Below are positions 1 through 64,000 of a stretch of DNA of 64,000 nt, piece after piece. The translations under genes and the position numbers were made by a program. Below the pieces are notes generated by a model, which had not been told where the DNA came from, did no database searches, and was given only the letters and a program-made list of their open reading frames with translations. The DNA is taken from NCBI GenBank assembly GCA_052389415.1, contig JBQTHX010000014.1, positions 1 to 64,000 on the forward strand, read 5' to 3'. Source of the stretch: Nitrosopumilaceae archaeon. Its GTDB lineage: Archaea > Thermoproteota > Nitrososphaeria > Nitrososphaerales > Nitrosopumilaceae. The number at the start of each line of letters is the position of its first letter. Within the stretch, counting starts at the first letter, position 1.

Positions 1-699
1 GAATTTGCAAAGGCAAAAAAGATTTCAAAATTGCGAGTAATCGGCGCAGGAGCAACATCAAACATAATTTTTTCTTTTATAATAGCTGGACTTCTTATCT
101 TTAATCCATCCTTTGCATTACTAACACCAGAACCTATCAGGGGAATATTGTATGATGAACCGTTAGGAGTCCCCATTATTTCTGTGACAGAGGGAACTGG
201 CGCTGCTGCAGCAGGTTTGCTTAAAGATGATATCATCACCGCAATAAATGATTTCCCTGTTGTTCAACCACAGGATTTTTCGAAGATAACGCTGGTACCT
301 GGGGAAACAGCTATGGTTACAATAAAAAGGGATGACCAGACTTTGCAAATTCCTGTTGTGACTCAAGCATCACCGGATGATCCAAAAAGAGGTTTGCTTG
401 GAATTACAAGAGCTGCGTTTCCATCATATCAACCTGTAGTTCCTTATTACATCCCATGGAGTCCAGAAGTTTTTACGTTTCTACTTTGGCTTTGGATGCT
501 TTCCTTTTTCATAGGCATATTCAATATGCTTCCTCTTCCCATCCTAGATGGTGGCAAATTCATTCACAGTATAATCGAAAAAACAGTATCAGATAAAATA
601 ATAAAAAGTGTCATGTGGTCACTTTACGGTTTTACATTTGTTTTATTTGCTCTTAACATCGGATTTTCGGTAGCAAAGTCTGGGTTCATTACTATCTAA
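1..699 (+). CDS. Site-2 protease (M50 family) with PDZ domain, 5'-partial
   Basis: Frame open from base 1; GAGATSN motif, PDZ-like segment (AAAAGLLKDDIITAIN), NMLPLPILDGG motif, hydrophobic helices. Confidence 0.9.
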   Translation, partial: EFAKAKKISKLRVIGAGATSNIIFSFIIAGLLIFNPSFALLTPEPIRGILYDEPLGVPIISVTEGTGAAAAGLLKDDIITAINDFPVVQPQDFSKITLVPGETAMVTIKRDDQTLQIPVVTQASPDDPKRGLLGITRAAFPSYQPVVPYYIPWSPEVFTFLLWLWMLSFFIGIFNMLPLPILDGGKFIHSIIEKTVSDKIIKSVMWSLYGFTFVLFALNIGFSVAKSGFITI

Positions 700-757
700 T
701 CATTTTAGTTTCCTAAAAACTCCATATGGTTAAATTTGGGCACAAAAAACTTCTTTT

Positions 758-1669
758 ATGAACTGTAATAGATGTAAAAATGGGGCAGTATTTTTTAGGA
801 AATATTCTGGAGAAGGTCTTTGTTCATCTTGTTTTTCTGATTCTATTGTAAGAAAGACAGAAAAAACAATATTAAAACACAATATGGTTCAAGAAAACGA
901 CATAGTTGGAGTAGCTGTTTCAGGTGGCAAGGATTCATTATCACTTTTACATGTATTAAAAAAATTATCTGAATCTCGTAATTTTAGGATAATAGCGATA
1001 ACAGTGGACGAGGGAATCCCTAACTATCGCGATGAAGCATTAGAAATTGTAAGAAATTTCTGTAATAATCTTGGAGTAGAATATAGATCATATGCCTACA
1101 AAGAACTCTTTGATTTAACATTAGACGAATCACTCAATTTAAGAGAAAATGAAAAAATCACATCATGCTCAATCTGTGGCATATTACGCAGACGCGCTAT
1201 AGATTTTGGTGCTAGTGATTTAGATGTTGATGTCATTGCTACAGGTCACAATTTAGACGACGTCCTTCAGACTTTTGTTATAAATGTACTATCTGGAGAT
1301 ACAAATAGGATAGGGTGGATGGAACCAATCAAACCAAATGAAATTAGAAAAATTAAACCATTTTGTGAGATTTACGAAAATGAAATTGCGTTTTATGCTT
1401 TTACAAACGAACTTCCCTTCCAATCAGAGCAATGCCCTCACATGAATGAGGGAATACGAACAGAAATACGAGAGTTTCTTAATTCTTTAGAGAACCGCCA
1501 CAATGGAATAAAAAACAATATGTATAGTTCCATAATGAGACTCGCTCAAACTGTAAAGAATTCAAACTATAAACAATGGAGAACTTGTCAAAAATGCGGC
1601 AATCAGTGTACAGGTGATGTATGCTCTGTTTGTACCATACTTGTAAAATTAAAACAAGAACAATCCTAA
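758..1669 (+). CDS. tRNA 2-thiolation protein, NcsA/Ctu1/TtuA family (TIGR00269-like)
   Basis: PP-loop SGGKDS, CSIC, GHNLDD, N- and C-terminal CxxC zinc fingers. Confidence 0.88.
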   Translation: MNCNRCKNGAVFFRKYSGEGLCSSCFSDSIVRKTEKTILKHNMVQENDIVGVAVSGGKDSLSLLHVLKKLSESRNFRIIAITVDEGIPNYRDEALEIVRNFCNNLGVEYRSYAYKELFDLTLDESLNLRENEKITSCSICGILRRRAIDFGASDLDVDVIATGHNLDDVLQTFVINVLSGDTNRIGWMEPIKPNEIRKIKPFCEIYENEIAFYAFTNELPFQSEQCPHMNEGIRTEIREFLNSLENRHNGIKNNMYSSIMRLAQTVKNSNYKQWRTCQKCGNQCTGDVCSVCTILVKLKQEQS

Positions 1670-1701
1670 TGCAAATATAAGATTGTGTTGCACGTCATAT
1701 T

Positions 1702-2019
1702 GGTAGTAGGTAGGATCGGGGCGCTAGCCGTGCCCTATATCTGAAACCGGCTATATGCAGAGATCAGTAACTGCTGGGTAAATCTCTAGATGGATAGTAC
1801 CTGCTTGACTTGCGGAAATGAAATCACGCCGAAGCGGGTGGATGCAGGACTGAAGCTGTCCGAAGGGATAGTCTTCAAGACCTAACTGCTGAAATGGATG
1901 AGGTCCGGGAGGGAGCAATCCTAAGGTGGAGCATTCACGCTGCGTCGTCTACGTGGCGGATCTTGCTTGACTTGAGATGGGGCTATTTGTTTAGCTTGGA
2001 ACTAGTAGAGCTACTACTA
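1702..2019 (+). ncRNA. ffs: Archaeal signal recognition particle (7S) RNA
   Basis: GC-rich intergenic ~320 nt; terminal helix ggtagtag/ctactact; Alu loop-loop complementarity TAGCCG/CGGCTA; helix 6 gctgtcc-GAAG-ggatagt (~1855-1872); helix 8 ggatgAGGTCC-GGGA-GGGAGCAatcc (~1896-1921); AT-rich TATA-like box near 1674-1680. Confidence 0.92.
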
Positions 2020-2045
2020 AATATTTGCAATTAAATGTTAACAAT

Positions 2046-2378
2046 ATGGCAGATCTGATTTTTTCTGGAAAGGGAAGAACTTATGATGATTTCAAAAAAC
2101 AAATTACGCCATCTTTAACACCACTTTGTGATTTACTAAGAGATTATTGTCTATCATTAGGAAAAAATGTAATTGAAGACATACGCATGCATAGAATAGT
2201 ATTTTGCAAATCTATTATTTTTAGAGTATTTGCTGATATTGAACCAATGAAAGAGATGATTTTAATAAAAATTAGGAGTGATAGAAACGAACCTCAAAAA
2301 GAGGCAGTAATAAAGCCGATTCAGGATCTTAGTGAAATAAAAAATCTTCTCTTAGAAGCCTATAATAATATACGTTAA
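2046..2378 (+). CDS. Hypothetical protein, DUF5655-like
   Basis: ORF from ATG 2046; pattern LRDYCLSLG..V.E.....I.F.....F..I resembles DUF5655/YjbR-like domains. Confidence 0.55.
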   Translation: MADLIFSGKGRTYDDFKKQITPSLTPLCDLLRDYCLSLGKNVIEDIRMHRIVFCKSIIFRVFADIEPMKEMILIKIRSDRNEPQKEAVIKPIQDLSEIKNLLLEAYNNIR

Positions 2379-2653
2379 TACAAAATTTCGAATTTTGAAA
2401 ATTCCCCTTTGTATTTTTCATTTATTATTTTTAAATCTTCTACAACTGCATTAGTGGGTCCTCTATGACTCCATTCTACTACCTCATTTACATCAACATC
2501 TCTTCCTTCCAGCATGGCCTCAACTCTTCCATCTTTGAGATTTCGTACCCAACCTGTAACATTTTTTTTTTCTGCCATAGTCTTTGTAGATTGTCTAAAA
2601 AAAACTCCTTGAACTTTACCTTTCACAAAAATATGCACCCGTTGATTTACCAT
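2375..2653 (-). CDS. acyP: Acylphosphatase
   Basis: GKVQGVFFR and GWVRNLKDGRVEA signatures. Confidence 0.95.
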   Translation of the reverse strand: MVNQRVHIFVKGKVQGVFFRQSTKTMAEKKNVTGWVRNLKDGRVEAMLEGRDVDVNEVVEWSHRGPTNAVVEDLKIINEKYKGEFSKFEILY

Positions 2654-2699
2654 GCGGAGATTCTATTTTCAGGACTAATTATCCTTGAGTGTAAAAATA

Positions 2700-3446
2700 T
2701 TAAGATGAACTGCTGTCTTGTCTTTCTTTGATTCTTGCACGTCCAGTCTTTCTTGCAGCTATACTACCCACTTTTCTTCCTGGTGGTGCATTTCTTGATA
2801 CTGTCGAACTTCTTCCTACATGTTGGTGTCTACCACCTCCATGTGGATGCACATACACTGCTTGTGCGACACCTCTGACTATAGGATATTTTTGTCCTTT
2901 AGAACGTTTTCTACGCCAAGCGTTACCTGCTCGCATAAATGGTCTATCTCCTGAACCGCCGCCTGCAAGGATCCCAATCATTGCCCTATTCTGTGGATTT
3001 AATGTGGTAAATTTTCCTGATGGTAGCTTTATTGTAACGCCATCAGAACTGTGTGAAAAAACTGTAGCGGATGTACCGGCGGATTTTACAATTGTTCCGC
3101 CATCGCCAAAGTGTTTTTCAATATTACTAACAATAGTTCCATCAGGAATATTTTGAATACTGATCACATTACCTGGAGAAATTCCAGATTTCAATCCAAA
3201 CTGGATTTTTGAACCTATTTTTGTGCCAAGAATTGCAGGAACATATGAAGATGAGCCATCATCAAATCGGATTTTGGCAAGAGGAGCATCACGGCCTCGT
3301 TCATGAACCAGATCTATGACTTGTCCCTCCCGTTGTTCTGAAAGTCCAAATCTTGGGTATTTTGCTGGTAATAACTTACCAGTAGTTGCTGCACGAAATT
3401 GCATTCCACCCCGACCACGTCTTCTAACGAGAGTTCTTTTACCCAA
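2700..3446 (-). CDS. rpl2: 50S ribosomal protein L2
   Basis: RRRGRGG N-terminus, PIVRGVAQ..HPHGGG, PPGRKVG; likely TTG start at 3446. Confidence 0.97.
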   Translation of the reverse strand: MGKRTLVRRRGRGGMQFRAATTGKLLPAKYPRFGLSEQREGQVIDLVHERGRDAPLAKIRFDDGSSSYVPAILGTKIGSKIQFGLKSGISPGNVISIQNIPDGTIVSNIEKHFGDGGTIVKSAGTSATVFSHSSDGVTIKLPSGKFTTLNPQNRAMIGILAGGGSGDRPFMRAGNAWRRKRSKGQKYPIVRGVAQAVYVHPHGGGRHQHVGRSSTVSRNAPPGRKVGSIAARKTGRARIKERQDSSSS

Positions 3447-3550
3447 TTTCGAAAGTTTTGCTCTCACTTGCAGATTTTAAGCTTTGGATCTTGTATGTAA
3501 TGAACAAAAGACGACAAAGGTATAAAAATTAGTTTAGGGCTGTTTAATTT

Positions 3551-5752
3551 GTGAGTCAGAATGCACTTTCCCTTAAAGTACTCGAGGCATATACTCGTGA
3601 CGTTGGTAGGGGAGTAGCTAGAATCGATTATGATTCAATGGATTCACTAAGTGCTTCAACTGGTGATGTTATTGAGATCAAAGGTAAGCGAAGAACTGTT
3701 GCAAAGTGTTTACCACTTTATCCTTCAGATGAGGGTAAGGGGATAATCAGAGTAGATGGACTTGTAAGAAATAATGCCGGAATAGCAATAGGTGATACTG
3801 TAGCAGTTAGAAAAATAAAGGCAGTAGCTGCTGAAAAAGTAGTTGTTGCTCCTTTAGAAGCTATTCCTCCAATTGACGAAAGATATCTTGCTGATGCGTT
3901 AGAAAGTGTTCCATTGATTAAAGGAGATAATGTGATGGTACCATATTTTGGTGGAAGATTAACTTTTCAGGTAATAGGAGTAACACCAGCGGCAGATGCC
4001 GTGCTTGTAACTCAAAAAACGGTATTTCACATTGCAGAAAAAGGTGAAACTCTGCGTGGTGTTCCGCAAGTCACTTATGAAGACATTGGTGGGTTGACGG
4101 ATGAAATAAAAAAAGTCAGAGAGATGATTGAACTTCCTTTAAGACACCCAGAAATTTTTGAAAAATTGGGAATCGAAGCTCCAAAAGGAGTATTGCTTTA
4201 TGGTCCCCCTGGAACTGGCAAAACTTTACTAGCAAAAGCAGTTGCAAATGAAAGCAATGCTCATTTTATCAGTATTTCTGGTCCTGAGATAATGAGCAAG
4301 TTCTATGGAGAAAGTGAAGCAAGATTGCGTGAGATTTTTAAAGAAGCAAAAGAGAAATCGCCTTCCATAATTTTCATTGATGAAATTGATTCCATCGCTC
4401 CAAAAAGAGAAGAAGTGACAGGAGAAGTTGAGAGAAGAGTTGTTTCTCAATTACTTTCTTTGATGGATGGTTTGGAAGCTAGAGGCAAAGTGATTGTGAT
4501 ATCTGCAACAAATAGACCAAATGCTATTGATCCTGCTCTCAGACGACCAGGAAGATTTGATAGAGAAATTGAGATAAAAGTGCCTGATAAGAAAGGAAGA
4601 AAAGACATTCTTATGATACATACAAGAAACATGCCTTTAAGCGATGATGTAAATTTGGAGAAAATCGCAGGAATTAGTCATGGTTATGTTGGCGCAGACT
4701 TGGAGTATCTTTGCAAAGAGGCTGCAATGAAATGTTTGAGGAGACTCTTACCTGAACTTAATCTTGAAGACGAGAAGCTTCCTCCAGAAACTCTTGACAA
4801 ACTAATTGTGAATGGAGATGACTATCAGAATGCGTTAAGAGAAGTAACACCATCTGGAATGCGAGAAGTTTTCATAGAAAATCCAGATGTAAAGTGGGAT
4901 GAAGTGGGCGGATTAGAAAATGTCAAGCGAGAGCTTCAAGAAGCAGTGGAATGGCCAATGAAATATCCTACGTTGTATTCGAAGTTAGGTCATAGGATGC
5001 CGAGAGGAATTCTGCTCCATGGACCAAGTGGTACTGGAAAGACTCTGTTAGCAAAAGCTGTAGCTACTGAAAGTGAAGCTAACTTTATTTCTGTAAGAGG
5101 TCCTGAATTGCTTTCAAAATGGGTAGGAGAATCAGAACGGGGTATTAGGGAAATATTCAGAAGAGCAAGACAAGCTTCTCCATGTGTGATTTTCTTTGAT
5201 GAGATCGATTCGATAGCTCCTATAAGAGGAGTTGGCGGAGAAACGGCAGTAACTGAAAGAGTCGTAAGTCAACTGTTGACTGAACTTGACGGTATTGAGA
5301 GTTTACATGGTGTAGTAGTACTTGCAGCAACCAATAGAGCAGATATGATTGATACAGCACTTCTCAGACCTGGTCGATTTGATAAGATAATACTCGTACC
5401 AATGCCAGATAAAGAAGGTAGGAAGAAGATTCTCGAGATTAGCACAAAAGAGATTCCTATAGACAAAGAACCCAAAAATGAGGCTGGTAAAAACCCTGAT
5501 TATGTAGATATAGAAAAAATAGCAGAAACAACTGATGGTCTAAGCGGAGCAGATGTTGCATCAATTGCAAATACTGCAGTTTCCCTTGTAATACACGAAT
5601 TTCTTGACAAATATCCAGACCAGAAAGAATCTGAAAAACAAGCAGCTACTGCAAAGGTAACCATGAGGCATTTTGAGGAAGCCGTAAGAAAAGTCAGAAC
5701 TCAGAAAGAACTCAAGATAGGCGAGAAGGTAGCAGTTCCTTACTACAGGTAA
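3551..5752 (+). CDS. cdc48: CDC48/VCP-family AAA+ ATPase
   Basis: N-domain ([10 protein letters not shown]), two AAA modules with GPPGTGKT and GPSGTGKT, Walker B and RPGRFD motifs. Confidence 0.97.
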
Positions 5753-5784
5753 TTTTAATTAAATAACCGTTCTATTTCAATCAA

Positions 5785-7071
5785 ATGTCTAGTGATGGAT
5801 ATAAAGGAAAATCACTTTCCTTTTTGCAAAAAAATAATCTGCATGTTGGAGACAATGTCAGAATTCTTACTGATACAGAATATTCAGGTATGATTATGCC
5901 CCGCTATGAATATAGTGATGACAGCCACATAGTCCTGAAGCTTAAAAGTGGATACAATGTAGGTCTTGAGCTAAACAAAATAAAAAAAATAGAAATGGAA
6001 CATAGTAAAGAGTTAAAAAAAGATATAGTGCAGCAACCACCAATAAATCCAAATTTACCAAAATTATTACTTATTTCTACAGGAGGCACTATTGCAAGTA
6101 AAGTGGACTATAGAACTGGCGGAGTCACACCTGCTCTTACTGCATCTGAACTAAATGCATCTGTACCAGAACTTGCAGATATAGCTAACATTGATACCGA
6201 GGTCCTATTTTCAGAATATTCAGAAAATCTCCTTCCTGAACACTGGAAAAAAATTGCTGAAAAAATTAACAGCTGTTTAAATTCAGAATATAAAGGAATC
6301 ATCGTAGCCCATGGAACGGACACAATGCAATATACTTCATCAGCACTTTCTTTTGCCTTAGCAAATATTCCAATTCCTGTAGCACTAGTAGGTTCACAAA
6401 GATCTTCCGATAGACCGTCCTCAGATGCAGCACTAAATCTCATTTCAGCTACAAAATTTCTTATTCATTGCAACACCACAGGAATTTACGTAGTAATGCA
6501 TAACACTACTAGTGATGATGAAGTAGCGTGTCATTGGGGGACTCGTGTACGAAAAAATCACACAAGTAAACGCAATGCTTTTCAAACAATTGGAGATTCA
6601 CCTGCATTTCTAATAAAAAATGATGAAATAACTAAAAATCAAAACTTTGATTATTTAAGAAAAAGAGAATACGTACCAAGGATAAATTTTGATACACGTG
6701 TAGCCTTGGTGAAATATTATCCAGGATTAGAAGCAAGTATGATTAACTACATTATAGATTCCGGATACAAAGCTATCATATTTGAAGGAACTGGTCTTGG
6801 TCACATCGGAAAATCAATGTATGAAAGTGTGGATAAAGCAAAAAAAAGAGGACTTTTCCTTGGCATGACATCTCAATGCATTGATGGAAGAGTAAGTATG
6901 ACAGTTTATGAAAGTGGAAGAGATCTTCTCAATCTTGGAATAATTCCGCTTAATAACATGATACCAGAAACAGCACTTGTGAAAGCAATGTGGGCGCTTG
7001 GAAATTCAAAGAATATTCAGGAAATGGAAGTACTAATGAAAGAAAAAATCGCTTTAGAATTTTCAGACTAA
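5785..7071 (+). CDS. gatD: Glu-tRNA(Gln) amidotransferase subunit D
   Basis: KLKSGYNVG N-domain, asparaginase motifs TGGTIAS, HGTDTM, GSQRSSDRPSSD. Confidence 0.96.
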   Translation: MSSDGYKGKSLSFLQKNNLHVGDNVRILTDTEYSGMIMPRYEYSDDSHIVLKLKSGYNVGLELNKIKKIEMEHSKELKKDIVQQPPINPNLPKLLLISTGGTIASKVDYRTGGVTPALTASELNASVPELADIANIDTEVLFSEYSENLLPEHWKKIAEKINSCLNSEYKGIIVAHGTDTMQYTSSALSFALANIPIPVALVGSQRSSDRPSSDAALNLISATKFLIHCNTTGIYVVMHNTTSDDEVACHWGTRVRKNHTSKRNAFQTIGDSPAFLIKNDEITKNQNFDYLRKREYVPRINFDTRVALVKYYPGLEASMINYIIDSGYKAIIFEGTGLGHIGKSMYESVDKAKKRGLFLGMTSQCIDGRVSMTVYESGRDLLNLGIIPLNNMIPETALVKAMWALGNSKNIQEMEVLMKEKIALEFSD

Positions 7072-7102
7072 GCTTAAAAGTATGGCAATCGATAAATGAG
7101 GA

Positions 7103-8998
7103 ATGTCGGAGTTTCAAATAGACAAAATTGGATTAAAAGTAGGATTAGAGATACACCAACAACTGGCCGCTAAAAAGAAATTATTTTGTGATTGCGATGC
7201 AATAGAATCGGAAGATTATCCAATACAGTTTTCTCGCAAATTGAGAGTATCAAAAAGTGAGTTAGGAGAATATGATCCTACCTCAATATTTGAGAGAAGT
7301 AAATCAAAAATATTTGTTTACCATGCTAATCCTCAAAGCAGTTGTCTTGTAGAACAAGATGAAGAGCCTCCACATGCAGTAAATGAGATTGCAAAAAAAA
7401 TTGTTCTTATAATTGCATCTGCTTTGAACTCAACTGTTTTTAATGAGATCCACGTAATGAGAAAAATTGTAATAGATGGTTCCAATACATCAGGATTTCA
7501 AAGAACAATGCTTGTCTCTCAAGGGGGATTTCTCGAAGTGGATGGCAAAAGAATTGGGGTTCAAAGTATAAGTCTGGAAGAAGATGCGGCCAAGATTCTC
7601 AGTGAAACCGAGAATATAAAAAATTACGCGTTAGATAGACTTGGGGCCCCACTAGTTGAGATTGCCTTGGAACCTGTTTCTGTAAAACCGGAAGAAGTTA
7701 AGAAAATAGCACTCACTCTCGGGAGACTTTTACGTGCTACCAAAAAAGTAAAACGTGGTTTAGGGACGATCAGACAAGATGTCAATGTTTCTGTTCAGGG
7801 AGGTAACGTAATTGAGGTAAAGGGAGTTCAAAAACTTGATCAGCTTGAAAAGGTCATAGAATATGAAGCGAAAAGACAGCATGGATTACTCCTAATAACT
7901 TCAAAATTAAAGAATTTGGCCCTAGAAAGAATTGCTAAAGAAAGGGATGTGAAAAATGTTACAGAAATTTTCACGAATTGTAAATCAAAAGTGATTCAGA
8001 AAGCATTGAAAGACGGAAATATTGTTAAAGCAATCAAAATAAAAAATTTTTCAGGTATTCTAGGTTTTGAACCATACAAAGGCATACGGTTAGGAAAACA
8101 AATAGGAGAGATGGTTAGATTTTTCGGATTAGGAGGCGTATTTCATTCTGACGAACTTCCAAATTATGGTATAGAAGGAGCTCAAATTAATGAAATCAGA
8201 AAAAAAATGGAAGTTGAACAAAATGATGCTTTTATAATCTTAGCTGGGGAAATAAAAAAGGTAGAATCTGCAGTTGAATCTATCATTAAGAGAATAGAAG
8301 ATGCTAAGATCGGTGTACCTGCAGAAACAAGAATGGCCACCACAGAAGGTGAAACAATATTTCTTAGGCCCAGACCAGGAGCATCACGAATGTATCCAGA
8401 GACGGATATTCCATCAATTACCATAACTGATGCAGAATTAATCGAAGCGCAAAAGATGATACCGAAATCTTGGGATGAAACAATATCAGAAGTAACAAAG
8501 AGATATGAGCTAAATTCACAACTTGCTTTGCAGATATTTGATTCTAATTTTTATGATTTGTTTGAAATAATTTGTCAGGATAAAAGAATCTCTCCTAACT
8601 TTGTTGCGTCCGTTCTGTGTAGTACTATAACAAATCTTGAAAGACAGGGATTAGATGTTAAATTATTAAAATCAGATGAGATTTTGAGAATATTTAACTA
8701 CCTCGCAAATGGTGAAATTGCCAAAGAATCGATAGAGATGATTTTCTCGAACATAATGTCTGGAACAAATCTCACTGTTGAAGAGATTATCAATTTATCC
8801 ATGAAAAAGATGGACTTTACCGAACTAGAAAGAATTCTAGAGGATATCATAAATGCAAATGTAAAAATGGTTCTTGAACAGCGAGAACGATCTATTGGTC
8901 CCTTGATGGGAATCGCAATGAAAACTATGCGTGGGAAAGCAGACGGTCAACAAATAAACAAAATTTTAGAAAAAAAGATAAAAGAAAAATTAAATTAA
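7103..8998 (+). CDS. gatE: Glu-tRNA(Gln) amidotransferase subunit E
   Basis: GLEIHQQL, IDGSNTSGFQRT, RGLGTIRQDVN, HSDELP, RPRPGASRMYPETD; adjacent to gatD. Confidence 0.97.
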   Translation: MSEFQIDKIGLKVGLEIHQQLAAKKKLFCDCDAIESEDYPIQFSRKLRVSKSELGEYDPTSIFERSKSKIFVYHANPQSSCLVEQDEEPPHAVNEIAKKIVLIIASALNSTVFNEIHVMRKIVIDGSNTSGFQRTMLVSQGGFLEVDGKRIGVQSISLEEDAAKILSETENIKNYALDRLGAPLVEIALEPVSVKPEEVKKIALTLGRLLRATKKVKRGLGTIRQDVNVSVQGGNVIEVKGVQKLDQLEKVIEYEAKRQHGLLLITSKLKNLALERIAKERDVKNVTEIFTNCKSKVIQKALKDGNIVKAIKIKNFSGILGFEPYKGIRLGKQIGEMVRFFGLGGVFHSDELPNYGIEGAQINEIRKKMEVEQNDAFIILAGEIKKVESAVESIIKRIEDAKIGVPAETRMATTEGETIFLRPRPGASRMYPETDIPSITITDAELIEAQKMIPKSWDETISEVTKRYELNSQLALQIFDSNFYDLFEIICQDKRISPNFVASVLCSTITNLERQGLDVKLLKSDEILRIFNYLANGEIAKESIEMIFSNIMSGTNLTVEEIINLSMKKMDFTELERILEDIINANVKMVLEQRERSIGPLMGIAMKTMRGKADGQQINKILEKKIKEKLN

Positions 8999-9086
8999 AA
9001 TTTAATATTTCTCAAAAAAATAATGTCAGCTTGTAAAGCCCAGACACATAGATTTGGTCTCTATTTTTGACTTATCAAGCAGCCAA

Positions 9087-9350
9087 TTATTCGATTTTGC
9101 GTTTTCCTGTACCTCTGCCAGTAGTGACAGTAAATCCTTTAGTGGAAGTTTTTTCTGGTGCTTTTGGATATTCCCCAGCTTTAACACTTCCTGTTCCACG
9201 TCCCATGGTAATCTTCGTGTCCTTACCTAATCCTTCCATTCTTTTTTTCTGATATTCACGATAAGAATCACCTGACCAGTTCTGTGGTTTGTCTTCTTCT
9301 TCACGGATTGATGTACCTCTACCACTAGTTTTTTTGATTTTCACAGGCAT
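9087..9350 (-). CDS. Small basic, low-complexity hypothetical protein
   Basis: 87-aa ORF with ATG, upstream TTTAA-like box; K/G/T-rich with three GRGT repeats. Confidence 0.65.
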   Translation of the reverse strand: MPVKIKKTSGRGTSIREEEDKPQNWSGDSYREYQKKRMEGLGKDTKITMGRGTGSVKAGEYPKAPEKTSTKGFTVTTGRGTGKRKIE

Positions 9351-9409
9351 TCTACTCTCTACTATGGTTTAAGGTTTACCTAGATTATTTTCCAAAAAAA
9401 TTACAAAGA

Positions 9410-9494
9410 TGCGGGAGGTGGGATTTGAACCCACGAACTCCTAAGAGATAAGGTTCTGAGCCTTACACCGTTGACCAGGCTAGGCAACCCCCGC
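9410..9494 (-). tRNA. tRNA-Leu (anticodon CAG)
   Basis: Reverse complement folds as cloverleaf: GCGGGGG acceptor, TAAGG-CT-CAG-AA-CCTTA anticodon arm, long variable arm, GTGGG-TTCAAAT-CCCAC T arm. Confidence 0.96.
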
Positions 9495-9504
9495 AACGAA
9501 AAAA

Positions 9505-10068
9505 TTAGATTTCCTGAATAAGTGTCTTTATTATAGGAATTGCATCTTTTAATTGAGAGACTCTTTTTACTCTAGGATCATCAAATTTTTGATTCCATGG
9601 TTGAGTGTAAAGTATTACAGATTTTCCTTCATCAAGCATATTTTTTGCATTTATTGGAGAGTCATCAATAAAGATGTCATAGTCTAGTTTTGTTTTTTCT
9701 AAACCTTCTGATACTCCAATATAATTTTTGTATGCAATCTTTTGACTTGAAAGCCAGCTTTTAACATAAGTGTGAGTAGATTTTTCTCTTGCTGTAACAA
9801 TATCTACTTTACCTATTTTCGAGAGTTTAGATGTAACAGTAGAAAGATTTACTTCTGTAGATGGGATATTATGCCATGTTTGCCAACATAAAGAAAGTTC
9901 TTTGTAAAAATCATACTTGTCTATATTATAGAATTTCCAAAAATCCCATTCAGATATTTCTTCTTTTGTTATGGTTTTTCTTATTTTATTATTATAATCA
10001 AGCCAAGTATGAATAACATCTGCTAGTACACCGTCAACATCAAGACCTATTTTTAATTCATTGATCAA
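9505..10068 (-). CDS. HAD-family 5'(3')-deoxyribonucleotidase (NT5C-like)
   Basis: DVDGVLAD motif I, VTAR motif II, FIDDSP motif IV; overlaps dnaJ stop. Confidence 0.8.
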
Positions 10069-11156
10069 TTTTTATCAAAAGAATCGCGTAGTTCTTCTAA
10101 AATCTTTTTCTGGTTTTTATCAAGTTTGGTAGGAATATTTACTACAATTCTTAAATATAGATCTCCGCGTACTCTTCCGCCTACGTTTGGAACTCCTTTT
10201 CCCTTCAGTTTCATGATTGAATTTGGCTGTGTGCCTTGTTCTATTGTGATTTTTTCTGTTCCGTCCAAAGTAGGAATAGTTATTGTCTTGCCTAATGCGG
10301 AATCAATCATTGAAATATTTGCGTCATAAAATAGATCTTGACCATCTCTTTTGAATTTATCATGTGGTTTTACCTGAATTCTTACTATGAGATCTCCACT
10401 AGATCCATCGTCTATTGATTCGCCCTCCCCTCTTATTACATATTCACCATTATCTACACCAGGGGGAATATCAAATGAAAGATGTTTCTTACCTTTTACT
10501 TTACCTCTACCTTTACATTGATTACATGGTCTTTCAATTATTTTTCCTTGTCCTCTACAAGTATTACATGGATGAACTGTTACAAAGGTTGAAAATCCCA
10601 TATTTCGTGTAGTTCTCACTTGACCCTGACCGTGACAAACTGAACATGTTCGTTTTGATGTTCCTGGAGCAGCACCTAAACCTTTACAGTTTTCACATGT
10701 CACATCCTTTTGGATATCAATTTCTTCATGTTTACCCTTTAAAACATCTTCAAGTGTTATCATAGTATCATACACAAGATCTGCTCCACGTTCCCTTCCA
10801 AATCCACCGTATCCTCCTTTACCAAAGATAGATTCAAAAATTGACTCAAATCCTCCACCACCAAAACCTCCAAAAATATCGTCAAAATTAACCCGTGCCC
10901 CACGGAATATATCTTCAGGACTATATTTTCCGTCTACGCCAGCGTGGCCATATTGATCATATATCTTTCGCTTTTCATCATCGGATAAAACAGCATACGC
11001 TTCCGAAATTTCTTTAAAATGTTCTGTTGCATCAGATGATTTGTTTCTGTCTGGATGAAATTTCAGAGCTAATTTTCTGTATTGAGATTTTATTTCTGCA
11101 TGGGAAGCATTCTTTTGAATTCCAAGAACTTCATAATAGTCTCGTTTGGTACTCAT
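10065..11156 (-). CDS. dnaJ: Chaperone DnaJ
   Basis: J-domain with HPD, G/F region, four CxxCxGxG repeats. Confidence 0.97.
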
Positions 11157-11203
11157 AGTTGTGCTATTCTCTTTGTAACAATGTAGTATAAACTGTCAAT
11201 TTG

Positions 11204-13042
11204 TTAAGCGGGATTATTTTGATTACTACTTTGTTCATTAGATCCTGATTGCTCCGCACTAGTCTGTTGACCATCTCCTTGTGGTGAGGCAACATTTTTG
11301 TAAAGTTCGGTGCTGATTTCATTTACTATAGATTTTAATGCATCAAGCTTTGGTTTTATTTCTATAGAACCTTTTTCAAGAACGTCTTTGAGGTCTTTTA
11401 CGGCATCATTTACCTTTGTGACTTGTTCTGGCTTGATCTTGTCCTTTAGATCTTGATTAACTAATTTCTCAGTTGTATAGATATAACCTTCTGCCTCATT
11501 TTTTATGTCAATTTCTTCTTTTTTCTTTTTGTCCTGGTCAGAATAAAGTTCAGCATCTTTTTTGAGTTTTTCTATTTCTTCTTTTGAAAGTTTTGTACTT
11601 GCAGTTATTGTAATTTTTGCTTCTTTTTGGGTACCAAGATCTTTTGCTGTAACATTAAGTATTCCGTTTGCATCAATATCAAACTTTACTTCAATTTGTG
11701 GAATTCCTCTTGGTGCAGGCGGAATACCTGAAAGATTAAAACTTCCAAGAGAAACATTGTCTGCAGCCATCGGTCTTTCACCTTGTACTATGTGAATCGT
11801 AACAGCAGTTTGATTGTCTGCGGCGGTAGTGAATACCTTACTTTTTGAAGTAGGAATCGTAGTGTTTCTTTCGATTAATGGTTCACGTAATCCACCAAGT
11901 ACTTCTACACCAAGCGTGAGTGGAGTAACATCAAGTAGCACAATATCACTTGTCACCTCACCGGCTATGATTCCAGCCTGAATTCCAGCTCCAAGAGCAA
12001 CTGCTTCCATCGGATCAACACCAGACTCTGGTTCTTTACCTGTTACAGTAGCAACAAATTTTCTAACTAAAGGAATTCTTGTAGGTCCACCCACAAGTAC
12101 GATTTTTGATATATCTGCAGAAGAAAGTTTTGCATCTTCCAAAGCTTTTGTAATTGATGGTCTACATCTTTCCACTATGGGATTAATGAGCTCTTCAAGT
12201 TTGGCTCTTGTTAATTTTAACTCTAGATTTTTTGGACCAGCTGCTTGATCATATGAAATGAAAGGAAGATTTATCTCAGTTTCAGCTACTGATGATAGTT
12301 CTATCTTTGCTCTTTCAGCAGCCTCCCTTACTCTAACCATTGCAGTATTATCTTTGGAAAGATCAATGCCAGTATTTTTTCTAAATGTATCAACAATATA
12401 ATCAATTACCACCTTATCCATGTCAGTACCCCCAAGTTGTGTATCACCTGATGTACTCATGACTTCAAAAACTCCACCTCCCATTTCCATTATGGTAACA
12501 TCAAGGGTTCCACCACCAAAATCAAATACCATTATTTTCATATCTTGTTTTGCTTTATCTAAGCCAAATGCAAGCGATGCAGCAGTTGGTTCATTGATTA
12601 TCCTTACAACTTCCAGGCCTGCAATCTGGCCAGCATCTTTTGTTGCTTGTCTTTGATTATCGTTAAAATATGCAGGTACAGTGATTACTGCTTTTTCGAT
12701 TTTTTCTCCAACAAATGCTTCAGCATCTCTCTTAATTTTCTGTAAGATATATGCAGAAATTTGTTGAGGTTTGTATTCCCTGCCGTTTACTTTGAAGATG
12801 AAATCAGAACCCATTTTGCGCTTTGCAGCTATAATAGTCCCTGTAGGATTGGTTACAGCTTGTCTTCTAGCTGGTTCCCCTATGAGAATCTCATTGTCCT
12901 TTGTGAATGCTACAACGGAAGGAAATGCTTTTCCTCCGACTGTAGTGCCTTCCGCAGCAGGAATGATTGTGGGTTTACCACCCATCATTACCGCAGCAGC
13001 CGAATTGCTTGTTCCTAAATCTATTCCTATAATTTTAGCCAT
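11204..13042 (-). CDS. dnaK: Chaperone DnaK (Hsp70)
   Basis: [35 protein letters not shown]; start MAKIIG at 13042. Confidence 0.98.
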
Positions 13043-13598
13043 TATTTTCACCTTCTAATTTATCAATTGAAGTTTTTGATATTTCTACTAGACTTGGTCT
13101 AATTACTTTGTTTTGCAAAATATATCCTTTACGAATCTCTTTGATAATTGTATCGTTATCTACAGATGAATCTTTCTTTATAGATATAGCTTCATGAAAT
13201 TTTGGATCAAAAATTTCGCCTATGGCTTCAATTGGAATAACTCCATATTCTGATAGAAAAGAATTCATATTTTTTAAAATTCCATCAAGTCCTTCAGTAT
13301 TGACATGTTGTTTTCCAAGAGCATCTTTTGCACGCACAAAATCATCGTAAATTGACAAAAACTTGAGAATTAATTCTATCAACATAGAATTTACACGAGT
13401 TTGAACATCAGATTCCGTTCTTTTCTTTAGATTCTCAAAATCCGCAAGTAGATATTGTAGTTTTTTTTCATAGGAACTAGCTGCCTCCCTTTCTTTTTCA
13501 AGCATTGATTTTAATTCATCAATACTTAGTTCTTTCACATCCTCATTTGTACCAGTTTCCACTTGTATTGTTGTTTCAGTATTTTGTTCTTCAGACAA
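13035..13598 (-). CDS. grpE: Nucleotide exchange factor GrpE
   Basis: [22 protein letters not shown]...VIRPSLV; directly upstream of dnaK. Confidence 0.95.
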
Positions 13599-13631
13599 GC
13601 ACAATGTATAGAAAATTGTCTAATTTTATTC

Positions 13632-14771
13632 TTATTGTAGGATTTCACAAAGAGGATTTGTTTTTATGGTTATCAAATCAGTTCCTTTACTACTCTTATT
13701 AATTTTTTCATAGTCAGGTTTTGAACATGCTACAACAATGGTAGTTTTATCACTATGGAAGAGATCAAAGTCAGGAGTTTGATGTATTTCAACATCTCCA
13801 ATGTAATCTCGTAATTTTACTACAAGAGAATTTAGCATTTCAACTTTATCACCACGCATTTCATAAGCATCAAGTGTCCAGACAAGTGCAACTCTAATTC
13901 TGCTTGCTTTAAGTTCATTTTTTTTCAGAGTAGAACGAATTTCATCTATTAATCGTTTTACGTATCCTTCAATTCCCTTAATGCTTCCATTAACAAGATA
14001 CATCATGGCACCTCCTCCCTCTAGTGACGTTCCAAGTGATCGCAAATCATACAAACCATTCGTCATATCATCTAAGAAGAAGTTTTTGAACTCAGCTAAC
14101 ATGAGATCATTTCTTGTGTTATCATCTTGTGCAAATTTACACACCTCAAGTATACTAGAAAAACCAGAAAATTGTGACAGTATTTTTATTGCATGAAAAA
14201 GCTCAGCTGAAGATATAGTTACAAATTTTTTTTCTTTTTTATCAATTTCAAGGAGTTTAGCAAGTTTATCATCGGCTTTGCCATTAAAAGATCCTATAAT
14301 TTCTGGGGTCTGATTTTTTGTTCCAAGCGGGAAATAGAAATAAGAAATACCCTTTCCTACTTCAAGGCCGGTTACATGCTCTAATAAAGAGATGGACTCG
14401 TTGTTACCACCAATTCCAGTTGGAAGATTGAAAATAACTGATCCCCCTTTCTTTAAAGCACTAGTAGCATCCTTAAATTTTGAATGAATTTCCATTTTTG
14501 TTTCCTGTCCTGTTTTTCGTATCCTTGGAGCAAAAAAGAGATATTCTGAATGTGAAATTGCTATGTCTATCGGTTCTACGGCAAGCAATGGTTCGTCTTC
14601 TTTTAGGGAAGCAACGTTTGGATAAGTTTTGGCAATTTCGGATTTAAGCGATATTGCCATATGAGCCGATTCGTCTATAATAAAGACATCTGCACCTTTA
14701 ATTGCCATTTGACAGGCAATTGAGTAACCTTCAGTGCTAAGGCCATATACAACAACTTTTGTTCCTCCCAA
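13632..14771 (-). CDS. Divergent UDP-glucose/GDP-mannose dehydrogenase-like protein
   Basis: Rossmann-like start KVVVYGLSTEGYSIA, SAELFH helix like the SAE(L/M)xK of the family, similar overall length; likely TTG start at 14771. Confidence 0.6.
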   Translation of the reverse strand: MGGTKVVVYGLSTEGYSIACQMAIKGADVFIIDESAHMAISLKSEIAKTYPNVASLKEDEPLLAVEPIDIAISHSEYLFFAPRIRKTGQETKMEIHSKFKDATSALKKGGSVIFNLPTGIGGNNESISLLEHVTGLEVGKGISYFYFPLGTKNQTPEIIGSFNGKADDKLAKLLEIDKKEKKFVTISSAELFHAIKILSQFSGFSSILEVCKFAQDDNTRNDLMLAEFKNFFLDDMTNGLYDLRSLGTSLEGGGAMMYLVNGSIKGIEGYVKRLIDEIRSTLKKNELKASRIRVALVWTLDAYEMRGDKVEMLNSLVVKLRDYIGDVEIHQTPDFDLFHSDKTTIVVACSKPDYEKINKSSKGTDLITIKTNPLCEILQ

Positions 14772-14836
14772 TTCAAAGCAGCTAGGCAGAAAGGCTAAGA
14801 AAAACTTTTTCCACCTAAGAATTATATCGAAAATGT

Positions 14837-15865
14837 TTGAAAATTTGGTTTGATTTACTGACTCCAAAACAACTTTTGTTTTTTGAACCTATGATCAAAA
14901 GATTACAAAAGAACAACAAATTACTCTGTACTTCAAGAAATTATCGAGAGGTTGTAGAACTTGCAAAAATCAGAGGTATGAATCTCGTCTTCGTGGGAAA
15001 ACATGGAGGATCTGATAAAATCGGTAAATTAAATGCAAGCCTCCAACGAATGAATTCCTTATTAGCAATTGTAAAGAAATTCTGGCCTGACTTAACAATT
15101 AGTTTTTGTTCTCCAGAAGCATCTAGAATTTCCTTTGGTCTTGGAGTGAAACACATCTCTTTCTGTGATTCCCCTCATGCAGAAGCCGTAATGAGATTGA
15201 CTATACCATTATTGGAAAGACTCCTAATACCATGGATCATACCAAAAAAGGAATTTACTAAATATGGAATTGCCAAAGAAAAAATAACTCAGTATAGAGC
15301 AATCGATGCATCTTTAATTGTAAAACAGAGATCAAAAGATAATTCAAAATATAATTTCGTGTTTAAGAAAAAGACTATTTTAATACGACCTGAAGAGTCG
15401 GAGGCTGCTTATCTATCCAAAAATGAAAATAGAATTATCGAAATAATACATGGAATCAGCAACGAATTTCAATATCATAATATTATTATTTTAGGAAGAT
15501 ACCTTCCTCAGATAAGTAAACTAAAACGGAAGTTTGGAAGAAATGTAATAGTGTTGAGCAGGGTTGTGGAAGGTAAGAGTCTACTTAGATTCGTGGATTT
15601 GTTTATTGGTTCTGGGGGTACCATGACTGCAGAAGCTGCCTTGATGGGAATTCCAACTATATCATATAATGCGGTTCCAAATTATATAGAGGAATATCTA
15701 GTAAAAAATGACTTGGTAAAAAGGGAGACAGATCCACAAAGGATAGTTTTTCTTGCCAAGATGATTTTAAAATCAGATAAGAAAAAACACAGAGAAAAGG
15801 CCAGAAGAATATTAAATTCAATGGAAGATCCTTTTTTAAAGCTAATTTCACTTATCAAACCATAA
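14837..15865 (+). CDS. DUF354 family protein (GT-B glycosyltransferase-like)
   Basis: KIWFDLLTPKQ, GKHGG, IRPEESEAAY, GSGGTMTAEAALMG.PTIS motifs. Confidence 0.85.
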   Translation: MKIWFDLLTPKQLLFFEPMIKRLQKNNKLLCTSRNYREVVELAKIRGMNLVFVGKHGGSDKIGKLNASLQRMNSLLAIVKKFWPDLTISFCSPEASRISFGLGVKHISFCDSPHAEAVMRLTIPLLERLLIPWIIPKKEFTKYGIAKEKITQYRAIDASLIVKQRSKDNSKYNFVFKKKTILIRPEESEAAYLSKNENRIIEIIHGISNEFQYHNIIILGRYLPQISKLKRKFGRNVIVLSRVVEGKSLLRFVDLFIGSGGTMTAEAALMGIPTISYNAVPNYIEEYLVKNDLVKRETDPQRIVFLAKMILKSDKKKHREKARRILNSMEDPFLKLISLIKP

Positions 15866-15923
15866 TCTGCTATTTAGCGATTTCAAAAATTACTTACTGG
15901 AATCTAAGTATTTACTGAATAAC

Positions 15924-15931
15924 ATTATAAG
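15924..15931 (+). promoter_or_regulatory. TATA box of tRNA-Gln gene
   Basis: attataag; typical archaeal spacing puts the start site near 15952-15954. Confidence 0.6.
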
Positions 15932-15961
15932 GGAACTAAATTCAACATTCAACGCCCGGAA

Positions 15962-16051
15962 AGCCCGGTAGAGAAAAAATTCACCGAGTGTAGCGGTCAA
16001 GCATAGGGGCCTTTGGAGCCCTTGACCCCAGTTCGAATCTGGGCCGGGCTA
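15962..16051 (+). tRNA. tRNA-Gln (anticodon TTG) with 17-nt intron (15972-15988) at position 10/11
   Basis: Removing agaaaaaattcaccgag gives a standard tRNA-Gln: AGCCCGG/CCGGGCT acceptor with A1-U72, TTG anticodon loop, CCCAG-TTCGAAT-CTGGG T arm; BHB geometry at both junctions; T-tract downstream. Confidence 0.93.
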
Positions 16052-16066
16052 CTTTTTTTGTTAATA

Positions 16067-16303
16067 CTAGAATCGGGGAGTATCTTGCATTACCTCAAAT
16101 CGTGGCAAAAGCGATATTCCAACCAAGATAGGAATTGCAATTATTGCAATCGATATTGCCGTGAGTATAATTCCAAGTAATAAACAGCTTTTTGCTTTAT
16201 GTGGATCATCATCTTTTATTATAAAATATGCGATTACTCCTCCTACAATATTAAAAAAAATAGGTAGAAGAAACCACAAGCTACTCCGCTTTCTTGGTTC
16301 CAT
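16067..16303 (-). CDS. Small two-TM membrane protein
   Basis: WFLLPIFFNIVGGVIAYF and a second hydrophobic helix; ATG start. Confidence 0.7.
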   Translation of the reverse strand: MEPRKRSSLWFLLPIFFNIVGGVIAYFIIKDDDPHKAKSCLLLGIILTAISIAIIAIPILVGISLLPRFEVMQDTPRF

Positions 16304-16346
16304 GATTGGTTCACATAATTATAGGATTTAAACCAAGATGGCTTTT

Positions 16347-17108
16347 CTATAACTGAAGTTTTGCTAAAAGTTTTGTAGCTATTAAAAACAAGGTTACCGA
16401 TAAAGTAGCTAAAACTAGGATTTCTATAGCCAAAAATGTGTCGAAATTTCCAAATATTCCTGCGCGCACAACGTCTACAAGGTATGTAAGCGGATTAAGA
16501 TAAAATCCAATTGAAAGTGGTAAAGGAGAACCAGATGCCGGATAAAAAGCAGTGCTTACGAATGCAAAAAACAAAAATACCGTATTAATCACTACATTGA
16601 ATCCTTCACTCGACTTCAGCCTAGTTGATATGATTGATGCAATGGAACCAAATAGAATTGAACCAGCAACGGAGGCAAAGATCAAGAGCGGGATAGTAAG
16701 TAAATTAATTTCTAATGATTCGAAGAATAGCGGATATCCGACGGCTGTAATTAGGCTGGCACTAATTAATCCAATTATTCCAATAGTATAGACATTACTT
16801 AGAATGTAATGCGTCCTGGTGAATGGTCCTACTAGGATCTGCTCAAACATACCATGTCTTCGATCATTCCAAATTATTATACCAGAAACAAGAGCACTAT
16901 TCATAATATTGAATCCAATCATTCCTGACGCAATGAATGCAGGATAGTCAAGATTTTTGTCACCATACGAAACAGAATCAATAAGTGCAGTGTATGCAAA
17001 TCCACCTACAAAAATGTAGATTAAAGGAAAAATTACTTGCCATATCAAAAATCCTTTGTTAAGGGATATGGTTAGATTTCTATTTACTAGTCGAATCACT
17101 GGATGCAT
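16347..17108 (-). CDS. ABC-2 type transporter permease
   Basis: Six hydrophobic helices, DRRHGMFEQILVGP, STAFYP, NPLTYLVD. Confidence 0.92.
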   Translation of the reverse strand: MHPVIRLVNRNLTISLNKGFLIWQVIFPLIYIFVGGFAYTALIDSVSYGDKNLDYPAFIASGMIGFNIMNSALVSGIIIWNDRRHGMFEQILVGPFTRTHYILSNVYTIGIIGLISASLITAVGYPLFFESLEINLLTIPLLIFASVAGSILFGSIASIISTRLKSSEGFNVVINTVFLFFAFVSTAFYPASGSPLPLSIGFYLNPLTYLVDVVRAGIFGNFDTFLAIEILVLATLSVTLFLIATKLLAKLQL

Positions 17109-18036
17109 TTGAATTATTCACCACTGAAAGAAAGATCTCTTCAAGAGTTGTAGGTACAGCAGATAAATCCTCAATCGTTATATTATTTGCAGTCAAAATT
17201 TGAAGAATTTTTAGCAGTACATCTTCAGAATCATTAGACCTTATAGTTATGTTTGTTCCAGAATTAAAATCAATTTCATAATCCTTAATTCCTACCAAGA
17301 GATCGGAAAGATCTTTTCTAAAAGTATCTAAGTGAATCTTGATTGTTTTTTCTCTTCCAAATTTATTTTTTAATTCCTCTGGTGTATCAACCGCAATTAT
17401 CTTTCCTTTGTTTATGATAGCAACTTGGTCACAGATGTATTCAGCCTCATTTAGTAGATGTGTTGTGAAAAAAACAGTTAAACCATATTCTACTTTCTCT
17501 TTGATAAAATCAAGTAACTTCCTACGTGCTGAAGGATCTAGACCCACAGTGGGTTCATCCAAGAACAAGAGCTTCATTTCATGCATAAATTCACGTGCAA
17601 CTTGTACTCTTCTTCTAAGTCCTATTGAAAGTTCATCATTTGTTATATTTCGTATTTCTTTAAGGTCAAAGGCGGAGAGGAGCTCTTCAACTCTATCTTT
17701 TCTTGTTTTTTTATCAACATTCCACATCATTCCATATTTTTCGAGAGACTTTTCTACAGTCAGAGTTGGTTCATAACTTGGTTGCTGTAAAACCACTCCA
17801 ATCTCCTTTCGTACTTCTAATGGAGAAGTTATAGCATCTAATCCAAAAATTTTCATGGAACCTCCTGTTGGCGGTATGAGAGTAGTCAAGAGTTTTATAG
17901 TGGTAGTTTTTCCTGCTCCATTTGGTCCTAAAAACCCAAAAATTTTGCCATAATCAACTGAAATATCAATACCATCAACCGCCTTTATGTTTCCATATAA
18001 TTTTGAAAGTGATTTTGTCTCTATGCATGACATCAA
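17080..18036 (-). CDS. ABC exporter ATP-binding subunit (DrrA-like)
   Basis: GPNGAGKTT, LSIGLRRR signature variant, LFLDEPTVGLD, C-terminal TLEEIF. Confidence 0.94.
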   Translation of the reverse strand: MMSCIETKSLSKLYGNIKAVDGIDISVDYGKIFGFLGPNGAGKTTTIKLLTTLIPPTGGSMKIFGLDAITSPLEVRKEIGVVLQQPSYEPTLTVEKSLEKYGMMWNVDKKTRKDRVEELLSAFDLKEIRNITNDELSIGLRRRVQVAREFMHEMKLLFLDEPTVGLDPSARRKLLDFIKEKVEYGLTVFFTTHLLNEAEYICDQVAIINKGKIIAVDTPEELKNKFGREKTIKIHLDTFRKDLSDLLVGIKDYEIDFNSGTNITIRSNDSEDVLLKILQILTANNITIEDLSAVPTTLEEIFLSVVNNSNASSDSTSK

Positions 18037-18108
18037 AACTTGTTTTAATAACCCTCCTAATTTATCTAATGAAATTTTTATTAATGCACAATTCTATTCT
18101 AGAGTGAC

Positions 18109-19506
18109 TTGTCAGAGTTTGAAACATTATTGAACAAGCTTTTGGAGCAAAAACCAGAGCTTTCGCGATCAGATTTACAACAAATGATTAACAAGAAAAA
18201 AGAGAAAATCGGTGCAGGTTATCTGACAGATCAGGGAGCGTTATTTCTCATAGCAGCTGATTTAGGAGTATCATTAAATGTACAACAAAAAGTTGAGATT
18301 GGTCTAAAAGATCTCTATGTAGGTGCAAAAGAGATCACATTAGAAACTAGAGTGATGAATATCTATCCAGCAAAACAGTTTTCTCGAAAAGATGGTTCAC
18401 AGTTTTTTCTAAGAAATATGACTGTTTATGATACAGACTCTAGAGCCAAAGTAAAGTTGTGGGATGAAAAAGCAAGCTTGCCCGGAATAGAGAACCTCAA
18501 GCCTGGTGATCTTGTCAAAATTGTCAAGGCGTATGTAAAATCAGATATGACAGGAACACCAATAATTAATGTAGGTTCAGGTTCAATCCTTGAAACAAGT
18601 GAGTTAGAAAGTAGGATTCCCTCTCTTGACTCAATAACAGAAGATGTTAGTGAGATAAAAGAAAATCAGCAGAATCTTGTAGTTTCTGGAATCTTGGATG
18701 GCAATATCAGAATGACAGAATTCACAAATTTCAAAGGACAGCCAGGAAAAGCTCTTCATTTACGCCTTAAAGGAAAAAATGATAGTATTACAAGAGTAGT
18801 CTTGTGGAATGCTGATGAAAAATCAATTCCCAAGATGATCACAAATGGTGCAAAAACACGATTGATTGGTGTGAAAACAAAGAGAGGACAACAAGGATTA
18901 GAGTTACACGGTGATGAAGGTACAGTAATCGAGATCGAAGGCGTAGATGAAGTTCAGCCAATAGCTGTTAGAATTTTATCATCAGTTAAAAATGAGTCAG
19001 GGAATATCTTAATGTTAGTTACTGACAGTAAGAAGAAATTCCTAAATGTTACTGATTTTGTTGGAGCTACAAAAGATCTTAAAACAGGTGACTTAATAGA
19101 AATTATTCCAACAAAAATGCATGGAAGTTCTATAACATTAGAAACCGATTCACTTGTTAGAAAAATTGATGATGAAAAGATTCCAACTATGTTAGACCTT
19201 AGAACAAAGATCCGTGATCTTAGACCAAGTGACAATTTCTATTGTATAGAAGGGATAGTACTAAAAACTCCAGAAAGACGAGAAATACAAACGAAAAGTG
19301 GGGAAACAGTATCTCTATCCGAGATGTTTATTGAAGATGAAACAGGACAGATTTGGCTTAAAGGATGGAGAAACCAAGCAAGGATGTTAGACGCATTTTC
19401 TCAAGGTGAGATTATTTCTGTAATTGGAGTGACAGCAAAAACTGGACTTGAGAACAGATTGGAAATATTTTTGACTCCATTTTCAAATATTTTAAGGAAA
19501 AATTAA
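18109..19506 (+). CDS. rpa: Replication protein A / OB-fold ssDNA-binding protein
   Basis: N-terminal GYLTDQGALFLIA helical region followed by repeated OB folds (D.T..A.V.LW, EDETGQIWLKGW). Confidence 0.8.
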   Translation: MSEFETLLNKLLEQKPELSRSDLQQMINKKKEKIGAGYLTDQGALFLIAADLGVSLNVQQKVEIGLKDLYVGAKEITLETRVMNIYPAKQFSRKDGSQFFLRNMTVYDTDSRAKVKLWDEKASLPGIENLKPGDLVKIVKAYVKSDMTGTPIINVGSGSILETSELESRIPSLDSITEDVSEIKENQQNLVVSGILDGNIRMTEFTNFKGQPGKALHLRLKGKNDSITRVVLWNADEKSIPKMITNGAKTRLIGVKTKRGQQGLELHGDEGTVIEIEGVDEVQPIAVRILSSVKNESGNILMLVTDSKKKFLNVTDFVGATKDLKTGDLIEIIPTKMHGSSITLETDSLVRKIDDEKIPTMLDLRTKIRDLRPSDNFYCIEGIVLKTPERREIQTKSGETVSLSEMFIEDETGQIWLKGWRNQARMLDAFSQGEIISVIGVTAKTGLENRLEIFLTPFSNILRKN

Positions 19507-22220
19507 GAATCCCAGAAACCACGAGTTGTTACGTATTGCCTTTCTGCTTCATAGATCTGCTTGTACAATTCTTCCTGCCCTACCATATTTCGCAATATTC
19601 TAGCTCCTGTATCTGCTCCTACACCATATCCTGAAAGGACAATAAGGGCTGTTTGCCCAAAGTTTTCTAAAAGTGAGGAGATCTTCCAGGCCCGTACAAA
19701 CTTGTTATTTTCTTCTGGTGTAAGTTTTTTACCACCATGCTTTTTCTGTATAATCTTTGCTAAGTCATAATCAGAATAACAAGTAGCTGTGATCTGATGA
19801 GATTTACAATAATGGCATGAAAGTGTTTTGTTTATTTCTCTAGTTTCAACAACCTTCTCCCATTTTCCGCATCTAACACATATCAGCCTGTGTTTTGTTT
19901 TCAATAGTCTTGTTTTGACTAGATCTAAAACTCCCTTGTCCATATTTGCTGGAGATGCATAATACTTTGTAGTATGATCTAAGATGGAATCCGCAAGTTT
20001 AGAAAAAGTTTCCACTTCTATCCACTTTATTTTAATTTCATTAGAACGAATTTTTTCTAACAACTTCTCAGTATTTCCCAGATCATATTTGTCATGAAAT
20101 AATTCGCGCAATGCCTCATTAGCAAGGGGAGTTTTTGAATATTTTTCGTAGATGAATCTTGCGGCTTTTCTATCATATACTGCTTCTCTGCCCACGATGC
20201 CAAATTTCTTAGCTACACACCAAGTTCTCCAGTTTATGTTATGTGTTCCTATGAGGGATGCGCTAACAACCATTGTTAGATCATATACTTCATTTAGGAT
20301 ATCGATTACTTGCTTTTCCATTATTCTACCATTAGAGGACATGATTATTCTATATGCATCAGATCTTGATTCTACGAGATATCCTGTCTTTGCTGAAAGC
20401 ATTGTAGAAAGCAGCATAGATAGAGTAGAATTAATTTTTGTCCCAAAACATGAATGAATTACTACAGTATTTCTAACCCTTAATGATTCTACTACGATAG
20501 TTTCTTCATTTGGAATTGGATCTAGTTTTAGATTATTGATTACTTTATTTGAAACCAGAAGAGAACCTGTTCGTACTTTTGTTCTGAAAATTCCAACCTT
20601 ATTTGCAGTCGTATAATCTACAGGAATATTTTCACCCTCCCAATATGGCACGTTTATCCCTGCTGACTGTATAGGTTCAACGTTGATTCTCAATAAGATA
20701 TCATCTACGTTTAGTATTCTCCATTGCATACCCCTTAAAACAAAAACATTTCCTGGATCACCATAATCACCTACAAATCTTTGATCCAAACTACCAATGA
20801 TTTTTTTACTTGCTGTATCAAAAACCTTGAACTTTAGAATATCTGGAATAGTTGAAAGGTTTTCAAAAAAATATCGGAACGCTCTACCTTTTTTCTGAAA
20901 TATCATTTCATTCCTGTCAAAAAAAAGAATCGAATTGTTGTGTAGTAATTCAAGAACTTGGAAAAAATCTTCTATTACTAATTTTCTGAAAGGATATGCT
21001 TGTTTTATTATCTTAAACGCAAGATCTACTGGAACTTTACCAAGTTGCATTGATAAACCAACTAGATGATGTGCTAGTACATCTAATGCACCTTCCTGGA
21101 TAGTCTGGTCTTCAATTGATTTTTCTTTAACTCTCTGAAGTATAGCATGTGTTTCAAATTCATCATCTGGATTATTGGTTATGATTAGACCCTTTGCAGT
21201 CGAGTCTCTTTTGTGCTTACTTCTGCCAATTCTTTGCATTAGTTTTGATACTTGTCTGGGTGAACCATAATGTATCACAAGTTCAACAGAACCAATATCA
21301 AGTCCAAGTTCAAGTGACGATGTACACACTATGATTCCAGGCTTACCTTGTCTTAGGGTTTCTTCTGTTTCTTCTCTAATTTCTTGTGAAAGTGACCCAT
21401 GATGTAATTCTACTCGAAGCGTAGTTTTTTCACGTAAAATTGATGCAAGGTATTCTGATTCACCACGGGTATTTGTAAAAAGCAATACTGGAGAATTGTG
21501 ATAATTTTTTGTAACATATTCTATTATGTAATCAACTACATCAGAAATTGTTCCATCTATATATTTGACTTCAACATCATATTTTCGAATAGAATTATCT
21601 TGAATTATTTTACATTTTCTTTTGGTTCCTGCAACAAATTTAGAAGATTCGTTAACATTGCCTACAGTTGCAGATAAACCTACTCGAGTTATTTCTTGTT
21701 TTGAATTGACCTGTAATCTTTCTAAACTTATAGAGAGTTGAGAGCCCCGTTCATTTCCTAATAATTCATGTACTTCATCTATGATTATCCATTCAAGTTC
21801 TGATAGTGCCTCTAACATCTTTTTTTGAGTTAGCAAGATTAGAACAGTTTCAGGGGTAGTTATCAGAATGTCTGGTGGGGATTCTGTTATTTTTTTTCGT
21901 GCTGATTGTGTAGTATCACCATGACGAATTTGAATTGAGAGACTTTCATTTTCAGCATATTTTATTATCCTTCTAAATACATCACGGTTTAGCGCTCTTA
22001 AGGGCGTAATGTAAAGGGCCTTTATTTTTCCAAGTTTTTTAGCATTAGCCAGACGAGAAAATATAGGAATAACTGCCGTCTCCGTTTTACCTGAACCCGT
22101 GGGTGCAATTACTAAGGCATCAATCTTTTGGAAAATTATAGGAATTGCTTTTTGTTGAATGTATGTCAGGCCTCCAAAACCAAGAGAATGAAACTTGGTT
22201 TTAATTTCAGATTCAAGCAT
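19503..22220 (-). CDS. Lhr-like ATP-dependent SF2 helicase
   Basis: APTGSGKT, PLRALNRD, DEVH, SAT, HHGSLS, TSSLELGLDIG, QRIGRS; C-terminal CxxC pairs. Confidence 0.92.
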   Translation of the reverse strand: MLESEIKTKFHSLGFGGLTYIQQKAIPIIFQKIDALVIAPTGSGKTETAVIPIFSRLANAKKLGKIKALYITPLRALNRDVFRRIIKYAENESLSIQIRHGDTTQSARKKITESPPDILITTPETVLILLTQKKMLEALSELEWIIIDEVHELLGNERGSQLSISLERLQVNSKQEITRVGLSATVGNVNESSKFVAGTKRKCKIIQDNSIRKYDVEVKYIDGTISDVVDYIIEYVTKNYHNSPVLLFTNTRGESEYLASILREKTTLRVELHHGSLSQEIREETEETLRQGKPGIIVCTSSLELGLDIGSVELVIHYGSPRQVSKLMQRIGRSKHKRDSTAKGLIITNNPDDEFETHAILQRVKEKSIEDQTIQEGALDVLAHHLVGLSMQLGKVPVDLAFKIIKQAYPFRKLVIEDFFQVLELLHNNSILFFDRNEMIFQKKGRAFRYFFENLSTIPDILKFKVFDTASKKIIGSLDQRFVGDYGDPGNVFVLRGMQWRILNVDDILLRINVEPIQSAGINVPYWEGENIPVDYTTANKVGIFRTKVRTGSLLVSNKVINNLKLDPIPNEETIVVESLRVRNTVVIHSCFGTKINSTLSMLLSTMLSAKTGYLVESRSDAYRIIMSSNGRIMEKQVIDILNEVYDLTMVVSASLIGTHNINWRTWCVAKKFGIVGREAVYDRKAARFIYEKYSKTPLANEALRELFHDKYDLGNTEKLLEKIRSNEIKIKWIEVETFSKLADSILDHTTKYYASPANMDKGVLDLVKTRLLKTKHRLICVRCGKWEKVVETREINKTLSCHYCKSHQITATCYSDYDLAKIIQKKHGGKKLTPEENNKFVRAWKISSLLENFGQTALIVLSGYGVGADTGARILRNMVGQEELYKQIYEAERQYVTTRGFWDS

Positions 22221-22332
22221 TAGATTCTTCGTTCTTTTTTGTTCGAGCTCGCTCGTAGACCATCACCCCAAAAAGTCCTATTCCAAAAAGAATTACGATT
22301 ATGATTGGAAAAGAATCAAAAATTCCTGCCAT
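22213..22332 (-). CDS. 39-aa single-TM micro-protein (not in ORF track)
   Basis: MAGIFDSFPIIIVILFGIGLFGVMVYERARTKKNEESNA*; stop overlaps the Lhr start (ATGCTTGA). Confidence 0.65.
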   Translation of the reverse strand: MAGIFDSFPIIIVILFGIGLFGVMVYERARTKKNEESNA

Positions 22333-22363
22333 GAGCTCGTTAAAATTTACAGTGATAAATATC

Positions 22364-23020
22364 TTAAGATGAATCTATCAGACCTGCCTGTGTTATCATG
22401 TAACTCACTTCTTTTTTAAAACCAAAAGATGGAAGGATTCTTGCCATGAATTTTTGATTGACTTTAGCAAGATGAATTTTCTGATGAGTATACATGCTTA
22501 TTGATCTTTCAAGATTTTCTTTTTCATCATCGTTTGATTTTCTAACTATGTTTGTTACGACAACAGGAATTTGTTTTTGTATTGCAATAAATGCCAAGTC
22601 GTGCATATATTTCATAAATATAATGTGTTTTTCTAACATGTTAGATTCTTTTGAATATTCAAATGAAAATAGATCCGTAACGTTATCTACTACAACAAGA
22701 CCTAAATTTTTGATTTCAGATATTTTGTCTAGATAAAGGATCTGTTCAGAGATATTGGTTATTCTGCCAACTCTTACATTATCAAGTAGTTTTGGATTCA
22801 AGTTTTGAGATTCGATGATAGATAGCAGTCTTTCTGGTCTGAATCCAGAAGTAGTATCTTGGTAAAGTATTTCCACACCATTTCTAAGTGCATTAACGCA
22901 TATTTGGAGTGAAAGTTGTGTTTTCCCAGTTCCACTTGCACCAAAAACATCCGTTATAATACTATGTCTTATGCCACCACCTAAAAGCTCATCCAATTTT
23001 TGGATGCCAGTTTGAATCAT
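22364..23020 (-). CDS. RadA paralog (RadB/aRadC-like RecA-family ATPase)
   Basis: IQTGIQKLDELLGGG, Walker A GASGTGKT, FRPER, VVVDN; no RadA N-terminal domain. Confidence 0.85.
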   Translation of the reverse strand: MIQTGIQKLDELLGGGIRHSIITDVFGASGTGKTQLSLQICVNALRNGVEILYQDTTSGFRPERLLSIIESQNLNPKLLDNVRVGRITNISEQILYLDKISEIKNLGLVVVDNVTDLFSFEYSKESNMLEKHIIFMKYMHDLAFIAIQKQIPVVVTNIVRKSNDDEKENLERSISMYTHQKIHLAKVNQKFMARILPSFGFKKEVSYMITQAGLIDSS

Positions 23021-23122
23021 GAATCTCAAGATCACGTCAGTAGTTAAAGAATATTGGATGTGAATGCGATCGGGAAGGCTTTTATTCCCGATCTCAGGCA
23101 GTGCTTCACAAGTGATTTATGT

Positions 23123-23365
23123 TTGTCGCAGTCACCACCAAAAAGACCACTAACAACTTTGCAAAAAGGGATCAATAAGAAAGTCACAGTAAGACTGAAA
23201 AATGAAGTGGAATACAAGGGAAAAATGAATAACGTAGATTCATACATGAATTTGATAATGACAGATGCTGAAGAACTTAGTAACGGCAAGGTTATTGCAA
23301 ATTATGGTAGAGTGATAGTAAGAGGAAATAACGTTCTTTTCATTAAACTTGAAAATGAATTATAA
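23123..23365 (+). CDS. Sm/Lsm RNA-binding protein (SmAP)
   Basis: Sm1 (V.V.LKN..EY.G.M..VDSYMNL) and Sm2 (VIVRGNNV); likely TTG start at 23123. Confidence 0.93.
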
Positions 23366-23382
23366 TTAAATTGGTTTTACAA

Positions 23383-24540
23383 ATGGAGAGAAAATATCTC
23401 TTTACATCAGAATCTGTAACAGAAGGACATCCAGACAAGATTTGTGATCAGGTTTCTGATGCGATTTTAGACGAATTTTTGAAACGCGATCCAGATTCGA
23501 GAGTCGCTGTAGAAACATTGACTACAACAGGAATTGTGGTTGTGGCAGGTGAAGTAACTTCAAAGGCAAAGTTTGACATCCAGGATGTCGTAAGAAGAAC
23601 AATACGAGAAATTGGTTATGATAATCCAGATTATGGTTTTGATGCTGATTCGTGTAGTGTGTTAGTATCTATTCATTCCCAGAGTCCAGATATATCTCAA
23701 GGAGTTTCATCCTCAGAATCCAAAGAACAAGGTGCAGGAGATCAGGGATTAATGTTCGGATACGCTACTAATGAGACTGAAGAGTTTATGCCTATGCCAA
23801 TCATACTAGCACACAAACTTACAAAGCGACTTGCAGATGCAAGAAAAAATAAGGAGATTTCTTGGGCAAGACCAGATGGAAAATCACAAGTAACTGTGGA
23901 ATATGAAGATGGAAAACCAAAAAGATTAGAAGCAGTTGTAATTTCTACACAGCATTCTCCAGATGTGGATAACGGTCAGATAAGAAAAGAGATCATTGAT
24001 AAAGTAATCAAACCTACCTGTGGAAAATTATGGCATGACAAAATCAAAGTTCATGTAAATCCAACTGGAAGGTTTGTTATTGGAGGCCCACCTGGAGATG
24101 CAGGTCTTACTGGTAGAAAGATCATAGTGGATTCCTATGGAGGCTTTGGAAGACATGGTGGTGGAGCCTTCTCTGGAAAAGATCCTTCCAAAGTAGATAG
24201 ATCTGCTTGTTACATGTGTCGCTATATTGCTAAGAACATAGTTGCTGCTGGTCTTGCTGACAGATGCGAAGTTCAAGTCGCATATGCAATTGGTGTAGCA
24301 GAACCAGTCTCACTTATGGTAAGTACGTTTGGTACAAGTAAAATTTCAGAAGAACATATTGAAAATTTGGTAAGAAAGCACTTTGACATGAGACCGGCTG
24401 CAATAATATCGCAATTAAATTTGAAGAGACCGATATATAGAAAAACAGCATCATATGGTCATTTTGGACGAAATGAACCAGAATTTAGCTGGGAACAAAC
24501 AGACAAGGCCGACATACTAAGAAAAGCGGCAGGCCTTTAA
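23383..24540 (+). CDS. metK: S-adenosylmethionine synthetase, bacterial/eukaryotic type
   Basis: [38 protein letters not shown]. Confidence 0.97.
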
Positions 24541-25389
24541 TACTTCCCGATAAGTTCTAAATTTGATGCATGTAATTTTTTTTAATTTTTCATAATTTCC
24601 TACAAAATCCCCTACAAGAAGACTCAGATCGTCTATACCAAAGTCATTATTTTTTTCACGCAATGAGTTTCTATAAGCATCTTCCAAGTCGGTTTTTTCT
24701 ATTTTTATTTTTCTTCCACGTAAGAAATCCTTAATGAAACATTTGTATGTGACAGTTTGAGGACCTACAAGATCTATGATTTTGTTAGAGAATTTCTTGT
24801 CTGAAAGGGCTTGAAATAATATGGTACATACATCATCTACAGAAATTGGTTGTAATCTATAGTTTCCAGAACCTGGTATGATAATTTTATTTTTTTTGAT
24901 TTGTTTAAAGAGAATTTGAGATAAAGGATCGTTTTTTCCAATTATATAGGATGCACGAAAAATTGTGTAATCAAGACCAGAATGAATGATTTCTTGTTCT
25001 GCTTTGTATTTAGATATGAAATACCCAAAATTCGTATTTTTATGAACCCCAAGACCGCTGATGTAAATGATTTTTTTTATTCCAGCTTTTTTACACAAAG
25101 ATACTGCATTTTTTGTAAGACCAACATTGACCTTTTCATAATCATCGTTTACTGTTTGTCTTCCTTTTCCTATGAAATGCAATAATACTGAACACTTTCT
25201 CAATTTTGATACAAGATATTTTTCAGAAAGATCCTTTGAGATTATAGTCCTAGATTGCACATTTGCTCCTTTTTTTCGTGTAATGCCAATTACTTGAACC
25301 CCCTTCCTTGCAAATAAAGCCGCTACGTTTCTACCTACAAAGCCATTTGCTCCTGTAATTGACACATGTAATTTTTGGTTTCGGTTCAT
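24517..25389 (-). CDS. NAD-dependent epimerase/dehydratase (NDUFA9-like atypical SDR)
   Basis: [13 protein letters not shown] (YxxxK), QPISVDDV. Confidence 0.85.
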
Positions 25390-25447
25390 TATTGTAGCAA
25401 GATATCTCCGACAAATTAATTTTAAAGGTATTGTATGATAGATTAGG

Positions 25448-25885
25448 TTGAACTCCTCAAGTTGTTACAAGATTTTGGGTGTTCAGATAGGCGCCTCACA
25501 AAAAGAGATCAAAGCAGCATATAGAAAACTCTCTTTGAAATATCATCCTGACAGAAATAAGAGCGAAAAAAATGATGAGACATTTAAGCAAATCATAGAG
25601 GCATATCAGTTTCTAAGACGAGAGGAAAAGAAAACTCGAAAGAAATCCGATGCAGATATTGAATCTACCTACACTACGTTTTGGAAACATTACGAACAAA
25701 CAGAGCATGAGTCAAAATTTTTCAATGAAGTAGATTTTGGAAGATTTGGTTTTGGTGTAAATGTTAATGAAGTGTACGAACACAATCAAGAAAAACCAAC
25801 ATCACATATCTTTACACATATTCTACTTTATGGAGGCCTTGGAGTAATGGCATTATGGATAATTCTTTCTGGAATACTAAAATGA
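25448..25885 (+). CDS. J-domain protein with C-terminal transmembrane anchor
   Basis: [14 protein letters not shown]-domain; C-terminal [17 protein letters not shown]. Confidence 0.85.
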
Positions 25886-25923
25886 GTTCATAAAGATTAA
25901 TACATGAAAAAACAATTTTTGGT

Positions 25924-27015
25924 GTGGAAAAAGAATCAGTGCCAAAAGGAAAACTTAGAACTGGATTTACTACTGGAACATGCGCTACTGCTGGAGCAAT
26001 AGCTGCAGTTTTAGCTATTACTAAACAAAAAAATATAGAATCTGTTGATGTCATCCTTCCCAAAAAAAAGAGAATTCAAATAAAAATAGCAAATTGTAAA
26101 TTTACAAAGAAAAGTGCCAAATGTGCAGTGATAAAAGACGGAGGCGATGATCCTGATGTTACTCATGGTGCTGAGATATGGACCGAAGTATTGGTAACTG
26201 ACAAACCAAATAAAATTGAAGTAGATGGAGGAGATGGAGTTGGAAGGGTTACCAAACCGGGTCTTGGACTTGAGATTGGTACTGCTGCAATCAATCCAAC
26301 CCCAAAAAAAATGATAATAGAAAACATTTCAGTGATAGCTCAAGATCTGCTGGAAAAAAATGGTCTTAAAGTTACGATTTCTGTCCCTAAAGGAAAGGAA
26401 CTTGCGTTAAAAACTGATAATCCAAGACTTGGGATCTTAGGCGGTATCTCAATCTTAGGTACTAGTGGAATCGTTATTCCATACTCAACTGCCTCATTTG
26501 CAGCTGCAATCAGACAAAGTCTTGATGTTACAGTAGCTATGGGAAATGATGTTGTGGTATTAACCACTGGAGGAAGAAGTGAAGATTTTTCAAAAATCAT
26601 AATTAAGCTGCCAGATCATTGTTATGTCCAGATGGGAGATTTTTCTGGATATACTATTCAGCAATGTGCAACAAGAAAGATCAGAAAGGCTTACGTTGCA
26701 GGTTTTATTGGAAAACTAACAAAAATAGCAATGGGAGTAAAGCAAACTCATGTAAAAGGCTCTAAAGTTGACATGGACTTTTTGTCTGATATTGCTCAAC
26801 AGTGCAATGCAAAAGCAGGAACTTTAAATGAAATAAAAAAAGCAAACACAGCAAGACATGTGTATGAGATAGTCATAAAAGAGAAACTGATAGGTTTCTT
26901 TGATTTGATTTGTGAAAAGGTTTACAAACAATTAAGAAATCATTCAGAAAGGAAATTTGAAATTGATGTCATCTTGTTTGATTTTGATGGCAACATAATA
27001 GGCAGACATCCATAG
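25924..27015 (+). CDS. cbiD: Cobalt-precorrin-5B C1-methyltransferase
   Basis: LRTGFTTGTCATA, KDGGDDPDVTHG, GGISILGTSGIV.PYS. Confidence 0.96.
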   Translation: MEKESVPKGKLRTGFTTGTCATAGAIAAVLAITKQKNIESVDVILPKKKRIQIKIANCKFTKKSAKCAVIKDGGDDPDVTHGAEIWTEVLVTDKPNKIEVDGGDGVGRVTKPGLGLEIGTAAINPTPKKMIIENISVIAQDLLEKNGLKVTISVPKGKELALKTDNPRLGILGGISILGTSGIVIPYSTASFAAAIRQSLDVTVAMGNDVVVLTTGGRSEDFSKIIIKLPDHCYVQMGDFSGYTIQQCATRKIRKAYVAGFIGKLTKIAMGVKQTHVKGSKVDMDFLSDIAQQCNAKAGTLNEIKKANTARHVYEIVIKEKLIGFFDLICEKVYKQLRNHSERKFEIDVILFDFDGNIIGRHP

Positions 27016-27049
27016 TAACAGATATCTTTAGTATATTGAAAATCAAGCT

Positions 27050-28114
27050 GTGGACAAAGTTGCTGTAATTGCGATCACAAAAAATGGAATAGAAATAGGC
27101 TTATCTTTAAAAAATAAATTTCCTGCTTGGGAAATTTATGCCCCCTCAAAGTTTTCTAACAGTGATTCACAAATTGAATGGTTTAATGATTCCACCACAT
27201 CAAAGGTAGGAGAAGTATTCAAGACGCATGAAGCACTTGTTTGTATATTCTCTCTGGGTGCAGTAATTAGACTAATTTCACCTCATCTGAGAGATAAAAA
27301 AACAGATCCTGCGGTAGTAGTGATAGATGATACAGGCAAGTTTGCAATTAGTACACTTTCAGGACATCTTGGTGGTGCAAATCAGCTTACCGAAGATATA
27401 GCAAAAGTTCTAGGTGCAACTGCAGTTATCACTACTGCTGCAGATGTAAACAAAACCATTGCAGTAGATCTTGTCGGCAAAGAATTTGGTTGGAAGATAG
27501 ATGACGATTCAACAGTTACAAAGGTTAGTGCATTAATGGTAAATGAAGAAAAAATAGGAGTTTTTCAGGATGCTGGTGAGAAGGAGTGGTGGTTACCAAA
27601 AAAAGAACTCCCAAAAAATGTAACTGCCTATCATAGTCTTGAAGAATTGAAGAATTCTCATTCAAAAGGATATTTGATAATTTCAGATAAAGAAATCATA
27701 GACAATGAATTGTTAAAAAATTCTGTAGTCTATAGACCAAAAACTTTGGTTGTAGGAATTGGCTTGCATTGGGACACAAACAAAGAAACAATCAGAGAAG
27801 GCTTGGAATTTTGCATAAAAAAATTCAAGCTTAGTTCAAAATCAATTGCAAGATTTGCTTCAATAAAAAAGGAAGCCAATGTGGTGGGATTACAGGAACT
27901 TGCAAAAGAATGGAACATTCCAGTTGATTATTTTGAAAAAGAAGAGCTTGCTCAAATTGCTATTCCAAATCCATCAGAGACCGTCCAGGCCTTTGAGGGC
28001 ACTCCAAGTGTTTCTGAAGCAGCCGCACTAAGGAGTTCAAAAGGAAAACTAGTTGTTGAGAAACAGAAATTTCCTCCAAATCTGACTATTGCCATAGCTA
28101 GGATCTCAAAATGA
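27050..28114 (+). CDS. cbiG: Cobalt-precorrin-5A hydrolase
   Basis: DKKTDPAVVVID, LSGHLGGAN, ITTAAD, SVSEAAAL. Confidence 0.95.
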   Translation: MDKVAVIAITKNGIEIGLSLKNKFPAWEIYAPSKFSNSDSQIEWFNDSTTSKVGEVFKTHEALVCIFSLGAVIRLISPHLRDKKTDPAVVVIDDTGKFAISTLSGHLGGANQLTEDIAKVLGATAVITTAADVNKTIAVDLVGKEFGWKIDDDSTVTKVSALMVNEEKIGVFQDAGEKEWWLPKKELPKNVTAYHSLEELKNSHSKGYLIISDKEIIDNELLKNSVVYRPKTLVVGIGLHWDTNKETIREGLEFCIKKFKLSSKSIARFASIKKEANVVGLQELAKEWNIPVDYFEKEELAQIAIPNPSETVQAFEGTPSVSEAAALRSSKGKLVVEKQKFPPNLTIAIARISK

Positions 28115-28857
28115 AAAGAGGACTTTTACTCATAGATAGAGGAAGCAGAGAGAAAGAAGTACAAGAAGAGCTTAATTATATTTGCGAGAAGGTCAAATCA
28201 AAAGGAAATTACCTTTTTTGTAACTATTGCTTTTTAGAAGTAATTCCACCCTTTATAGAAGAAGGTATAGAAAAATGTCTCAGAGGTGAAACAGATTCCT
28301 TAACAATTGTACCTTATTTTTTATATCCCGGAAAAAAAGTCAAAGCCGCAGTAAATACAGCTATTGCGATGCAATCCAAAACTAAAGTCAAACTTATCAT
28401 TTCAAAACCTATGAGTCAACACAAATCAATGATTAGTCTAGTGGATGAAAAAATAAAATCCACACTTGCTAAAAATAAAATAACACTTTCCAAAAAACAA
28501 GTAGATGTTTTGATTATTGGACACGGGAGCAAAGATCCTAATGCAAAAATAGCCATTAAATATGTAGTAAATGGATTAGCATCAGAATATAGAAATGTAG
28601 ATTATTGTTTTTTAGAAATTGAAGAGCCAAATATTTCTCAAGGAGTTGAAAAATGTGTAAAAAATTCACCTGAAGTATTGATTGTGATGTTTTACTTTCT
28701 GCATGAAGGTGCTCATGTAAAAAGAGACATTTACACAGATCTAAATCCTGCACTGGAAAAATCCGGGTTGAATAATGTTTTTGTAACTGAGCATCTTGGA
28801 ACAGACGATAAAATGATAGATCTTATTATTGAACGAGCAAGAGAAGTAGAAAGATGA
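28111..28857 (+). CDS. cbiX: Sirohydrochlorin cobaltochelatase, two-domain CbiX type
   Basis: Two CbiX repeats (CFLE..P, P.FL..G); second repeat has GHGS and GAHVKRDI; lies in cbi cluster. Confidence 0.85.
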   Translation: MKRGLLLIDRGSREKEVQEELNYICEKVKSKGNYLFCNYCFLEVIPPFIEEGIEKCLRGETDSLTIVPYFLYPGKKVKAAVNTAIAMQSKTKVKLIISKPMSQHKSMISLVDEKIKSTLAKNKITLSKKQVDVLIIGHGSKDPNAKIAIKYVVNGLASEYRNVDYCFLEIEEPNISQGVEKCVKNSPEVLIVMFYFLHEGAHVKRDIYTDLNPALEKSGLNNVFVTEHLGTDDKMIDLIIERAREVER

Positions 28858-29492
28858 TTACCAACAAAGGTCAGTCCATAGAAGACAAAAGCATGGAAAT
28901 TATAGAAAATGAGATTGGACCTCATTCATATAATGAATTTGAATGGCCAATAGTTAGAAGAGTAATTCATGCAACTGCAGACTTTGATTTTGCAAGAAAA
29001 AACATGATTATTTTTCATAAAAATGCCATATCAAGTGGCATTAATGCCTTGAAGAGTGGCTGTAATATCATTGTGGACGTAAATAGTGTCATAGGTGGTC
29101 TAAACAAGGAAAACTTGAAAGAGTTTGGAAACAAGGCGATTTGTTACATATCGGAACCAAATATTATAGAACAGGCCAAGAAACTAAACAAAACACGCGC
29201 CCAGACTTCTATGCGAATGGCTGCTTCAGATATGAATGGAGGTGTGGTTGCAATAGGCAATGCTCCAACAGCACTAGTAGAAGTAATTCAAATGATAAGG
29301 GAAAATGTAACACACCCTGCTCTTGTGATTGGAATCCCAGTTGGTTTTGTGTGCGCAGTAGAATCAAAAGAAAAACTTCAGACACTTGACATGCCATACA
29401 TTACAAACAAAGGTCGTAAGGGAGGAAGCCCTTGTGCATCTGCAATAGTAAATGCGCTGTTTAATCTCTTAAAAGAAAAATCAAAAGGCTAA
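28854..29492 (+). CDS. cbiC: Precorrin-8X methylmutase
   Basis: IEDKSMEII, RRVIHATADF, IGNAPTAL, G.PVGFV, GRKGGS. Confidence 0.95.
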   Translation: MITNKGQSIEDKSMEIIENEIGPHSYNEFEWPIVRRVIHATADFDFARKNMIIFHKNAISSGINALKSGCNIIVDVNSVIGGLNKENLKEFGNKAICYISEPNIIEQAKKLNKTRAQTSMRMAASDMNGGVVAIGNAPTALVEVIQMIRENVTHPALVIGIPVGFVCAVESKEKLQTLDMPYITNKGRKGGSPCASAIVNALFNLLKEKSKG

Positions 29493-29566
29493 ACGAGTTT
29501 ATTGACAAAGAGTAAAAATGATTAACCCCCGCTTTGAAGCCAAAAGCATGCTATTGTCGTAAAACT

Positions 29567-31372
29567 TTAGTCTAGAACCTGATTCGTACGATATTTCTTA
29601 GCAGAAATTTGTAGTGCCTTCATATTTTCTTTGTATGATAAATCCTTGAGAGAATCTTTGTTTTCTCTATCTAATTTCCCTACATTACTTGGATAGTAGA
29701 ACTTGAATTCTTTCTTGTTATCTTCAGTGGAGCTAAATGGATTACCAATTAATGACTGTGACACAGTTTGTGCTTTCGTATCTTCGTTGATTATCGATTT
29801 ATCAAATCCATTATCATGTCTTTCTGATTTTCCAACATATTGTGGATAGACTATGGGAAATGATTTAGGATGAACCTGGTTTTCTTCCAATCCTCCAAAT
29901 GAATTGTAATAAATTAAATTTCCTTCTGAATCAGCATCTGGAATCTCATAGTATGGTAGTTTGTAGTATGGTATGATAATATCAGCAGAATCTGGAACAA
30001 TCAGGTTACTTGCATCTGGATTGACAAGAGGTTCACCATCTATCTTTAGAGCATCAAATATCTTTATGTCTCCAGAATTTCGTAGTTCATCCCATGTTCG
30101 TATGATTACATCAGATGTATCCATTGGTTTTGCAAATGTCAAGTTAAATTCAGCAACATACTTGCCATCGTATTCTGATTCTGTGAAATTTACATTAGCA
30201 AAGTACCCATTAGGATCTGTGATTCCTAGTGGTTTATCTTCATGATAAATGACAAAAGTATCGCTGTTTGATATCTCTCTCTTGTCTTCTCGCAGGTTAG
30301 TGTAGAATCCAATATGCTCTACTCCTGTGGAGTCAAATAATATCATCTTAAATGAGATTGGTTCTCCAGTTTTTCCTGTGTAGGTCTGAATTGTATTTGC
30401 ATACTGGGTAAGAAGATAGCCATTACCATTAATCGATAGCGGATAGTCTATTGAAGAGTCATCAAGCGGTGCAATGGGTGTGAATGGGTCTGCATTTGTA
30501 ATGAAATTCAAAATGTCACCAACTAATGGAAGACTGGACAGGTTTAACTTTGGAATAGTAAGTTGAGGTGCAATAAAGTCTCCTCCAGAGGCACCGCCAG
30601 CAAGAACATCAAGAACTATTCTGTTTATTACTAGACCTCCGCCAGAGCCTCCGCCTCCACAACCACTTTCGCCGACGCTTAATACGGCAGTATCGGTATG
30701 AGAGGAATCTCCATACGTCACAGTTACTGTATCCCCAAACTCCGCTTTTATAGCTCCAAACGAACTACCATCTTGGATCGGTGTTATTTGACCATTTACT
30801 ATATTTCCACATGGAGGAAAAATGTTGAAGATTTCACCAGATGTTATCTGAAAAATATTTTCATTGGAAGGACCTGTTGCTGACAGAGTAAAGATTCCTT
30901 TGAAAACTCCAGTGTTAGGTCCTGTCTCGGTAATCACCGGTTCAATGAACTCTCCATCTCTTGTGTCGACGAATAATGTTAATACATCTATTACATTTGG
31001 ATCATAGAAATTTTCGTTCACATATGTTGCCTCCAGAGTGGTCTCCAACGGGAACTTGTTGTCTCCATTCATCAAATAAAGCTGGGGAACAAGAGTAGTT
31101 GGCTCAAGATTGTCAAAAAATCCTGGAAAAACCTCGTTAAGAAGAAGCGTGATTCCAACAGGATCACTAGTTGTTGTTACAGTAACAGATACTGTTCCAG
31201 CTCCTGTCAAAGCTGGATCAAATAAACGGATTTCTACCGGATATGTCCAAGATAGATCAGTTGCGATGAAATCTACTGTGGCATGGCTTGCGGAAGCAAA
31301 AGATGATCCATCAAATAAAATGAAAATTGTTCCTGTAATAATCATTAGAAAAACTATTTTCATTTTGTCCAT
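29567..31372 (-). CDS. Secreted surface protein with S-layer-like Ig repeats
   Basis: Signal peptide (..SSFASA), TETGPNTGVFKG motif, GGGGSGGG linker, beta-rich C-terminal domain. Confidence 0.7.
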   Translation of the reverse strand: MDKMKIVFLMIITGTIFILFDGSSFASASHATVDFIATDLSWTYPVEIRLFDPALTGAGTVSVTVTTTSDPVGITLLLNEVFPGFFDNLEPTTLVPQLYLMNGDNKFPLETTLEATYVNENFYDPNVIDVLTLFVDTRDGEFIEPVITETGPNTGVFKGIFTLSATGPSNENIFQITSGEIFNIFPPCGNIVNGQITPIQDGSSFGAIKAEFGDTVTVTYGDSSHTDTAVLSVGESGCGGGGSGGGLVINRIVLDVLAGGASGGDFIAPQLTIPKLNLSSLPLVGDILNFITNADPFTPIAPLDDSSIDYPLSINGNGYLLTQYANTIQTYTGKTGEPISFKMILFDSTGVEHIGFYTNLREDKREISNSDTFVIYHEDKPLGITDPNGYFANVNFTESEYDGKYVAEFNLTFAKPMDTSDVIIRTWDELRNSGDIKIFDALKIDGEPLVNPDASNLIVPDSADIIIPYYKLPYYEIPDADSEGNLIYYNSFGGLEENQVHPKSFPIVYPQYVGKSERHDNGFDKSIINEDTKAQTVSQSLIGNPFSSTEDNKKEFKFYYPSNVGKLDRENKDSLKDLSYKENMKALQISAKKYRTNQVLD

Positions 31373-31553
31373 TATGTGAAGTTGATTCTTCAAGGAATGA
31401 TAAAAACAAGATCCTGTTTCAGATCTGGAAATTAATAATTTTTATAAAAAATCATTGAATTTTAACTATAATTCCTTAACATTTATAGCTCCGAAATAAC
31501 ACATACATATGTGAAGTAGCAATGAGGTGCAAATGAGGTAGCACTTTGCAGGT

Positions 31554-31817
31554 ATGATTGCAGTAATTTCTGTCTCTAAAGCATATTCTCACAGAGGTAA
31601 TCATAGGCACAGACCTAACACTAAGAAGCATTGGTATGTCTACTATGTCGATGATGAAGGTAGACTGGGTACAAAGAAAGTAAACTTTCTAGAAGCAATG
31701 TTTTACAAGAGTCTCAAGACACATAGATACAAGTATTATTGCCAAGAGTGCGGAAGTTATTTTCTAGCCTTTTTGAAATCAAAAAAGAAATCCATAGAAT
31801 GTCCTAATTGTTCATGA
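31554..31817 (+). CDS. Small basic zinc-ribbon protein
   Basis: HRGNHRHR, WYVYYVDDEG, CQEC...CPNC; AGGT upstream of ATG. Confidence 0.72.
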   Translation: MIAVISVSKAYSHRGNHRHRPNTKKHWYVYYVDDEGRLGTKKVNFLEAMFYKSLKTHRYKYYCQECGSYFLAFLKSKKKSIECPNCS

Positions 31818-31836
31818 ATGTCACTATGTTGGTGAA

Positions 31837-32355
31837 TCAATAACCCAAACTGATAACATCTCTGACTTCTTGAAAAATTCTCTGGTGTAATTTAGTATAC
31901 AGCCTTTTTTTATGGATAAAATAATCAATTGACGTATTGATTAGATCTCCTGCCAAGGCATTTTTCCATGGTTGTTTATAATCTTGAGGTTCTGTGACAC
32001 TCAATATTCTTGCAAAAAGGGTTTTCATATCAGTCCTTCTCCATATTCCTTTATTTTTATCAAGTTCAACATAATCTTCTTTTACAAGAGGTCTAAAAAT
32101 GTCTTCTAATTGTACATCATTTGCAATTTCACAAATCAGTTGCAGATCTAGTATTGCATTTTGAGCCGTATGCTTTATTCTCCACCAAAAATCAGAATCC
32201 TCTGTTTGCCGTTCCTTTTTCTTTAAACCCAACAGTCTTTTTTTCTGATTTGGACTAAGAAACCCTCTATTTTTGAGAAGAAATCCATATCTCATTCTTA
32301 AACGTTCTAACTGATTTTGATTCAATTCTCGTGTATATTCACGATAACTACCCAT
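31837..32355 (-). CDS. Hypothetical basic helical protein of accessory block
   Basis: 172-aa ORF with ATG; no recognised family; divergent from the cas1-like fragment. Confidence 0.7.
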   Translation of the reverse strand: MGSYREYTRELNQNQLERLRMRYGFLLKNRGFLSPNQKKRLLGLKKKERQTEDSDFWWRIKHTAQNAILDLQLICEIANDVQLEDIFRPLVKEDYVELDKNKGIWRRTDMKTLFARILSVTEPQDYKQPWKNALAGDLINTSIDYFIHKKRLYTKLHQRIFQEVRDVISLGY

Positions 32356-32447
32356 ATTCTCATTGAATTATTGTTATATCCTTTCAGATTATGATATTCA
32401 TTGAATAAAATCAACAAACTTGAGAAAGAGAGAAAAGATCACGGAAT

Positions 32448-32540
32448 TTGACACTGAAAGAACACATAAACCACTACAACGTAAAATTCCTAAAAGGCTA
32501 CGGATTCTCAGTCAATGTCAATGTCTCTTTAGAAGAATAA
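32448..32540 (+). pseudogene. cas1: Truncated N-terminus of solo/casposon-type Cas1 (casposase)
   Basis: TTG-started frame MTLKEHINHYNVKFLKGYGFSVNV then early stop; resembles the recalled N-terminus (MTL....NHYNVK.L.GYG.S) of Nitrosopumilus solo Cas1 proteins; needs a search to confirm. Confidence 0.7.
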
Positions 32541-32594
32541 TTCATAGGAATAGACATAGATTCATTCATAATTTTAGAATTAGATTTTTGTAAC

Positions 32595-33950
32595 TTATCT
32601 TCTGGAATGTTTCATACAGTTTTGAACAAAATTTCTTGCAATTCCTGGTAATCCAAAATGTATATGCATGTATGAAGCTAGGGTGTTATATTGCATCAAA
32701 CCATCTTTTTGGTTTTTTATACCAATACCAATGGATAGATCATAAGCAAATTTGGAATCCTTTGGTACTGACTCTAGCTCAGAAAAATGAAACTCATGTC
32801 CTTGTATTGTGCTTGAAGTCTTTGCTATAAGACAATCATTTACTATTTTTGCTTTAGTATAGTTTAGCTTGAGTTTTTTTTGCATCTTTGTTGTAGCATC
32901 ATAAAGGCCCACCATCTTAAATTTTTTAGAACCATAATCAATTGATCTTGTAAGATACATCAAACCACCGCATTCTGCATAGATTGGAGTCCTAGACTCG
33001 GCAAGTGTCTTGATGTTTTTTTGTATTCTGGAGTTTTTCTCAAGTGCCTCACCCATCACTTCAGGAAAACCACCTCCAATGTAGATTCCATCACAGTCAG
33101 GTACCTCCAAGTCAGATACAGGACTAAAAAACTCTAACCTTGCTCCTTCTTTTTGTAGGGCATCCAAATTATCCTGATAATAAAAATTAAAGGATTCATC
33201 CAGTGCAACCGCAATTGTTGTTTTCTGTTTTGGATTTTTTTCCTTAGGAATTGAACCAAAAGATGGAATTTTGCTTCCAATCTGGATGATTTTGCCAATA
33301 TCGATAAAACTTGACATTGCTTTTGCTATTTTTGATATCTTTGACTGAAGCCGTCTTTGTTCAGAAACTGGAATCAATCCAAGGTGTCTTGATTCCATTG
33401 TAAGATCAGGATCCCTTGGAATAACACCAACAATAGGAATATTCAATGAAGAAAGTGCCTGCCTACAGAGATTCTCATGTTTTTTGCTACCAACCTTGTT
33501 TAGAATAAAACCAGAAATCCTAGAATTCTTTTGAAATTTCATAAATCCAAGGGCTGTCGCAGCTATTGAACGTGCAGTTTTGCTTGCGTCTAAAACAAGA
33601 ACTACAGGAGCTTTTAAAATCTCAGCTACGTGATATGTACTAGAAAAATTGGAATCGCCAGAAAATCCATCATAGAATCCCATAACTCCTTCTATCACAG
33701 AAAAATCAGAGCTGGAGTTTTTTACAAAACTTGTTTCAACTGCCCTCAAACCCATAAGCCAAGGATCCAAGTTTCGTGCAGGATTACCAGAAACTGCGGA
33801 AAGATAGCTTGGATCTATAAAATCTGGCCCAACCTTGAATGGCTGTACAGAATATCCACTTTTTTTGATACCGTGTATAATTGCTGCAGTAATTGAGGTC
33901 TTGCCAACACCGCTTGATGTTCCTGCAATAACAATTCGTGGAATTTTCAT
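32595..33950 (-). CDS. cbiA: Cobyrinate a,c-diamide synthase
   Basis: SGVGKT, FKVGPDFID, IEGVMG, SRHLGL, GATase AECGG, GHEFH. Confidence 0.96.
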   Translation of the reverse strand: MKIPRIVIAGTSSGVGKTSITAAIIHGIKKSGYSVQPFKVGPDFIDPSYLSAVSGNPARNLDPWLMGLRAVETSFVKNSSSDFSVIEGVMGFYDGFSGDSNFSSTYHVAEILKAPVVLVLDASKTARSIAATALGFMKFQKNSRISGFILNKVGSKKHENLCRQALSSLNIPIVGVIPRDPDLTMESRHLGLIPVSEQRRLQSKISKIAKAMSSFIDIGKIIQIGSKIPSFGSIPKEKNPKQKTTIAVALDESFNFYYQDNLDALQKEGARLEFFSPVSDLEVPDCDGIYIGGGFPEVMGEALEKNSRIQKNIKTLAESRTPIYAECGGLMYLTRSIDYGSKKFKMVGLYDATTKMQKKLKLNYTKAKIVNDCLIAKTSSTIQGHEFHFSELESVPKDSKFAYDLSIGIGIKNQKDGLMQYNTLASYMHIHFGLPGIARNFVQNCMKHSRR

Positions 33951-35170
33951 GAACCTGTTCCTGTTATGTTTTTTATCATATCAAAAAGTTGTCTAACTGC
34001 CAATTTAGGATGATGTGTTGCCAGACCAATCATACTTGAAATGCTAAAATCTGCTTTAATAAAGTCAAGAAATTCTTCAGGTGATAGCTCATTTATTATC
34101 TCAATCTCTTTATCCCATTCTTTATCGGTTAGCCTAAGCCATCTACTTTGTACTTTGATAGCAGCCTTAATCTTTGAGCCTATAGCTTTTTTCCAATAAT
34201 CTTCGTATGGTTTTAACGATTCTTTTGACGTATTACCTTGTAAAATAGATTCAGCTCCTACCTGTCCAGCTAGACGACCAAACTCAATTGCATATCTAAT
34301 TCCTTCAAGTACCAAGGGATTGGCATGCCCTGCTGCATCACCAACAAGTATCAGGTTATCAGCAACCGTATCATGTGTTAAACCTTCATTTGGTATTAGT
34401 CCATAATGGAATTCAATGGGAATTATTTTTCCTAGTTGAGCTAATGGACCAGGTTTTTTGTCAACAAGTTCTAGTAAGCGTTGTGTAGGATCCACTTGTG
34501 ACTCCGGTTTTCCTATACCAACACCAATTCTTACTTTATTCTTACCTAATGGGAAAATCCATGCATAGCCAGCAGGAGAATATTGTTGCCCTACCATCAG
34601 AGCCCATGTTTCTGGATCAACATTTTCTACATAGGCTTCATATTCTGCTCCAACTCCAAATCTTTTCCATTGTTGAACTATACCAAGATTTTTCCCAACT
34701 ATTGAGTGAAAACCACTTGCGTCAATTACAAGTTTAGAGTTAAAAATTAGATCGTCTTTTAGAGACGTCGCTTTAACTCCTACTAGTTTACCTACATTGA
34801 TCAAAGGTGATACCACATTAGTTCGTACAAAAATATCTGCACCTACATTAGCTGCTTGATATGCCAAAAACTGGTAAGTTTTTCGAACATCTAAAACTGC
34901 TGCTTGATATTCACTACTATGTATTGTTACTTGATTATTTGGTGAATAAAAAGAGTAATTTTTTATAGGATTATAAAAATCGGGTGTAATCCCAAATTTT
35001 TTAATCTCGTTAATCCAAGTTACCCCACTAGTTCTAATAGTTTGTGCAATCGCTTCTTCTCTTTCAAGCACTGCTACACGTATTCCTTTTTTTGCAGCTG
35101 CCCATGCAGCAGATGAACCTGCAGGTCCTGCACCTACAATTACTAAATCATAATTGTATTCCTTAGTCAT
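33947..35170 (-). CDS. Geranylgeranyl reductase-family FAD oxidoreductase
   Basis: VGAGPAGS, IDASG, GYAWIFP, VGDAAG..NP...EGI. Confidence 0.88.
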   Translation of the reverse strand: MTKEYNYDLVIVGAGPAGSSAAWAAAKKGIRVAVLEREEAIAQTIRTSGVTWINEIKKFGITPDFYNPIKNYSFYSPNNQVTIHSSEYQAAVLDVRKTYQFLAYQAANVGADIFVRTNVVSPLINVGKLVGVKATSLKDDLIFNSKLVIDASGFHSIVGKNLGIVQQWKRFGVGAEYEAYVENVDPETWALMVGQQYSPAGYAWIFPLGKNKVRIGVGIGKPESQVDPTQRLLELVDKKPGPLAQLGKIIPIEFHYGLIPNEGLTHDTVADNLILVGDAAGHANPLVLEGIRYAIEFGRLAGQVGAESILQGNTSKESLKPYEDYWKKAIGSKIKAAIKVQSRWLRLTDKEWDKEIEIINELSPEEFLDFIKADFSISSMIGLATHHPKLAVRQLFDMIKNITGTGS

Positions 35171-35335
35171 CAAATCACCATCTTTAAAGCGAAGATTATA
35201 AACCACTCATTTTTTTGTTTCATTTATTTTTGGTTTAAACTTTTAAGAAATCCCTTCAGTGAGTGTTTATTATGAATTGGATTGATCTGTGGATAACCGT
35301 CGTGGTTATTTATAATGAATATTGAATTACATAGT

Positions 35336-35869
35336 ATGGGAGAAAATGGACTTGTTATTGTTTATACAGGTAAAGGAAAAGGTAAAACCACTGCTGCCCT
35401 TGGAATAGCATTACGTGCTGTAGGATATAATTACAAAATTTGTATGATACAATTCATCAAAGGTTCATGGCACTATGGTGAAATGATTTCCTCAAAAAGA
35501 TTAGAGCCAGAATTTGAGCTTACTGCTGTTGGTAAGGGTTTTGTTGGAATTATTGATGACAAGAGTCCTCTTGATGAACATAAAAAAATCGCCCAAGAAG
35601 CATTACAACTATGCAAAGAAAAAATTGGAACCGAAAAATATGATATCATTATCCTCGATGAAATAAACTATGCAATAGACCTAGGATTAATAAAACTAGA
35701 TGATGTATTAGATTTAATTAAAAATAAACCTCAGAAATTAAACCTAATTCTTACTGGAAATCATGTAAAAAAGGAGATTATTGAAATTGCAGATCTTGTT
35801 ACTGAGATGAATGAGATAAAACATCCTTTCAAATCTGGTATCAAAGCAAAGAAAGGTATCGATTTTTAA
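35336..35869 (+). CDS. cobO: Cob(I)alamin adenosyltransferase (CobA/CobO/BtuR)
   Basis: YTGKGKGKTTAALG, QFIKG, ILDEI, LTG, KHPF..G..A.KGIDF. Confidence 0.95.
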   Translation: MGENGLVIVYTGKGKGKTTAALGIALRAVGYNYKICMIQFIKGSWHYGEMISSKRLEPEFELTAVGKGFVGIIDDKSPLDEHKKIAQEALQLCKEKIGTEKYDIIILDEINYAIDLGLIKLDDVLDLIKNKPQKLNLILTGNHVKKEIIEIADLVTEMNEIKHPFKSGIKAKKGIDF

Positions 35870-35908
35870 TCAGCAACATTAAATTACGCAGGGAAAATTT
35901 GAAGAATT

Positions 35909-36709
35909 GTGACTACAGAAATACATGAACTTCCAGAAGTAGGTGAAATCGTTGTTGCCACTGTTACAAGAATAGTGGACCAAGGAGCATATGTTAGCCT
36001 GGATGAATTCAATAACATTCAAGGATTTTTGCACATATCAGAAATTGCAACAGGTTGGATTAGAAGTGTAGAAAAATTTGTTAAGATCGGGGAGAAAAAA
36101 ATTCTTCTAGTAAAAAGAGTAAATACTGCTAGATCAGAAATAGATTTATCGTTAAAACAAGTCTCCTCAGATCAAAAGAAAAAGAAACTTTTAGAATTAA
36201 AACGAAATGAAAAAGAACAAGTTCTTATTGATGGTTTGAAGTCAAAAGCTGGACTTTCACAGACTGAAGTAGAAAAATTGGAGGAAGTTTTGATTAATAA
36301 ATTCAATTCAATTTACGATGCATTTGCAGAAATAGTATCAAAAGGAATAACAGTTTTGGATGGACTGAATCTATCAAAAAAAGTAATTTCAGCAATAGAA
36401 GAGATCAGTTCAAAGATTCAAGTTCCACATGTAGAAATACGTGGGGTATTGGAAATTACCTGCACAAAACCTGAGGGAATAGAGATTATTAAAAAATCAC
36501 TTTTTGAAGCCACGGAAAACAAGGATGCTGCTGTAGAAATTAGCTACATAGGAGCGCCGAAATATAGATTAACTATTTCTGCACAGGATTTCAAGACTGC
36601 TGAAAGAGCACTTAAACCAGTGCTTTCTACAATTCAGGCCTCGATTGAAAAGAAGGGCGGCACTTTCAAATTTACTAGAGAAGAATCAAAGAAGACCAGA
36701 GAGGGATGA
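35909..36709 (+). CDS. Translation initiation factor aIF-2 alpha
   Basis: S1 domain LPEVGEIVVATV, LHISEIATGW, IDLSLK, YIGAPKYR. Confidence 0.95.
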   Translation: MTTEIHELPEVGEIVVATVTRIVDQGAYVSLDEFNNIQGFLHISEIATGWIRSVEKFVKIGEKKILLVKRVNTARSEIDLSLKQVSSDQKKKKLLELKRNEKEQVLIDGLKSKAGLSQTEVEKLEEVLINKFNSIYDAFAEIVSKGITVLDGLNLSKKVISAIEEISSKIQVPHVEIRGVLEITCTKPEGIEIIKKSLFEATENKDAAVEISYIGAPKYRLTISAQDFKTAERALKPVLSTIQASIEKKGGTFKFTREESKKTREG

Positions 36710-36710
36710 T

Positions 36711-36866
36711 ATGAAATTTCAGATGCGTAAGTGCATCTCCTGTAAAAGGTATACTCTAAAAGAGGATTGTCCTAGCTGTGGAAATAAAACTGTGACAGTC
36801 CATCCTGGAAAATATTCACCTGATGATAAATATGCAAGATACCGAGTTTCAGATCGTTACAAGTAA
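36711..36866 (+). CDS. nop10: H/ACA RNP protein Nop10
   Basis: RKC..C..YTLKE.CP.CG..T...HP.KYSPDDKY; conserved position after aIF-2 alpha. Confidence 0.93.
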   Translation: MKFQMRKCISCKRYTLKEDCPSCGNKTVTVHPGKYSPDDKYARYRVSDRYK

Positions 36867-36953
36867 ATTTCCCTAAATTTTTAGAATGAACAATGTACAT
36901 TTTGAGTAGATTTAGAAGTTACAACATATAGGGTTTCAATATCAAACTGTTGA

Positions 36954-39113
36954 TTATTCAGAGTTTGCCATTTCTACAAATGATTCCTGTTTATAGTCAT
37001 GATTGATTTTATATATCAAAACACCAGAAAAAACTCCACTATCAATTCTATTAAAAGTTGGTGACGAATACACTAGTTGTAAAGGATCATTTTCACTTTC
37101 ATATTTGATAGTCTTATCATAGATTGCTGTATAACCAGAAACATAGTTTTGTGATTGTAGTTCTGAATTAAGATCAACGTAAGCTATTGGTATAAATGGA
37201 AACATTTTTCCTAATAGTGTATTTTCCCAAAAGTAATTTGTTGGAGTAAATCCATCATTCTCAAGGAACTGAGATTGGTTCTCACCAGCAATACGCATGA
37301 ACCATTGTTTTTTGCTTTCATCTCCTCCTCCACCTAAAATATAAAATTCTCCATCATTTGAAACAAATTTCTGTCCAACCACATAAACCAAAACATAATC
37401 AGCGTCTAATTGTTGGAGAATTTCCCATCCTTTGTCAGGACTGCTAAGCAACATTTGTGCCATAGTAACAATTCTATCTGTGGAGATTGTGGCGTTATCT
37501 GCAAGTGTAGTTCTCTCACCAAGCGTTGTTATCCAATAACCATAATCCCACCATGATGCAATCACTGAATCTTCAGGTGTGTTTAATTTGATCCATTCCA
37601 TAGAGGCAGGCCAATCATTTGTTGCCATGTTAAAGTTAGAGCCACCGTTTAGGATTGTTGGCGGTGCTTTGGTTGCAGAAATCCAGTTAACATCAGATGG
37701 AAAGACAGTGGGAGAGACAAGCAAAATGATTAACGCAGTACAATAGGAAATCTTAAAGATCTTTCCTTTTACATTATTGGACTTTTTTTCCATGATATCC
37801 TTTTTCATTATTTCTGAAATTATTACGGAAAGACCAATCGATGAGAGAATTATAACTGATATCGAGGTAAAAAGCTCTAATCTGGCAAAGGTTGCACCAG
37901 CATAGGCCCCAACAAGTCCAATAATTAATGCAAATATGGACATTTCATTTTTGATTTTGGTTGAAGACGAGCTGTTACCATTAACTACTTCCCTCCTAAA
38001 AATTAGCCATATACCTAACCCGGCAAATAATAATAATACAGATAGAAAGAAGAAATTTTGTGTAAGTGTAGGTGTTGCATGTTCTGCAACTGAATCTACA
38101 AGAGGGTCTTTTGTAGTTAAAAATGGATTTATAGCGTTAAGATAACGAAAGCTTGGTAATGAAAGGACATTAGAGGAAATTATTCCGAATCCAGCAATAA
38201 TTGATGCTCCTAAAAATGCTAAACTGTTTCTTATTACATTTACTTGCTTACTGATTTTTTGGATAAATATTAGAATGACTAGAAAAACAGTGGGTCCAAT
38301 TAAAGCAAATCCGCCGATACCAGTTAGAAAGCTAATTCCTGGTCTTGCGAATAAAGATGAAATTAAAACTGTGGTTATTACAAAGGCAGGTATACTCCAA
38401 AGAAGAAACTTGTGATCTTTTCTAAAGAATGGAAGGGAAATAATAAACAATCCTAAAGGCAATAGGAAAAACTGTATTCCTCCCCAGGAAGCAAAACCTA
38501 TAGCTAGAAACAATCCACCACCAATTAACTTCCCCAGAGCAACTTTTCGATTTTCTGATTTTAAACCGCTAAGAAATAGGTAAAGCGCTAAAAGACCATA
38601 AAATAGTCCCAGCGGTTCTGATTTGAACCAACCTAGTGTACCCCTGATGATTATAGCTGGTGACAATGCAAAGAATAACGACGCAAAAAGACCTGCGGTG
38701 GTACCACCAATTACCCTGACTAATGCAAAAATGACTATAGCTGTGAACGAACCAAAAACGACAGGAAATATTATAGTAAATTCATAGAGATTTGAATTTC
38801 CCCCAAAAATTTGATACAAAAATGCTGCTGTAAAATGCAAGGGAACTTGAGATGTTACAAACACATCCCTTCCTTGTGGATACCAACTCATATCATCATG
38901 CCAATTTACATATGCGTCTACGCCATTGTCAACAAGATATTTGGTTGCTCGATAATTGAAAAAAGGATCAAATTCATTAAGTTCAAAGCCATAATCAGCT
39001 GCTTGTGACCGAATCATTGCAGATATAGAAAATGAAATCACAAGTATACCAATAATTAACAAATGGTGTAAACGAAATTGAAATCTACCAACTGCAAATA
39101 GCTTAGAAGTCAA
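36954..39113 (-). CDS. aglB: Oligosaccharyltransferase AglB (STT3)
   Basis: EFDP, SVAEH, WWDYG, ADN, DESK motifs; many TM helices. Confidence 0.95.
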   Translation of the reverse strand: MTSKLFAVGRFQFRLHHLLIIGILVISFSISAMIRSQAADYGFELNEFDPFFNYRATKYLVDNGVDAYVNWHDDMSWYPQGRDVFVTSQVPLHFTAAFLYQIFGGNSNLYEFTIIFPVVFGSFTAIVIFALVRVIGGTTAGLFASLFFALSPAIIIRGTLGWFKSEPLGLFYGLLALYLFLSGLKSENRKVALGKLIGGGLFLAIGFASWGGIQFFLLPLGLFIISLPFFRKDHKFLLWSIPAFVITTVLISSLFARPGISFLTGIGGFALIGPTVFLVILIFIQKISKQVNVIRNSLAFLGASIIAGFGIISSNVLSLPSFRYLNAINPFLTTKDPLVDSVAEHATPTLTQNFFFLSVLLLFAGLGIWLIFRREVVNGNSSSSTKIKNEMSIFALIIGLVGAYAGATFARLELFTSISVIILSSIGLSVIISEIMKKDIMEKKSNNVKGKIFKISYCTALIILLVSPTVFPSDVNWISATKAPPTILNGGSNFNMATNDWPASMEWIKLNTPEDSVIASWWDYGYWITTLGERTTLADNATISTDRIVTMAQMLLSSPDKGWEILQQLDADYVLVYVVGQKFVSNDGEFYILGGGGDESKKQWFMRIAGENQSQFLENDGFTPTNYFWENTLLGKMFPFIPIAYVDLNSELQSQNYVSGYTAIYDKTIKYESENDPLQLVYSSPTFNRIDSGVFSGVLIYKINHDYKQESFVEMANSE

Positions 39114-39141
39114 TCATTTTTTGTGGAATTTGTTAGACTTA

Positions 39142-39801
39142 TTACTCTTTTGTGAGAATTTGTACTTCACAGGATTTTGTCATTTCTTTGAATTCTTTTG
39201 CGTCCTTTTCACTGCCAACAATAGTTCCATAATGCATAGGAATTGCAATTTTTGGTTTTATTTCCTCAATCGCATTTGCGGCTTCTTTTGCGGTCATTAC
39301 ATAAGTGCCGCTTACAGGAACCAATAAAATATCTGGTTTAAGATCAGTCATTTCTGGAATAAGGTCTGAATCACCAGTATGATAGATTGATACTCCTTGT
39401 ATAGTGATAATGAAACCTACCTTCTTGTCTTCTTTTGGGTGAAATGGTTTTTTTGTATCAGGATTAATTTTATTTATATTATAAGCAGATATGGCTTTAA
39501 TTTTGATATTGTTTATTGTCTTTTCCTCTCCAGGTGCAATTCCTACCTTGTTTTTTGATGATATGTTTAGGATTTGAGGCAAACATTCGTTTGCGGCTAC
39601 AATTATCGTTTTTTTAGATGTAGTCTTTTCTAGATCATCTAGACTCAAGTGATCAAAGTGATTGTGTGAGATTAATACTATATCAGCTGATATTGTTTTT
39701 GAAAGCTTGTATGGATCAATACAGATAGTTATTCCTTTTTCTAGCGTGAATGTATCGTGACCAAACCATCTTATTTTGGTACCGTGATATTCAAACATCA
39801 T
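39142..39801 (-). CDS. Metallo-beta-lactamase-fold hydrolase
   Basis: SHNHFDH, YHTGD, PMHYG. Confidence 0.9.
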   Translation of the reverse strand: MMFEYHGTKIRWFGHDTFTLEKGITICIDPYKLSKTISADIVLISHNHFDHLSLDDLEKTTSKKTIIVAANECLPQILNISSKNKVGIAPGEEKTINNIKIKAISAYNINKINPDTKKPFHPKEDKKVGFIITIQGVSIYHTGDSDLIPEMTDLKPDILLVPVSGTYVMTAKEAANAIEEIKPKIAIPMHYGTIVGSEKDAKEFKEMTKSCEVQILTKE

Positions 39802-39833
39802 CAAGAATTAATTTTTGATCAAGTTAAATTTTT

Positions 39834-40207
39834 CTAAGTTTCTAGAATAATTCTATCATTTGCTAGCGACAGAACGGAGCCCCCGGATTTTTTTATTCTT
39901 TTTTTAAGCTCAGAATCAATGGTGGCTACAATTCCTCTATGGATTTTTGTATATGAAACTAATGCTTCATCTACTGATTTTCCTGAGATTTTAATTTTTT
40001 TAAAATTTTTAATCAATTGTAAAGCATTAGATGATGAACTTTTTTTTTAACAGTTTTTCCTTTCGAAATTCGTTCAAGTTCTTTTATAACCAGATCTGGT
40101 ACCGTAAACTCAATTGTTCCTATCTCTGTTTCAAGGTTTGACAGGTTTTTAATATTTTTAGATGAAAGAAGCATTAAAAAACTTGTATCGCAGACAACCT
40201 CAACCAA
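39834..40207 (-). pseudogene. PIN-domain (Fcf1/Utp24-like) nuclease split by a frameshift at an A9 run
   Basis: 5' part VVCDTSFL..V..EL (40207-40049) and 3' part VDEAL..ATIDSELKKR in another frame; one extra A at 40040-40048 fuses them; conserved position after aIF-2 gamma. Confidence 0.8.
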
Positions 40208-41465
40208 CTATAACACCTGCACCAATCAATCTCCACCTTTCGGTTATCCTTCGGCTTAATGCAACCTTACCCTTCTCAAATAAGCAGACAGGTCTTTTGA
40301 ACTGTACTTCTATCTTTTCTCCCCTAACGCTTGTAACTTTGGAAAGAATCGGAGCCGTTCCTATGCTAAGTCTTAAAGATTCTCCAACTTGCACAGATGA
40401 AACTTTGATCTCATCCAGCGAACCAACAGCAGTATCAAACAGATTTACTTCGATTTTAGCTGTTGAAGAATTTTCTGGTAGAGTATCTGGTTTTCCTATT
40501 ACAGATCCTATCAACGAATCACTTCGCGTCATCGAAGGGTCAAGTGTTGTTCCAATGGCAACAAGACCACCAGGTTTAACTTCATCTACAAGACCAGCAC
40601 CAGTACCTAGAGATGCTATTTGCGTTCTTATTGATTCGTATTTGTTATTTTTTTCGTTTGCAATACCGGGTTTAATCTCAATCTCATCGCCTACTTTAAA
40701 GGAACCTTGTACAATGCTTCCTCCCATTACACCTCCTCTGATGTTCTTAATTTTTGTTCCAGGTTTATTAACATCAAAGGAACGGAGAACATGCATTACT
40801 GTGTTTTTTGATTCTTCACGTTTGGGGGTTTCAATAGTGGATTCAATTGCTCCAATCAGTGCATCAATGTTTAGTTTGGACTGAGCAGAAATTGGAATAA
40901 CAGGTGCTTTGCCTGCAGTTGTACCCTTGACAAATTTTACAATGTCATTGTGATTTGCCAAGGCATCTTCATATGTAACAAGATCAGCTTTGTTTTGCAC
41001 TAGCACGATTTGTTGGATTCCAAGCGTTTGAAGTGCAAGTAGATGTTCTTTTGTTTGTGGTTGCGGAACTTTTTCATTTGCTGCGATTACAAGCATAGCA
41101 CCATCAATTAGAGCCGAACCTGAGAGCATGTTTGCCATGAGGCTTTCATGACCAGGACTGTCTACAAAACTTACAACTCGTGATAATTCGCTTTCCTTTC
41201 CACAGTTATTACAAATTGGTGTTACAGAATACCCAAGAGGAGGTTGACAGCTTTTACATTTGTAAAACGCTGCATCAGCATATCCTACTCTGATTGTAAT
41301 CCCACGCTTTAGTTCTTCACTGTGAGCACTGGTCCATACACCTGTAAGAGCCTGTATTAGTGTTGTTTTACCATGATCAACATGTCCAGCTGTTCCAATG
41401 TTAACACATGGTTGTTGTCCATATTTTTTTATGTACCAGTCTGGAAGAGTTTCTCGCCAATGCAA
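40200..41465 (-). CDS. Translation initiation factor aIF-2 gamma
   Basis: GHVDHGKTT, RGITI, DSPGH, QNKAD, zinc knuckle, SRR...WRLIG. Confidence 0.97.
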   Translation of the reverse strand: MHWRETLPDWYIKKYGQQPCVNIGTAGHVDHGKTTLIQALTGVWTSAHSEELKRGITIRVGYADAAFYKCKSCQPPLGYSVTPICNNCGKESELSRVVSFVDSPGHESLMANMLSGSALIDGAMLVIAANEKVPQPQTKEHLLALQTLGIQQIVLVQNKADLVTYEDALANHNDIVKFVKGTTAGKAPVIPISAQSKLNIDALIGAIESTIETPKREESKNTVMHVLRSFDVNKPGTKIKNIRGGVMGGSIVQGSFKVGDEIEIKPGIANEKNNKYESIRTQIASLGTGAGLVDEVKPGGLVAIGTTLDPSMTRSDSLIGSVIGKPDTLPENSSTAKIEVNLFDTAVGSLDEIKVSSVQVGESLRLSIGTAPILSKVTSVRGEKIEVQFKRPVCLFEKGKVALSRRITERWRLIGAGVIVG

Positions 41466-41496
41466 TATTCAGCTTTTAAAAATCTCCTATGTTAAC

Positions 41497-41904
41497 TTAT
41501 CCCTTTTTTGGTTTTTCAGTTGGTTTTTCTTCAGAAGTTGTTTTTGTGGTTTCATCATTTTTTAGTTCTCCGTCTAGCACACAGTTTATTTGATAGGTTT
41601 CTTCTGTAATGATATTTCCACGAATAAGTTTTCGAAAGCGTTGTCCCTTTTCCGCATCTTGTAGACCTACTCCTTTAGAAAGCATGATGTACTTTCGTGC
41701 TCCTCCATGTATATCGGCCCTTAGAGGAACACCAGATTTGTCACTTCCGCCGGTTATTCTCATCTTTCCTGACTGCCCGATTATAGCTGCGTCAACTTCA
41801 GTCCCTATTTGCAAACCTACTAATGGATTTGCATCCTTTTCTTTTAGTTCTCTTGATGTTGATTTCCCATTTTTGTCAGATATTGTAATCTTAAAGGTAG
41901 CCAA
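41497..41904 (-). CDS. rps6e: 30S ribosomal protein S6e
   Basis: ITGGSDKSG.P, G.R.RK.IRGN.I...YQIN. Confidence 0.95.
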   Translation of the reverse strand: MATFKITISDKNGKSTSRELKEKDANPLVGLQIGTEVDAAIIGQSGKMRITGGSDKSGVPLRADIHGGARKYIMLSKGVGLQDAEKGQRFRKLIRGNIITEETYQINCVLDGELKNDETTKTTSEEKPTEKPKKG

Positions 41905-41982
41905 GCATTTTGAAAAAGTCTGAAGACTATTAATTAATCTTTGTACATAATGCTTTAAAATAATTGTTCTTAAAACAAAATC

Positions 41983-42102
41983 ATGGAAGAGATCAAATGT
42001 CCAAAATGCGAAAAGTCGATGATTTCAATGCAATCATGTCACATGTTTTGCACAAACTGCGGATCACATCTTGATTGTTCTGACAAGGGTAGTTTTTGGT
42101 AA
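41983..42102 (+). CDS. 39-aa zinc-finger micro-protein (not in ORF track)
   Basis: MEEIKCPKCEKSMISMQSCHMFCTNCGSHLDCSDKGSFW*; TTTAAA box ~25 nt upstream. Confidence 0.8.
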   Translation: MEEIKCPKCEKSMISMQSCHMFCTNCGSHLDCSDKGSFW

Positions 42103-42103
42103 A

Positions 42104-42277
42104 TTAAAATCCTGATCTGTCAGGATTAAAATTTGTAACCAACTCGCCAACTTTCTCTTTCATGATTTCTAAATAATCATCATATGTTGCTTCAAAAGCA
42201 CATTTAGAACATTTAACCTTAGTCATGTCACTGTCTAGTATAGCAATGTTTTCACATTGTGGACATTTTGCATCCAT
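42104..42277 (-). CDS. 57-aa zinc-ribbon micro-protein (not in ORF track)
   Basis: MDAKCPQCENIAILDSDMTKVKCSKCAFEATYDDYLEIMKEKVGELVTNFNPDRSGF*; TATA-like box near 42300. Confidence 0.8.
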   Translation of the reverse strand: MDAKCPQCENIAILDSDMTKVKCSKCAFEATYDDYLEIMKEKVGELVTNFNPDRSGF

Positions 42278-42328
42278 GAATTCTTTTAGTAATTAGACTA
42301 TATATTGTTAGATCCAAAGTTTGAATGT

Positions 42329-42402
42329 GCGGAGTTAGTCCAGCCCGGCACGACGTCAGCTTCCCAAGCTGAAGGCCGCGGGTTCAAATCCCGCACTCCG
42401 CA
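42329..42402 (+). tRNA. tRNA-Gly (anticodon CCC)
   Basis: GCGGAGT/ACTCCGC acceptor, TCAGC-TT-CCC-AA-GCTGA, GCGGG-TTCAAAT-CCCGC. Confidence 0.96.
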
Positions 42403-42419
42403 TTTAATTATAATAAAAC

Positions 42420-42827
42420 TCACAACCTTAGTTTTTTTGCAATTTGATCAAGTTCATCATTTGTAAGATGAAATTTCTTTCTGAACATACTATGTACCGA
42501 ACCTGCATCATCGTCAGGAGTTCTAGGTATTATATGAACATGAACATGAGGAATCTCTTGTCCACTATCTTTTCCATTATGAATAGCTATAAGAGAAGAA
42601 GAAAATATATCTTCTATTTTTTTTGTAAGAACTCTTACTAATTCAAATAAATCTGTATTATCATCTTTATTCATCTCTTGAATCTTTGAGTAGTGATTTT
42701 TTGGAATAACTATTGAATGACCTTTTGTTAAAGGAAATGTATCCAGAAATGCTAATGATCTTTCCGTTTCCATTATTTTTCGTGCTGGAATTTTTTCTGA
42801 TATGATATCACAAAAAATGCATCCCAT
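42420..42827 (-). CDS. HIT-family nucleotide hydrolase
   Basis: CIFC start, GHSIVIPK, HVHVHIIPR. Confidence 0.95.
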   Translation of the reverse strand: MGCIFCDIISEKIPARKIMETERSLAFLDTFPLTKGHSIVIPKNHYSKIQEMNKDDNTDLFELVRVLTKKIEDIFSSSLIAIHNGKDSGQEIPHVHVHIIPRTPDDDAGSVHSMFRKKFHLTNDELDQIAKKLRL

Positions 42828-42871
42828 GAATGATTATTCAGCAAAGCACTGTAAAACCTTTCTATAGAAAA

Positions 42872-43822
42872 TTAAAGTTCTCTTATTGCTTCAAGTATGT
42901 CGGTTTTGTCGGTTGCATTAGGCATCTGGTTCAAATAATTAATGAAATCTTCCTTTGCTTCAATTTTCTTGTTTTGTTCTAATCTTGCCAACCCACGATT
43001 TTTATAAATTGGGCCAAATCGATTGGGGTTTATTTCAATTGCCTTTGAATAAAATTTTTCAGCGTTTGGAAAATCTTTCGTTTTTAGAAAGTAGTTACCA
43101 AGACCACGATATCCTAGATAACATGATTCGTTGTTTTCAATGCTTTTTTGATAGTATTTAATTGCCTCCGGAGAACTTTGGTCATTTAACATACCACCTA
43201 CAAGACAAAATGCGGTAGAGTTTGTCGGATCTATTTCAAGTGCTTTTTTTAATGCATTCATTGCTTCATCAGGTTTTTTCTGCAAACGTAATTTTTCAGA
43301 TAGAAAGCAGAGTCTGTTTGATTTTTCCTTTTTTATGTTTTCAAGGTGCAACTTAGAAAGAATGTCAGATGGCGCAATGAGAAGCATCAATCTACCGTCT
43401 TCTGACCATTGTAGATCAAATTTTTTTTCTGGAATCACTCCAATAGTATCGGGTTGCGGAAAATAATGAATTATTGTTCCTTCTGTTTCATCGTATCCTG
43501 AGATAATGGAGGCATGTTGCACAGTATCTTGTATACCGGGAAGAATAACAATTGGCGGAATTCCTGTATCAATTATTTTCTTTAGTTCTTTGATAGAAGA
43601 ACTTAAGATTAAACTTGACAAACCTTGTCTTTCTGCCAGTTCAATTCCCTCGATCATTATGCTTCCTTTCATGTTTGGATATTTTTTTGAGATCTCTTTT
43701 GCTTCTGAAAATGGCAAATCAACTCCCCAATATTTGGAAACAACTGTGACTACAAGAGGCAGACAAGTATTTTCTTCGTCTTCTTCTATAATAGGAAGAA
43801 AAAGCACATGTTCTGATTCCAA
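42872..43822 (-). CDS. C39-like cysteine peptidase domain fused to TPR repeats
   Basis: ENTCLP (Cys), PPIVIL, HASIISGYD (His); C-terminal TPRs (KALEIDP, KAIEINP). Confidence 0.75.
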   Translation of the reverse strand: MESEHVLFLPIIEEDEENTCLPLVVTVVSKYWGVDLPFSEAKEISKKYPNMKGSIMIEGIELAERQGLSSLILSSSIKELKKIIDTGIPPIVILPGIQDTVQHASIISGYDETEGTIIHYFPQPDTIGVIPEKKFDLQWSEDGRLMLLIAPSDILSKLHLENIKKEKSNRLCFLSEKLRLQKKPDEAMNALKKALEIDPTNSTAFCLVGGMLNDQSSPEAIKYYQKSIENNESCYLGYRGLGNYFLKTKDFPNAEKFYSKAIEINPNRFGPIYKNRGLARLEQNKKIEAKEDFINYLNQMPNATDKTDILEAIREL

Positions 43823-43856
43823 GGATTCTGATATCCAATGATAGATATTAAAACCA

Positions 43857-44399
43857 TCAAATAAAAAGGAATTTTTCTAAGAGATTTTTTCCATCAGTGC
43901 TCATTTCTGGATGAAATTGAGTTCCAAAGATATTCAAATTTTTATATTGTATTATTTCAAAATCACAAACATCAGATCTAGCAACTTGCACAAATAGAGG
44001 ATCTATTTTTGATATTAAATAGGAATGGCTTTCAAATACGTTAATTTTTCCACTGCAAAGAGGATTTGTTTTTAGAATCTCTATTTCCTGATTTCCCTTA
44101 TGTATCAGATCCATTTTCTTGAGAGTACCTCCCAACGTTAAAGCAAGAATTTCAGATCCATAACAGATTCCAAGCAAAGATTTCATCTCAGAAACAGCGT
44201 GTTTGATTATTTTTGAATTAACTGCATTCATTAGAGGATTGTTTTTTCGTCTTCCTGAGAGAATAAATGATGAATATTCAGATAATTCAGAAAGATTAAT
44301 TTTATCAAAAGTGATGGTTTTATGATTTGTCTTTCTCTCAATTAGAAAATTTAGTAATGATTTTGTATAAACAGATCCATTATCCATAACTAATAACAT
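43857..44399 (-). CDS. Class I glutamine amidotransferase (stand-alone)
   Basis: DNGS, LGICYG, ESH, GTQFHPE. Confidence 0.88.
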   Translation of the reverse strand: MLLVMDNGSVYTKSLLNFLIERKTNHKTITFDKINLSELSEYSSFILSGRRKNNPLMNAVNSKIIKHAVSEMKSLLGICYGSEILALTLGGTLKKMDLIHKGNQEIEILKTNPLCSGKINVFESHSYLISKIDPLFVQVARSDVCDFEIIQYKNLNIFGTQFHPEMSTDGKNLLEKFLFI

Positions 44400-44541
44400 A
44401 TTTTAATATAGTTTGTAAGGTATATTGATATATTCTATTTTTTGTTCTATGGAAAAATAGTTTTAAAGTTCAGTTATTAATTATTGCAGTCACTTGTAAT
44501 TGATATTATTGATGAAGTGTAATTATTTTCCTTAAATTCAG

Positions 44542-47382
44542 TTATCCAACTTCTATTGATATATAGTGTAATTCTGGTATATTTTCTATAATCACAATAG
44601 AACCAAAGTTAATCGTATTGTCCTTCTCCCAAACAATTACTCTATCACTTCTTGGTTTTACAAAATTCTCTACAAAGCTTGAAATTAGTTTTTTCGTCTC
44701 TTCTAGATCAGATTCTTGGAAGAAGGAAATTTTACCTTCTTCAAATGATAATGGAATTTGTACTGATGTAGGACTAATAATTTCGAGATTTTGTTCTTCA
44801 AATATTGATTTTAATGTAGATATACGTGAATCTCTATCAAGTTCTACGTATCCTCCTTCAGGTGGTTTAACTCCAGAAAGTTTTGAGAGATATGCTTCAA
44901 ATGCTTGTTGAGGAGTATTTCCCATTCCAACATAATAATCACCATCAAAAGCAGCTCCTACAGCTGCTATTGTTCCTAGTTGAGTAACAACTCCTCCCGA
45001 ACCAGCAGTATACACTGGAATAAAATAGACATCATGATCACCAATTCTATACAGAATGTTGTCTCCGATTCGAGGATTTCTAAGTAACGTCTTTAGTTGA
45101 GCAAAATCAGGATCTCTGTCCAATGCTTCATTAACAGCCGAAGGACCTAACAGTACGGTTTCAGAATCAAGCGGTACTTCATAAAATTGTAGTTTCCCCA
45201 AGTTTTTCAGATCATTTTCTACTACCATGAAACCTGCTAGGTTTCGCCCTTCTGAGCCGCTTAACTCAAGAGAAAGTAATCCAACAAATTCACTCGTATC
45301 AAATCCTGGAGGTTTTGCTTGTATGTAATATGCACTCTGTCCTTTTGGAACTTCATAGAATTCCTTTGCTTGTATAAATGTAGAAATGTCTTTAACATGA
45401 TATATGTTGTACATCTGAACCTTCCAGTTGAACAATTCCTCAGGATATCGTATTTGTTTTTCAAGCCACTCAGGAATTTCAATAAACTTATCTTTGTATT
45501 GATTTACAAACATATCCGTGAAAAAATCATCTCCTGTTTTTATCAGAGAGATGTTACCATTATAGACATCAACTAATGCATATCCTACTAGCCTGAGATA
45601 TGGATTGCCAACAGTCCACGGTATGTTATGTGTATCAAATCCCACTATCAAAGGAATCAACCAATATGTTTTCTCGCCATCTGTGACTGGTAGAGCATCA
45701 ACTTCTCTACCAAAGAGATCATATTGAAAATAAGGATAAAGTGTTTGCATTCTTTCATGAATATCTCTGAATCGCATTATGTGTATTGGCTCTGTTGGAT
45801 AAGAAAGCAAAAAGTTTGGTTCAAAGATCTGGCTTAACGGGGGTACAACATCTAATCCGCCTTCCCCATTATATCTAGCGTTATTAAGTTCATCAGTTTG
45901 GTCACCTCTATTTGTTGGATAAGCAGACCATGTATCTTGAAAAAGACCACCTTCCCCATAATATATTGATCTTTGTTTAAAGATTCTACTACTATCAATT
46001 ATTGTACCGTTACTTGCTTCAAGTGTAAGAAATCCGTTAGGAACGTGCGTATAAACAAGATGTTCATTATACCATCTATTTTCTGCACTTACTGATGAGG
46101 GAAGAATAGGTTTCATTGATGCTGTCCAATATAGATTGTCATTAAATCTTAGAATATCGTTATCTTCAAAATCAACATATGGTATTAGACCAATTTCTGG
46201 TTTTAGTTTTGCAAATGCAGCATCCCAATCCCAGACTCTTACGTTATCAAGAGATTCCTTGTTTTGTAATATGTAATTTTTTATGTTGCTTGGCGGAACA
46301 GATTCTAGTTTTACGTTATGTGTACTGCTCTGTATTTGATCAAGTTGACCAACATATTGGTTTATTCCAATCTGTTGGGCTTTGTATGGACCAAGATATT
46401 CAATTTTTCTTGCATCAGCAATACTGTGATTGACAGCTATTATAGAACCTGCAACTACACCAATAGCAAGAATTGTTAAGACACGTATGTAGATATCTCT
46501 CTTTGAGGGTTGGATAATTACTCTTGAACGATATTTGTCTACGAAATAAAATGCGATCAGGCTTATTCCTGCTGCAAGTGTTCCACCAATTGCATATCTT
46601 GTGTTGTAATCAATCTGGTCTGTGAAGAACATGTTAATGCCAGCCCACAATATACCGATCCCTATTATTCCTTCAATGGTTGAAATGTAGTCAAGGAATC
46701 TTGGTTTTCCTTTTGAAGCGTCGTGCAAGTAGTTAGTTACCACTTTAATTATAGAATGTAATCCAAGATACAATACTAATCGGATACCAATTGCAGCAAG
46801 GATAGGTGGAACTAAAATGGTTAGCGTTGGGATCATTGGAACGATTAGATTTGTGGCGTAGGTTGAATCTGTAGGAGGTGTAGTAAACGGAAGTGAAAAT
46901 AATCCCCAGATACTTTCAACACCCAGATCATTTCCATCTAACAAATATTGTATTGCAAAACCAAACATCAGATTGCTAAAAAGTGCTCCAAAGAGTAGCA
47001 CCTTAGTTATTTGCCAGATTACAAAATTAGGGATGCTTAGTTTGTACTCTTGAAAATTTGGTATATTTGCAGATATAGAATTACTGTCTCCTTTTTTTAA
47101 GAAGTTTATTGCTGTGTGAATCGCATACCACGCTATCGAGGATCGATTTTTAATGTTTACCCTAATCAATGTGATCGAGGCTAATATCAGTGAGGAGAGG
47201 ATGGAAAAGTACAGAGGTTTTGTGAAGAGGTCGTCAAACTCATTTACATTCATAAATAACCAAACTGCCTGGTTACCGACTACACCAAAGATTACTATGG
47301 CAATGATCGCAGCAAGTCCTAAGCGTACATACCTTCCAGCATCAGGCGATTGTGGACTATCTTCAGTAGATGAGCTATACAA
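44542..47382 (-). CDS. UPF0182 family membrane protein
   Basis: N-terminal TM bundle, VRVWD, W.NEHLVYTH, IYYGE, IRYPEELF..Q...YHV. Confidence 0.88.
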   Translation of the reverse strand: MYSSSTEDSPQSPDAGRYVRLGLAAIIAIVIFGVVGNQAVWLFMNVNEFDDLFTKPLYFSILSSLILASITLIRVNIKNRSSIAWYAIHTAINFLKKGDSNSISANIPNFQEYKLSIPNFVIWQITKVLLFGALFSNLMFGFAIQYLLDGNDLGVESIWGLFSLPFTTPPTDSTYATNLIVPMIPTLTILVPPILAAIGIRLVLYLGLHSIIKVVTNYLHDASKGKPRFLDYISTIEGIIGIGILWAGINMFFTDQIDYNTRYAIGGTLAAGISLIAFYFVDKYRSRVIIQPSKRDIYIRVLTILAIGVVAGSIIAVNHSIADARKIEYLGPYKAQQIGINQYVGQLDQIQSSTHNVKLESVPPSNIKNYILQNKESLDNVRVWDWDAAFAKLKPEIGLIPYVDFEDNDILRFNDNLYWTASMKPILPSSVSAENRWYNEHLVYTHVPNGFLTLEASNGTIIDSSRIFKQRSIYYGEGGLFQDTWSAYPTNRGDQTDELNNARYNGEGGLDVVPPLSQIFEPNFLLSYPTEPIHIMRFRDIHERMQTLYPYFQYDLFGREVDALPVTDGEKTYWLIPLIVGFDTHNIPWTVGNPYLRLVGYALVDVYNGNISLIKTGDDFFTDMFVNQYKDKFIEIPEWLEKQIRYPEELFNWKVQMYNIYHVKDISTFIQAKEFYEVPKGQSAYYIQAKPPGFDTSEFVGLLSLELSGSEGRNLAGFMVVENDLKNLGKLQFYEVPLDSETVLLGPSAVNEALDRDPDFAQLKTLLRNPRIGDNILYRIGDHDVYFIPVYTAGSGGVVTQLGTIAAVGAAFDGDYYVGMGNTPQQAFEAYLSKLSGVKPPEGGYVELDRDSRISTLKSIFEEQNLEIISPTSVQIPLSFEEGKISFFQESDLEETKKLISSFVENFVKPRSDRVIVWEKDNTINFGSIVIIENIPELHYISIEVG

Positions 47383-47465
47383 AATCACGCTACCTTCATC
47401 TGTGTCAAATTAATGTCTTACCAAAAGTCCGTATACAATTTAAGGTCAAAAGAACAAAAGGTATC

Positions 47466-48479
47466 ATGATACAGTTGGGTATTAGGGATTTGGTGAAGTA
47501 TCCCTTTCTTGCTGAGACAGGAGAATATCTGCGTGATAAGGGCTTTAATTTAGAGCAGCTTGGACATCCAGATTGGAAGCCACTTGTAGAAAAAGCATAT
47601 GGAAGAATCATGGTAGCCACAACAGGACAGATCTACGGTTCAGTGGCTGAAGACTTTGAAAATATGGATTCCGAAATTCTTTCTTTTGTAATTGCAGTAA
47701 TTCTTTTAAAATCAGCTGGTATACCAACCTTAATCAAGAGATTTTCTCTTTCAGAAGCAAGAAGAGCTGAAAGATATTTACAGCGAGATCTTCAGAAAAA
47801 AAATGAAGCCGCATTAGAATTACCATTAAAAATAATGCATGATCTCTTTTCTGTAAAGATAGTAAGAGAAAGAGATGATTTTGTAATAAGTGTATCAGAT
47901 TATCTTAAACACGCAATTCATTTTCATGAAAAAGAATGGAAGCTTATTAACAGAAGAGTGAAAAATGGATCTGTGTTTTTGACAGCACGTGAAACGGTTA
48001 GACTCATACGAAAAGAATTAGATGGATACATAAATTCAAAAATTCAGGTAGCTAACATTCCATATATTCCTGATACCTTCAAAGAGCGTACAAATGATTT
48101 ATCCTTGCTTGCAAGAAATTTTTCAGAATACGTTACAATTTCTTCTGATTATCCACCGTGCATCAAACATGCAATCGATGTTCTTGAAAAAGGAGAGAAT
48201 TTGCCACATTCTGGTAGGTTTATGCTTGCTACCTTTCTATTTTCAAAAGGTCAAACGACGGAACAGATTGCTCCCTTATTTAAGAATGCTCCTGATTATA
48301 ACGAAAGAATAACTAGATATCAGCTTGAACATATTGCCGGATCTTCTGGGAAAGGAACAAGATATTCTTGTCCATCATGTGACAAACTTAAAAGTGAAAA
48401 TCTTTGTTTTGAAATACCAGAATGTAACGGGATAATAAATCCTGGTCAATTTGGAACAAAGAGGACTACAAATGCTTGA
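47466..48479 (+). CDS. priL: DNA primase large subunit
   Basis: KYPFL, WKLINR, PPCI, LPHSGRF, APDYNE..T.YQ..HI, Y.CPSC. Confidence 0.95.
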   Translation: MIQLGIRDLVKYPFLAETGEYLRDKGFNLEQLGHPDWKPLVEKAYGRIMVATTGQIYGSVAEDFENMDSEILSFVIAVILLKSAGIPTLIKRFSLSEARRAERYLQRDLQKKNEAALELPLKIMHDLFSVKIVRERDDFVISVSDYLKHAIHFHEKEWKLINRRVKNGSVFLTARETVRLIRKELDGYINSKIQVANIPYIPDTFKERTNDLSLLARNFSEYVTISSDYPPCIKHAIDVLEKGENLPHSGRFMLATFLFSKGQTTEQIAPLFKNAPDYNERITRYQLEHIAGSSGKGTRYSCPSCDKLKSENLCFEIPECNGIINPGQFGTKRTTNA

Positions 48480-49593
48480 AAAAAATCTGAATCTATTAAA
48501 TAATGCCTTCAAAGAATATTATTTCAAGAATTTCGAACTTGTAGAAATCCCTACAAGAATCTCGGAACGAGAATTTGGTTACCAAAAATTCAACGAGGGA
48601 ATGATAAGACATCTGTCCATAAAAGATGTGAAAGAATTACATTTGTTATTAATGACTAAAGCTCCCTCTGACATATATTGTTCAAATGCATATTACTCCT
48701 TTCCTAATCTGTCCATGTCAGAAAAGGATTGGAAAGGAGCAGATCTAATTTTTGATATTGACGCAAAAGATCTAAATCTTGATTGTAGAACAAGTCATAC
48801 TTTTTACAGATGTACATCTTGTCAAAGCATCGTAGGAACAGGAAATAATTGTGTCATATGCAAATCTACCAAACTTGAAACTATATCATTAGCTTGTAAA
48901 AATTGTGTAACTGAATCCAAGAAGGAAGTGATGAAACTTCTTGAAATATTAATCGAAGATTTCGGAATCAAAAAAGAGGAGATTAAAATCTACTTTTCTG
49001 GAAACGAAGGATTTCATATATATGTAGTAAATTTGGACTATCAAACACTTGGCTCAAGAGAAAGAGCCGATCTTGCTGATTATATTATGTTTAATGGAAT
49101 GTTGCCAGAGACCCTTGGTGTAAGCAAACAAACTAATTCTAAATCCACACTTCCAGATATTGATGAGGGGGGTTGGAGGGGAAGAATTGCAAAAGAACTG
49201 TTTGGTTCAAAGTTCAAGCGTACAAAGAGTATGCATGAAATCCAATCTGGTGGATATTTTGTATTTCAGGCAAAATTGCTAGATTGGAAATCAAAAATTG
49301 GAGTAAGTATAGATTCAAAAGTTACAATGGACATTCATAGAATTTTTAGATTAGGTGGTACTATAAACAGCAAGAGTGGTCTCTCAAAAATAGTGTGTAA
49401 TGATTTGAAAAACTTTGATCCATTTTCTGATGCATGTCTTATTGATGACGAAAAAGTTGAGATTATCGCAAATTGTCCAATTTCATTTAAACTAAAAAAT
49501 AAAAAATATGGTCCATATGGAAAAGAAAAGATTACTGTTCCAAAACATGTTGCAGTTTATTTAATATGCAAAGGCTGTGCAGATATTTGTTAA
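48472..49593 (+). CDS. priS: DNA primase small subunit
   Basis: REFG, DLIFDIDAKD, FSGNEGFH, D..VT.DIHRIFR..GTINSKSG. Confidence 0.95.
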   Translation: MLEKNLNLLNNAFKEYYFKNFELVEIPTRISEREFGYQKFNEGMIRHLSIKDVKELHLLLMTKAPSDIYCSNAYYSFPNLSMSEKDWKGADLIFDIDAKDLNLDCRTSHTFYRCTSCQSIVGTGNNCVICKSTKLETISLACKNCVTESKKEVMKLLEILIEDFGIKKEEIKIYFSGNEGFHIYVVNLDYQTLGSRERADLADYIMFNGMLPETLGVSKQTNSKSTLPDIDEGGWRGRIAKELFGSKFKRTKSMHEIQSGGYFVFQAKLLDWKSKIGVSIDSKVTMDIHRIFRLGGTINSKSGLSKIVCNDLKNFDPFSDACLIDDEKVEIIANCPISFKLKNKKYGPYGKEKITVPKHVAVYLICKGCADIC

Positions 49594-49667
49594 AATTTCA
49601 ATATTACTAATTGTTAGAGATTATCTAACACAAGGAGTTTAAATTATACTCGCTAATTACCCACATT

Positions 49668-50516
49668 ATGAAGGTTGGAATTCATGTATCTATTTCTGGT
49701 TCGATAAGCAATGCGGTGGATAATGCCTTAACTTTGGGCTGTAGTGCATTTCAAATTTTTACAAGAAATCCACGGGGTTGGAAAGCAAAACAACTTTTAA
49801 CTGATGACATAAATAATTTTAGAGAAAAATTAGCTTCTAGTAAAATTGAAAGATCTGCCACAGTTGCTCACATGCCATATTTACCGAATCTTTCATCTCC
49901 AGATCATGATCCTGACTCAAAATCGTTGAATTCACTATTAGAAGAGTTGAAACGGTGTAGTCAGTTAGGAATTCCTTATCTTGTGACACATCTTGGAAGC
50001 CATAAGGCTGCTGGTGACCAAAAAGGAATTGAGAAATTAGTTGAGAATTTTACAAAGGCTGTAAGAAACTCCCCAAGTGATGTTATGATACTTTTGGAGA
50101 ATACTGCTGGACAAAAAAATAGTGTGGGTTCAGATTTTGAACAGCTTGCTTCCATTTTTTTCCAACTAAAACCATCAAAACGATTTGGTATATGCCTGGA
50201 TACATGTCATGCCTTTGCAGCAGGATATGATCTACGAACCGAAAAATCAGCTAAATCAACCTTAGAACAATTTGATAAATTCGTTGGAATAGATCACCTA
50301 AAGATTATCCATCTTAATGATTCACAAGGAGAAATTGGTTGCCATAAAGACAGGCATGAGCACATTGGTCTTGGAAAAATCGGAGAAACTGGTCTCAGAT
50401 ATGTCGTAAGATTTGCCAATTCTAAGAAAATCCCAGTCATTTTGGAAACACCTATTGATGATAGATGTGATGCCTTTGGAAACATAAAAAAAGTAAAGGA
50501 ATTCGCTGAACTGTAG
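49668..50516 (+). CDS. nfo: Endonuclease IV
   Basis: QIFTRNPR, H.PY..NL, LENTAG, CLDTCH, HLNDS, DRHEHIG, ILETP. Confidence 0.95.
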   Translation: MKVGIHVSISGSISNAVDNALTLGCSAFQIFTRNPRGWKAKQLLTDDINNFREKLASSKIERSATVAHMPYLPNLSSPDHDPDSKSLNSLLEELKRCSQLGIPYLVTHLGSHKAAGDQKGIEKLVENFTKAVRNSPSDVMILLENTAGQKNSVGSDFEQLASIFFQLKPSKRFGICLDTCHAFAAGYDLRTEKSAKSTLEQFDKFVGIDHLKIIHLNDSQGEIGCHKDRHEHIGLGKIGETGLRYVVRFANSKKIPVILETPIDDRCDAFGNIKKVKEFAEL

Positions 50517-50533
50517 TGGTTGGTTGATATGTT

Positions 50534-51997
50534 GTGAACTATGAACAAATAATGCAGCTTGCTCTAGAACGAGGATTTTATTTTCCAAGTTGTGAGATAT
50601 ATGCAGATGCACAAGCTGGTTTTTGGGAATATGGACCAGTCGGGGTAAGTTTTAAAAATAAATTCATAGAACTTTGGAGACGTGAATTCATTAGAAGAGA
50701 TAGAATGATGGAGATCGATGGTTCTCAGATAATGTCAGAATCAGTTTTTAAGGCGTCTGGACATCTAGCAAGCTTTGCGGACCCAATTGTGGTATGTGAA
50801 AAATGTAAATCCATTTTTAGAGCTGACAGATTGATCACAGAAGCTACCTCCATCGCAGTTCCTGAAAGTTCAGATCTTTCCGAGTTTGATAGACTAATCA
50901 CAGAGCACACTCTAGTTTGCCCAAAATGTAGCGGCAAATTCAATAAAGCAAACAAATTCAATATGATGTTCAGAGTAGGAATAGGTCCCGAGTCAGAATC
51001 ATCTTATCTGAGACCAGAAACATGTCAATCTATCTTTGTAGATTTTCCAAGACTCTATAAAACAATGAGAGGAAAGCTGCCTGTTGGAATAGCACAAATT
51101 GGCAAGAGTTTTAGAAACGAGATTTCTCCACGCCAAAGTCTTTTGAGACTAAGAGAATTCTATCAAGCAGAAATTGAAGTTTTTTGTAATCCAAACAAGC
51201 TAAATAATCTTGAAAAATTTTCTGAGATTGAAAACACACAGATCAGAATAATGACAGATGATACTATCAAATACATAACATGCAAGGAAGCATTAGATTT
51301 AGGGATTTTACCTAACAAACTTGTTGCGTATTATTTGGGATTACTTACAGAGTTTTATCAAAAAACTGGTATTGATATCAAAAAAAGTAGATTTAGAAAA
51401 CTGGGAGATAAAGAAAAAGCGTTTTATGCATCAGTAGCTTTTGATTTTGAGGTAGAAACTACCACAGGATGGCTGGAACTTGTTGCGTGCAATTATAGAT
51501 CAGATTATGATCTGAAGAGTCATGCCAATACGAGTAATGAAAAATTTGAAGTGATGGATGAAGATACTAAGGTTCTTCCACATGTATTCGAACTTTCTAT
51601 GGGTATTGATAGAAGTCTGTATACGATATTAGAACATAGTTTACGCGATGATAAAGAAAATGATAGAGTTGTTCTTTCATTAAAACCGTATCTAGCTCCA
51701 ATCCATGTAGGTGTTCTTTCACTTATGAAGAAAGATGGTCTAGCAGAAAAAACAGAAGAAATTTTTTCAAAGATCAAGAGATCATTTGATGTATTCTTGG
51801 ATCATTCTGGTGCTATAGGAAGACGGTATAGACGACTCGATGAGGTTGGATCACCCTTTGCAATTACTGTAGATCACCAAACTCTTCAAGATGATACTGT
51901 CACAGTTCGAGAACGTGATTCAATGAATCAAGAAAGGATAAAGATTTCAGAAATCCATTCATATATTTCAGGCAAGGTTGCTTTTCCCTTGACATAA
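50534..51997 (+). CDS. glyS: Glycine--tRNA ligase (alpha2 type)
   Basis: SGH..F.DP, YLRPETCQ, GKSFRNEISPR, PHVFELSMGIDR, IGRRYRR.DEVG. Confidence 0.96.
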   Translation: MNYEQIMQLALERGFYFPSCEIYADAQAGFWEYGPVGVSFKNKFIELWRREFIRRDRMMEIDGSQIMSESVFKASGHLASFADPIVVCEKCKSIFRADRLITEATSIAVPESSDLSEFDRLITEHTLVCPKCSGKFNKANKFNMMFRVGIGPESESSYLRPETCQSIFVDFPRLYKTMRGKLPVGIAQIGKSFRNEISPRQSLLRLREFYQAEIEVFCNPNKLNNLEKFSEIENTQIRIMTDDTIKYITCKEALDLGILPNKLVAYYLGLLTEFYQKTGIDIKKSRFRKLGDKEKAFYASVAFDFEVETTTGWLELVACNYRSDYDLKSHANTSNEKFEVMDEDTKVLPHVFELSMGIDRSLYTILEHSLRDDKENDRVVLSLKPYLAPIHVGVLSLMKKDGLAEKTEEIFSKIKRSFDVFLDHSGAIGRRYRRLDEVGSPFAITVDHQTLQDDTVTVRERDSMNQERIKISEIHSYISGKVAFPLT

Positions 51998-52083
51998 TGC
52001 ATTTACCAAGTAATAATTAGCAGCAATTTTTTAAAAGATATAAAAAGTGGACGTAATCGCCAGTCTTCCCATTGCGAGTTCCC

Positions 52084-52725
52084 CTACTCGTATGTTGATT
52101 GTGACGATACTCCTGAGGGTGATGGAACTGATGGGAATCTATCGCCAATCTGTTGTTCTGCAACTGCAGATGCTTCTTGTAGAATCTTATCTGTTTCTTC
52201 ACTTGATACATCAGAATCTACGCTAAAGTCTCCACCTGCTAACGAGTCCATCATTAATCCGTTGAGTGTTTGTGTCATAGAGTTAAGTTCTGCATCTGCT
52301 TCAGGCATAAATCTTCCAAGTGAAGATTTTAATCCCTTCATAGTTGACATTGCAGGTGCGATAGCTACCATTGCATCTCCAAGATCATGTATGGTAGTCA
52401 GGCGCAATTGTACTTGCTCCAATGCCATTCTTGCATTGCCTAACATCTTTGTAACCTTCCTAATTTCTGCTAACTCGTTGGACAAGACTCTGCTCGTACT
52501 AGCATCGTGTTGTTGCATTGCGGCTACGATTCGTTTGAAAAGCTGTGTATCTCGTTCTCTTAGCTTTCCTAACATAGAATCCATCTTCGATATCTGACCC
52601 TGTAATTTGTTTACGGCTCCCTCAATTCTAGGTTTGAGGGCTCCCTGTGGTTTTACAGCGTCATGTATTCTTTCGTTTAAACCTCTGGTCTCTTGTCGAG
52701 TCCAGGTTTTATCGAAGCCTGTCAT
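52084..52725 (-). CDS. cdvB: ESCRT-III / Snf7-family cell division protein (CdvB paralog)
   Basis: Coiled-coil core, NELAEIRK, ALEQVQLRLTT...GD, acidic C-terminus ending FPSVP. Confidence 0.88.
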   Translation of the reverse strand: MTGFDKTWTRQETRGLNERIHDAVKPQGALKPRIEGAVNKLQGQISKMDSMLGKLRERDTQLFKRIVAAMQQHDASTSRVLSNELAEIRKVTKMLGNARMALEQVQLRLTTIHDLGDAMVAIAPAMSTMKGLKSSLGRFMPEADAELNSMTQTLNGLMMDSLAGGDFSVDSDVSSEETDKILQEASAVAEQQIGDRFPSVPSPSGVSSQSTYE

Positions 52726-52832
52726 GCGAGGTAGTTGAAAATTTACTTCTTAATGTCGGGTGTATATTATCATCAACATTAGACTAAATTTAGCTAACAA
52801 AATGTAAATCAGGCACGTATTTAGCTATTAAC

Positions 52833-53591
52833 ATGCCAAGAATAGTAGTTTTTGATTCTGGTTTTGGTTCTCTTTCAATAATAAGGTCAATACAAAAAAA
52901 GATAAAATTAGAAATCATCTATTTTGCGGATCAAAAGAATTTTCCGTATGGTACAAAATCGGTTTTCGATCTAAGAAAAATTATTTTATCGACTATAGAT
53001 AAATTAGAAAAAATATTTGAGCCTGACTTGATAGTAGTTGGATCAAACACTCCTTCGTTATTATTAAAAGACATTATCAAACCAAGAATCATTGGCGTTG
53101 TTCCACCAATAAAGAAAGCAGTTAACAAGACAAAAACAAATAACATAGCGCTACTTGTAACTAAATCTGTTGCAGAAAGTCATTCATTTAATAATTATTT
53201 AAAAAAAAATATACCAGATAGAATCAAAGTAATCGTAATAAATGCGTCATCCCTTGTAGATCTTGTTGAATCTGGTAAATTTATTCATGCTAAAAATTTT
53301 TGCAGAAGAATAATAGAAAAATCATTACTAGAACCAATAATGACTAATAATATTGATGTTGTAACACTATCCAGCACACATATGCCATTTCTTCTGCCTA
53401 TTTTACAACAGATATTTCCGAATGTTACTTTTCTAGATCCAGCATGTACAATAGCAGATCAAGTTGTGAAGAAATTAAAGAAAAAAAATTCAAAAAGAGG
53501 CTCATTAAAAATTTTTACTTCTGGAAATGTGAAACTTTTTCAAAAACAATTACTACAGCTGGGAATAAAAAATACGGTAAAATCATTATAA
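52833..53591 (+). CDS. Glutamate racemase (MurI)-like protein lacking both catalytic cysteines
   Basis: FDSGFG, D...PYGTKS, GSNT (normally ACNT), SSTH (normally GCTH). Confidence 0.8.
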   Translation: MPRIVVFDSGFGSLSIIRSIQKKIKLEIIYFADQKNFPYGTKSVFDLRKIILSTIDKLEKIFEPDLIVVGSNTPSLLLKDIIKPRIIGVVPPIKKAVNKTKTNNIALLVTKSVAESHSFNNYLKKNIPDRIKVIVINASSLVDLVESGKFIHAKNFCRRIIEKSLLEPIMTNNIDVVTLSSTHMPFLLPILQQIFPNVTFLDPACTIADQVVKKLKKKNSKRGSLKIFTSGNVKLFQKQLLQLGIKNTVKSL

Positions 53592-54353
53592 TTTGATCTT
53601 TGTTTTTCTGAAGCCATGACTGAAAGTCTTGTCATATAATCTAGAATATTCATAAGATTTCGGATTGATAACATCACCAATAATTATGATTGCGGTGCGA
53701 GTAATTTTTTGATCTCTTATTTTTTTTGTGATATCATTTAGTGTTCCTATTATTATTTTCTGATCTTTCCAACTTGCGCGATAAACAACAGCGATAGGTG
53801 TGTATTTTGAGTATCCTCCTTCGAGTACTTGTTTTACTATATCTGAGAGAAGATGTATGCTTAGGTAGAATATCATAGTAGCTTTGTGTCTGGCAAGATC
53901 TGTGATTCTCTCTTGTTTTGGAACCCTAGTTCGGGACTCGGCTCTCGTAATAATAATTGTTTGAGTTACGCCTGGTAAGGTGAGTTCAGAACCCAAGGCT
54001 GCAGCAGAGGCCAAAAAGGACGTGATTCCTGGGATTATTTCAAATTCTATTCCTTCTTTTTTTAGATTGTCTGTCTGTTCTCTAATCGCACCATAAATAC
54101 TTGGATCTCCATCATGTAATCTAATTACTAGCTTACCTTTCTTTGCGCCAGTTTTTAAAATGTCAAAAATTTCTTCTCTAACTAATTTTGAAGCATCATG
54201 TAGTTTTGCTTTATTACATAATTTAATGATCTCTTGTGGAATCAGAGAACCTGAATAGACTACGACATCTGCATCTTGTATCAATTTTTTTGCTTTTAGT
54301 GTGATAAGATCAGGATCACCTGGTCCGCAACCAACAAAGTAAACCTTAGACAC
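53586..54353 (-). CDS. cbiF: Cobalt-precorrin-4 C11-methyltransferase
   Basis: VGCGPGDPDLIT, YSGSL, RLHDGDPSIYGAIREQ, ELTLPGVTQT, SRLYD..FSH. Confidence 0.95.
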   Translation of the reverse strand: MSKVYFVGCGPGDPDLITLKAKKLIQDADVVVYSGSLIPQEIIKLCNKAKLHDASKLVREEIFDILKTGAKKGKLVIRLHDGDPSIYGAIREQTDNLKKEGIEFEIIPGITSFLASAAALGSELTLPGVTQTIIITRAESRTRVPKQERITDLARHKATMIFYLSIHLLSDIVKQVLEGGYSKYTPIAVVYRASWKDQKIIIGTLNDITKKIRDQKITRTAIIIIGDVINPKSYEYSRLYDKTFSHGFRKTKIKL

Positions 54354-55068
54354 GCTTTACCACCATTATTGAAAAATATTTGTTAGTGAAAGTATCTTTA
54401 TCAACTTCTCCAAGTGTCAGTTTTTTAACGATTTCCATATCAGTGCCTACGTCTTGTGCTATAGCAAAAATTGAATTGTCAGAAAATCCTGCTTCTTTTA
54501 ATAAATTAATAACTTGATCAAAATATCTTCCATCCTTTAGGAAAATCATTGTATCACAATTTTTTGCTGTTTCTTTTACTCTTGAAAGATCATAACAAGC
54601 AGGAATTACCGCTACGGTTTCATCGCCTTCTGCAATACTTATTCCTACCTTGGATGCGAATGCGAACATAGATACTATTCCGGGAATAACTGTAGTCTTA
54701 ATTTCTGGATATTTTGATCGTAGTTCACGTTGTATATAGATCCAAGTACTATAGATCGAAGGATCACCTACAGTAAGATAAACGACATTTTTACCTGATT
54801 TTATTGCATTTGCTATTTCTTGAGTATTTTTTTCCCATGTATTTTCAAGTGTTTCTTTATCCTTGACCATTGGAAAAACCAAGTTAATGATTTCTGGTTT
54901 TTTAGAATTGTCAATTATTGAAGATATTATAGAATAAGCTATGCTTGCTTTTCCTTCCTTGGATGTAGGGCACATTATAATATCTGCATTATGTATGGCC
55001 TTCACAGCTTTGACAGTTAGGAGATCAGGGTCTCCAGGTCCACATCCAACACATACTAGCTCTTCCAT
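54346..55068 (-). CDS. cbiL: Cobalt-precorrin-2 C20-methyltransferase
   Basis: GPGDPDLLTVKA, FPM, GDPSIYST, KYFS. Confidence 0.93.
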   Translation of the reverse strand: MEELVCVGCGPGDPDLLTVKAVKAIHNADIIMCPTSKEGKASIAYSIISSIIDNSKKPEIINLVFPMVKDKETLENTWEKNTQEIANAIKSGKNVVYLTVGDPSIYSTWIYIQRELRSKYPEIKTTVIPGIVSMFAFASKVGISIAEGDETVAVIPACYDLSRVKETAKNCDTMIFLKDGRYFDQVINLLKEAGFSDNSIFAIAQDVGTDMEIVKKLTLGEVDKDTFTNKYFSIMVVKRV

Positions 55069-55154
55069 TAGAAGCGATTCAAGTTGTACCTAATTAAAAG
55101 TTAGATTTTAAAGAAATACTTTACAATAGTGACAAGCACGAAAATAATGATATG

Positions 55155-55745
55155 TTAGATTTTTGTTGCTGATATCACAGTAACAGGATTTCTCGCAAGC
55201 ATCATCGTTCCAGTAGAAGTTTTCCTACTTTTTGAAACAGTTATTTGTGTAACATCGATTGATGAAAATTTCAATTTTTCTATTATTTCCAATACAGCAA
55301 TTAATGTTTCAAGTAAGATTGTACCAATTACTATTCTACCGCCTGATTTTAATTTCGCTTCACATAGTCTGAGTATATCTTTAGTATCTCGTCCAGTTCC
55401 TCCTATGAAAATCGCGTCAGCGTTTGGTAGTTCAGGAATTTTTTCTATTGCATTACCCAGAATTAGGGTAATATTGAAAATTTGAAATTTTTCCATGTTT
55501 TTCTTGGTCAATTCAATGGCTTTTGGATCATGATCAATTGAGAATACTTTACCAGATTGTTTTATCTGCAATGCAGCTTCGATAGATACAGATCCACTTC
55601 CACAACCAATATCATATACAATCTGATTTTGTGATAATCTTGCTTTGCTTATCTGTATTGCTCTAACTTCCTCCTTTGTTATTGGAACCTCTTCTATTCT
55701 CTCAAACAATTCATCTGGTATGCCAGGTGTACTATGTTTCCACAT
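55155..55745 (-). CDS. cbiT: Cobalt-precorrin-6B C15-methyltransferase (decarboxylating)
   Basis: PGIPDELF, PITKEEVR, DIGCGSGSVS, FIGG, ARNPV. Confidence 0.95.
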   Translation of the reverse strand: MWKHSTPGIPDELFERIEEVPITKEEVRAIQISKARLSQNQIVYDIGCGSGSVSIEAALQIKQSGKVFSIDHDPKAIELTKKNMEKFQIFNITLILGNAIEKIPELPNADAIFIGGTGRDTKDILRLCEAKLKSGGRIVIGTILLETLIAVLEIIEKLKFSSIDVTQITVSKSRKTSTGTMMLARNPVTVISATKI

Positions 55746-55778
55746 CTAGCAAAATGAGATATTATAGATATTTTAGTG

Positions 55779-56195
55779 CTACTTAACAGGAAGACCAGAT
55801 ACTGCTGGATGCATTAGAGTATTCACAAGAATCCAAGAAAATATGAAGATAAAGAAGTAACTTCCAATTCCTGTTGTAATTAATTTTTTCTTATCTGATG
55901 TAGGTAAGGGAATTCGCATTGCCTTTGCTATTCCATAAGAGACTATGAACAAAAGAATCATGATTCCAAAACCCATGTATGCTCTGTAGCTAGAATCAAT
56001 GGGACCCCCCAGAATGGTGGCAATAATACCAGCTAGTACACCAAGACCAACCCTCATCCAAAAGAGTGTACCTATTGGATTTTTTGTTATTCCTTGTGTT
56101 TGTGTTCCAGTTGGCTCACTTGGAAGTGAATCCTTTATGTTCGAATCATCTATAGATTTCTTTTCTTCTTCTTTTTTCTTTGGATGTCTGGTCAA
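55779..56195 (-). CDS. Three-TM membrane protein, EMC6/Rab5ip-like
   Basis: W.R..LGVLAGIIA.ILG, second TM, basic loop KKKL.T.G..SY, third TM ending SWIL..TL. Confidence 0.55.
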   Translation of the reverse strand: MTRHPKKKEEEKKSIDDSNIKDSLPSEPTGTQTQGITKNPIGTLFWMRVGLGVLAGIIATILGGPIDSSYRAYMGFGIMILLFIVSYGIAKAMRIPLPTSDKKKLITTGIGSYFFIFIFSWILVNTLMHPAVSGLPVK

Positions 56196-56291
56196 GTAAA
56201 TTTACAAAGTGACTCATAGGAAACCATGCTTAAAATCTTTGTTTCCCACAACAACAGTAACAGTATAATTTTGGAGCGATAATGCGTTATC

Positions 56292-58223
56292 ATGACACTC
56301 GCAGGGATAGAATTACGTTATCTAGTAAATGAGATCTTTAGAAAAATTGATGGTTATTACGTGAGTAACATTTATGGAATTAATCGCAATAGCTTGCTTT
56401 TCAAGTTACATCATCCGGAAAAACCTGACATTTTACTCATGTTCTCCACATTTGGATTCTGGATTACTACAATCAAAATTGAGCAAATCGAAGAAAATAG
56501 GTTAGTAAAGCGATTAAGAAACGATCTTCTTAGATCGAAAATTTCTTCAATAAAACAAATAGGTGCAGAGAGGATTGTTTATCTAACATTTAGCACGTTA
56601 GAACAAGAGTTTGTCCTTATTGGAGAATTTTTTGGTGATGGGAACATTATTTTATGTGATAAAAATATGAAAGTAGCTGCTCTTTTGCATTCTATAGATG
56701 TAAGGCACAGGAAATTAAATGTTGGATCAAATTATGAGCCGCCACCACAAAGCGGTTTAGATATTTTTGATATCACAATGAAAGATCTAATCGGAATTTT
56801 GTCTGTTTCAACGCCTGTAGTAAGATGGATAGGTAGATCATTAGGTATTCCATCAAAATATGCTGAAGAGATTACGAGACTTGCAGAAATAGATCCATTA
56901 AAACCTGGGAGCAGTATTTCTGAAAAAGAAGTGGAGAAACTTCTTATTATAATCAAAGAGTTGGTAGAAAAAGTTGTAAATGGAATTCATGATCCGATGT
57001 TAGTAAAAACTGAAAAAAGTACGGATGTATTTCCCATAAAACTTGGCAATATTGAAAGCATGAATTGCATTAAGGTTGCAAGTTTTATGGAAGGGTTGGA
57101 CACACTTTTTACAAAAAATCTTCTTGAACAAGGCAAATTGTCCCAAGCAGATACTGTATTACAAAAAATTGAGGAATTTGAACACAAATTAGAAGAACAA
57201 ATTAAAGCCATATCAGCAGTCAAAGAAAAAGCTGGTTACATTTCTACTATAGCGAAATCATTATGGGATCTAATTTCAGATGGTCAAACCTCAATTGAAA
57301 GCATTAAGGTAATAGATACACTCAGAAACCAAAACGCAGTTTTCGTAAAAGAGAGGGGCATTTCATTTATAGATATTAACGGTGAAAGAATTCGAATAAG
57401 CCCAGATTCGTCGTTGCAAGCTATTGCCTCAACATTATTTAATGAATCAAAAAGACAGGCAAATGCAGTCAATGATATAGAAATAGCAAAAAGAGAAACT
57501 GAAAAGAGTCTAGAAAGGTTTAGAAAACAAGAGAGTATTGCAAAAGATTCTGTCGTGTTTACTGTACAGAAAAAAAGAGAATGGTATGAAAGGTATAGAT
57601 GGTTTTTCACCTCCGATGGTCTTTTAGCAATTGGTGGTCGTGATGCGTCATCTAATTCATCAGTCATAAGAAAACACCTTGAAAATGATGACAAGGTGTT
57701 TCATGCAGAAATCTTTGGTTCACCATTTTTTCTTTTGAAGAAAAGTTCAGAGTCTAATATGAATAGTATTTTAGAAACTGCGCAAGCAACTGTTTGTTTT
57801 AGTAGAACGTGGAGAGAAGGGCTATATGGATTGTCTTCATATTGGGTAAATCCAGACCAAATAAAGACAGCAGCTCCAAGTGGTCAATTCATTGCAAAAG
57901 GTTCTTTCATTGTAGAAGGCAAGAGAAATTTTGTTAAAGTAAGCAGCATGCGCTTGGCTATTGGTCTTTTAGAAAAAAATGAAAGGTATTCTTTGATGTG
58001 TGGACCACCTGAACCTGTTAAAAAAAACTGCATTTATTATGTCATGATTGAACCATCAGGTTTTGAGATGGTAGAAATTGCCAAAAAAATAAAACTTGAA
58101 TTTCTCAAGTTTAAAGAAAAAGAGGATGTTATCAAGTCAATTAGCATGGATGATTTTACTCGAGTAATACCTGCTGGCGATAGCCATATTGTTGAATCTG
58201 GTGTTGGTCTTGCATACAAATAA
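56292..58223 (+). CDS. NFACT-family ribosome quality-control protein (Rqc2/NEMF-like)
   Basis: ERIV, EFFGDGNIIL.D, WYERYRWFFTSDG.L.IGGRDA..N, FHAEI.GSP, GSFIV.GKRN. Confidence 0.92.
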   Translation: MTLAGIELRYLVNEIFRKIDGYYVSNIYGINRNSLLFKLHHPEKPDILLMFSTFGFWITTIKIEQIEENRLVKRLRNDLLRSKISSIKQIGAERIVYLTFSTLEQEFVLIGEFFGDGNIILCDKNMKVAALLHSIDVRHRKLNVGSNYEPPPQSGLDIFDITMKDLIGILSVSTPVVRWIGRSLGIPSKYAEEITRLAEIDPLKPGSSISEKEVEKLLIIIKELVEKVVNGIHDPMLVKTEKSTDVFPIKLGNIESMNCIKVASFMEGLDTLFTKNLLEQGKLSQADTVLQKIEEFEHKLEEQIKAISAVKEKAGYISTIAKSLWDLISDGQTSIESIKVIDTLRNQNAVFVKERGISFIDINGERIRISPDSSLQAIASTLFNESKRQANAVNDIEIAKRETEKSLERFRKQESIAKDSVVFTVQKKREWYERYRWFFTSDGLLAIGGRDASSNSSVIRKHLENDDKVFHAEIFGSPFFLLKKSSESNMNSILETAQATVCFSRTWREGLYGLSSYWVNPDQIKTAAPSGQFIAKGSFIVEGKRNFVKVSSMRLAIGLLEKNERYSLMCGPPEPVKKNCIYYVMIEPSGFEMVEIAKKIKLEFLKFKEKEDVIKSISMDDFTRVIPAGDSHIVESGVGLAYK

Positions 58224-58707
58224 GATAAGAAAACCAATATTTTTAGTAGATTCCATGTTGGGCAATCTTGCAAAGAAACTCAGAGTTTTGGGTTATGACT
58301 CTACATATTTCTCGTCGATTGAAGATGACAAACTAGTTACCATAGCAAAAAATGAAAAACGGATAATATTAACAAAAGATGAGCTTCTTTGTAAAACAGC
58401 ACAGAAACAGAACATTGATGCAATACTCATAAGAGGAAACGATGAGATTGAGCAAATTATGCAAGTGCATCAAAGTATAAAGTTTGAAAAATTTGTTATT
58501 GATACAAGTAATTCAAGATGTATTATTTGTAATGGCAAATTACAGCTAATAGAAAAATATCGAATCATAAACAAAATTCCAGAGGGAATTCTGGAAAGAG
58601 AAGAAAAATTTTGGATGTGTGAAGGATGTAAAAAGATCTACTGGGAAGGAACTCATTTTGAAAAACTTCAAGAATTTGCTAAAAAATTAAACAATAGAAT
58701 ACATTGA
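58210..58707 (+). CDS. Mut7-C RNase domain protein (DUF82)
   Basis: DSMLG.LAKKLR.LGYD, R..LTKD, RC..CNG.L, C..C.K.YW.GTH; start uncertain. Confidence 0.9.
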   Translation: MHTNKIRKPIFLVDSMLGNLAKKLRVLGYDSTYFSSIEDDKLVTIAKNEKRIILTKDELLCKTAQKQNIDAILIRGNDEIEQIMQVHQSIKFEKFVIDTSNSRCIICNGKLQLIEKYRIINKIPEGILEREEKFWMCEGCKKIYWEGTHFEKLQEFAKKLNNRIH

Positions 58708-59303
58708 GCCTTTCAGATGACGATGGAGAATTTTTAGTAAAAACAGCTAGATCGGTAGTAACAGAATTTCTCAAATCAAGAAAAAGATTGGTTTTGTCCG
58801 AGGATTTTAAGTCTAGATTTTCTTACAAATCTGGTGTTTTTGTTACTTTAAACAAAGTAGATGAACTTAGAGGATGCATTGGTTTTCCCACTCCAGAAAG
58901 AATATTACATCAATCACTTGTAGATGCTGCTATTGCATCTGCTATAGAGGACCCTCGGTTTCCTCCAGTAAGATACGAAGAATTATCAAATATTTCCTTT
59001 GAGATAACCGTGTTAACACCTCCTTGGATGATTAGTGTAGAACATCCACAGGAATATCCAAGAAAAATAAAAGTAGGAAGAGATGGCTTGATTATCAGAT
59101 GGGAATTTGGTTCAGGTCTGCTTTTACCACAAGTACCTGTGGAATATGGGTGGGATGAAGAAGAGTTTCTAAATCATGCATGTGAAAAAGCGGGTGCTAA
59201 TCAAGATTGTTGGAAGCAGAAAAATACAAAAATATTTAGATTTGAGGGGATTGTTTTCAAGGAGACTAGTCCAAACGGAAGAATTGTACGAATTCAATTA
59301 TAG
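58704..59303 (+). CDS. AMMECR1-domain protein (TIGR00296)
   Basis: GVFVTL, LRGCIG, DPRFPP, GLLLPQVP. Confidence 0.95.
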   Translation: MSLSDDDGEFLVKTARSVVTEFLKSRKRLVLSEDFKSRFSYKSGVFVTLNKVDELRGCIGFPTPERILHQSLVDAAIASAIEDPRFPPVRYEELSNISFEITVLTPPWMISVEHPQEYPRKIKVGRDGLIIRWEFGSGLLLPQVPVEYGWDEEEFLNHACEKAGANQDCWKQKNTKIFRFEGIVFKETSPNGRIVRIQL

Positions 59304-59681
59304 TATTTTGCAATTTTCCGTATCAAGTAGAATTTTTTTTCCATCCTCTATAGAATCATAGTCTTTGTTTGTTGCCATAACAAGTGGGATGTTCGCTAGA
59401 GCACAACCTGATGCAGTAGTAATATCAACTTTTTGACATATCATAGCTCTGGGCGCACATTTATTTGATTTAAGAGAGTATATCGTATAAGCACCTACAC
59501 TACTACCAACTCCGAAAGGGAAAATAAGAATTTTGTCTGCAATCGATTTACCAAAAAGATCGTGTTTTTCGTCTCTTATCTTACCCGTATTTTTGTCAAC
59601 CGCCCCAAGAAAGTTGATCGGTTTTATTGCTATCATAGCTTGCCCTTGAGCATTTCCTTTAACTATTACTTTTATTGTCAT
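59298..59681 (-). CDS. Aconitase X swivel subunit (phosphomevalonate dehydratase small subunit)
   Basis: FLG.VD..TG, GSSVGAY, LANIP; translationally coupled to the AcnX large subunit. Confidence 0.88.
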   Translation of the reverse strand: MTIKVIVKGNAQGQAMIAIKPINFLGAVDKNTGKIRDEKHDLFGKSIADKILIFPFGVGSSVGAYTIYSLKSNKCAPRAMICQKVDITTASGCALANIPLVMATNKDYDSIEDGKKILLDTENCKIL

Positions 59682-60832
59682 TTAGTTTCCTCCCGAATAA
59701 TTTGAGTTAGACTTTTAAGATTTACATCAACACCGTTTGATGTTTTCAAATAATATGCTCCTTTAACACTATTTGTAATTACTCCATCAACGTCTTTTTT
59801 GTCAATCAAGGGTGTAAGACAAATACAACAATCAGAAAGAAGTTCCCCTCTGGCATGTTCAATCTCTTTAGTATATCCTGCACGTTGTGCTTGTTCCTGA
59901 ACTGTTCTTGGGCAAAAAATCATGCATCTTTTTTTGAAAATTTTTCCTTTCAACATTATAGAAAGATCAGATAACTCGTCTAAACCAAGTTGGGGACTAC
60001 CTAGTGTAATTATATCACCAGAGTCTGTTGTGTTTAGTTCATCATGGATTTTTTGTGCTTCTTCTTTATCAAAATCTATGGTTTCTCCCTTGGCTTCACC
60101 AAAAGTAAACATTCCACATGTACCAGAAGTACCCATTCCAGCACAAAGTGATTTACAACTACGTCTATCAGGTTCCTTTACACCAGAAATTGCAACAGAA
60201 GATCCTGCAACTTTTCCCGCAAAATATCCAAGCATGCCAAAGGTCAGCTCATCCTTTGGTTGAGTTTTCAGTCGTATTGTGAGGTTTGGATTTCTTGAAT
60301 CATCGTTTCTAAGGTCAGAAAAAGGACTTTTGCCAGTCAACGCACTTGCTAGGGCACTAAAAGCGCCTTCCTTGTTTGTTTTAAGATTAGCTAGTGAATT
60401 TGCATAAATTGCTGCATTACTTTCAGCAAAGGCAACGTGTGTCCCCCCTTTTGGTAATTCGAATATCTCATATGGGATACATGAAAAAGATTGTACCGCA
60501 CCCATTTTTTCGTAGGAATTTTTTATGCTGTTTTGTTTCTTGATAAAATTCTCTGAGATGTTATATTCTGAAACAGTGTCTGGATCAAAACCCATTGGAT
60601 TAACTGTAGTTTTCACTTTAAATTTTGAGTCTATGCTAAGATTTGCAAGAAATTCTTCTCCTGCATCACCAATTGTGTTATAGTTAACTCCGGAAAGATG
60701 AGCCCATTCAATTGGAAGTAAACGAGTTGCATTTGTAGCTTCACCAATTGCTACCAAAACACGGTATGCGAGTGAAAGTGTTTCTCCATAATCACCTTTT
60801 AGAGCTGCTTCTTCCTCTTTTGTTAATTCCAA
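59678..60832 (-). CDS. Aconitase X catalytic subunit (phosphomevalonate dehydratase large subunit)
   Basis: AHLSGVNY, SCIPY, ESNA...NS, DCC, TNS.K.AYY. Confidence 0.88.
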   Translation of the reverse strand: MELTKEEEAALKGDYGETLSLAYRVLVAIGEATNATRLLPIEWAHLSGVNYNTIGDAGEEFLANLSIDSKFKVKTTVNPMGFDPDTVSEYNISENFIKKQNSIKNSYEKMGAVQSFSCIPYEIFELPKGGTHVAFAESNAAIYANSLANLKTNKEGAFSALASALTGKSPFSDLRNDDSRNPNLTIRLKTQPKDELTFGMLGYFAGKVAGSSVAISGVKEPDRRSCKSLCAGMGTSGTCGMFTFGEAKGETIDFDKEEAQKIHDELNTTDSGDIITLGSPQLGLDELSDLSIMLKGKIFKKRCMIFCPRTVQEQAQRAGYTKEIEHARGELLSDCCICLTPLIDKKDVDGVITNSVKGAYYLKTSNGVDVNLKSLTQIIREETK

Positions 60833-60911
60833 TAAGATATTCTAATCTGTACTGTATAAAATACTTGCATGGTCTTTATCCTTATAATACAAACTAATGT
60901 AATCAGAATAA

Positions 60912-61565
60912 ATGAAAAAAATTATCAGTGGAATGATAAAGACGATGAATTCCGTAAAACCTCCAAGAATGACTGCACTTAGAGAGTTGCGTGAAGCAGA
61001 GAATGGCGAGCCTCTCAGCATACTTATTGGAACAATACTTTCTGCAAGAACAAGAGATGAAAACACATCTGCTGTTGTCAAAAAACTATTTTCAAAGTAC
61101 AACACTGCACGTTCACTTGCTAGAGCCAAAGTCTCAGATGTAGAGAAAATAATAAAGTCGACAGGATTTTATCATATAAAGGCAAGAAGGATAATTGAAG
61201 TTGCGTCGATCATCGATTTGAAATATCATGGCAAAGTGCCTGATAGTTTGAATGAATTACTGAAACTACCAGGAGTTGGCAGAAAAACAGCAAACTGTGT
61301 TCTAGTTTACGCATTTGAAAAACCGGCTATACCCGTTGATACGCATGTACATAGGATCTCAAATAGACTGGGTATAGTTGAAACAAAAACGCCAGAAGAG
61401 ACAGAATTAGCACTAATGAAAAAAGTTCCAAGAAAATTCTGGCTGCAGATAAATGACACATTTGTAATGTATGGTCAAAATATTTGCAAGCCAATATCCC
61501 CTATGTGTAATATTTGTCAGATAGCAAATGAATGTAAATATTACAAGATTAATTTCGTTTCTTAG
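60912..61565 (+). CDS. nth: Endonuclease III
   Basis: HhH LPGVGRKTAN, VDTHV.R, C.P..P.C..C.....C FeS cluster motif. Confidence 0.95.
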   Translation: MKKIISGMIKTMNSVKPPRMTALRELREAENGEPLSILIGTILSARTRDENTSAVVKKLFSKYNTARSLARAKVSDVEKIIKSTGFYHIKARRIIEVASIIDLKYHGKVPDSLNELLKLPGVGRKTANCVLVYAFEKPAIPVDTHVHRISNRLGIVETKTPEETELALMKKVPRKFWLQINDTFVMYGQNICKPISPMCNICQIANECKYYKINFVS

Positions 61566-62217
61566 TTTTGAGTAATATTAGAATAATAACTCCAACACCA
61601 GCAGCAAGAATGTATGGCAGAAAAAACAATGGATTAGCAGCTGGATTCCCAGAGACAATATTGAGTATTACATCTCCTGATGTAGTCGCAGGAGGATCTG
61701 TTGATGATTCCATACCATAAACAGAAAAATCTTTTATTTTATAATTATCAAGACTTAAGTTAGAAACAACAATTCTTTTTCCGTTATTTATTGTCAAACC
61801 ATTATCATCAGCATAAACAACAATTATTTCCTCGTCATATTTCCAACCAGCTAATTCTTGATCATGAAGAACAGCATATCCTACATCAGGATTTTGTACT
61901 GCAACCCAGAATTTCATATCTGGTGCTCCACCCATTCCAATTTCAACAAATTTTGTCCTATCTTCGTTATCATAGAATCGTATGACTCCATTACCCTGAG
62001 GATTTGCATATACTAGCTGGTTTTTTATGTTAAGCTGCCAATTCGTCTGATGTGTGTTTTCAAACGAACCACTGTATGAATTACGGTTTATTACATTGAA
62101 TTTTTCATATGGAATGTTGATAGATTCCATAAGTACAGAGGGATTTGATTGAATTTGTGCATAAACAGGAAAATTTGAAATTAGGAGTAAAAAGGACAGG
62201 ACAAGAATTTTTTGCAT
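61549..62217 (-). CDS. Secreted protein with C-terminal membrane anchor
   Basis: Signal peptide ending PVYA, beta-rich body, C-terminal TM plus KTKKR tail. Confidence 0.75.
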   Translation of the reverse strand: MQKILVLSFLLLISNFPVYAQIQSNPSVLMESINIPYEKFNVINRNSYSGSFENTHQTNWQLNIKNQLVYANPQGNGVIRFYDNEDRTKFVEIGMGGAPDMKFWVAVQNPDVGYAVLHDQELAGWKYDEEIIVVYADDNGLTINNGKRIVVSNLSLDNYKIKDFSVYGMESSTDPPATTSGDVILNIVSGNPAANPLFFLPYILAAGVGVIILILLKTKKRN

Positions 62218-62248
62218 AAATTTAGCAAAACTTGGTTTTGATGAAAAT

Positions 62249-63403
62249 CTAGTCAACAAACGGTTTATCCCAATTCATGATAATTTTTGATATCTCTGGA
62301 CGGATCATATATTCAGATGGAGTTTGTCCTTCAAGTATCATAGTTCGTAATTTAGTACCACTTAGTTGTTCTTGAAATTCAGCTCCGTGCGGACAGTTTT
62401 TTTCACTTGCAAAAGAGAGACATTTTTTGCAATAAAAAAATGCAGGATAAAAGATTGGCTCAATTTCAAGATCAGGATAATCACTAAATATTTTTTGTGC
62501 AGCAAAGGGATCGTAGAAGGTTCCAACTCCAGCATGATCACGACCAATAATAATATGGGTACAACCAAAGTTTTTTCTCATTATTGCATGATGAATTGCT
62601 TCTTTTGGTCCTGCATATCTCATCTCTGTATGAAGGGTTGTTAGATAACACCTATTTTCTGGATAATAATGTTTGATCAATGATTCGTATGAGCTTACTA
62701 TAACTTCGTCTGTAAAATCGCCAGATTTTTTCTTTCCTATAAGTGGATTAATAAAAAGACCATCATGTGTGTTAAGAGATGCTTTTTGAAGCATCTCATG
62801 TGCTACATGTGGTACGTTTCTCGTTTGAAATGCTACAATAGTCTTCCATCCAGCATTTTTAAAAAATGCTCTTGTATCCATTGGGGTTTTTCGATATTTC
62901 CGTATAGGAATTTCTTTAGGTCTTTTTATATAATCAATCTTTCCTGATACTAAGACATCTCGCATAGACATGGTTTTTGTTACACCTGGATGTTTGGGAT
63001 CAGTTGTTCCATAGACACCTGTTGAGGTAACAGTTTTATCAAAAGTATAAGCCTCTTCTACCTGTAAAATAGCAATAGCATCACCATCAGGGTTCTTCAG
63101 TAGCACGTCTCCCGCCTCTTTCATTTTTGTAGCAGTTTGCTTATCAACATCTAAGACTATTGGTACTGTCCAAGGAACGCCATTTGATAATCTACCTTTA
63201 CTAACTACACTTTCAAAGTCTCCTTGTGACAGAAATCCTTCGATTGGACTAAAAATGCCATCTGCAATGTTTTCAACGTCATTTGCAAGATCTGAATCAA
63301 TTGAAATAGCAAACATTCCAGAGGGATTTTTTGTTGTAATCCTGTTTACTAATTTACCACCGTGTGGGATAGCAACACCGTTGTTTTTTTCCAAAAAATT
63401 CAC
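62249..63403 (-). CDS. sat: Sulfate adenylyltransferase
   Basis: [35 protein letters not shown]. Confidence 0.96.
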
Positions 63404-64000
63404 TTGTTACCGTGATCTGCATGTAATCCGCATTCTTTTTCTGGATCGGTTTCCCACCACCAACGACCTGCTCGTAAATCTTCACCTGGTTTGATTGCGC
63501 GAGTGCAAGGTTCACAACCAATACTTGGATAACCTTTGTCATGCAATTTGTTGTAAGGAATCTTATTTGCTTTGATATAATCCCATACTTGTTCCCATTT
63601 CCAGTCAATAATTGGGTTTACTTTGATCATGTTGTTATGTTGTTCATCTATCTCAATTTTTTTGGCGTCTGATCTATTCTGTGTTTGATCACTCCTTAAT
63701 CCGGTTATCCATCCATCAATGGTTGAAAGCATCTTATTAAGTGGATGAACCTTTCGTATTCCACAGCAAAGCTTTCTGTTACCGATGCTTTGATAGAATA
63801 AATTCATTCCATTTACTTTTACCATTTGCTCAACTTCATTTTGTTCTGGAAACATGACTTCAATGTGCATATTGTATTTGTTTCGTATTTCATCCATCAC
63901 ATCATATGTCTCCTGATTGAGTCTACCTGTATCAAGTGTAAATACTCTGGATTTTGGATTTATCTTCATCAACATATCTATAATCACCACATCCTCTGCA
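63400..64000 (-). CDS. cysH: Thioredoxin-dependent APS/PAPS reductase, 5'-partial
   Basis: [34 protein letters not shown]; CC..CxxC implies a 4Fe-4S APS-type enzyme. Confidence 0.93.

Follow-up and report, generated by a model that had tools for sequence, protein, structure and literature searches.

A leader copy of the acceptor 5' strand accompanies an acceptor-borrowing intron in archaeal tRNA-Gln genes and may act as a decoy during splicing

Non-canonical tRNA introns have long posed a problem of folding, in that bases required by the splicing motif are also claimed by the cloverleaf, and to our knowledge the usual account says only that the precursor 'refolds'. This problem is raised by a tRNA-Gln(UUG) gene of a Nitrosopumilaceae archaeon (GCA_052389415.1) that lies in a stretch of 64,000 nucleotides (JBQTHX010000014.1:1-64000), hereafter referred to as the window, from whose first letter all coordinates are counted. 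The 4-bp helix of the intron's bulge-helix-bulge motif uses CGGT at 15966-15969 (tRNA positions 5-8), three bases of which belong to the 5' acceptor strand; this had been recognized in the original prediction, made from the sequence alone, and is read at these coordinates in the DNA. How, then, can such a precursor form its splicing motif and still yield a mature acceptor stem? The same prediction drew attention to a second GCCCGG just upstream of the gene (15954-15959), which indeed matches tRNA positions 2-7 exactly and complements the 3' acceptor strand, and to a TATA box at 15924-15931 that would place the transcription start at about this copy.

The tRNA-Gln(UUG) gene occupies positions 15962-16051 on the + strand, with the discriminator A73 at 16051, and a 17-nt intron after tRNA position 10 (15972-15988) was placed by the bulge-helix-bulge rule; the gene span and the intron position both correct those of the original prediction. 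An AG repeat is present at either end of the intron, and the splice junction is not fixable from the sequence alone. The locus is composed of the following elements:

15924-15931, + strand: TATA-like box ATTATAAG (ATTATAAGG when 15932 is included), a motif kept upstream of the orthologues; putative promoter
15954-15959, + strand: leader decoy GCCCGG, which repeats tRNA positions 2-7 and complements 16044-16049; predicted first bases of the transcript
15960-15961, + strand: spacer AA between the decoy and tRNA position 1
15962-15971, + strand: exon 1 of tRNA-Gln(UUG), positions 1-10 (AGCCCGGTAG), with the acceptor 5' strand at 15962-15968; AGCCCGGT corresponds to 15962-15969, positions 1-8
15966-15969, + strand: 5' strand CGGU of the central 4-bp splicing helix, tRNA positions 5-8, facing ACCG at 15983-15986
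15970-15972, + strand: 5' bulge AGA
15972-15988, + strand: intron of 17 nt at position 10/11; its removal yields the sequence of the intron-less orthologues
15973-15975 with 15980-15982, + strand: distal helix GAA/UUC, closed by the loop AAAA
15983-15986, + strand: 3' strand ACCG of the central helix
15987-15989, + strand: 3' bulge AGU
15989-16051, + strand: exon 2, positions 11-73 (TGTAG...CCGGGCTA), 100% identical in sequence in 14 relatives; Rfam tRNA match at 15987-16043
16013-16015, + strand: anticodon TTG
16044-16050, + strand: 3' acceptor strand CCGGGCT
16053-16059, + strand: run of seven T just 3' of the gene, a likely termination signal

The exons of this gene form a regular cloverleaf with the acceptor stem AGCCCGG/CCGGGCT, the anticodon loop CTTTGGA and the anticodon UUG, and the intron-less orthologues (73 nt) are exactly the predicted spliced product. 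The Rfam tRNA model matched with 35.1 bits (cut-off 29), and only over 15987-16043 (model positions 9-63), while ARAGORN missed the tRNA-Gln(UUG) gene at 15962-16051; both outcomes are consistent with a 5'-proximal intron. No open reading frame of note overlaps the locus, and the tRNA gene sits between open reading frames. The intron presents a bulge-helix-bulge motif with the central helix CGGU:ACCG and two 3-nt bulges, AGA and AGU. Its outer helix h' comprises 3 bp (GAA/UUC) and its outer helix h at most 1-2 pairs; hence, the Gln intron belongs to the relaxed HBh' type. The helix h is present in the intron-containing Ser and Thr genes discussed below. Among the relatives, Gln introns vary in length between 15 and 59 nt, and the spacer separating the decoy from the tRNA measures 0-8 nt in the Gln orthologues and up to 32 nt in the tRNA-Ala gene of genome G044. 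A reading in which the upstream copy is the real exon 1 was rejected: in tRNA-Gln it would set C1 opposite U72 and provide no U8, in tRNA-Ala the upstream copy lacks the G3-U70 pair, and the intron-less orthologues carry the downstream version.

The genome of this archaeon encodes an archaeal RNase P RNA (184.8 bits) and contains two separate genes of the EndA family (PF01974; 107.5 and 79.6 bits). From these two genes, the splicing endonuclease of the host would be assembled from two different subunits; the excerpted text of PMC4090602 assigns an alpha2-beta2 type of endonuclease to the Thaumarchaeota. The genome also carries an archaeal SRP RNA and the archaeal elongation factor 2 (aEF-2).

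Can a copy of six nucleotides stand upstream of its source by chance? On both strands of the 64-kb window, at a GC content of 33-37%, GCCCGG occurs five times, and three of these five occurrences fall within the tRNA-Gln locus. When the last 16 leader bases of each tRNA gene in the genome were compared with the complement of the gene's own 5' strand, the strongest leader duplex among 35 other tRNA genes reached only -5.1 kcal/mol, while the duplex of the tRNA-Gln(UUG) leader with its 3' strand amounts to -14.1 kcal/mol; none of these 35 other tRNAs possesses a comparably strong leader site. The copy is accordingly not a mere coincidence. The Gln-CUG paralogue of the same genome has neither an intron at position 10/11 nor a decoy.

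That the leader frees the 5' strand for the bulge-helix-bulge motif had been proposed from the sequence, and folding returned the proposed structure. Without the leader, the minimum-energy fold of the locus is the ordinary acceptor stem (-32.8 kcal/mol); with the leader, it combines the decoy:3'-strand helix with the splicing helix CGGU:ACCG (-37.6 kcal/mol). For the unspliced RNA, the decoy state has an energy of -37.4 kcal/mol versus -33.8 kcal/mol for the enforced genuine acceptor stem. The pairing probability of the decoy with the 3' strand is 0.99, and that of the splicing helix falls from 0.98 to 0.00 when the leader is removed. The same dependence was obtained in all 25 Gln loci with a single intron: when the leader was omitted, the acceptor stem had a probability of 0.98 and the splicing helix one of 0.00 in each of them, and when it was included, the decoy helix reached at least 0.85 in 21 of the 25 loci and the splicing helix at least 0.69 in 19. 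The exceptions are two loci with degraded decoys (G017 and G022) that show no switch, two loci weakened by G-U pairs, and two with long introns, to which the helix definition used may not fit; the decoy state has a probability of only 0.33 in G035 and 0.56 in G015. The minimum-energy folds of a His locus, a Thr locus and four Ala loci display the same switch.

The original prediction further held that the decoy is displaced after splicing, and this part fared less clearly. In unconstrained folds of the spliced, leader-bearing RNA, the decoy is still preferred in 19 of the 25 loci. At the locus under study these folds give -34.5 kcal/mol for the decoy versus -33.0 kcal/mol for the genuine strand, a preference that rests on non-native pairings breaking the T arm. 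When the cloverleaf is held, the decoy is favored before splicing (-30.3 versus -29.1 kcal/mol), and the genuine strand is favored after splicing (-28.7 versus -27.5 kcal/mol), that is, by 1.2 kcal/mol. Since the unconstrained fold keeps the decoy after splicing, its displacement would require tertiary structure, RNase P or a protein. Strand displacement after splicing is no more than plausible in these models, whose margins are small. Taken by itself, the arrangement is that of a candidate RNA switch: two mutually exclusive helices share one 3' strand, both partners are conserved and co-vary, the calculated gap between the two states is 1-4 kcal/mol, and its sign flips upon splicing when the cloverleaf is held.

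A co-occurrence of the leader copy with the intron had been anticipated, and it is borne out among relatives of the host. tRNA-Gln genes were collected from 59 of 61 genomes of the same order, representing 20 families (G002 and G058 had no match), and 65 tRNA-Gln loci were parsed; left out were three tRNA-Glu genes (L114, L118, L119), a locus at a contig end (L115) and an unparsable one (L120). The 10/11 intron is present in 34 of the 65 loci and absent from 31. The median energy of the leader:3'-strand duplex is -14.1 kcal/mol with the intron and -3.7 kcal/mol without it, and a duplex at or below -10.3 kcal/mol is formed by the leaders of 32 of the 34 intron loci versus none of the 31 intron-less ones. 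The decoys of the intron loci stand 0-8 nt before position 1 and read GCCCGG, AGCCCGG, GGCCCGG, GTCCGG, GGTCCGG, GCCTGG, AGCTCGG or AGCCCCG; the two loci with weaker duplexes carry degraded decoys, namely ATCCGG in G017 (-6.9 kcal/mol) and a copy with a 1-nt deletion in G022 (-9.0 kcal/mol). Among the intron-less loci, the strongest leaders are AGTCTGG of the Gln-CUG gene in G047 (-9.8 kcal/mol) and CCCCGG in G060 (-8.9 kcal/mol). The Gln-CUG gene of G054, which has no 10/11 intron, possesses an exact copy 21 nt upstream in a promoter-proximal position, outside the 16-nt measure; an interpretation of this gene as having an intron within the acceptor stem was discarded, as no register yields a valid motif. 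Within genome G042, the Gln-CUG gene carries both the intron and the decoy, and the Gln-UUG gene carries neither. A second sample was drawn through synteny with the upstream open reading frame and comprised 80 loci of the Nitrosopumilaceae type, 49 of which held a tRNA. All 24 intron loci in this sample have duplexes at or below -10.3 kcal/mol and all 25 intron-less loci have duplexes at or above -7.5 kcal/mol; this sample shares lineages with the first one and is not independent of it. All of its parsable loci labelled Nitrosopumilus, Nitrosarchaeum or Nitrosotenuis are devoid of the intron, and the labels point to Nitrosotalea-like and other Nitrosopumilaceae lineages as carriers of intron and decoy.

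The substitutions that have occurred in the decoys are mostly C-to-U changes that retain G-U pairs with the G-rich 3' strand, as in GTCCGG, GCCTGG and AGCTCGG. The acceptor stem of tRNA-Gln is invariant outside G049. In both Gln genes of that genome, the acceptor stem is AGCCCCG/CGGGGCU, the decoy is AGCCCCG and the strand of the intron helix is GCGG; the predicted co-variation with the acceptor stem is thus realized in the decoy and the intron helix strand alike. The two Gln genes share an identical 3' flank, and this co-variation was therefore counted as one event and not as two.

The association was also viewed against the phylogeny of the host organisms (INDEPENDENCE: EF-2 tree of 50 genomes with a midpoint root). 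The intron state changes at least 11 times on this tree and the decoy state 10-11 times. Six independent pairs of contrasting genomes are available on supported branches, and 11 when all branches are counted. The decoy changes in the same direction as the intron in 5-6 of the 6 pairs and in the opposite direction in none (sign test, p = 0.03-0.06). The intron is present in early branches on either side of the midpoint root, a distribution for which repeated intron loss is the simpler reading, and we infer this polarity. The closest contrast is provided by G015, which has the intron, and its intron-less sister G020. Their promoters and flanking leader sequences align, and G020 exhibits a 5-nt gap at the core of the G015 decoy; given these aligned flanks, the intron and the decoy appear to have been lost through separate mutations rather than through replacement of the locus.

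Does the decoy belong to the transcript? The predicted start at about the copy agrees with the geometry of the promoters, from which the start itself is derived. In the intron-less Gln genes of the family, the distance from the TATA-like motif to the mature 5' end is 21-24 nt (once 27 nt), and in the intron-bearing Gln genes, the distance from this motif to the first decoy base is 18-23 nt, mostly 19-21 nt; at the locus under study, 21 nt separate the end of the box from the decoy. The decoy thus starts where the mature 5' end of the intron-less genes is found, or 1-3 nt before it. In other tRNA genes of this genome, the box precedes position 1 by about 22-26 nt. A TATA-like box likewise lies 17-22 nt ahead of the leader elements of the Thr, Ser (G044), His and Ala genes described below, including the element with a 32-nt spacer. 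The first base of the decoy is usually a purine that follows a pyrimidine. These spacings support, but do not prove, a position of the decoy at the 5' end of the transcript; the argument is accurate to about 2 nt, and an offset of this size would already truncate a 6-nt decoy.

The design is not confined to tRNA-Gln. A screen of truncated or low-scoring Rfam tRNA matches in 14 genomes of other families, in which 45 loci were fetched, revealed, among the matches listed, introns that borrow the acceptor 5' strand in at least four further tRNA identities: Ser-UGA (8/9 intron, at least three genomes), Thr-GGU (8/9 intron, at least one genome), His-GUG (4/5 intron, at least one genome) and Ala-GGC (7/8 intron, at least four genomes). 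A leader element complementary to the gene's own 3' strand is present at all of these Ser, Thr, His and Ala loci; counter-examples may exist beyond the matches listed. In the Thr-GGU gene of G054, all 7 nt of the 5' strand recur unchanged, after an A, 5 nt upstream. The Ser-UGA gene of G047, whose CCA is not encoded, has the exact copy GCCGGGA 8 nt upstream; the leader of the Ser-UGA genes of G044 and G059, GGCGCCGG, is shifted in register and finds its partner in positions 68-75, among them the encoded CCA. The His-GUG gene of G049 combines a clean motif with the leader GGCCGTC, which corresponds to positions -1 to 6 with one C-to-U change. The decoys of Ala-GGC read GGACCGG in G056 and GGATCGG in G039, G044 and G059, with spacers of 6 nt (G056), 7 nt (G039), 32 nt (G044) and 14 nt (G059). 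In these Ala decoys, A3 pairs with U70 where the tRNA itself keeps the G of its G3-U70 pair, so that they complement the 3' strand better than does the 5' strand of the tRNA itself. This property of the Ala decoys, along with the use of two registers among the Ser elements, shows that complementarity to the 3' strand is conserved and not identity with the 5' strand. In some of the Ser, Thr and Ala loci, the central helix contains a mismatch, and the splice sites there were assigned by rule.

When nine leaders were paired with nine 3' strands in all combinations, the own 3' strand was the best partner for eight leaders; the ninth is the Ser leader with the shifted register, whose pairing the 8-nt measure undervalues. 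Orthologues without the intron mostly lack the element: it is missing from two of three intron-less Ser genes (the third, of G054, has a 5-nt partial match, CCGGG), no leader element was detected in any of four intron-less Thr orthologues, and none in the intron-less Ala-GGC genes of G054 and G041. Among 34 parsed control genes with D-loop introns or no intron, three have a comparably strong second site. One of these sites lies upstream of the TATA-like box, another is not kept in the sister genome, and the third is GCGGTCT of the Gly-UCC gene in G049, which has no acceptor-borrowing intron. Decoy-like sequences without such an intron are represented by the Gln-CUG genes of G054 and G047, by G060, by the Ser gene of G054 and by this Gly-UCC gene. 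Two further kinds of repeat were considered and set aside as decoys. The GGGCUA repeat in the D-loop introns of Gln-CUG genes is better understood as the partner of the D-loop GGCC than as a copy of the 3' strand, and exon/intron repeats in D-loop introns are a consequence of central helices that are palindromic (CUAG and GCGC, for example).

The leader copy and the acceptor-borrowing intron thus occur together as had been observed at the first locus. The interpretation of the copy as a decoy is supported, in that it passes every sequence-level test and generalises to other tRNAs. We consider it probable that the decoy holds the 3' acceptor strand so that the genuine 5' strand can form the splicing motif. 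Transcription would proceed from the TATA-like box with a start at or beside G15954, and the decoy of the acceptor 5' strand would come first in the transcript. The genuine 5' strand would form the bulge-helix-bulge with nearby sequence, namely the 3' portion of the intron and the first bases of exon 2; the 3' acceptor strand, made about 75 nt later, would take the free decoy rather than invade the splicing motif. The resulting precursor would consist of a tRNA-like body, a pseudo-acceptor stem and a protruding splicing hairpin, which the endonuclease would cut at 15971/15972 and 15988/15989. Upon ligation of G10 to U11, the genuine strand, its partner now gone, would swap places with the adjacent decoy, and RNase P would then remove the leader irreversibly. 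Such a mechanism needs an endonuclease that accepts relaxed motifs as well as RNase P, and the two EndA-family genes and the RNase P RNA are present. We infer the start site, the dependence of cleavage on the decoy, the exchange of strands and the sequence in which splicing and RNase P act.

Other explanations have to account for the same observations. The decoy may pair with the 3' strand, yet serve to provide a minihelix resembling an acceptor/T-arm while the genuine strand is busy, with the benefit lying in 3' trimming and CCA addition, in protection against exonucleases or surveillance, or in the folding of the tRNA body. This rests on the very pairing evidence that underlies the splicing-motif role, and it accords with a decoy conformer in which the D, anticodon and T arms remain native-like, and with the Ser decoys of G044 and G059, which also pair with G73 and the encoded CC and thereby draw in the 3' end. 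Nevertheless, we judge it unlikely as the explanation of the element: the splicing helix itself depends on the leader in the folding calculations (0.00 without it in 25 of 25 loci), and D-loop and other introns that disturb the tRNA body do without a decoy, 31 of the 34 controls lacking one. A role in forming the minihelix and one in freeing the splicing motif are compatible and not mutually exclusive. If the copy were a neutral, functionless relic of the mutation through which the intron arose or with which it came, for instance a local duplication, this would explain why in several lineages the element is an exact direct repeat beside its source, with AGCCCGG present twice in G056, G044, G043 and G048 and an 11-nt direct repeat in the Gln-CUG gene of G054. 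Such a relic would hardly be expected to persist in at least 12 families whose leaders can otherwise no longer be aligned, to change mostly in ways compatible with wobble pairing, to follow the acceptor change in G049, to match the 3' strand where it differs from the 5' strand (Ala) or to come in two registers (Ser); moreover, the copy is gone, through the 5-nt gap, in the closest intron-less relative G020 and was lost in 5-6 of the 6 independent contrasts. We regard this origin as a sufficient explanation of the copy as very improbable.

The element might also stand outside the RNA altogether, with the start site lying downstream and any role being exerted at the DNA level, for example through a preference in the initiator region. 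The start site is a predicted one, and the element is located right at it; a promoter element, on the other hand, has no reason to match the acceptor stem of its own gene in five tRNA identities or to disappear along with an intron located 10-20 nt downstream. The Ala elements of G044 and G059 have a bearing on this matter as well, since they stand 32 and 14 nt upstream of their tRNAs, yet 17-21 nt past a TATA-like box. In view of these properties, a purely DNA-level role appears to us highly improbable. Finally, the leader copy could pair elsewhere: its palindromic CCGG would allow a duplex with the genuine 5' strand, and the 3' portion of the intron is another conceivable partner. CCGG is self-complementary, the decoy and the exon could form a small hairpin, and the first four bases of the Ala decoy in G056, GGAC, match the intron sequence GUCC. 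The AGCCCCG decoy of G049, on the contrary, cannot pair with AGCCCCG and pairs fully with CGGGGCU, and palindromes are absent from the Thr, Ser, His and Ala elements; pairing of the decoy with the CCGG of the genuine strand was rejected on these grounds. The Ala decoy of G044 mismatches its intron strand GGCC, and the own 3' strand is the best partner for eight of nine leaders; we find a different pairing partner barely credible. The reading that we prefer remains that of a decoy for the 3' acceptor strand.

How does this element relate to known peculiarities of archaeal tRNA processing? Non-canonical bulge-helix-bulge introns, including those near the 5' end and at position 3/4, are on record (PMC4090602, PMC8450103; both in excerpt), and 107 non-canonical introns have been counted for the Thaumarchaeota (excerpt of PMC8450103). 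The Gln introns share with the non-canonical introns of Thermoproteota and Thaumarchaeota the 4-bp helix, the 3-nt bulges and the location outside position 37/38, and cleavage by a broad-specificity heterotetrameric endonuclease would likewise be expected here. In the excerpted accounts of these introns, only the intron and the exon-intron pairing are covered, with no leader taking the 3' strand (PMC4090602, PMC8450103). Split and permuted tRNAs likewise use sequences outside the mature tRNA as structural partners for the endonuclease (excerpts of PMC4090602, PMC4033280 and PMC3218864). Their extra sequences pair mutually, form the motif and are cut off by the endonuclease, whereas at the tRNA-Gln locus the leader pairs with an exon strand in a plain helix free of bulges and is presumably removed by RNase P. 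The decoy helix is a duplex of 6-8 bp, without bulges, formed with the exon 3' strand, and both splice sites lie downstream, inside the exon-intron hairpin and not in the decoy helix; this sets the locus apart from the split/permuted type. Ordered removal of multiple archaeal tRNA introns, in so far as the excerpted literature describes it, resembles the present case in that mutually exclusive precursor structures order the processing steps, but there the order results from overlapping introns and involves neither a dedicated decoy strand nor the 5' leader. In bacteria, the leader of a precursor tRNA can pair with the 3' end of the acceptor arm and alter the access of RNase P in an inhibitory fashion (excerpt of PMC9433436). 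According to the same excerpt, pairing in bacteria lengthens the genuine acceptor stem; in the tRNA-Gln precursor, the leader takes the place of the genuine 5' strand and goes together with an intron. The original prediction had described the element as one not known to its author, and our searches did not contradict this: no published leader strand that replaces the acceptor 5' strand was found in full-text literature searches, with older subscription papers and supplements outside their reach, and the available excerpts of PMC3218864 and PMC3241643 describe no such leader strand.

From a mechanistic point of view, the arrangement brings to mind attenuators and the expression platforms of riboswitches, in which one strand has two alternative partners and an event picks the helix. 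The likeness lies in the competing helices, with intron removal as the deciding event here. Unlike attenuators and riboswitches, the tRNA-Gln locus would employ no ligand, ribosome or terminator, and its output would be the order of RNA processing rather than transcription or translation.

Is the acceptor-strand decoy a general, so far undescribed class of cis-elements in archaeal precursor tRNAs? We regard this wider proposition as evenly balanced. If it holds, a compensating element at the 5' end of the transcript would be needed wherever a splicing motif takes up bases of the acceptor 5' strand; by holding the 3' strand, this element would turn the precursor into a switch with two states, in which RNase P cleavage has to await splicing. 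It would explain how introns came to settle at positions 4/5 to 10/11, and it predicts such elements, possibly with trailer decoys for introns on the 3' side, in Thermoproteales and other intron-rich archaea.

For introns adjacent to the acceptor stem, the genomes studied here seem to display a solution to the folding problem, namely a dedicated leader strand that evolves in step with both the intron and the acceptor sequence. If so, a simple RNA switch would fix the order of two universal steps of tRNA processing and would constrain both the sites at which introns can be gained and the manner in which they are lost. It would also improve the calling of tRNA genes, because a leader complement flags a hidden 5' exon, and it would bear on the way in which start-site and small-RNA data of ammonia-oxidising archaea are read.

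The window also contains the following RNA genes, all of ordinary appearance:

1704-2016, plus strand, archaeal SRP RNA (114.5 bits)
9408-9495, minus strand, tRNA-Leu(CAG)
42328-42403, plus strand, tRNA-Gly(CCC)

Elsewhere in the window's own genome, the tRNA-Arg(CCU) gene (G000:C28:33518-33575, minus strand) is interrupted in the D-loop by an intron at 15/16. Since the central helix of this intron is a palindrome (GCGC:GCGC), the same four bases are found in both the exon and the intron, and the same effect is seen, with CTAG, in the tRNA-Ala(GGC) gene of the related genome G054 (L125). These exon/intron repeats arise from palindromic central helices and are not decoys.

Several introns lie further downstream in their tRNA genes. 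That of a type-II tRNA in G057 (L171; G057:C54:744-811) is located at about 65/66, after the T stem and ahead of the 3' acceptor strand, and because it holds a second GTGGG...CCCAC hairpin, the precursor carries two tandem T-arm-like hairpins. This makes the gene a candidate setting for decoys on the trailer side. Two tRNA-Glu genes of G059 (L172, L173) possess introns of ~27 nt inside the T-loop/T-stem region, and their Rfam matches end at model position 63.

With respect to EF-2, the protein on which the genome tree for testing the intron/decoy association was built, the matches of G041, G057 and G049 begin at model position 32 and each contain one in-frame stop near the N-terminus. The open frames that hold the matches of G040 and G052 are 995 and 1355 aa long. 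Start-codon calls, fusions or inserts may be the cause.

The tRNA-Gln(UUG) and tRNA-Gln(CUG) genes of G049 (L046, L113) have the same variant acceptor stem, and the 20 nt that flank them on the 3' side are identical, which suggests that their 3' halves recently underwent gene conversion or duplication between the two paralogues. In the same genome, the leader of tRNA-Gly(UCC) (L149; G049:C1:316201-316268), whose sole intron seen is a D-loop intron, contains, 4 nt before GCGGTCG, the near-copy GCGGTCT, which is absent from the G048 orthologue (L131).

The tRNA-Gln(CUG) gene of G054 (L116; contig C13) lacks the intron between positions 10 and 11 and has an exact AGCCCGG copy 21 nt upstream, positioned 20 nt downstream of a TATA-like box and within an 11-nt direct repeat. 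In the minimum-energy fold, a GGGCT within the spacer is paired with the genuine 5' strand. The locus may represent a leader-only form of the proposed switch between decoy and genuine 5' strand as partners of the 3' acceptor strand, or the intron may have been lost recently.

What the first reader, a model, noticed from the sequence alone, without database searches (positions are those of the whole stretch)
32448..32540. Unannotated fossil of a casposase (solo Cas1) N-terminus
Seen: a 30-codon frame MTLKEHINHYNVKFLKGYGFSVNV-NVSLEE* in what looks intergenic; similarity seems to end at a micro-duplication (gtcaatgtcaatgtc, ~32511-32525). From memory this matches the start of Cas1 proteins of thaumarchaeal family-1 casposons and solo cas1 loci. 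No CRISPR repeats or other cas genes are in the window. Inference: a casposon-related element was here and lost nearly all of cas1 and polB by deletion. Described thaumarchaeal casposons target the aEF-2 gene, so a remnant in the cobalamin region would be an atypical site or a rearranged relic.
Basis: partly seen in the sequence, partly recalled or inferred. Interest (0 to 1): 0.72.

Follow-up and report, generated by a model that had tools for sequence, protein, structure and literature searches.

The report
Casposon relic with Cas1 gene stub
This is the dead front end of a Cas1 integrase gene, left with one arm of a self-copying transposon (a casposon) that once landed between two vitamin B12 genes of an ammonia-oxidising archaeon; it is real, but it is a relic of a kind already known.

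Summary
The 30-codon frame at 32448-32540 exists. Its first 25 codons are a genuine remnant of a family-1 casposase (solo Cas1) gene. They match the genome's own intact casposase beside aEF-2 (14/24 residues) and a DNA profile of 15 full-length cas1 genes (E 1.7e-14).

The stub is not isolated. The 3.1 kb between cbiC and cbiA is an insert that 10 relatives lack. Directly after the cbiC stop it begins with a copy of the casposon target: an aEF-2-tail leader and a 13-nt TSD one base off the published one. A casposon left TIR follows. Next come three cargo genes, one from a casposon-linked family, then the stub in the correct orientation. The rest of cas1, polB and the right TIR are missing.

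Related genomes carry the same pad with other TIR types, other cargo and shorter stubs.

Across 150 Nitrosopumilaceae genomes, short cas1 5' stubs are very common (71 listed, 49 ending at residues 21-40). I could not explain that clustering.

Verdict: a real decayed casposon arm, of moderate interest. Whether the core was deleted in place or the arm arrived already truncated is not settled.

The parts
28854..29492 (+). cbiC (precorrin-8X methylmutase-like), left host flank; its stop codon is 29490-29492
   Evidence: ORF. It is 66-90% identical to cbiC next to cbiA in relatives.
29493..29500 (+). Leader-like copy of the aEF-2 3' end (ACGAGTTT); together with the next part it reads ..NEFIDKE-stop like the aEF-2 tail
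   Evidence: Compare the own aEF-2/casposon junction and the published leader ending GTTT (PMC8464041). It is absent from the 10 relatives in which cbiC and cbiA abut.
29501..29513 (+). 13-nt TSD-like target copy ATTGACAAAGAGT
   Evidence: One mismatch to the published N. koreensis AR1 TSD ATTGATAAAGAGT. The change breaks the ATAA ruler but keeps A1, A11 and T13.
29514..29575 (+). Casposon left terminal inverted repeat (starts AAAAATGATTAACCCCC)
   Evidence: Window 29493-29570 (leader, TSD copy and TIR together) is 82% identical over 78 nt to the same junction in G015. Window 29504-29568 is 76% identical over 67 nt to the left end of the second casposon in G020. The leader-TSD-TIR stretch is also 90% identical over 41 nt to the one upstream of a cas1 stub in G133 and 86% over 71 nt to that in G057. 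It has the same AAAAA..CCCCC start as the TIRs of the own intact casposon.
29567..31393 (-). Cargo gene, 608 aa, secreted or S-layer-like, function unknown
   Evidence: ORF. Only weak family hits. Paralogues elsewhere in the genome at 35-70% identity. It lies inside the insert.
31554..31817 (+). Cargo gene, 87 aa, zinc-ribbon protein
   Evidence: Zn_ribbon_8 E 1.2e-4, below Pfam's cut-off. One paralogue on C55.
31837..32355 (-). Cargo gene, 172 aa, member of a casposon-linked family of unknown function
   Evidence: Homologues in 8 of 150 other family genomes. In 7 of those 8 a cas1 gene or stub lies within 1-8 kb (coordinates). In G020 it sits at the far end of an intact casposon. No Pfam, NCBIfam or Atlas hit.
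32448..32523 (+). cas1 (casposase) 5' stub, 25 codons, TTG start; the open frame runs on to 32540 by chance
32526..32582 (+). About 50-nt dispersed intergenic motif that abuts the stub; part of the insert but not casposon-specific
   Evidence: Copies at unrelated loci in many relatives. It often lies 13-72 nt after a gene's stop. No Rfam match.
32595..33950 (-). cbiA (cobyrinate a,c-diamide synthase-like), right host flank
   Evidence: ORF. Found in 142 of 150 family genomes.

Best explanation
The frame is an inert remnant, the first 25 codons, of the casposase (solo Cas1) gene of a family-1 casposon. It is the inner edge of a surviving casposon left arm. That arm runs: a copy of the element's usual target (the last codons of aEF-2 plus the 13-nt duplicated site), the left TIR, a cargo slot now holding three genes, then the cas1 start pointing inward. 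The element landed between the convergent, normally abutting cbiC and cbiA genes in an ancestor of this species and its closest relatives. The core (the rest of cas1, protein-primed polB, right TIR) is gone. With no casposase and no right end, the arm can no longer move, so it persists while intact copies can excise.

Shown: the cas1 origin of the stub; the TIR and target copy; the insert status of the 3.1 kb; the casposon linkage of the 172-aa gene; the absence of the core.

Inferred: that a complete element was once here and lost its core by deletion in place (my odds about 0.6, against about 0.3 for arrival as an already truncated piece). Also inferred: that the target copy travelled with the element, as proposed for the M. 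mazei casposon. The stub itself does nothing as a gene. The adjacent target copy may still act as a secondary landing pad for the genome's intact casposon.
For: Identity of the stub:
- BLASTP to the own Cas1 gives 14/24 identities, E 2e-9.
- The only other genome-wide hit is the cas1 start on C16.
- The DNA profile of 15 full-length cas1 genes gives E 1.7e-14 at profile positions 2-76.

The own genome holds an intact family-1 casposon:
- It has Cas1 (PF01867, E 2.6e-48), pPolB (PF03175, E 2.4e-29), TIRs matching 48/52 and a 21-nt flanking repeat at the aEF-2 stop.
- No Cas2 is found.

Left arm in the window:
- Leader-like ACGAGTTT, a TSD copy one base from the published AR1 TSD, then the TIR.
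- The junction and TIR are 76-90% identical to casposon left ends elsewhere.
- In 13 of 13 full-length cas1 loci fetched, a TIR-like motif lies 83-851 nt upstream of cas1 on the same strand. The window shows the same layout with a longer slot.
- 172-aa gene: in 7 of its 8 homologues a cas1 gene or stub lies within 1-8 kb.

Insert status:
- cbiC and cbiA abut or overlap in G008, G010, G018, G059, G061, G081, G099, G107, G141 and G159.
- The pad, with or without a stub, is present in the window, G001, G004, G006 (remnant), G015, G057, G098 and G140. All of these have cbiA at least 84% identical to the window's.

Erosion series at this locus:
- Stub of 25 codons (window), about 18 (G004), and 15 with an identical junction (G015, G140).
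- No convincing stub in G001, G057 or G098.

Not a conserved ORF: the start codon, the length and the tail differ between orthologues, and G140 has lost the start.

Target travelling with the element: passages of PMC10359463 report a casposon TSD transferred to a new site in vivo.
Against: No right TIR or second TSD copy was found at the locus, so a complete element here is inferred and not seen.

The TIR-to-cas1 distance, 2.9 kb, is far larger than the 83-851 nt seen in intact elements. The arm may therefore be a composite of several events.

TIR type and cargo differ between genomes that share the pad: the window, G004, G001, G015 and G057/G098, plus a near-identical strain in run X4. A single old insertion with vertical decay does not explain this by itself.

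The stub is 23/23 identical to G015's over one stretch, although the neighbouring intergenic DNA is not alignable. This suggests refreshment by recombination or separate arrivals.

At an ilvD-like gene in G070, a module of the same build is a clean 840-nt indel relative to G046. That fits arrival as a ready-made piece, or a very precise loss.

The origin of the aEF-2-tail copy at a non-aEF-2 site is not demonstrated for family 1. The authors of the M. mazei study themselves call their observation possibly an artefact.
Confidence: 0.8

Rival explanations
1. The arm arrived already truncated. A DNA piece running from the aEF-2 tail through TIR and cargo to the first 80-115 nt of cas1 was cut from an aEF-2::casposon junction or array. 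It was then inserted after the cbiC stop, possibly by the casposase itself, which in vitro integrates almost any DNA end.
For: The G070 module at an ilvD-like gene is a clean 840-nt indel against G046, with the native flank fully kept at the right junction. In 21 of the 28 stubs fetched, homology ends at cas1 nt 76-115, although the sequences downstream of the stubs are unrelated between loci. Of 71 N-terminal fragments listed, 49 end at residues 21-40. At G133:C14 a 1.1-kb insert with ends that are not TIRs is flanked by a roughly 13-nt direct repeat, and G153 has the empty site. Passages of PMC8464041 report wide tolerance of the family-1 casposase for the integrated DNA.
Against: No duplication of the cbiC-cbiA site is visible around the window insert. 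The published casposase is strictly specific for the target, and the empty cbiC-cbiA site has no target-like sequence. The orthologous stubs show stepwise erosion, which shows that deletion in place does happen here. None of the stubs inspected for it was followed by a copy of its own TSD (read by eye).
Confidence: 0.3
2. The stub is kept because it has a function of its own. Possibilities are a micro-protein, part of the promoter or 5' leader of the divergent 172-aa gene, or a homology 'trap' that recombines with the cas1 5' end of any casposon landing in the pad and deletes that casposon's core.
For: Stubs are strikingly common and similar in length. The window stub is 23/23 identical to G015's over one stretch despite diverged surroundings. 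TIR and cargo upstream of a shared stub-and-motif junction differ between the window and G004. That is the pattern recombination with incoming elements would leave.
Against: Of 24 stubs, 6 carry stops or frameshifts within the conserved part. Orthologues at this locus differ in start codon, length and tail, and G001, G057 and G098 do without a stub. No RNA data were available (not evidence either way). No test of recombination was possible.
Confidence: 0.07
3. Chance resemblance, or a remnant of a CRISPR-associated cas1 and not of a casposase.
For: The match is short (24-25 codons) in AT-rich DNA. The own Cas1 also scores against CRISPR Cas1 models.
Against: E 1.7e-14 against the cas1 DNA profile. 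The match starts exactly at the start codon. A casposon TIR and target copy lie upstream in the right orientation, and orthologous stubs exist. The window has no CRISPR array and the assembly has no Cas2. The only intact Cas1 sits with pPolB between TIRs.
Confidence: 0.02

Closest known systems
NitAR1-C1 / NitSJ-C1, family-1 casposons of Ca. Nitrosopumilus koreensis AR1 and relatives (Krupovic 2014, PMC4046053; Wang 2021, PMC8464041; passages read)
   Same: Compact Cas1 without an HTH domain. The leader ends in GTTT. The 13-nt TSD is ATTGATAAAGAGT, against ATTGACAAAGAGT here. The sequence after the TSD starts AAAAA. The target is the 3' end of aEF-2, and cargo is variable.
   Different: Only the left arm and 25 codons of cas1 survive here. 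There is no polB and no right TIR. The site is cbiC-cbiA, not aEF-2, and it carries a copied aEF-2 tail. The ATAA ruler in the TSD is mutated.
Tandem and decaying casposons: NitNF5-C1/C2 at ef-2 (PMC6563490) and the second, TIR-less casposon remnant of M. psychrophilus R15 (PMC4046053)
   Same: Casposon remains next to or instead of an active copy, with loss of TIRs and core genes over time.
   Different: Those remains lie at the canonical target beside a live element. This one lies at a secondary site, on another contig from the live element, and is reduced to one arm.
MetMaz-C1 translocation in vivo (family 2; PMC10359463, passages read)
   Same: [quoted passage not shown] This matches the copied aEF-2 tail found here after cbiC, and after an ilvD-like gene in G070.
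   Different: A different casposon family and host. The evidence there is PCR-based and the authors say it may be an artefact. Here the evidence is comparative only.
Family-1 casposons at non-ef-2 sites (NitDev at a purD-like gene, NitEve-C1 intergenic; PMC6563490)
   Same: They show that ef-2 is not the only site used by thaumarchaeal casposons.
   Different: Those are complete elements. In the passages I read, the paper does not mention target copies or cas1 stubs at such sites.

Membership tests
Family-1 casposon (intact element) | Full-length casposase (Cas1 without HTH) | tested here: not met
   Only profile positions 2-76 of about 1080 nt are present, and there is no further homology in the next 1.2 kb. 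No other cas1 piece lies in the genome except the intact gene on C16.
Family-1 casposon (intact element) | [quoted passage not shown] | tested here: not met
   tblastn of the own pPolB hits only C16, plus one weak match (E 0.21) at C14:83 kb outside the window. None of the ORFs between cbiC and cbiA is a polymerase.
Family-1 casposon (intact element) | Terminal inverted repeats at both ends | tested here: not met
   The left TIR is present at 29514-29575. No inverted partner lies in 28800-33000. The only inverted copy is 61 kb away at C14:93449-93509.
Family-1 casposon (intact element) | 13-bp target site duplication on both sides | tested here: not met
   A left TSD-like copy lies at 29501-29513. 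No second copy lies near the stub or cbiA.
Family-1 casposon (intact element) | Insertion at the 3' end of aEF-2 | tested here: not met
   The site is cbiC-cbiA. However, the last codons of aEF-2 are copied at the left junction.
Casposon remnant (left arm) | Sequence significantly derived from casposase, starting at its start codon | tested here: met
Casposon remnant (left arm) | A casposon TIR upstream of the cas1 start on the same strand, preceded by a target or TSD | tested here: met
   The same layout is seen in 13 of 13 full-length loci and in 13 of 24 stub loci by motif scan, plus 1 by BLAST. The distance here (2.9 kb) is larger than in any of them.
Casposon remnant (left arm) | The segment is an insertion relative to related genomes | tested here: met
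   Ten relatives have cbiC and cbiA abutting.
CRISPR-Cas adaptation module | cas2 and a CRISPR array near cas1 | tested here: not met
   No Cas2 in the assembly, which is 94% complete. No array in the window. Arrays elsewhere in the genome were not scanned.

The most novel reading that the evidence does not exclude
The cas1 5' stub is not a random scrap. It is the regular scar of a process by which family-1 casposons deposit cargo. The element moves to a new site carrying a copy of its aEF-2 target. Its core then leaves, or is deleted, with one break falling in a hot region at cas1 nt 76-115. What stays is an immobile module: target copy, TIR, cargo, stub. The retained target copy seeds a new landing pad that later casposons reuse. 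This would explain the different TIR types and cargo found at one pad in close relatives.
Probability: 0.2. Interest if true: 0.65.

Novelty: new member of a known kind. Interest (0 to 1): 0.4.

Why it matters
For this window, it explains 3.1 kb of otherwise puzzling DNA in the cobalamin cluster. It also flags three unannotated features: a target copy, a TIR and a cas1 stub.

More widely, casposons are the presumed ancestors of CRISPR adaptation, and how they move in vivo is barely known. Natural relics that keep a copied target site at secondary loci are independent comparative support for the tentative idea that a casposon carries its own target site (PMC10359463). The large excess of cas1 5' stubs of similar length in Nitrosopumilaceae points to a preferred break region that can be tested at the bench.

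If the pad next to cbiC is still usable, the genome has a second casposon integration site, beside genes for cobalamin synthesis.

Tried and rejected
- Inverted or direct partner of the TIR within 28800-33000: none convincing.
- Own-casposon idea that the cas1 start is part of a long TIR: rejected. The TIR is about 45 nt, and the cas1 start lies about 320 nt inside it.
- Mini-casposon model (stub end acting as a right end followed by a TSD copy): I read the stub ends by eye and saw no copy of the element's own TSD after them. No TIR motif was found downstream of any of 24 stubs in the DNA held, up to 2.5 kb where the locus reached that far.
- Nested-insertion model (a new casposon inserted into cas1): rejected for the same reason.
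- Common descent of all stubs from one truncated module: rejected. Downstream sequences are unrelated between loci, apart from the cbiC-cbiA orthologues and one inverted duplicate on a contig end.
- Conserved pseudo-target inside cas1 5' (TTT, A1, A11, T13): found in only 2 of 15 genes at one position on the reverse strand.
- A decayed stub in G001: the alignment is too weak to claim.
- Function of the 172-aa protein: no Pfam, NCBIfam or ESM Atlas lead.
- Rfam on 29400-32700: a single sub-threshold snoRNA-like hit (26 bits against a cut-off of 50).
- RNA evidence: no RNA holder listed, so expression is unknown.
- Read laying used contigs only, and no joints were reported.
- Earlier notes of this scan near this place: none.

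Full report
**Observation.** The window holds the ORF 32448-32540 (+), with a TTG start and 30 codons, exactly as quoted. The repeat gtcaatgtcaatgtc lies at 32511-32525. It sits between a 172-aa gene on the minus strand (31837-32355) and the 3' end of cbiA (32595-33950, minus).

**Is it Cas1?** The assembly (1.43 Mb, 94 contigs, 94% complete) has one Cas1 gene over Pfam's cut-off, on contig C16.
- That gene is 361 aa and lies just downstream of the aEF-2 gene.
- The peptide matches its first 24 residues with 14 identities and 20 positives (pairwise E 2e-9).
- Genome-wide tblastn of the peptide finds only itself and that cas1 start (E 1.2e-5).
- I built a DNA profile from 15 full-length cas1 genes of the family: the own gene, one from G020 and 13 fetched.
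- The profile aligns window 32449-32523 to positions 2-76 (44 bits, E 1.7e-14) and finds nothing further in the following 1.2 kb.
- The best DNA identity to a full-length gene is 57/76.

**The Cas1 is a casposase.** On C16 the Cas1 gene lies with a protein-primed-type PolB (PF03175, E 2.4e-29), a helicase and a STAND NTPase. The block is bounded by about 45-nt TIRs (48/52 identical) and a 21-nt flanking direct repeat at the aEF-2 stop. No Cas2 is found in the assembly, and the window holds no CRISPR-like array. Named relatives of this Cas1 are Nitrosopumilaceae, Nitrosarchaeum and Nitrosopumilus MAGs.

**What surrounds the stub.** In ten relatives the 3' ends of cbiC and cbiA abut or overlap: G008, G010, G018, G059, G061, G081, G099, G107, G141 and G159. 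The 3.1 kb between them in the window is therefore an insert. From left to right it contains:
- the eight bases ACGAGTTT and the 13-mer ATTGACAAAGAGT, directly after the cbiC stop (29490-29492);
- a TIR starting AAAAATGATTAACCCCC.

Read in frame, the first two pieces repeat the tail of aEF-2 (..NEFIDKE-stop). The published target of the N. koreensis AR1 casposase is a leader ending GTTT, the TSD ATTGATAAAGAGT and then AAAAA (PMC8464041, passages). The window differs by one base, which breaks the ATAA ruler but keeps A1, A11 and T13.

The junction and TIR are 82% identical over 78 nt to the same junction in G015, and 76% over 67 nt to the left end of a second casposon in G020. They are also 90% identical over 41 nt to the junction and TIR upstream of a stub in G133, and 86% over 71 nt to G057.

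In 13 of 13 full-length cas1 loci fetched, a TIR-like motif lies 83-851 nt upstream of cas1 on the same strand. So the window has the layout of a casposon left arm, with an unusually long (2.9 kb) cargo slot.

**The cargo.** The slot holds three genes:
- a 608-aa secreted or S-layer-like protein with paralogues in the genome;
- an 87-aa zinc-ribbon protein;
- the 172-aa protein.

The 172-aa protein has homologues in 8 of 150 other family genomes (one of these, G100, is flagged unpublished). In 7 of the 8 a cas1 gene or stub lies within 1-8 kb (coordinates). In G020 it sits at the far end of an intact casposon.

**What is missing.**
- No right TIR or second TSD copy lies between cbiC and cbiA.
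- No polB lies there.
- No further cas1 piece lies anywhere in the genome.
- Among the Cas1 matches listed for 150 family genomes (150 rows shown, 28 not shown), none lies on the contig and near the position of cbiA.
- None of the 13 cbiA flanks fetched holds a full cas1.

**History of the locus.** The pad occurs only in genomes whose cbiA is at least 84% identical to the window's: the window, G001, G004, G006 (a decayed trace), G015, G057, G098 and G140. Two genomes of that identity band, G100 and G114, are flagged unpublished and were not examined.
- Stubs shrink along a series: 25 codons here; about 18 in G004, which shares the downstream motif junction with the window; 15 in G015 and G140, which share one junction 8 nt from the cbiA stop.
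- There is no convincing stub in G001, G057 or G098.

That is what erosion in place looks like. Yet TIR type and cargo differ between these genomes. G057 and G098 share the same flanks and the same small ORF but have different TIR cores. A contig of run X4 is identical to the window over the last 93 nt of cbiC and the pad, and then continues into another TIR type (record 25, depth 3.3). The window and G015 stubs are 23/23 identical over one stretch although the surrounding intergenic DNA does not align. So the pad has either been reused or been converted by other casposons.

**Where the copied target comes from.** The empty sites have nothing target-like, so the aEF-2 tail came with the insert. 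A second case supports this. In G070, an ilvD-like gene is followed by an aEF-2-tail-like leader, a TSD-like 13-mer, a TIR, cargo and a 35-codon stub. G046 of the same genus has the two flanks 5 nt apart, a clean 840-nt difference. [quoted passage not shown] The authors caution that this could be an artefact. My comparative data fit that idea but do not prove it. I treat that as a lead only.

**A family-wide pattern.** Searching the own Cas1 against 150 family genomes gave matches in 80.
- In the 150 rows listed, I count 71 fragments that start at residues 1-5 and stop before residue 300.
- They end at residues 21-25 (5), 26-30 (14), 31-35 (19), 36-40 (11), 41-50 (4), 51-75 (10), 76-100 (5) and 101-300 (3).
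- Three of the 71 are from unpublished genomes (G100 twice, G114 once). I left out two rows that are halves of frameshifted full-length genes.
- Nine further rows cover only residues from about 295 to 356.
- In G008 an N-stub is fused to a C-stub.

For 28 stubs, which I chose because they were short and which are therefore biased, the DNA profile puts the end of homology at nt 46-152, with 21 of 28 at nt 76-115. Their downstream sequences are unrelated between loci. A left-type TIR lies 208-1503 nt upstream in 13 of 24 by motif scan, plus one by BLAST. Only 2 of those 13 are at a true aEF-2 gene. Six of 24 stubs carry stops or frameshifts.

The lower edge of the length peak is probably a detection limit, but the sharp fall after residue 40 is not. 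I tested and rejected three explanations: a TSD after the stub, a TIR after the stub, and a conserved pseudo-target in cas1. The cause of the clustering remains unexplained. An A-rich stretch at cas1 nt 70-105 is the only sequence feature I can point to.

**Verdict.**
- It is a new example of a known kind, since casposon remnants and secondary sites are both in print (PMC4046053, PMC6563490; passages read).
- My two literature searches listed no paper whose title or abstract deals with cas1 5' stubs or copied aEF-2 tails. That is not proof of absence, and the supplements were closed.
- The points of wider interest are the copied target at secondary sites and the excess of stubs of similar length.

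Noticed in passing
window 32526-32582: A conserved motif of about 50 nt (core ..AATAATTCATAGAAATAG..) abuts the stub. One search listed short matches to this part of the query in 9 relatives. I fetched 14 of those places and added the G001 cbiC-cbiA flank; 13 copies at 12 of these 15 loci matched the motif and were placed relative to genes, beside the window's own copy. In 9 of these 14 copies the motif lies 13-72 nt beyond the stop of a gene on the opposite strand. G009 has an inverted pair 2.4 kb apart. No Rfam family matches. It may be a terminator-like or regulatory element, or a tiny mobile repeat.
   Followed up: partly
own genome, contig C16:2955-20030 (L002/L001): An intact family-1 casposon of about 17 kb at the aEF-2 stop. 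It has 48/52 TIRs and a 21-nt flanking repeat. Cargo includes a DUF4062-STAND NTPase, a helicase and a HEAT-repeat protein. It also holds a PolB C-terminal fragment (C16:12140-12298). Inside its far arm there is a 14-nt exact copy of the cas1 start followed by TIR-like sequence (C16:3630-3691), so it looks like a composite of two elements.
   Followed up: partly
own genome, contig C14:93449-93509 (outside the window; L073 17450-17510): A second casposon TIR, inverted relative to the window's and alignable to it over about 60 nt (BLAST: 21 of the first 23 nt identical). A TSD-like 13-mer lies next to a ribose-phosphate pyrophosphokinase gene. Inside it lie cargo-like genes: TPR, metallophosphoesterase, hemerythrin and a CARF/HFX_2341 winged-helix protein. 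Whether it was once the partner of the window's arm is not known.
   Followed up: partly
L060 (G057) and L062 (G098), cbiC-cbiA spacer: Same pad, same TSD variant and the same small ORF of about 75 aa, but two different TIR core sequences of about 45 nt between identical flanks. This points to gene conversion of a relic TIR by another casposon.
   Followed up: partly
L048 (G070:C1:379000-383000) against L086/L091 (G046): An 840-nt module (aEF-2-tail-like leader, TSD-like 13-mer, TIR, cargo, 35-codon cas1 stub) sits directly after an ilvD-like stop in G070. It is absent from G046, where the flanks are 5 nt apart. No duplication of the host site is evident.
   Followed up: partly
L044 (G133:C14:2500-6500) against L093 (G153), L095 (G088), L092 (G043): A 1.1-kb insert containing a pad, a TIR and a 22-codon stub is flanked by a direct repeat of about 13 nt of host sequence. 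G153 has the empty site. G088, G067 and G105 carry about 200 nt, and G043 carries another TIR type at the same place. The insert's outer ends are not TIRs.
   Followed up: partly
150 family genomes: Cas1 5' stubs are far more common than any other cas1 fragment: 71 N-terminal fragments, 49 of them ending at residues 21-40. Nine rows are C-terminal only, and internal-only pieces are few.
   Followed up: partly
150 family genomes: The aEF-2-tail/TSD motif occurs in 100 of 150 genomes, with up to 7 copies per genome. The reversed-pattern control gives 0-3. Many copies lie outside aEF-2.
   Followed up: partly
L083 (G020:C1:770500-774500) and L084 (G082:C7): Two full casposons of one genus use a different 13-nt site, at the 3' end of another gene (tail ..SVIYAK-stop). 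They are inserted in opposite orientations, which suggests a second target family.
   Followed up: no
run X3 laid on window 32468-32528: A contig in a metagenome run of the same study matches the stub at 85% or more. On both sides it continues as what reads like an intact cas1 (start codon upstream..KIILKNNFDP.. downstream). This is a living relative of the stub's source gene.
   Followed up: no
window 31339-31403 (-): A weak C/D-box snoRNA-like Rfam hit (snoZ40, 26 bits against a cut-off of 50, E 0.025) overlapping the start of the 608-aa gene. Probably chance.
   Followed up: no
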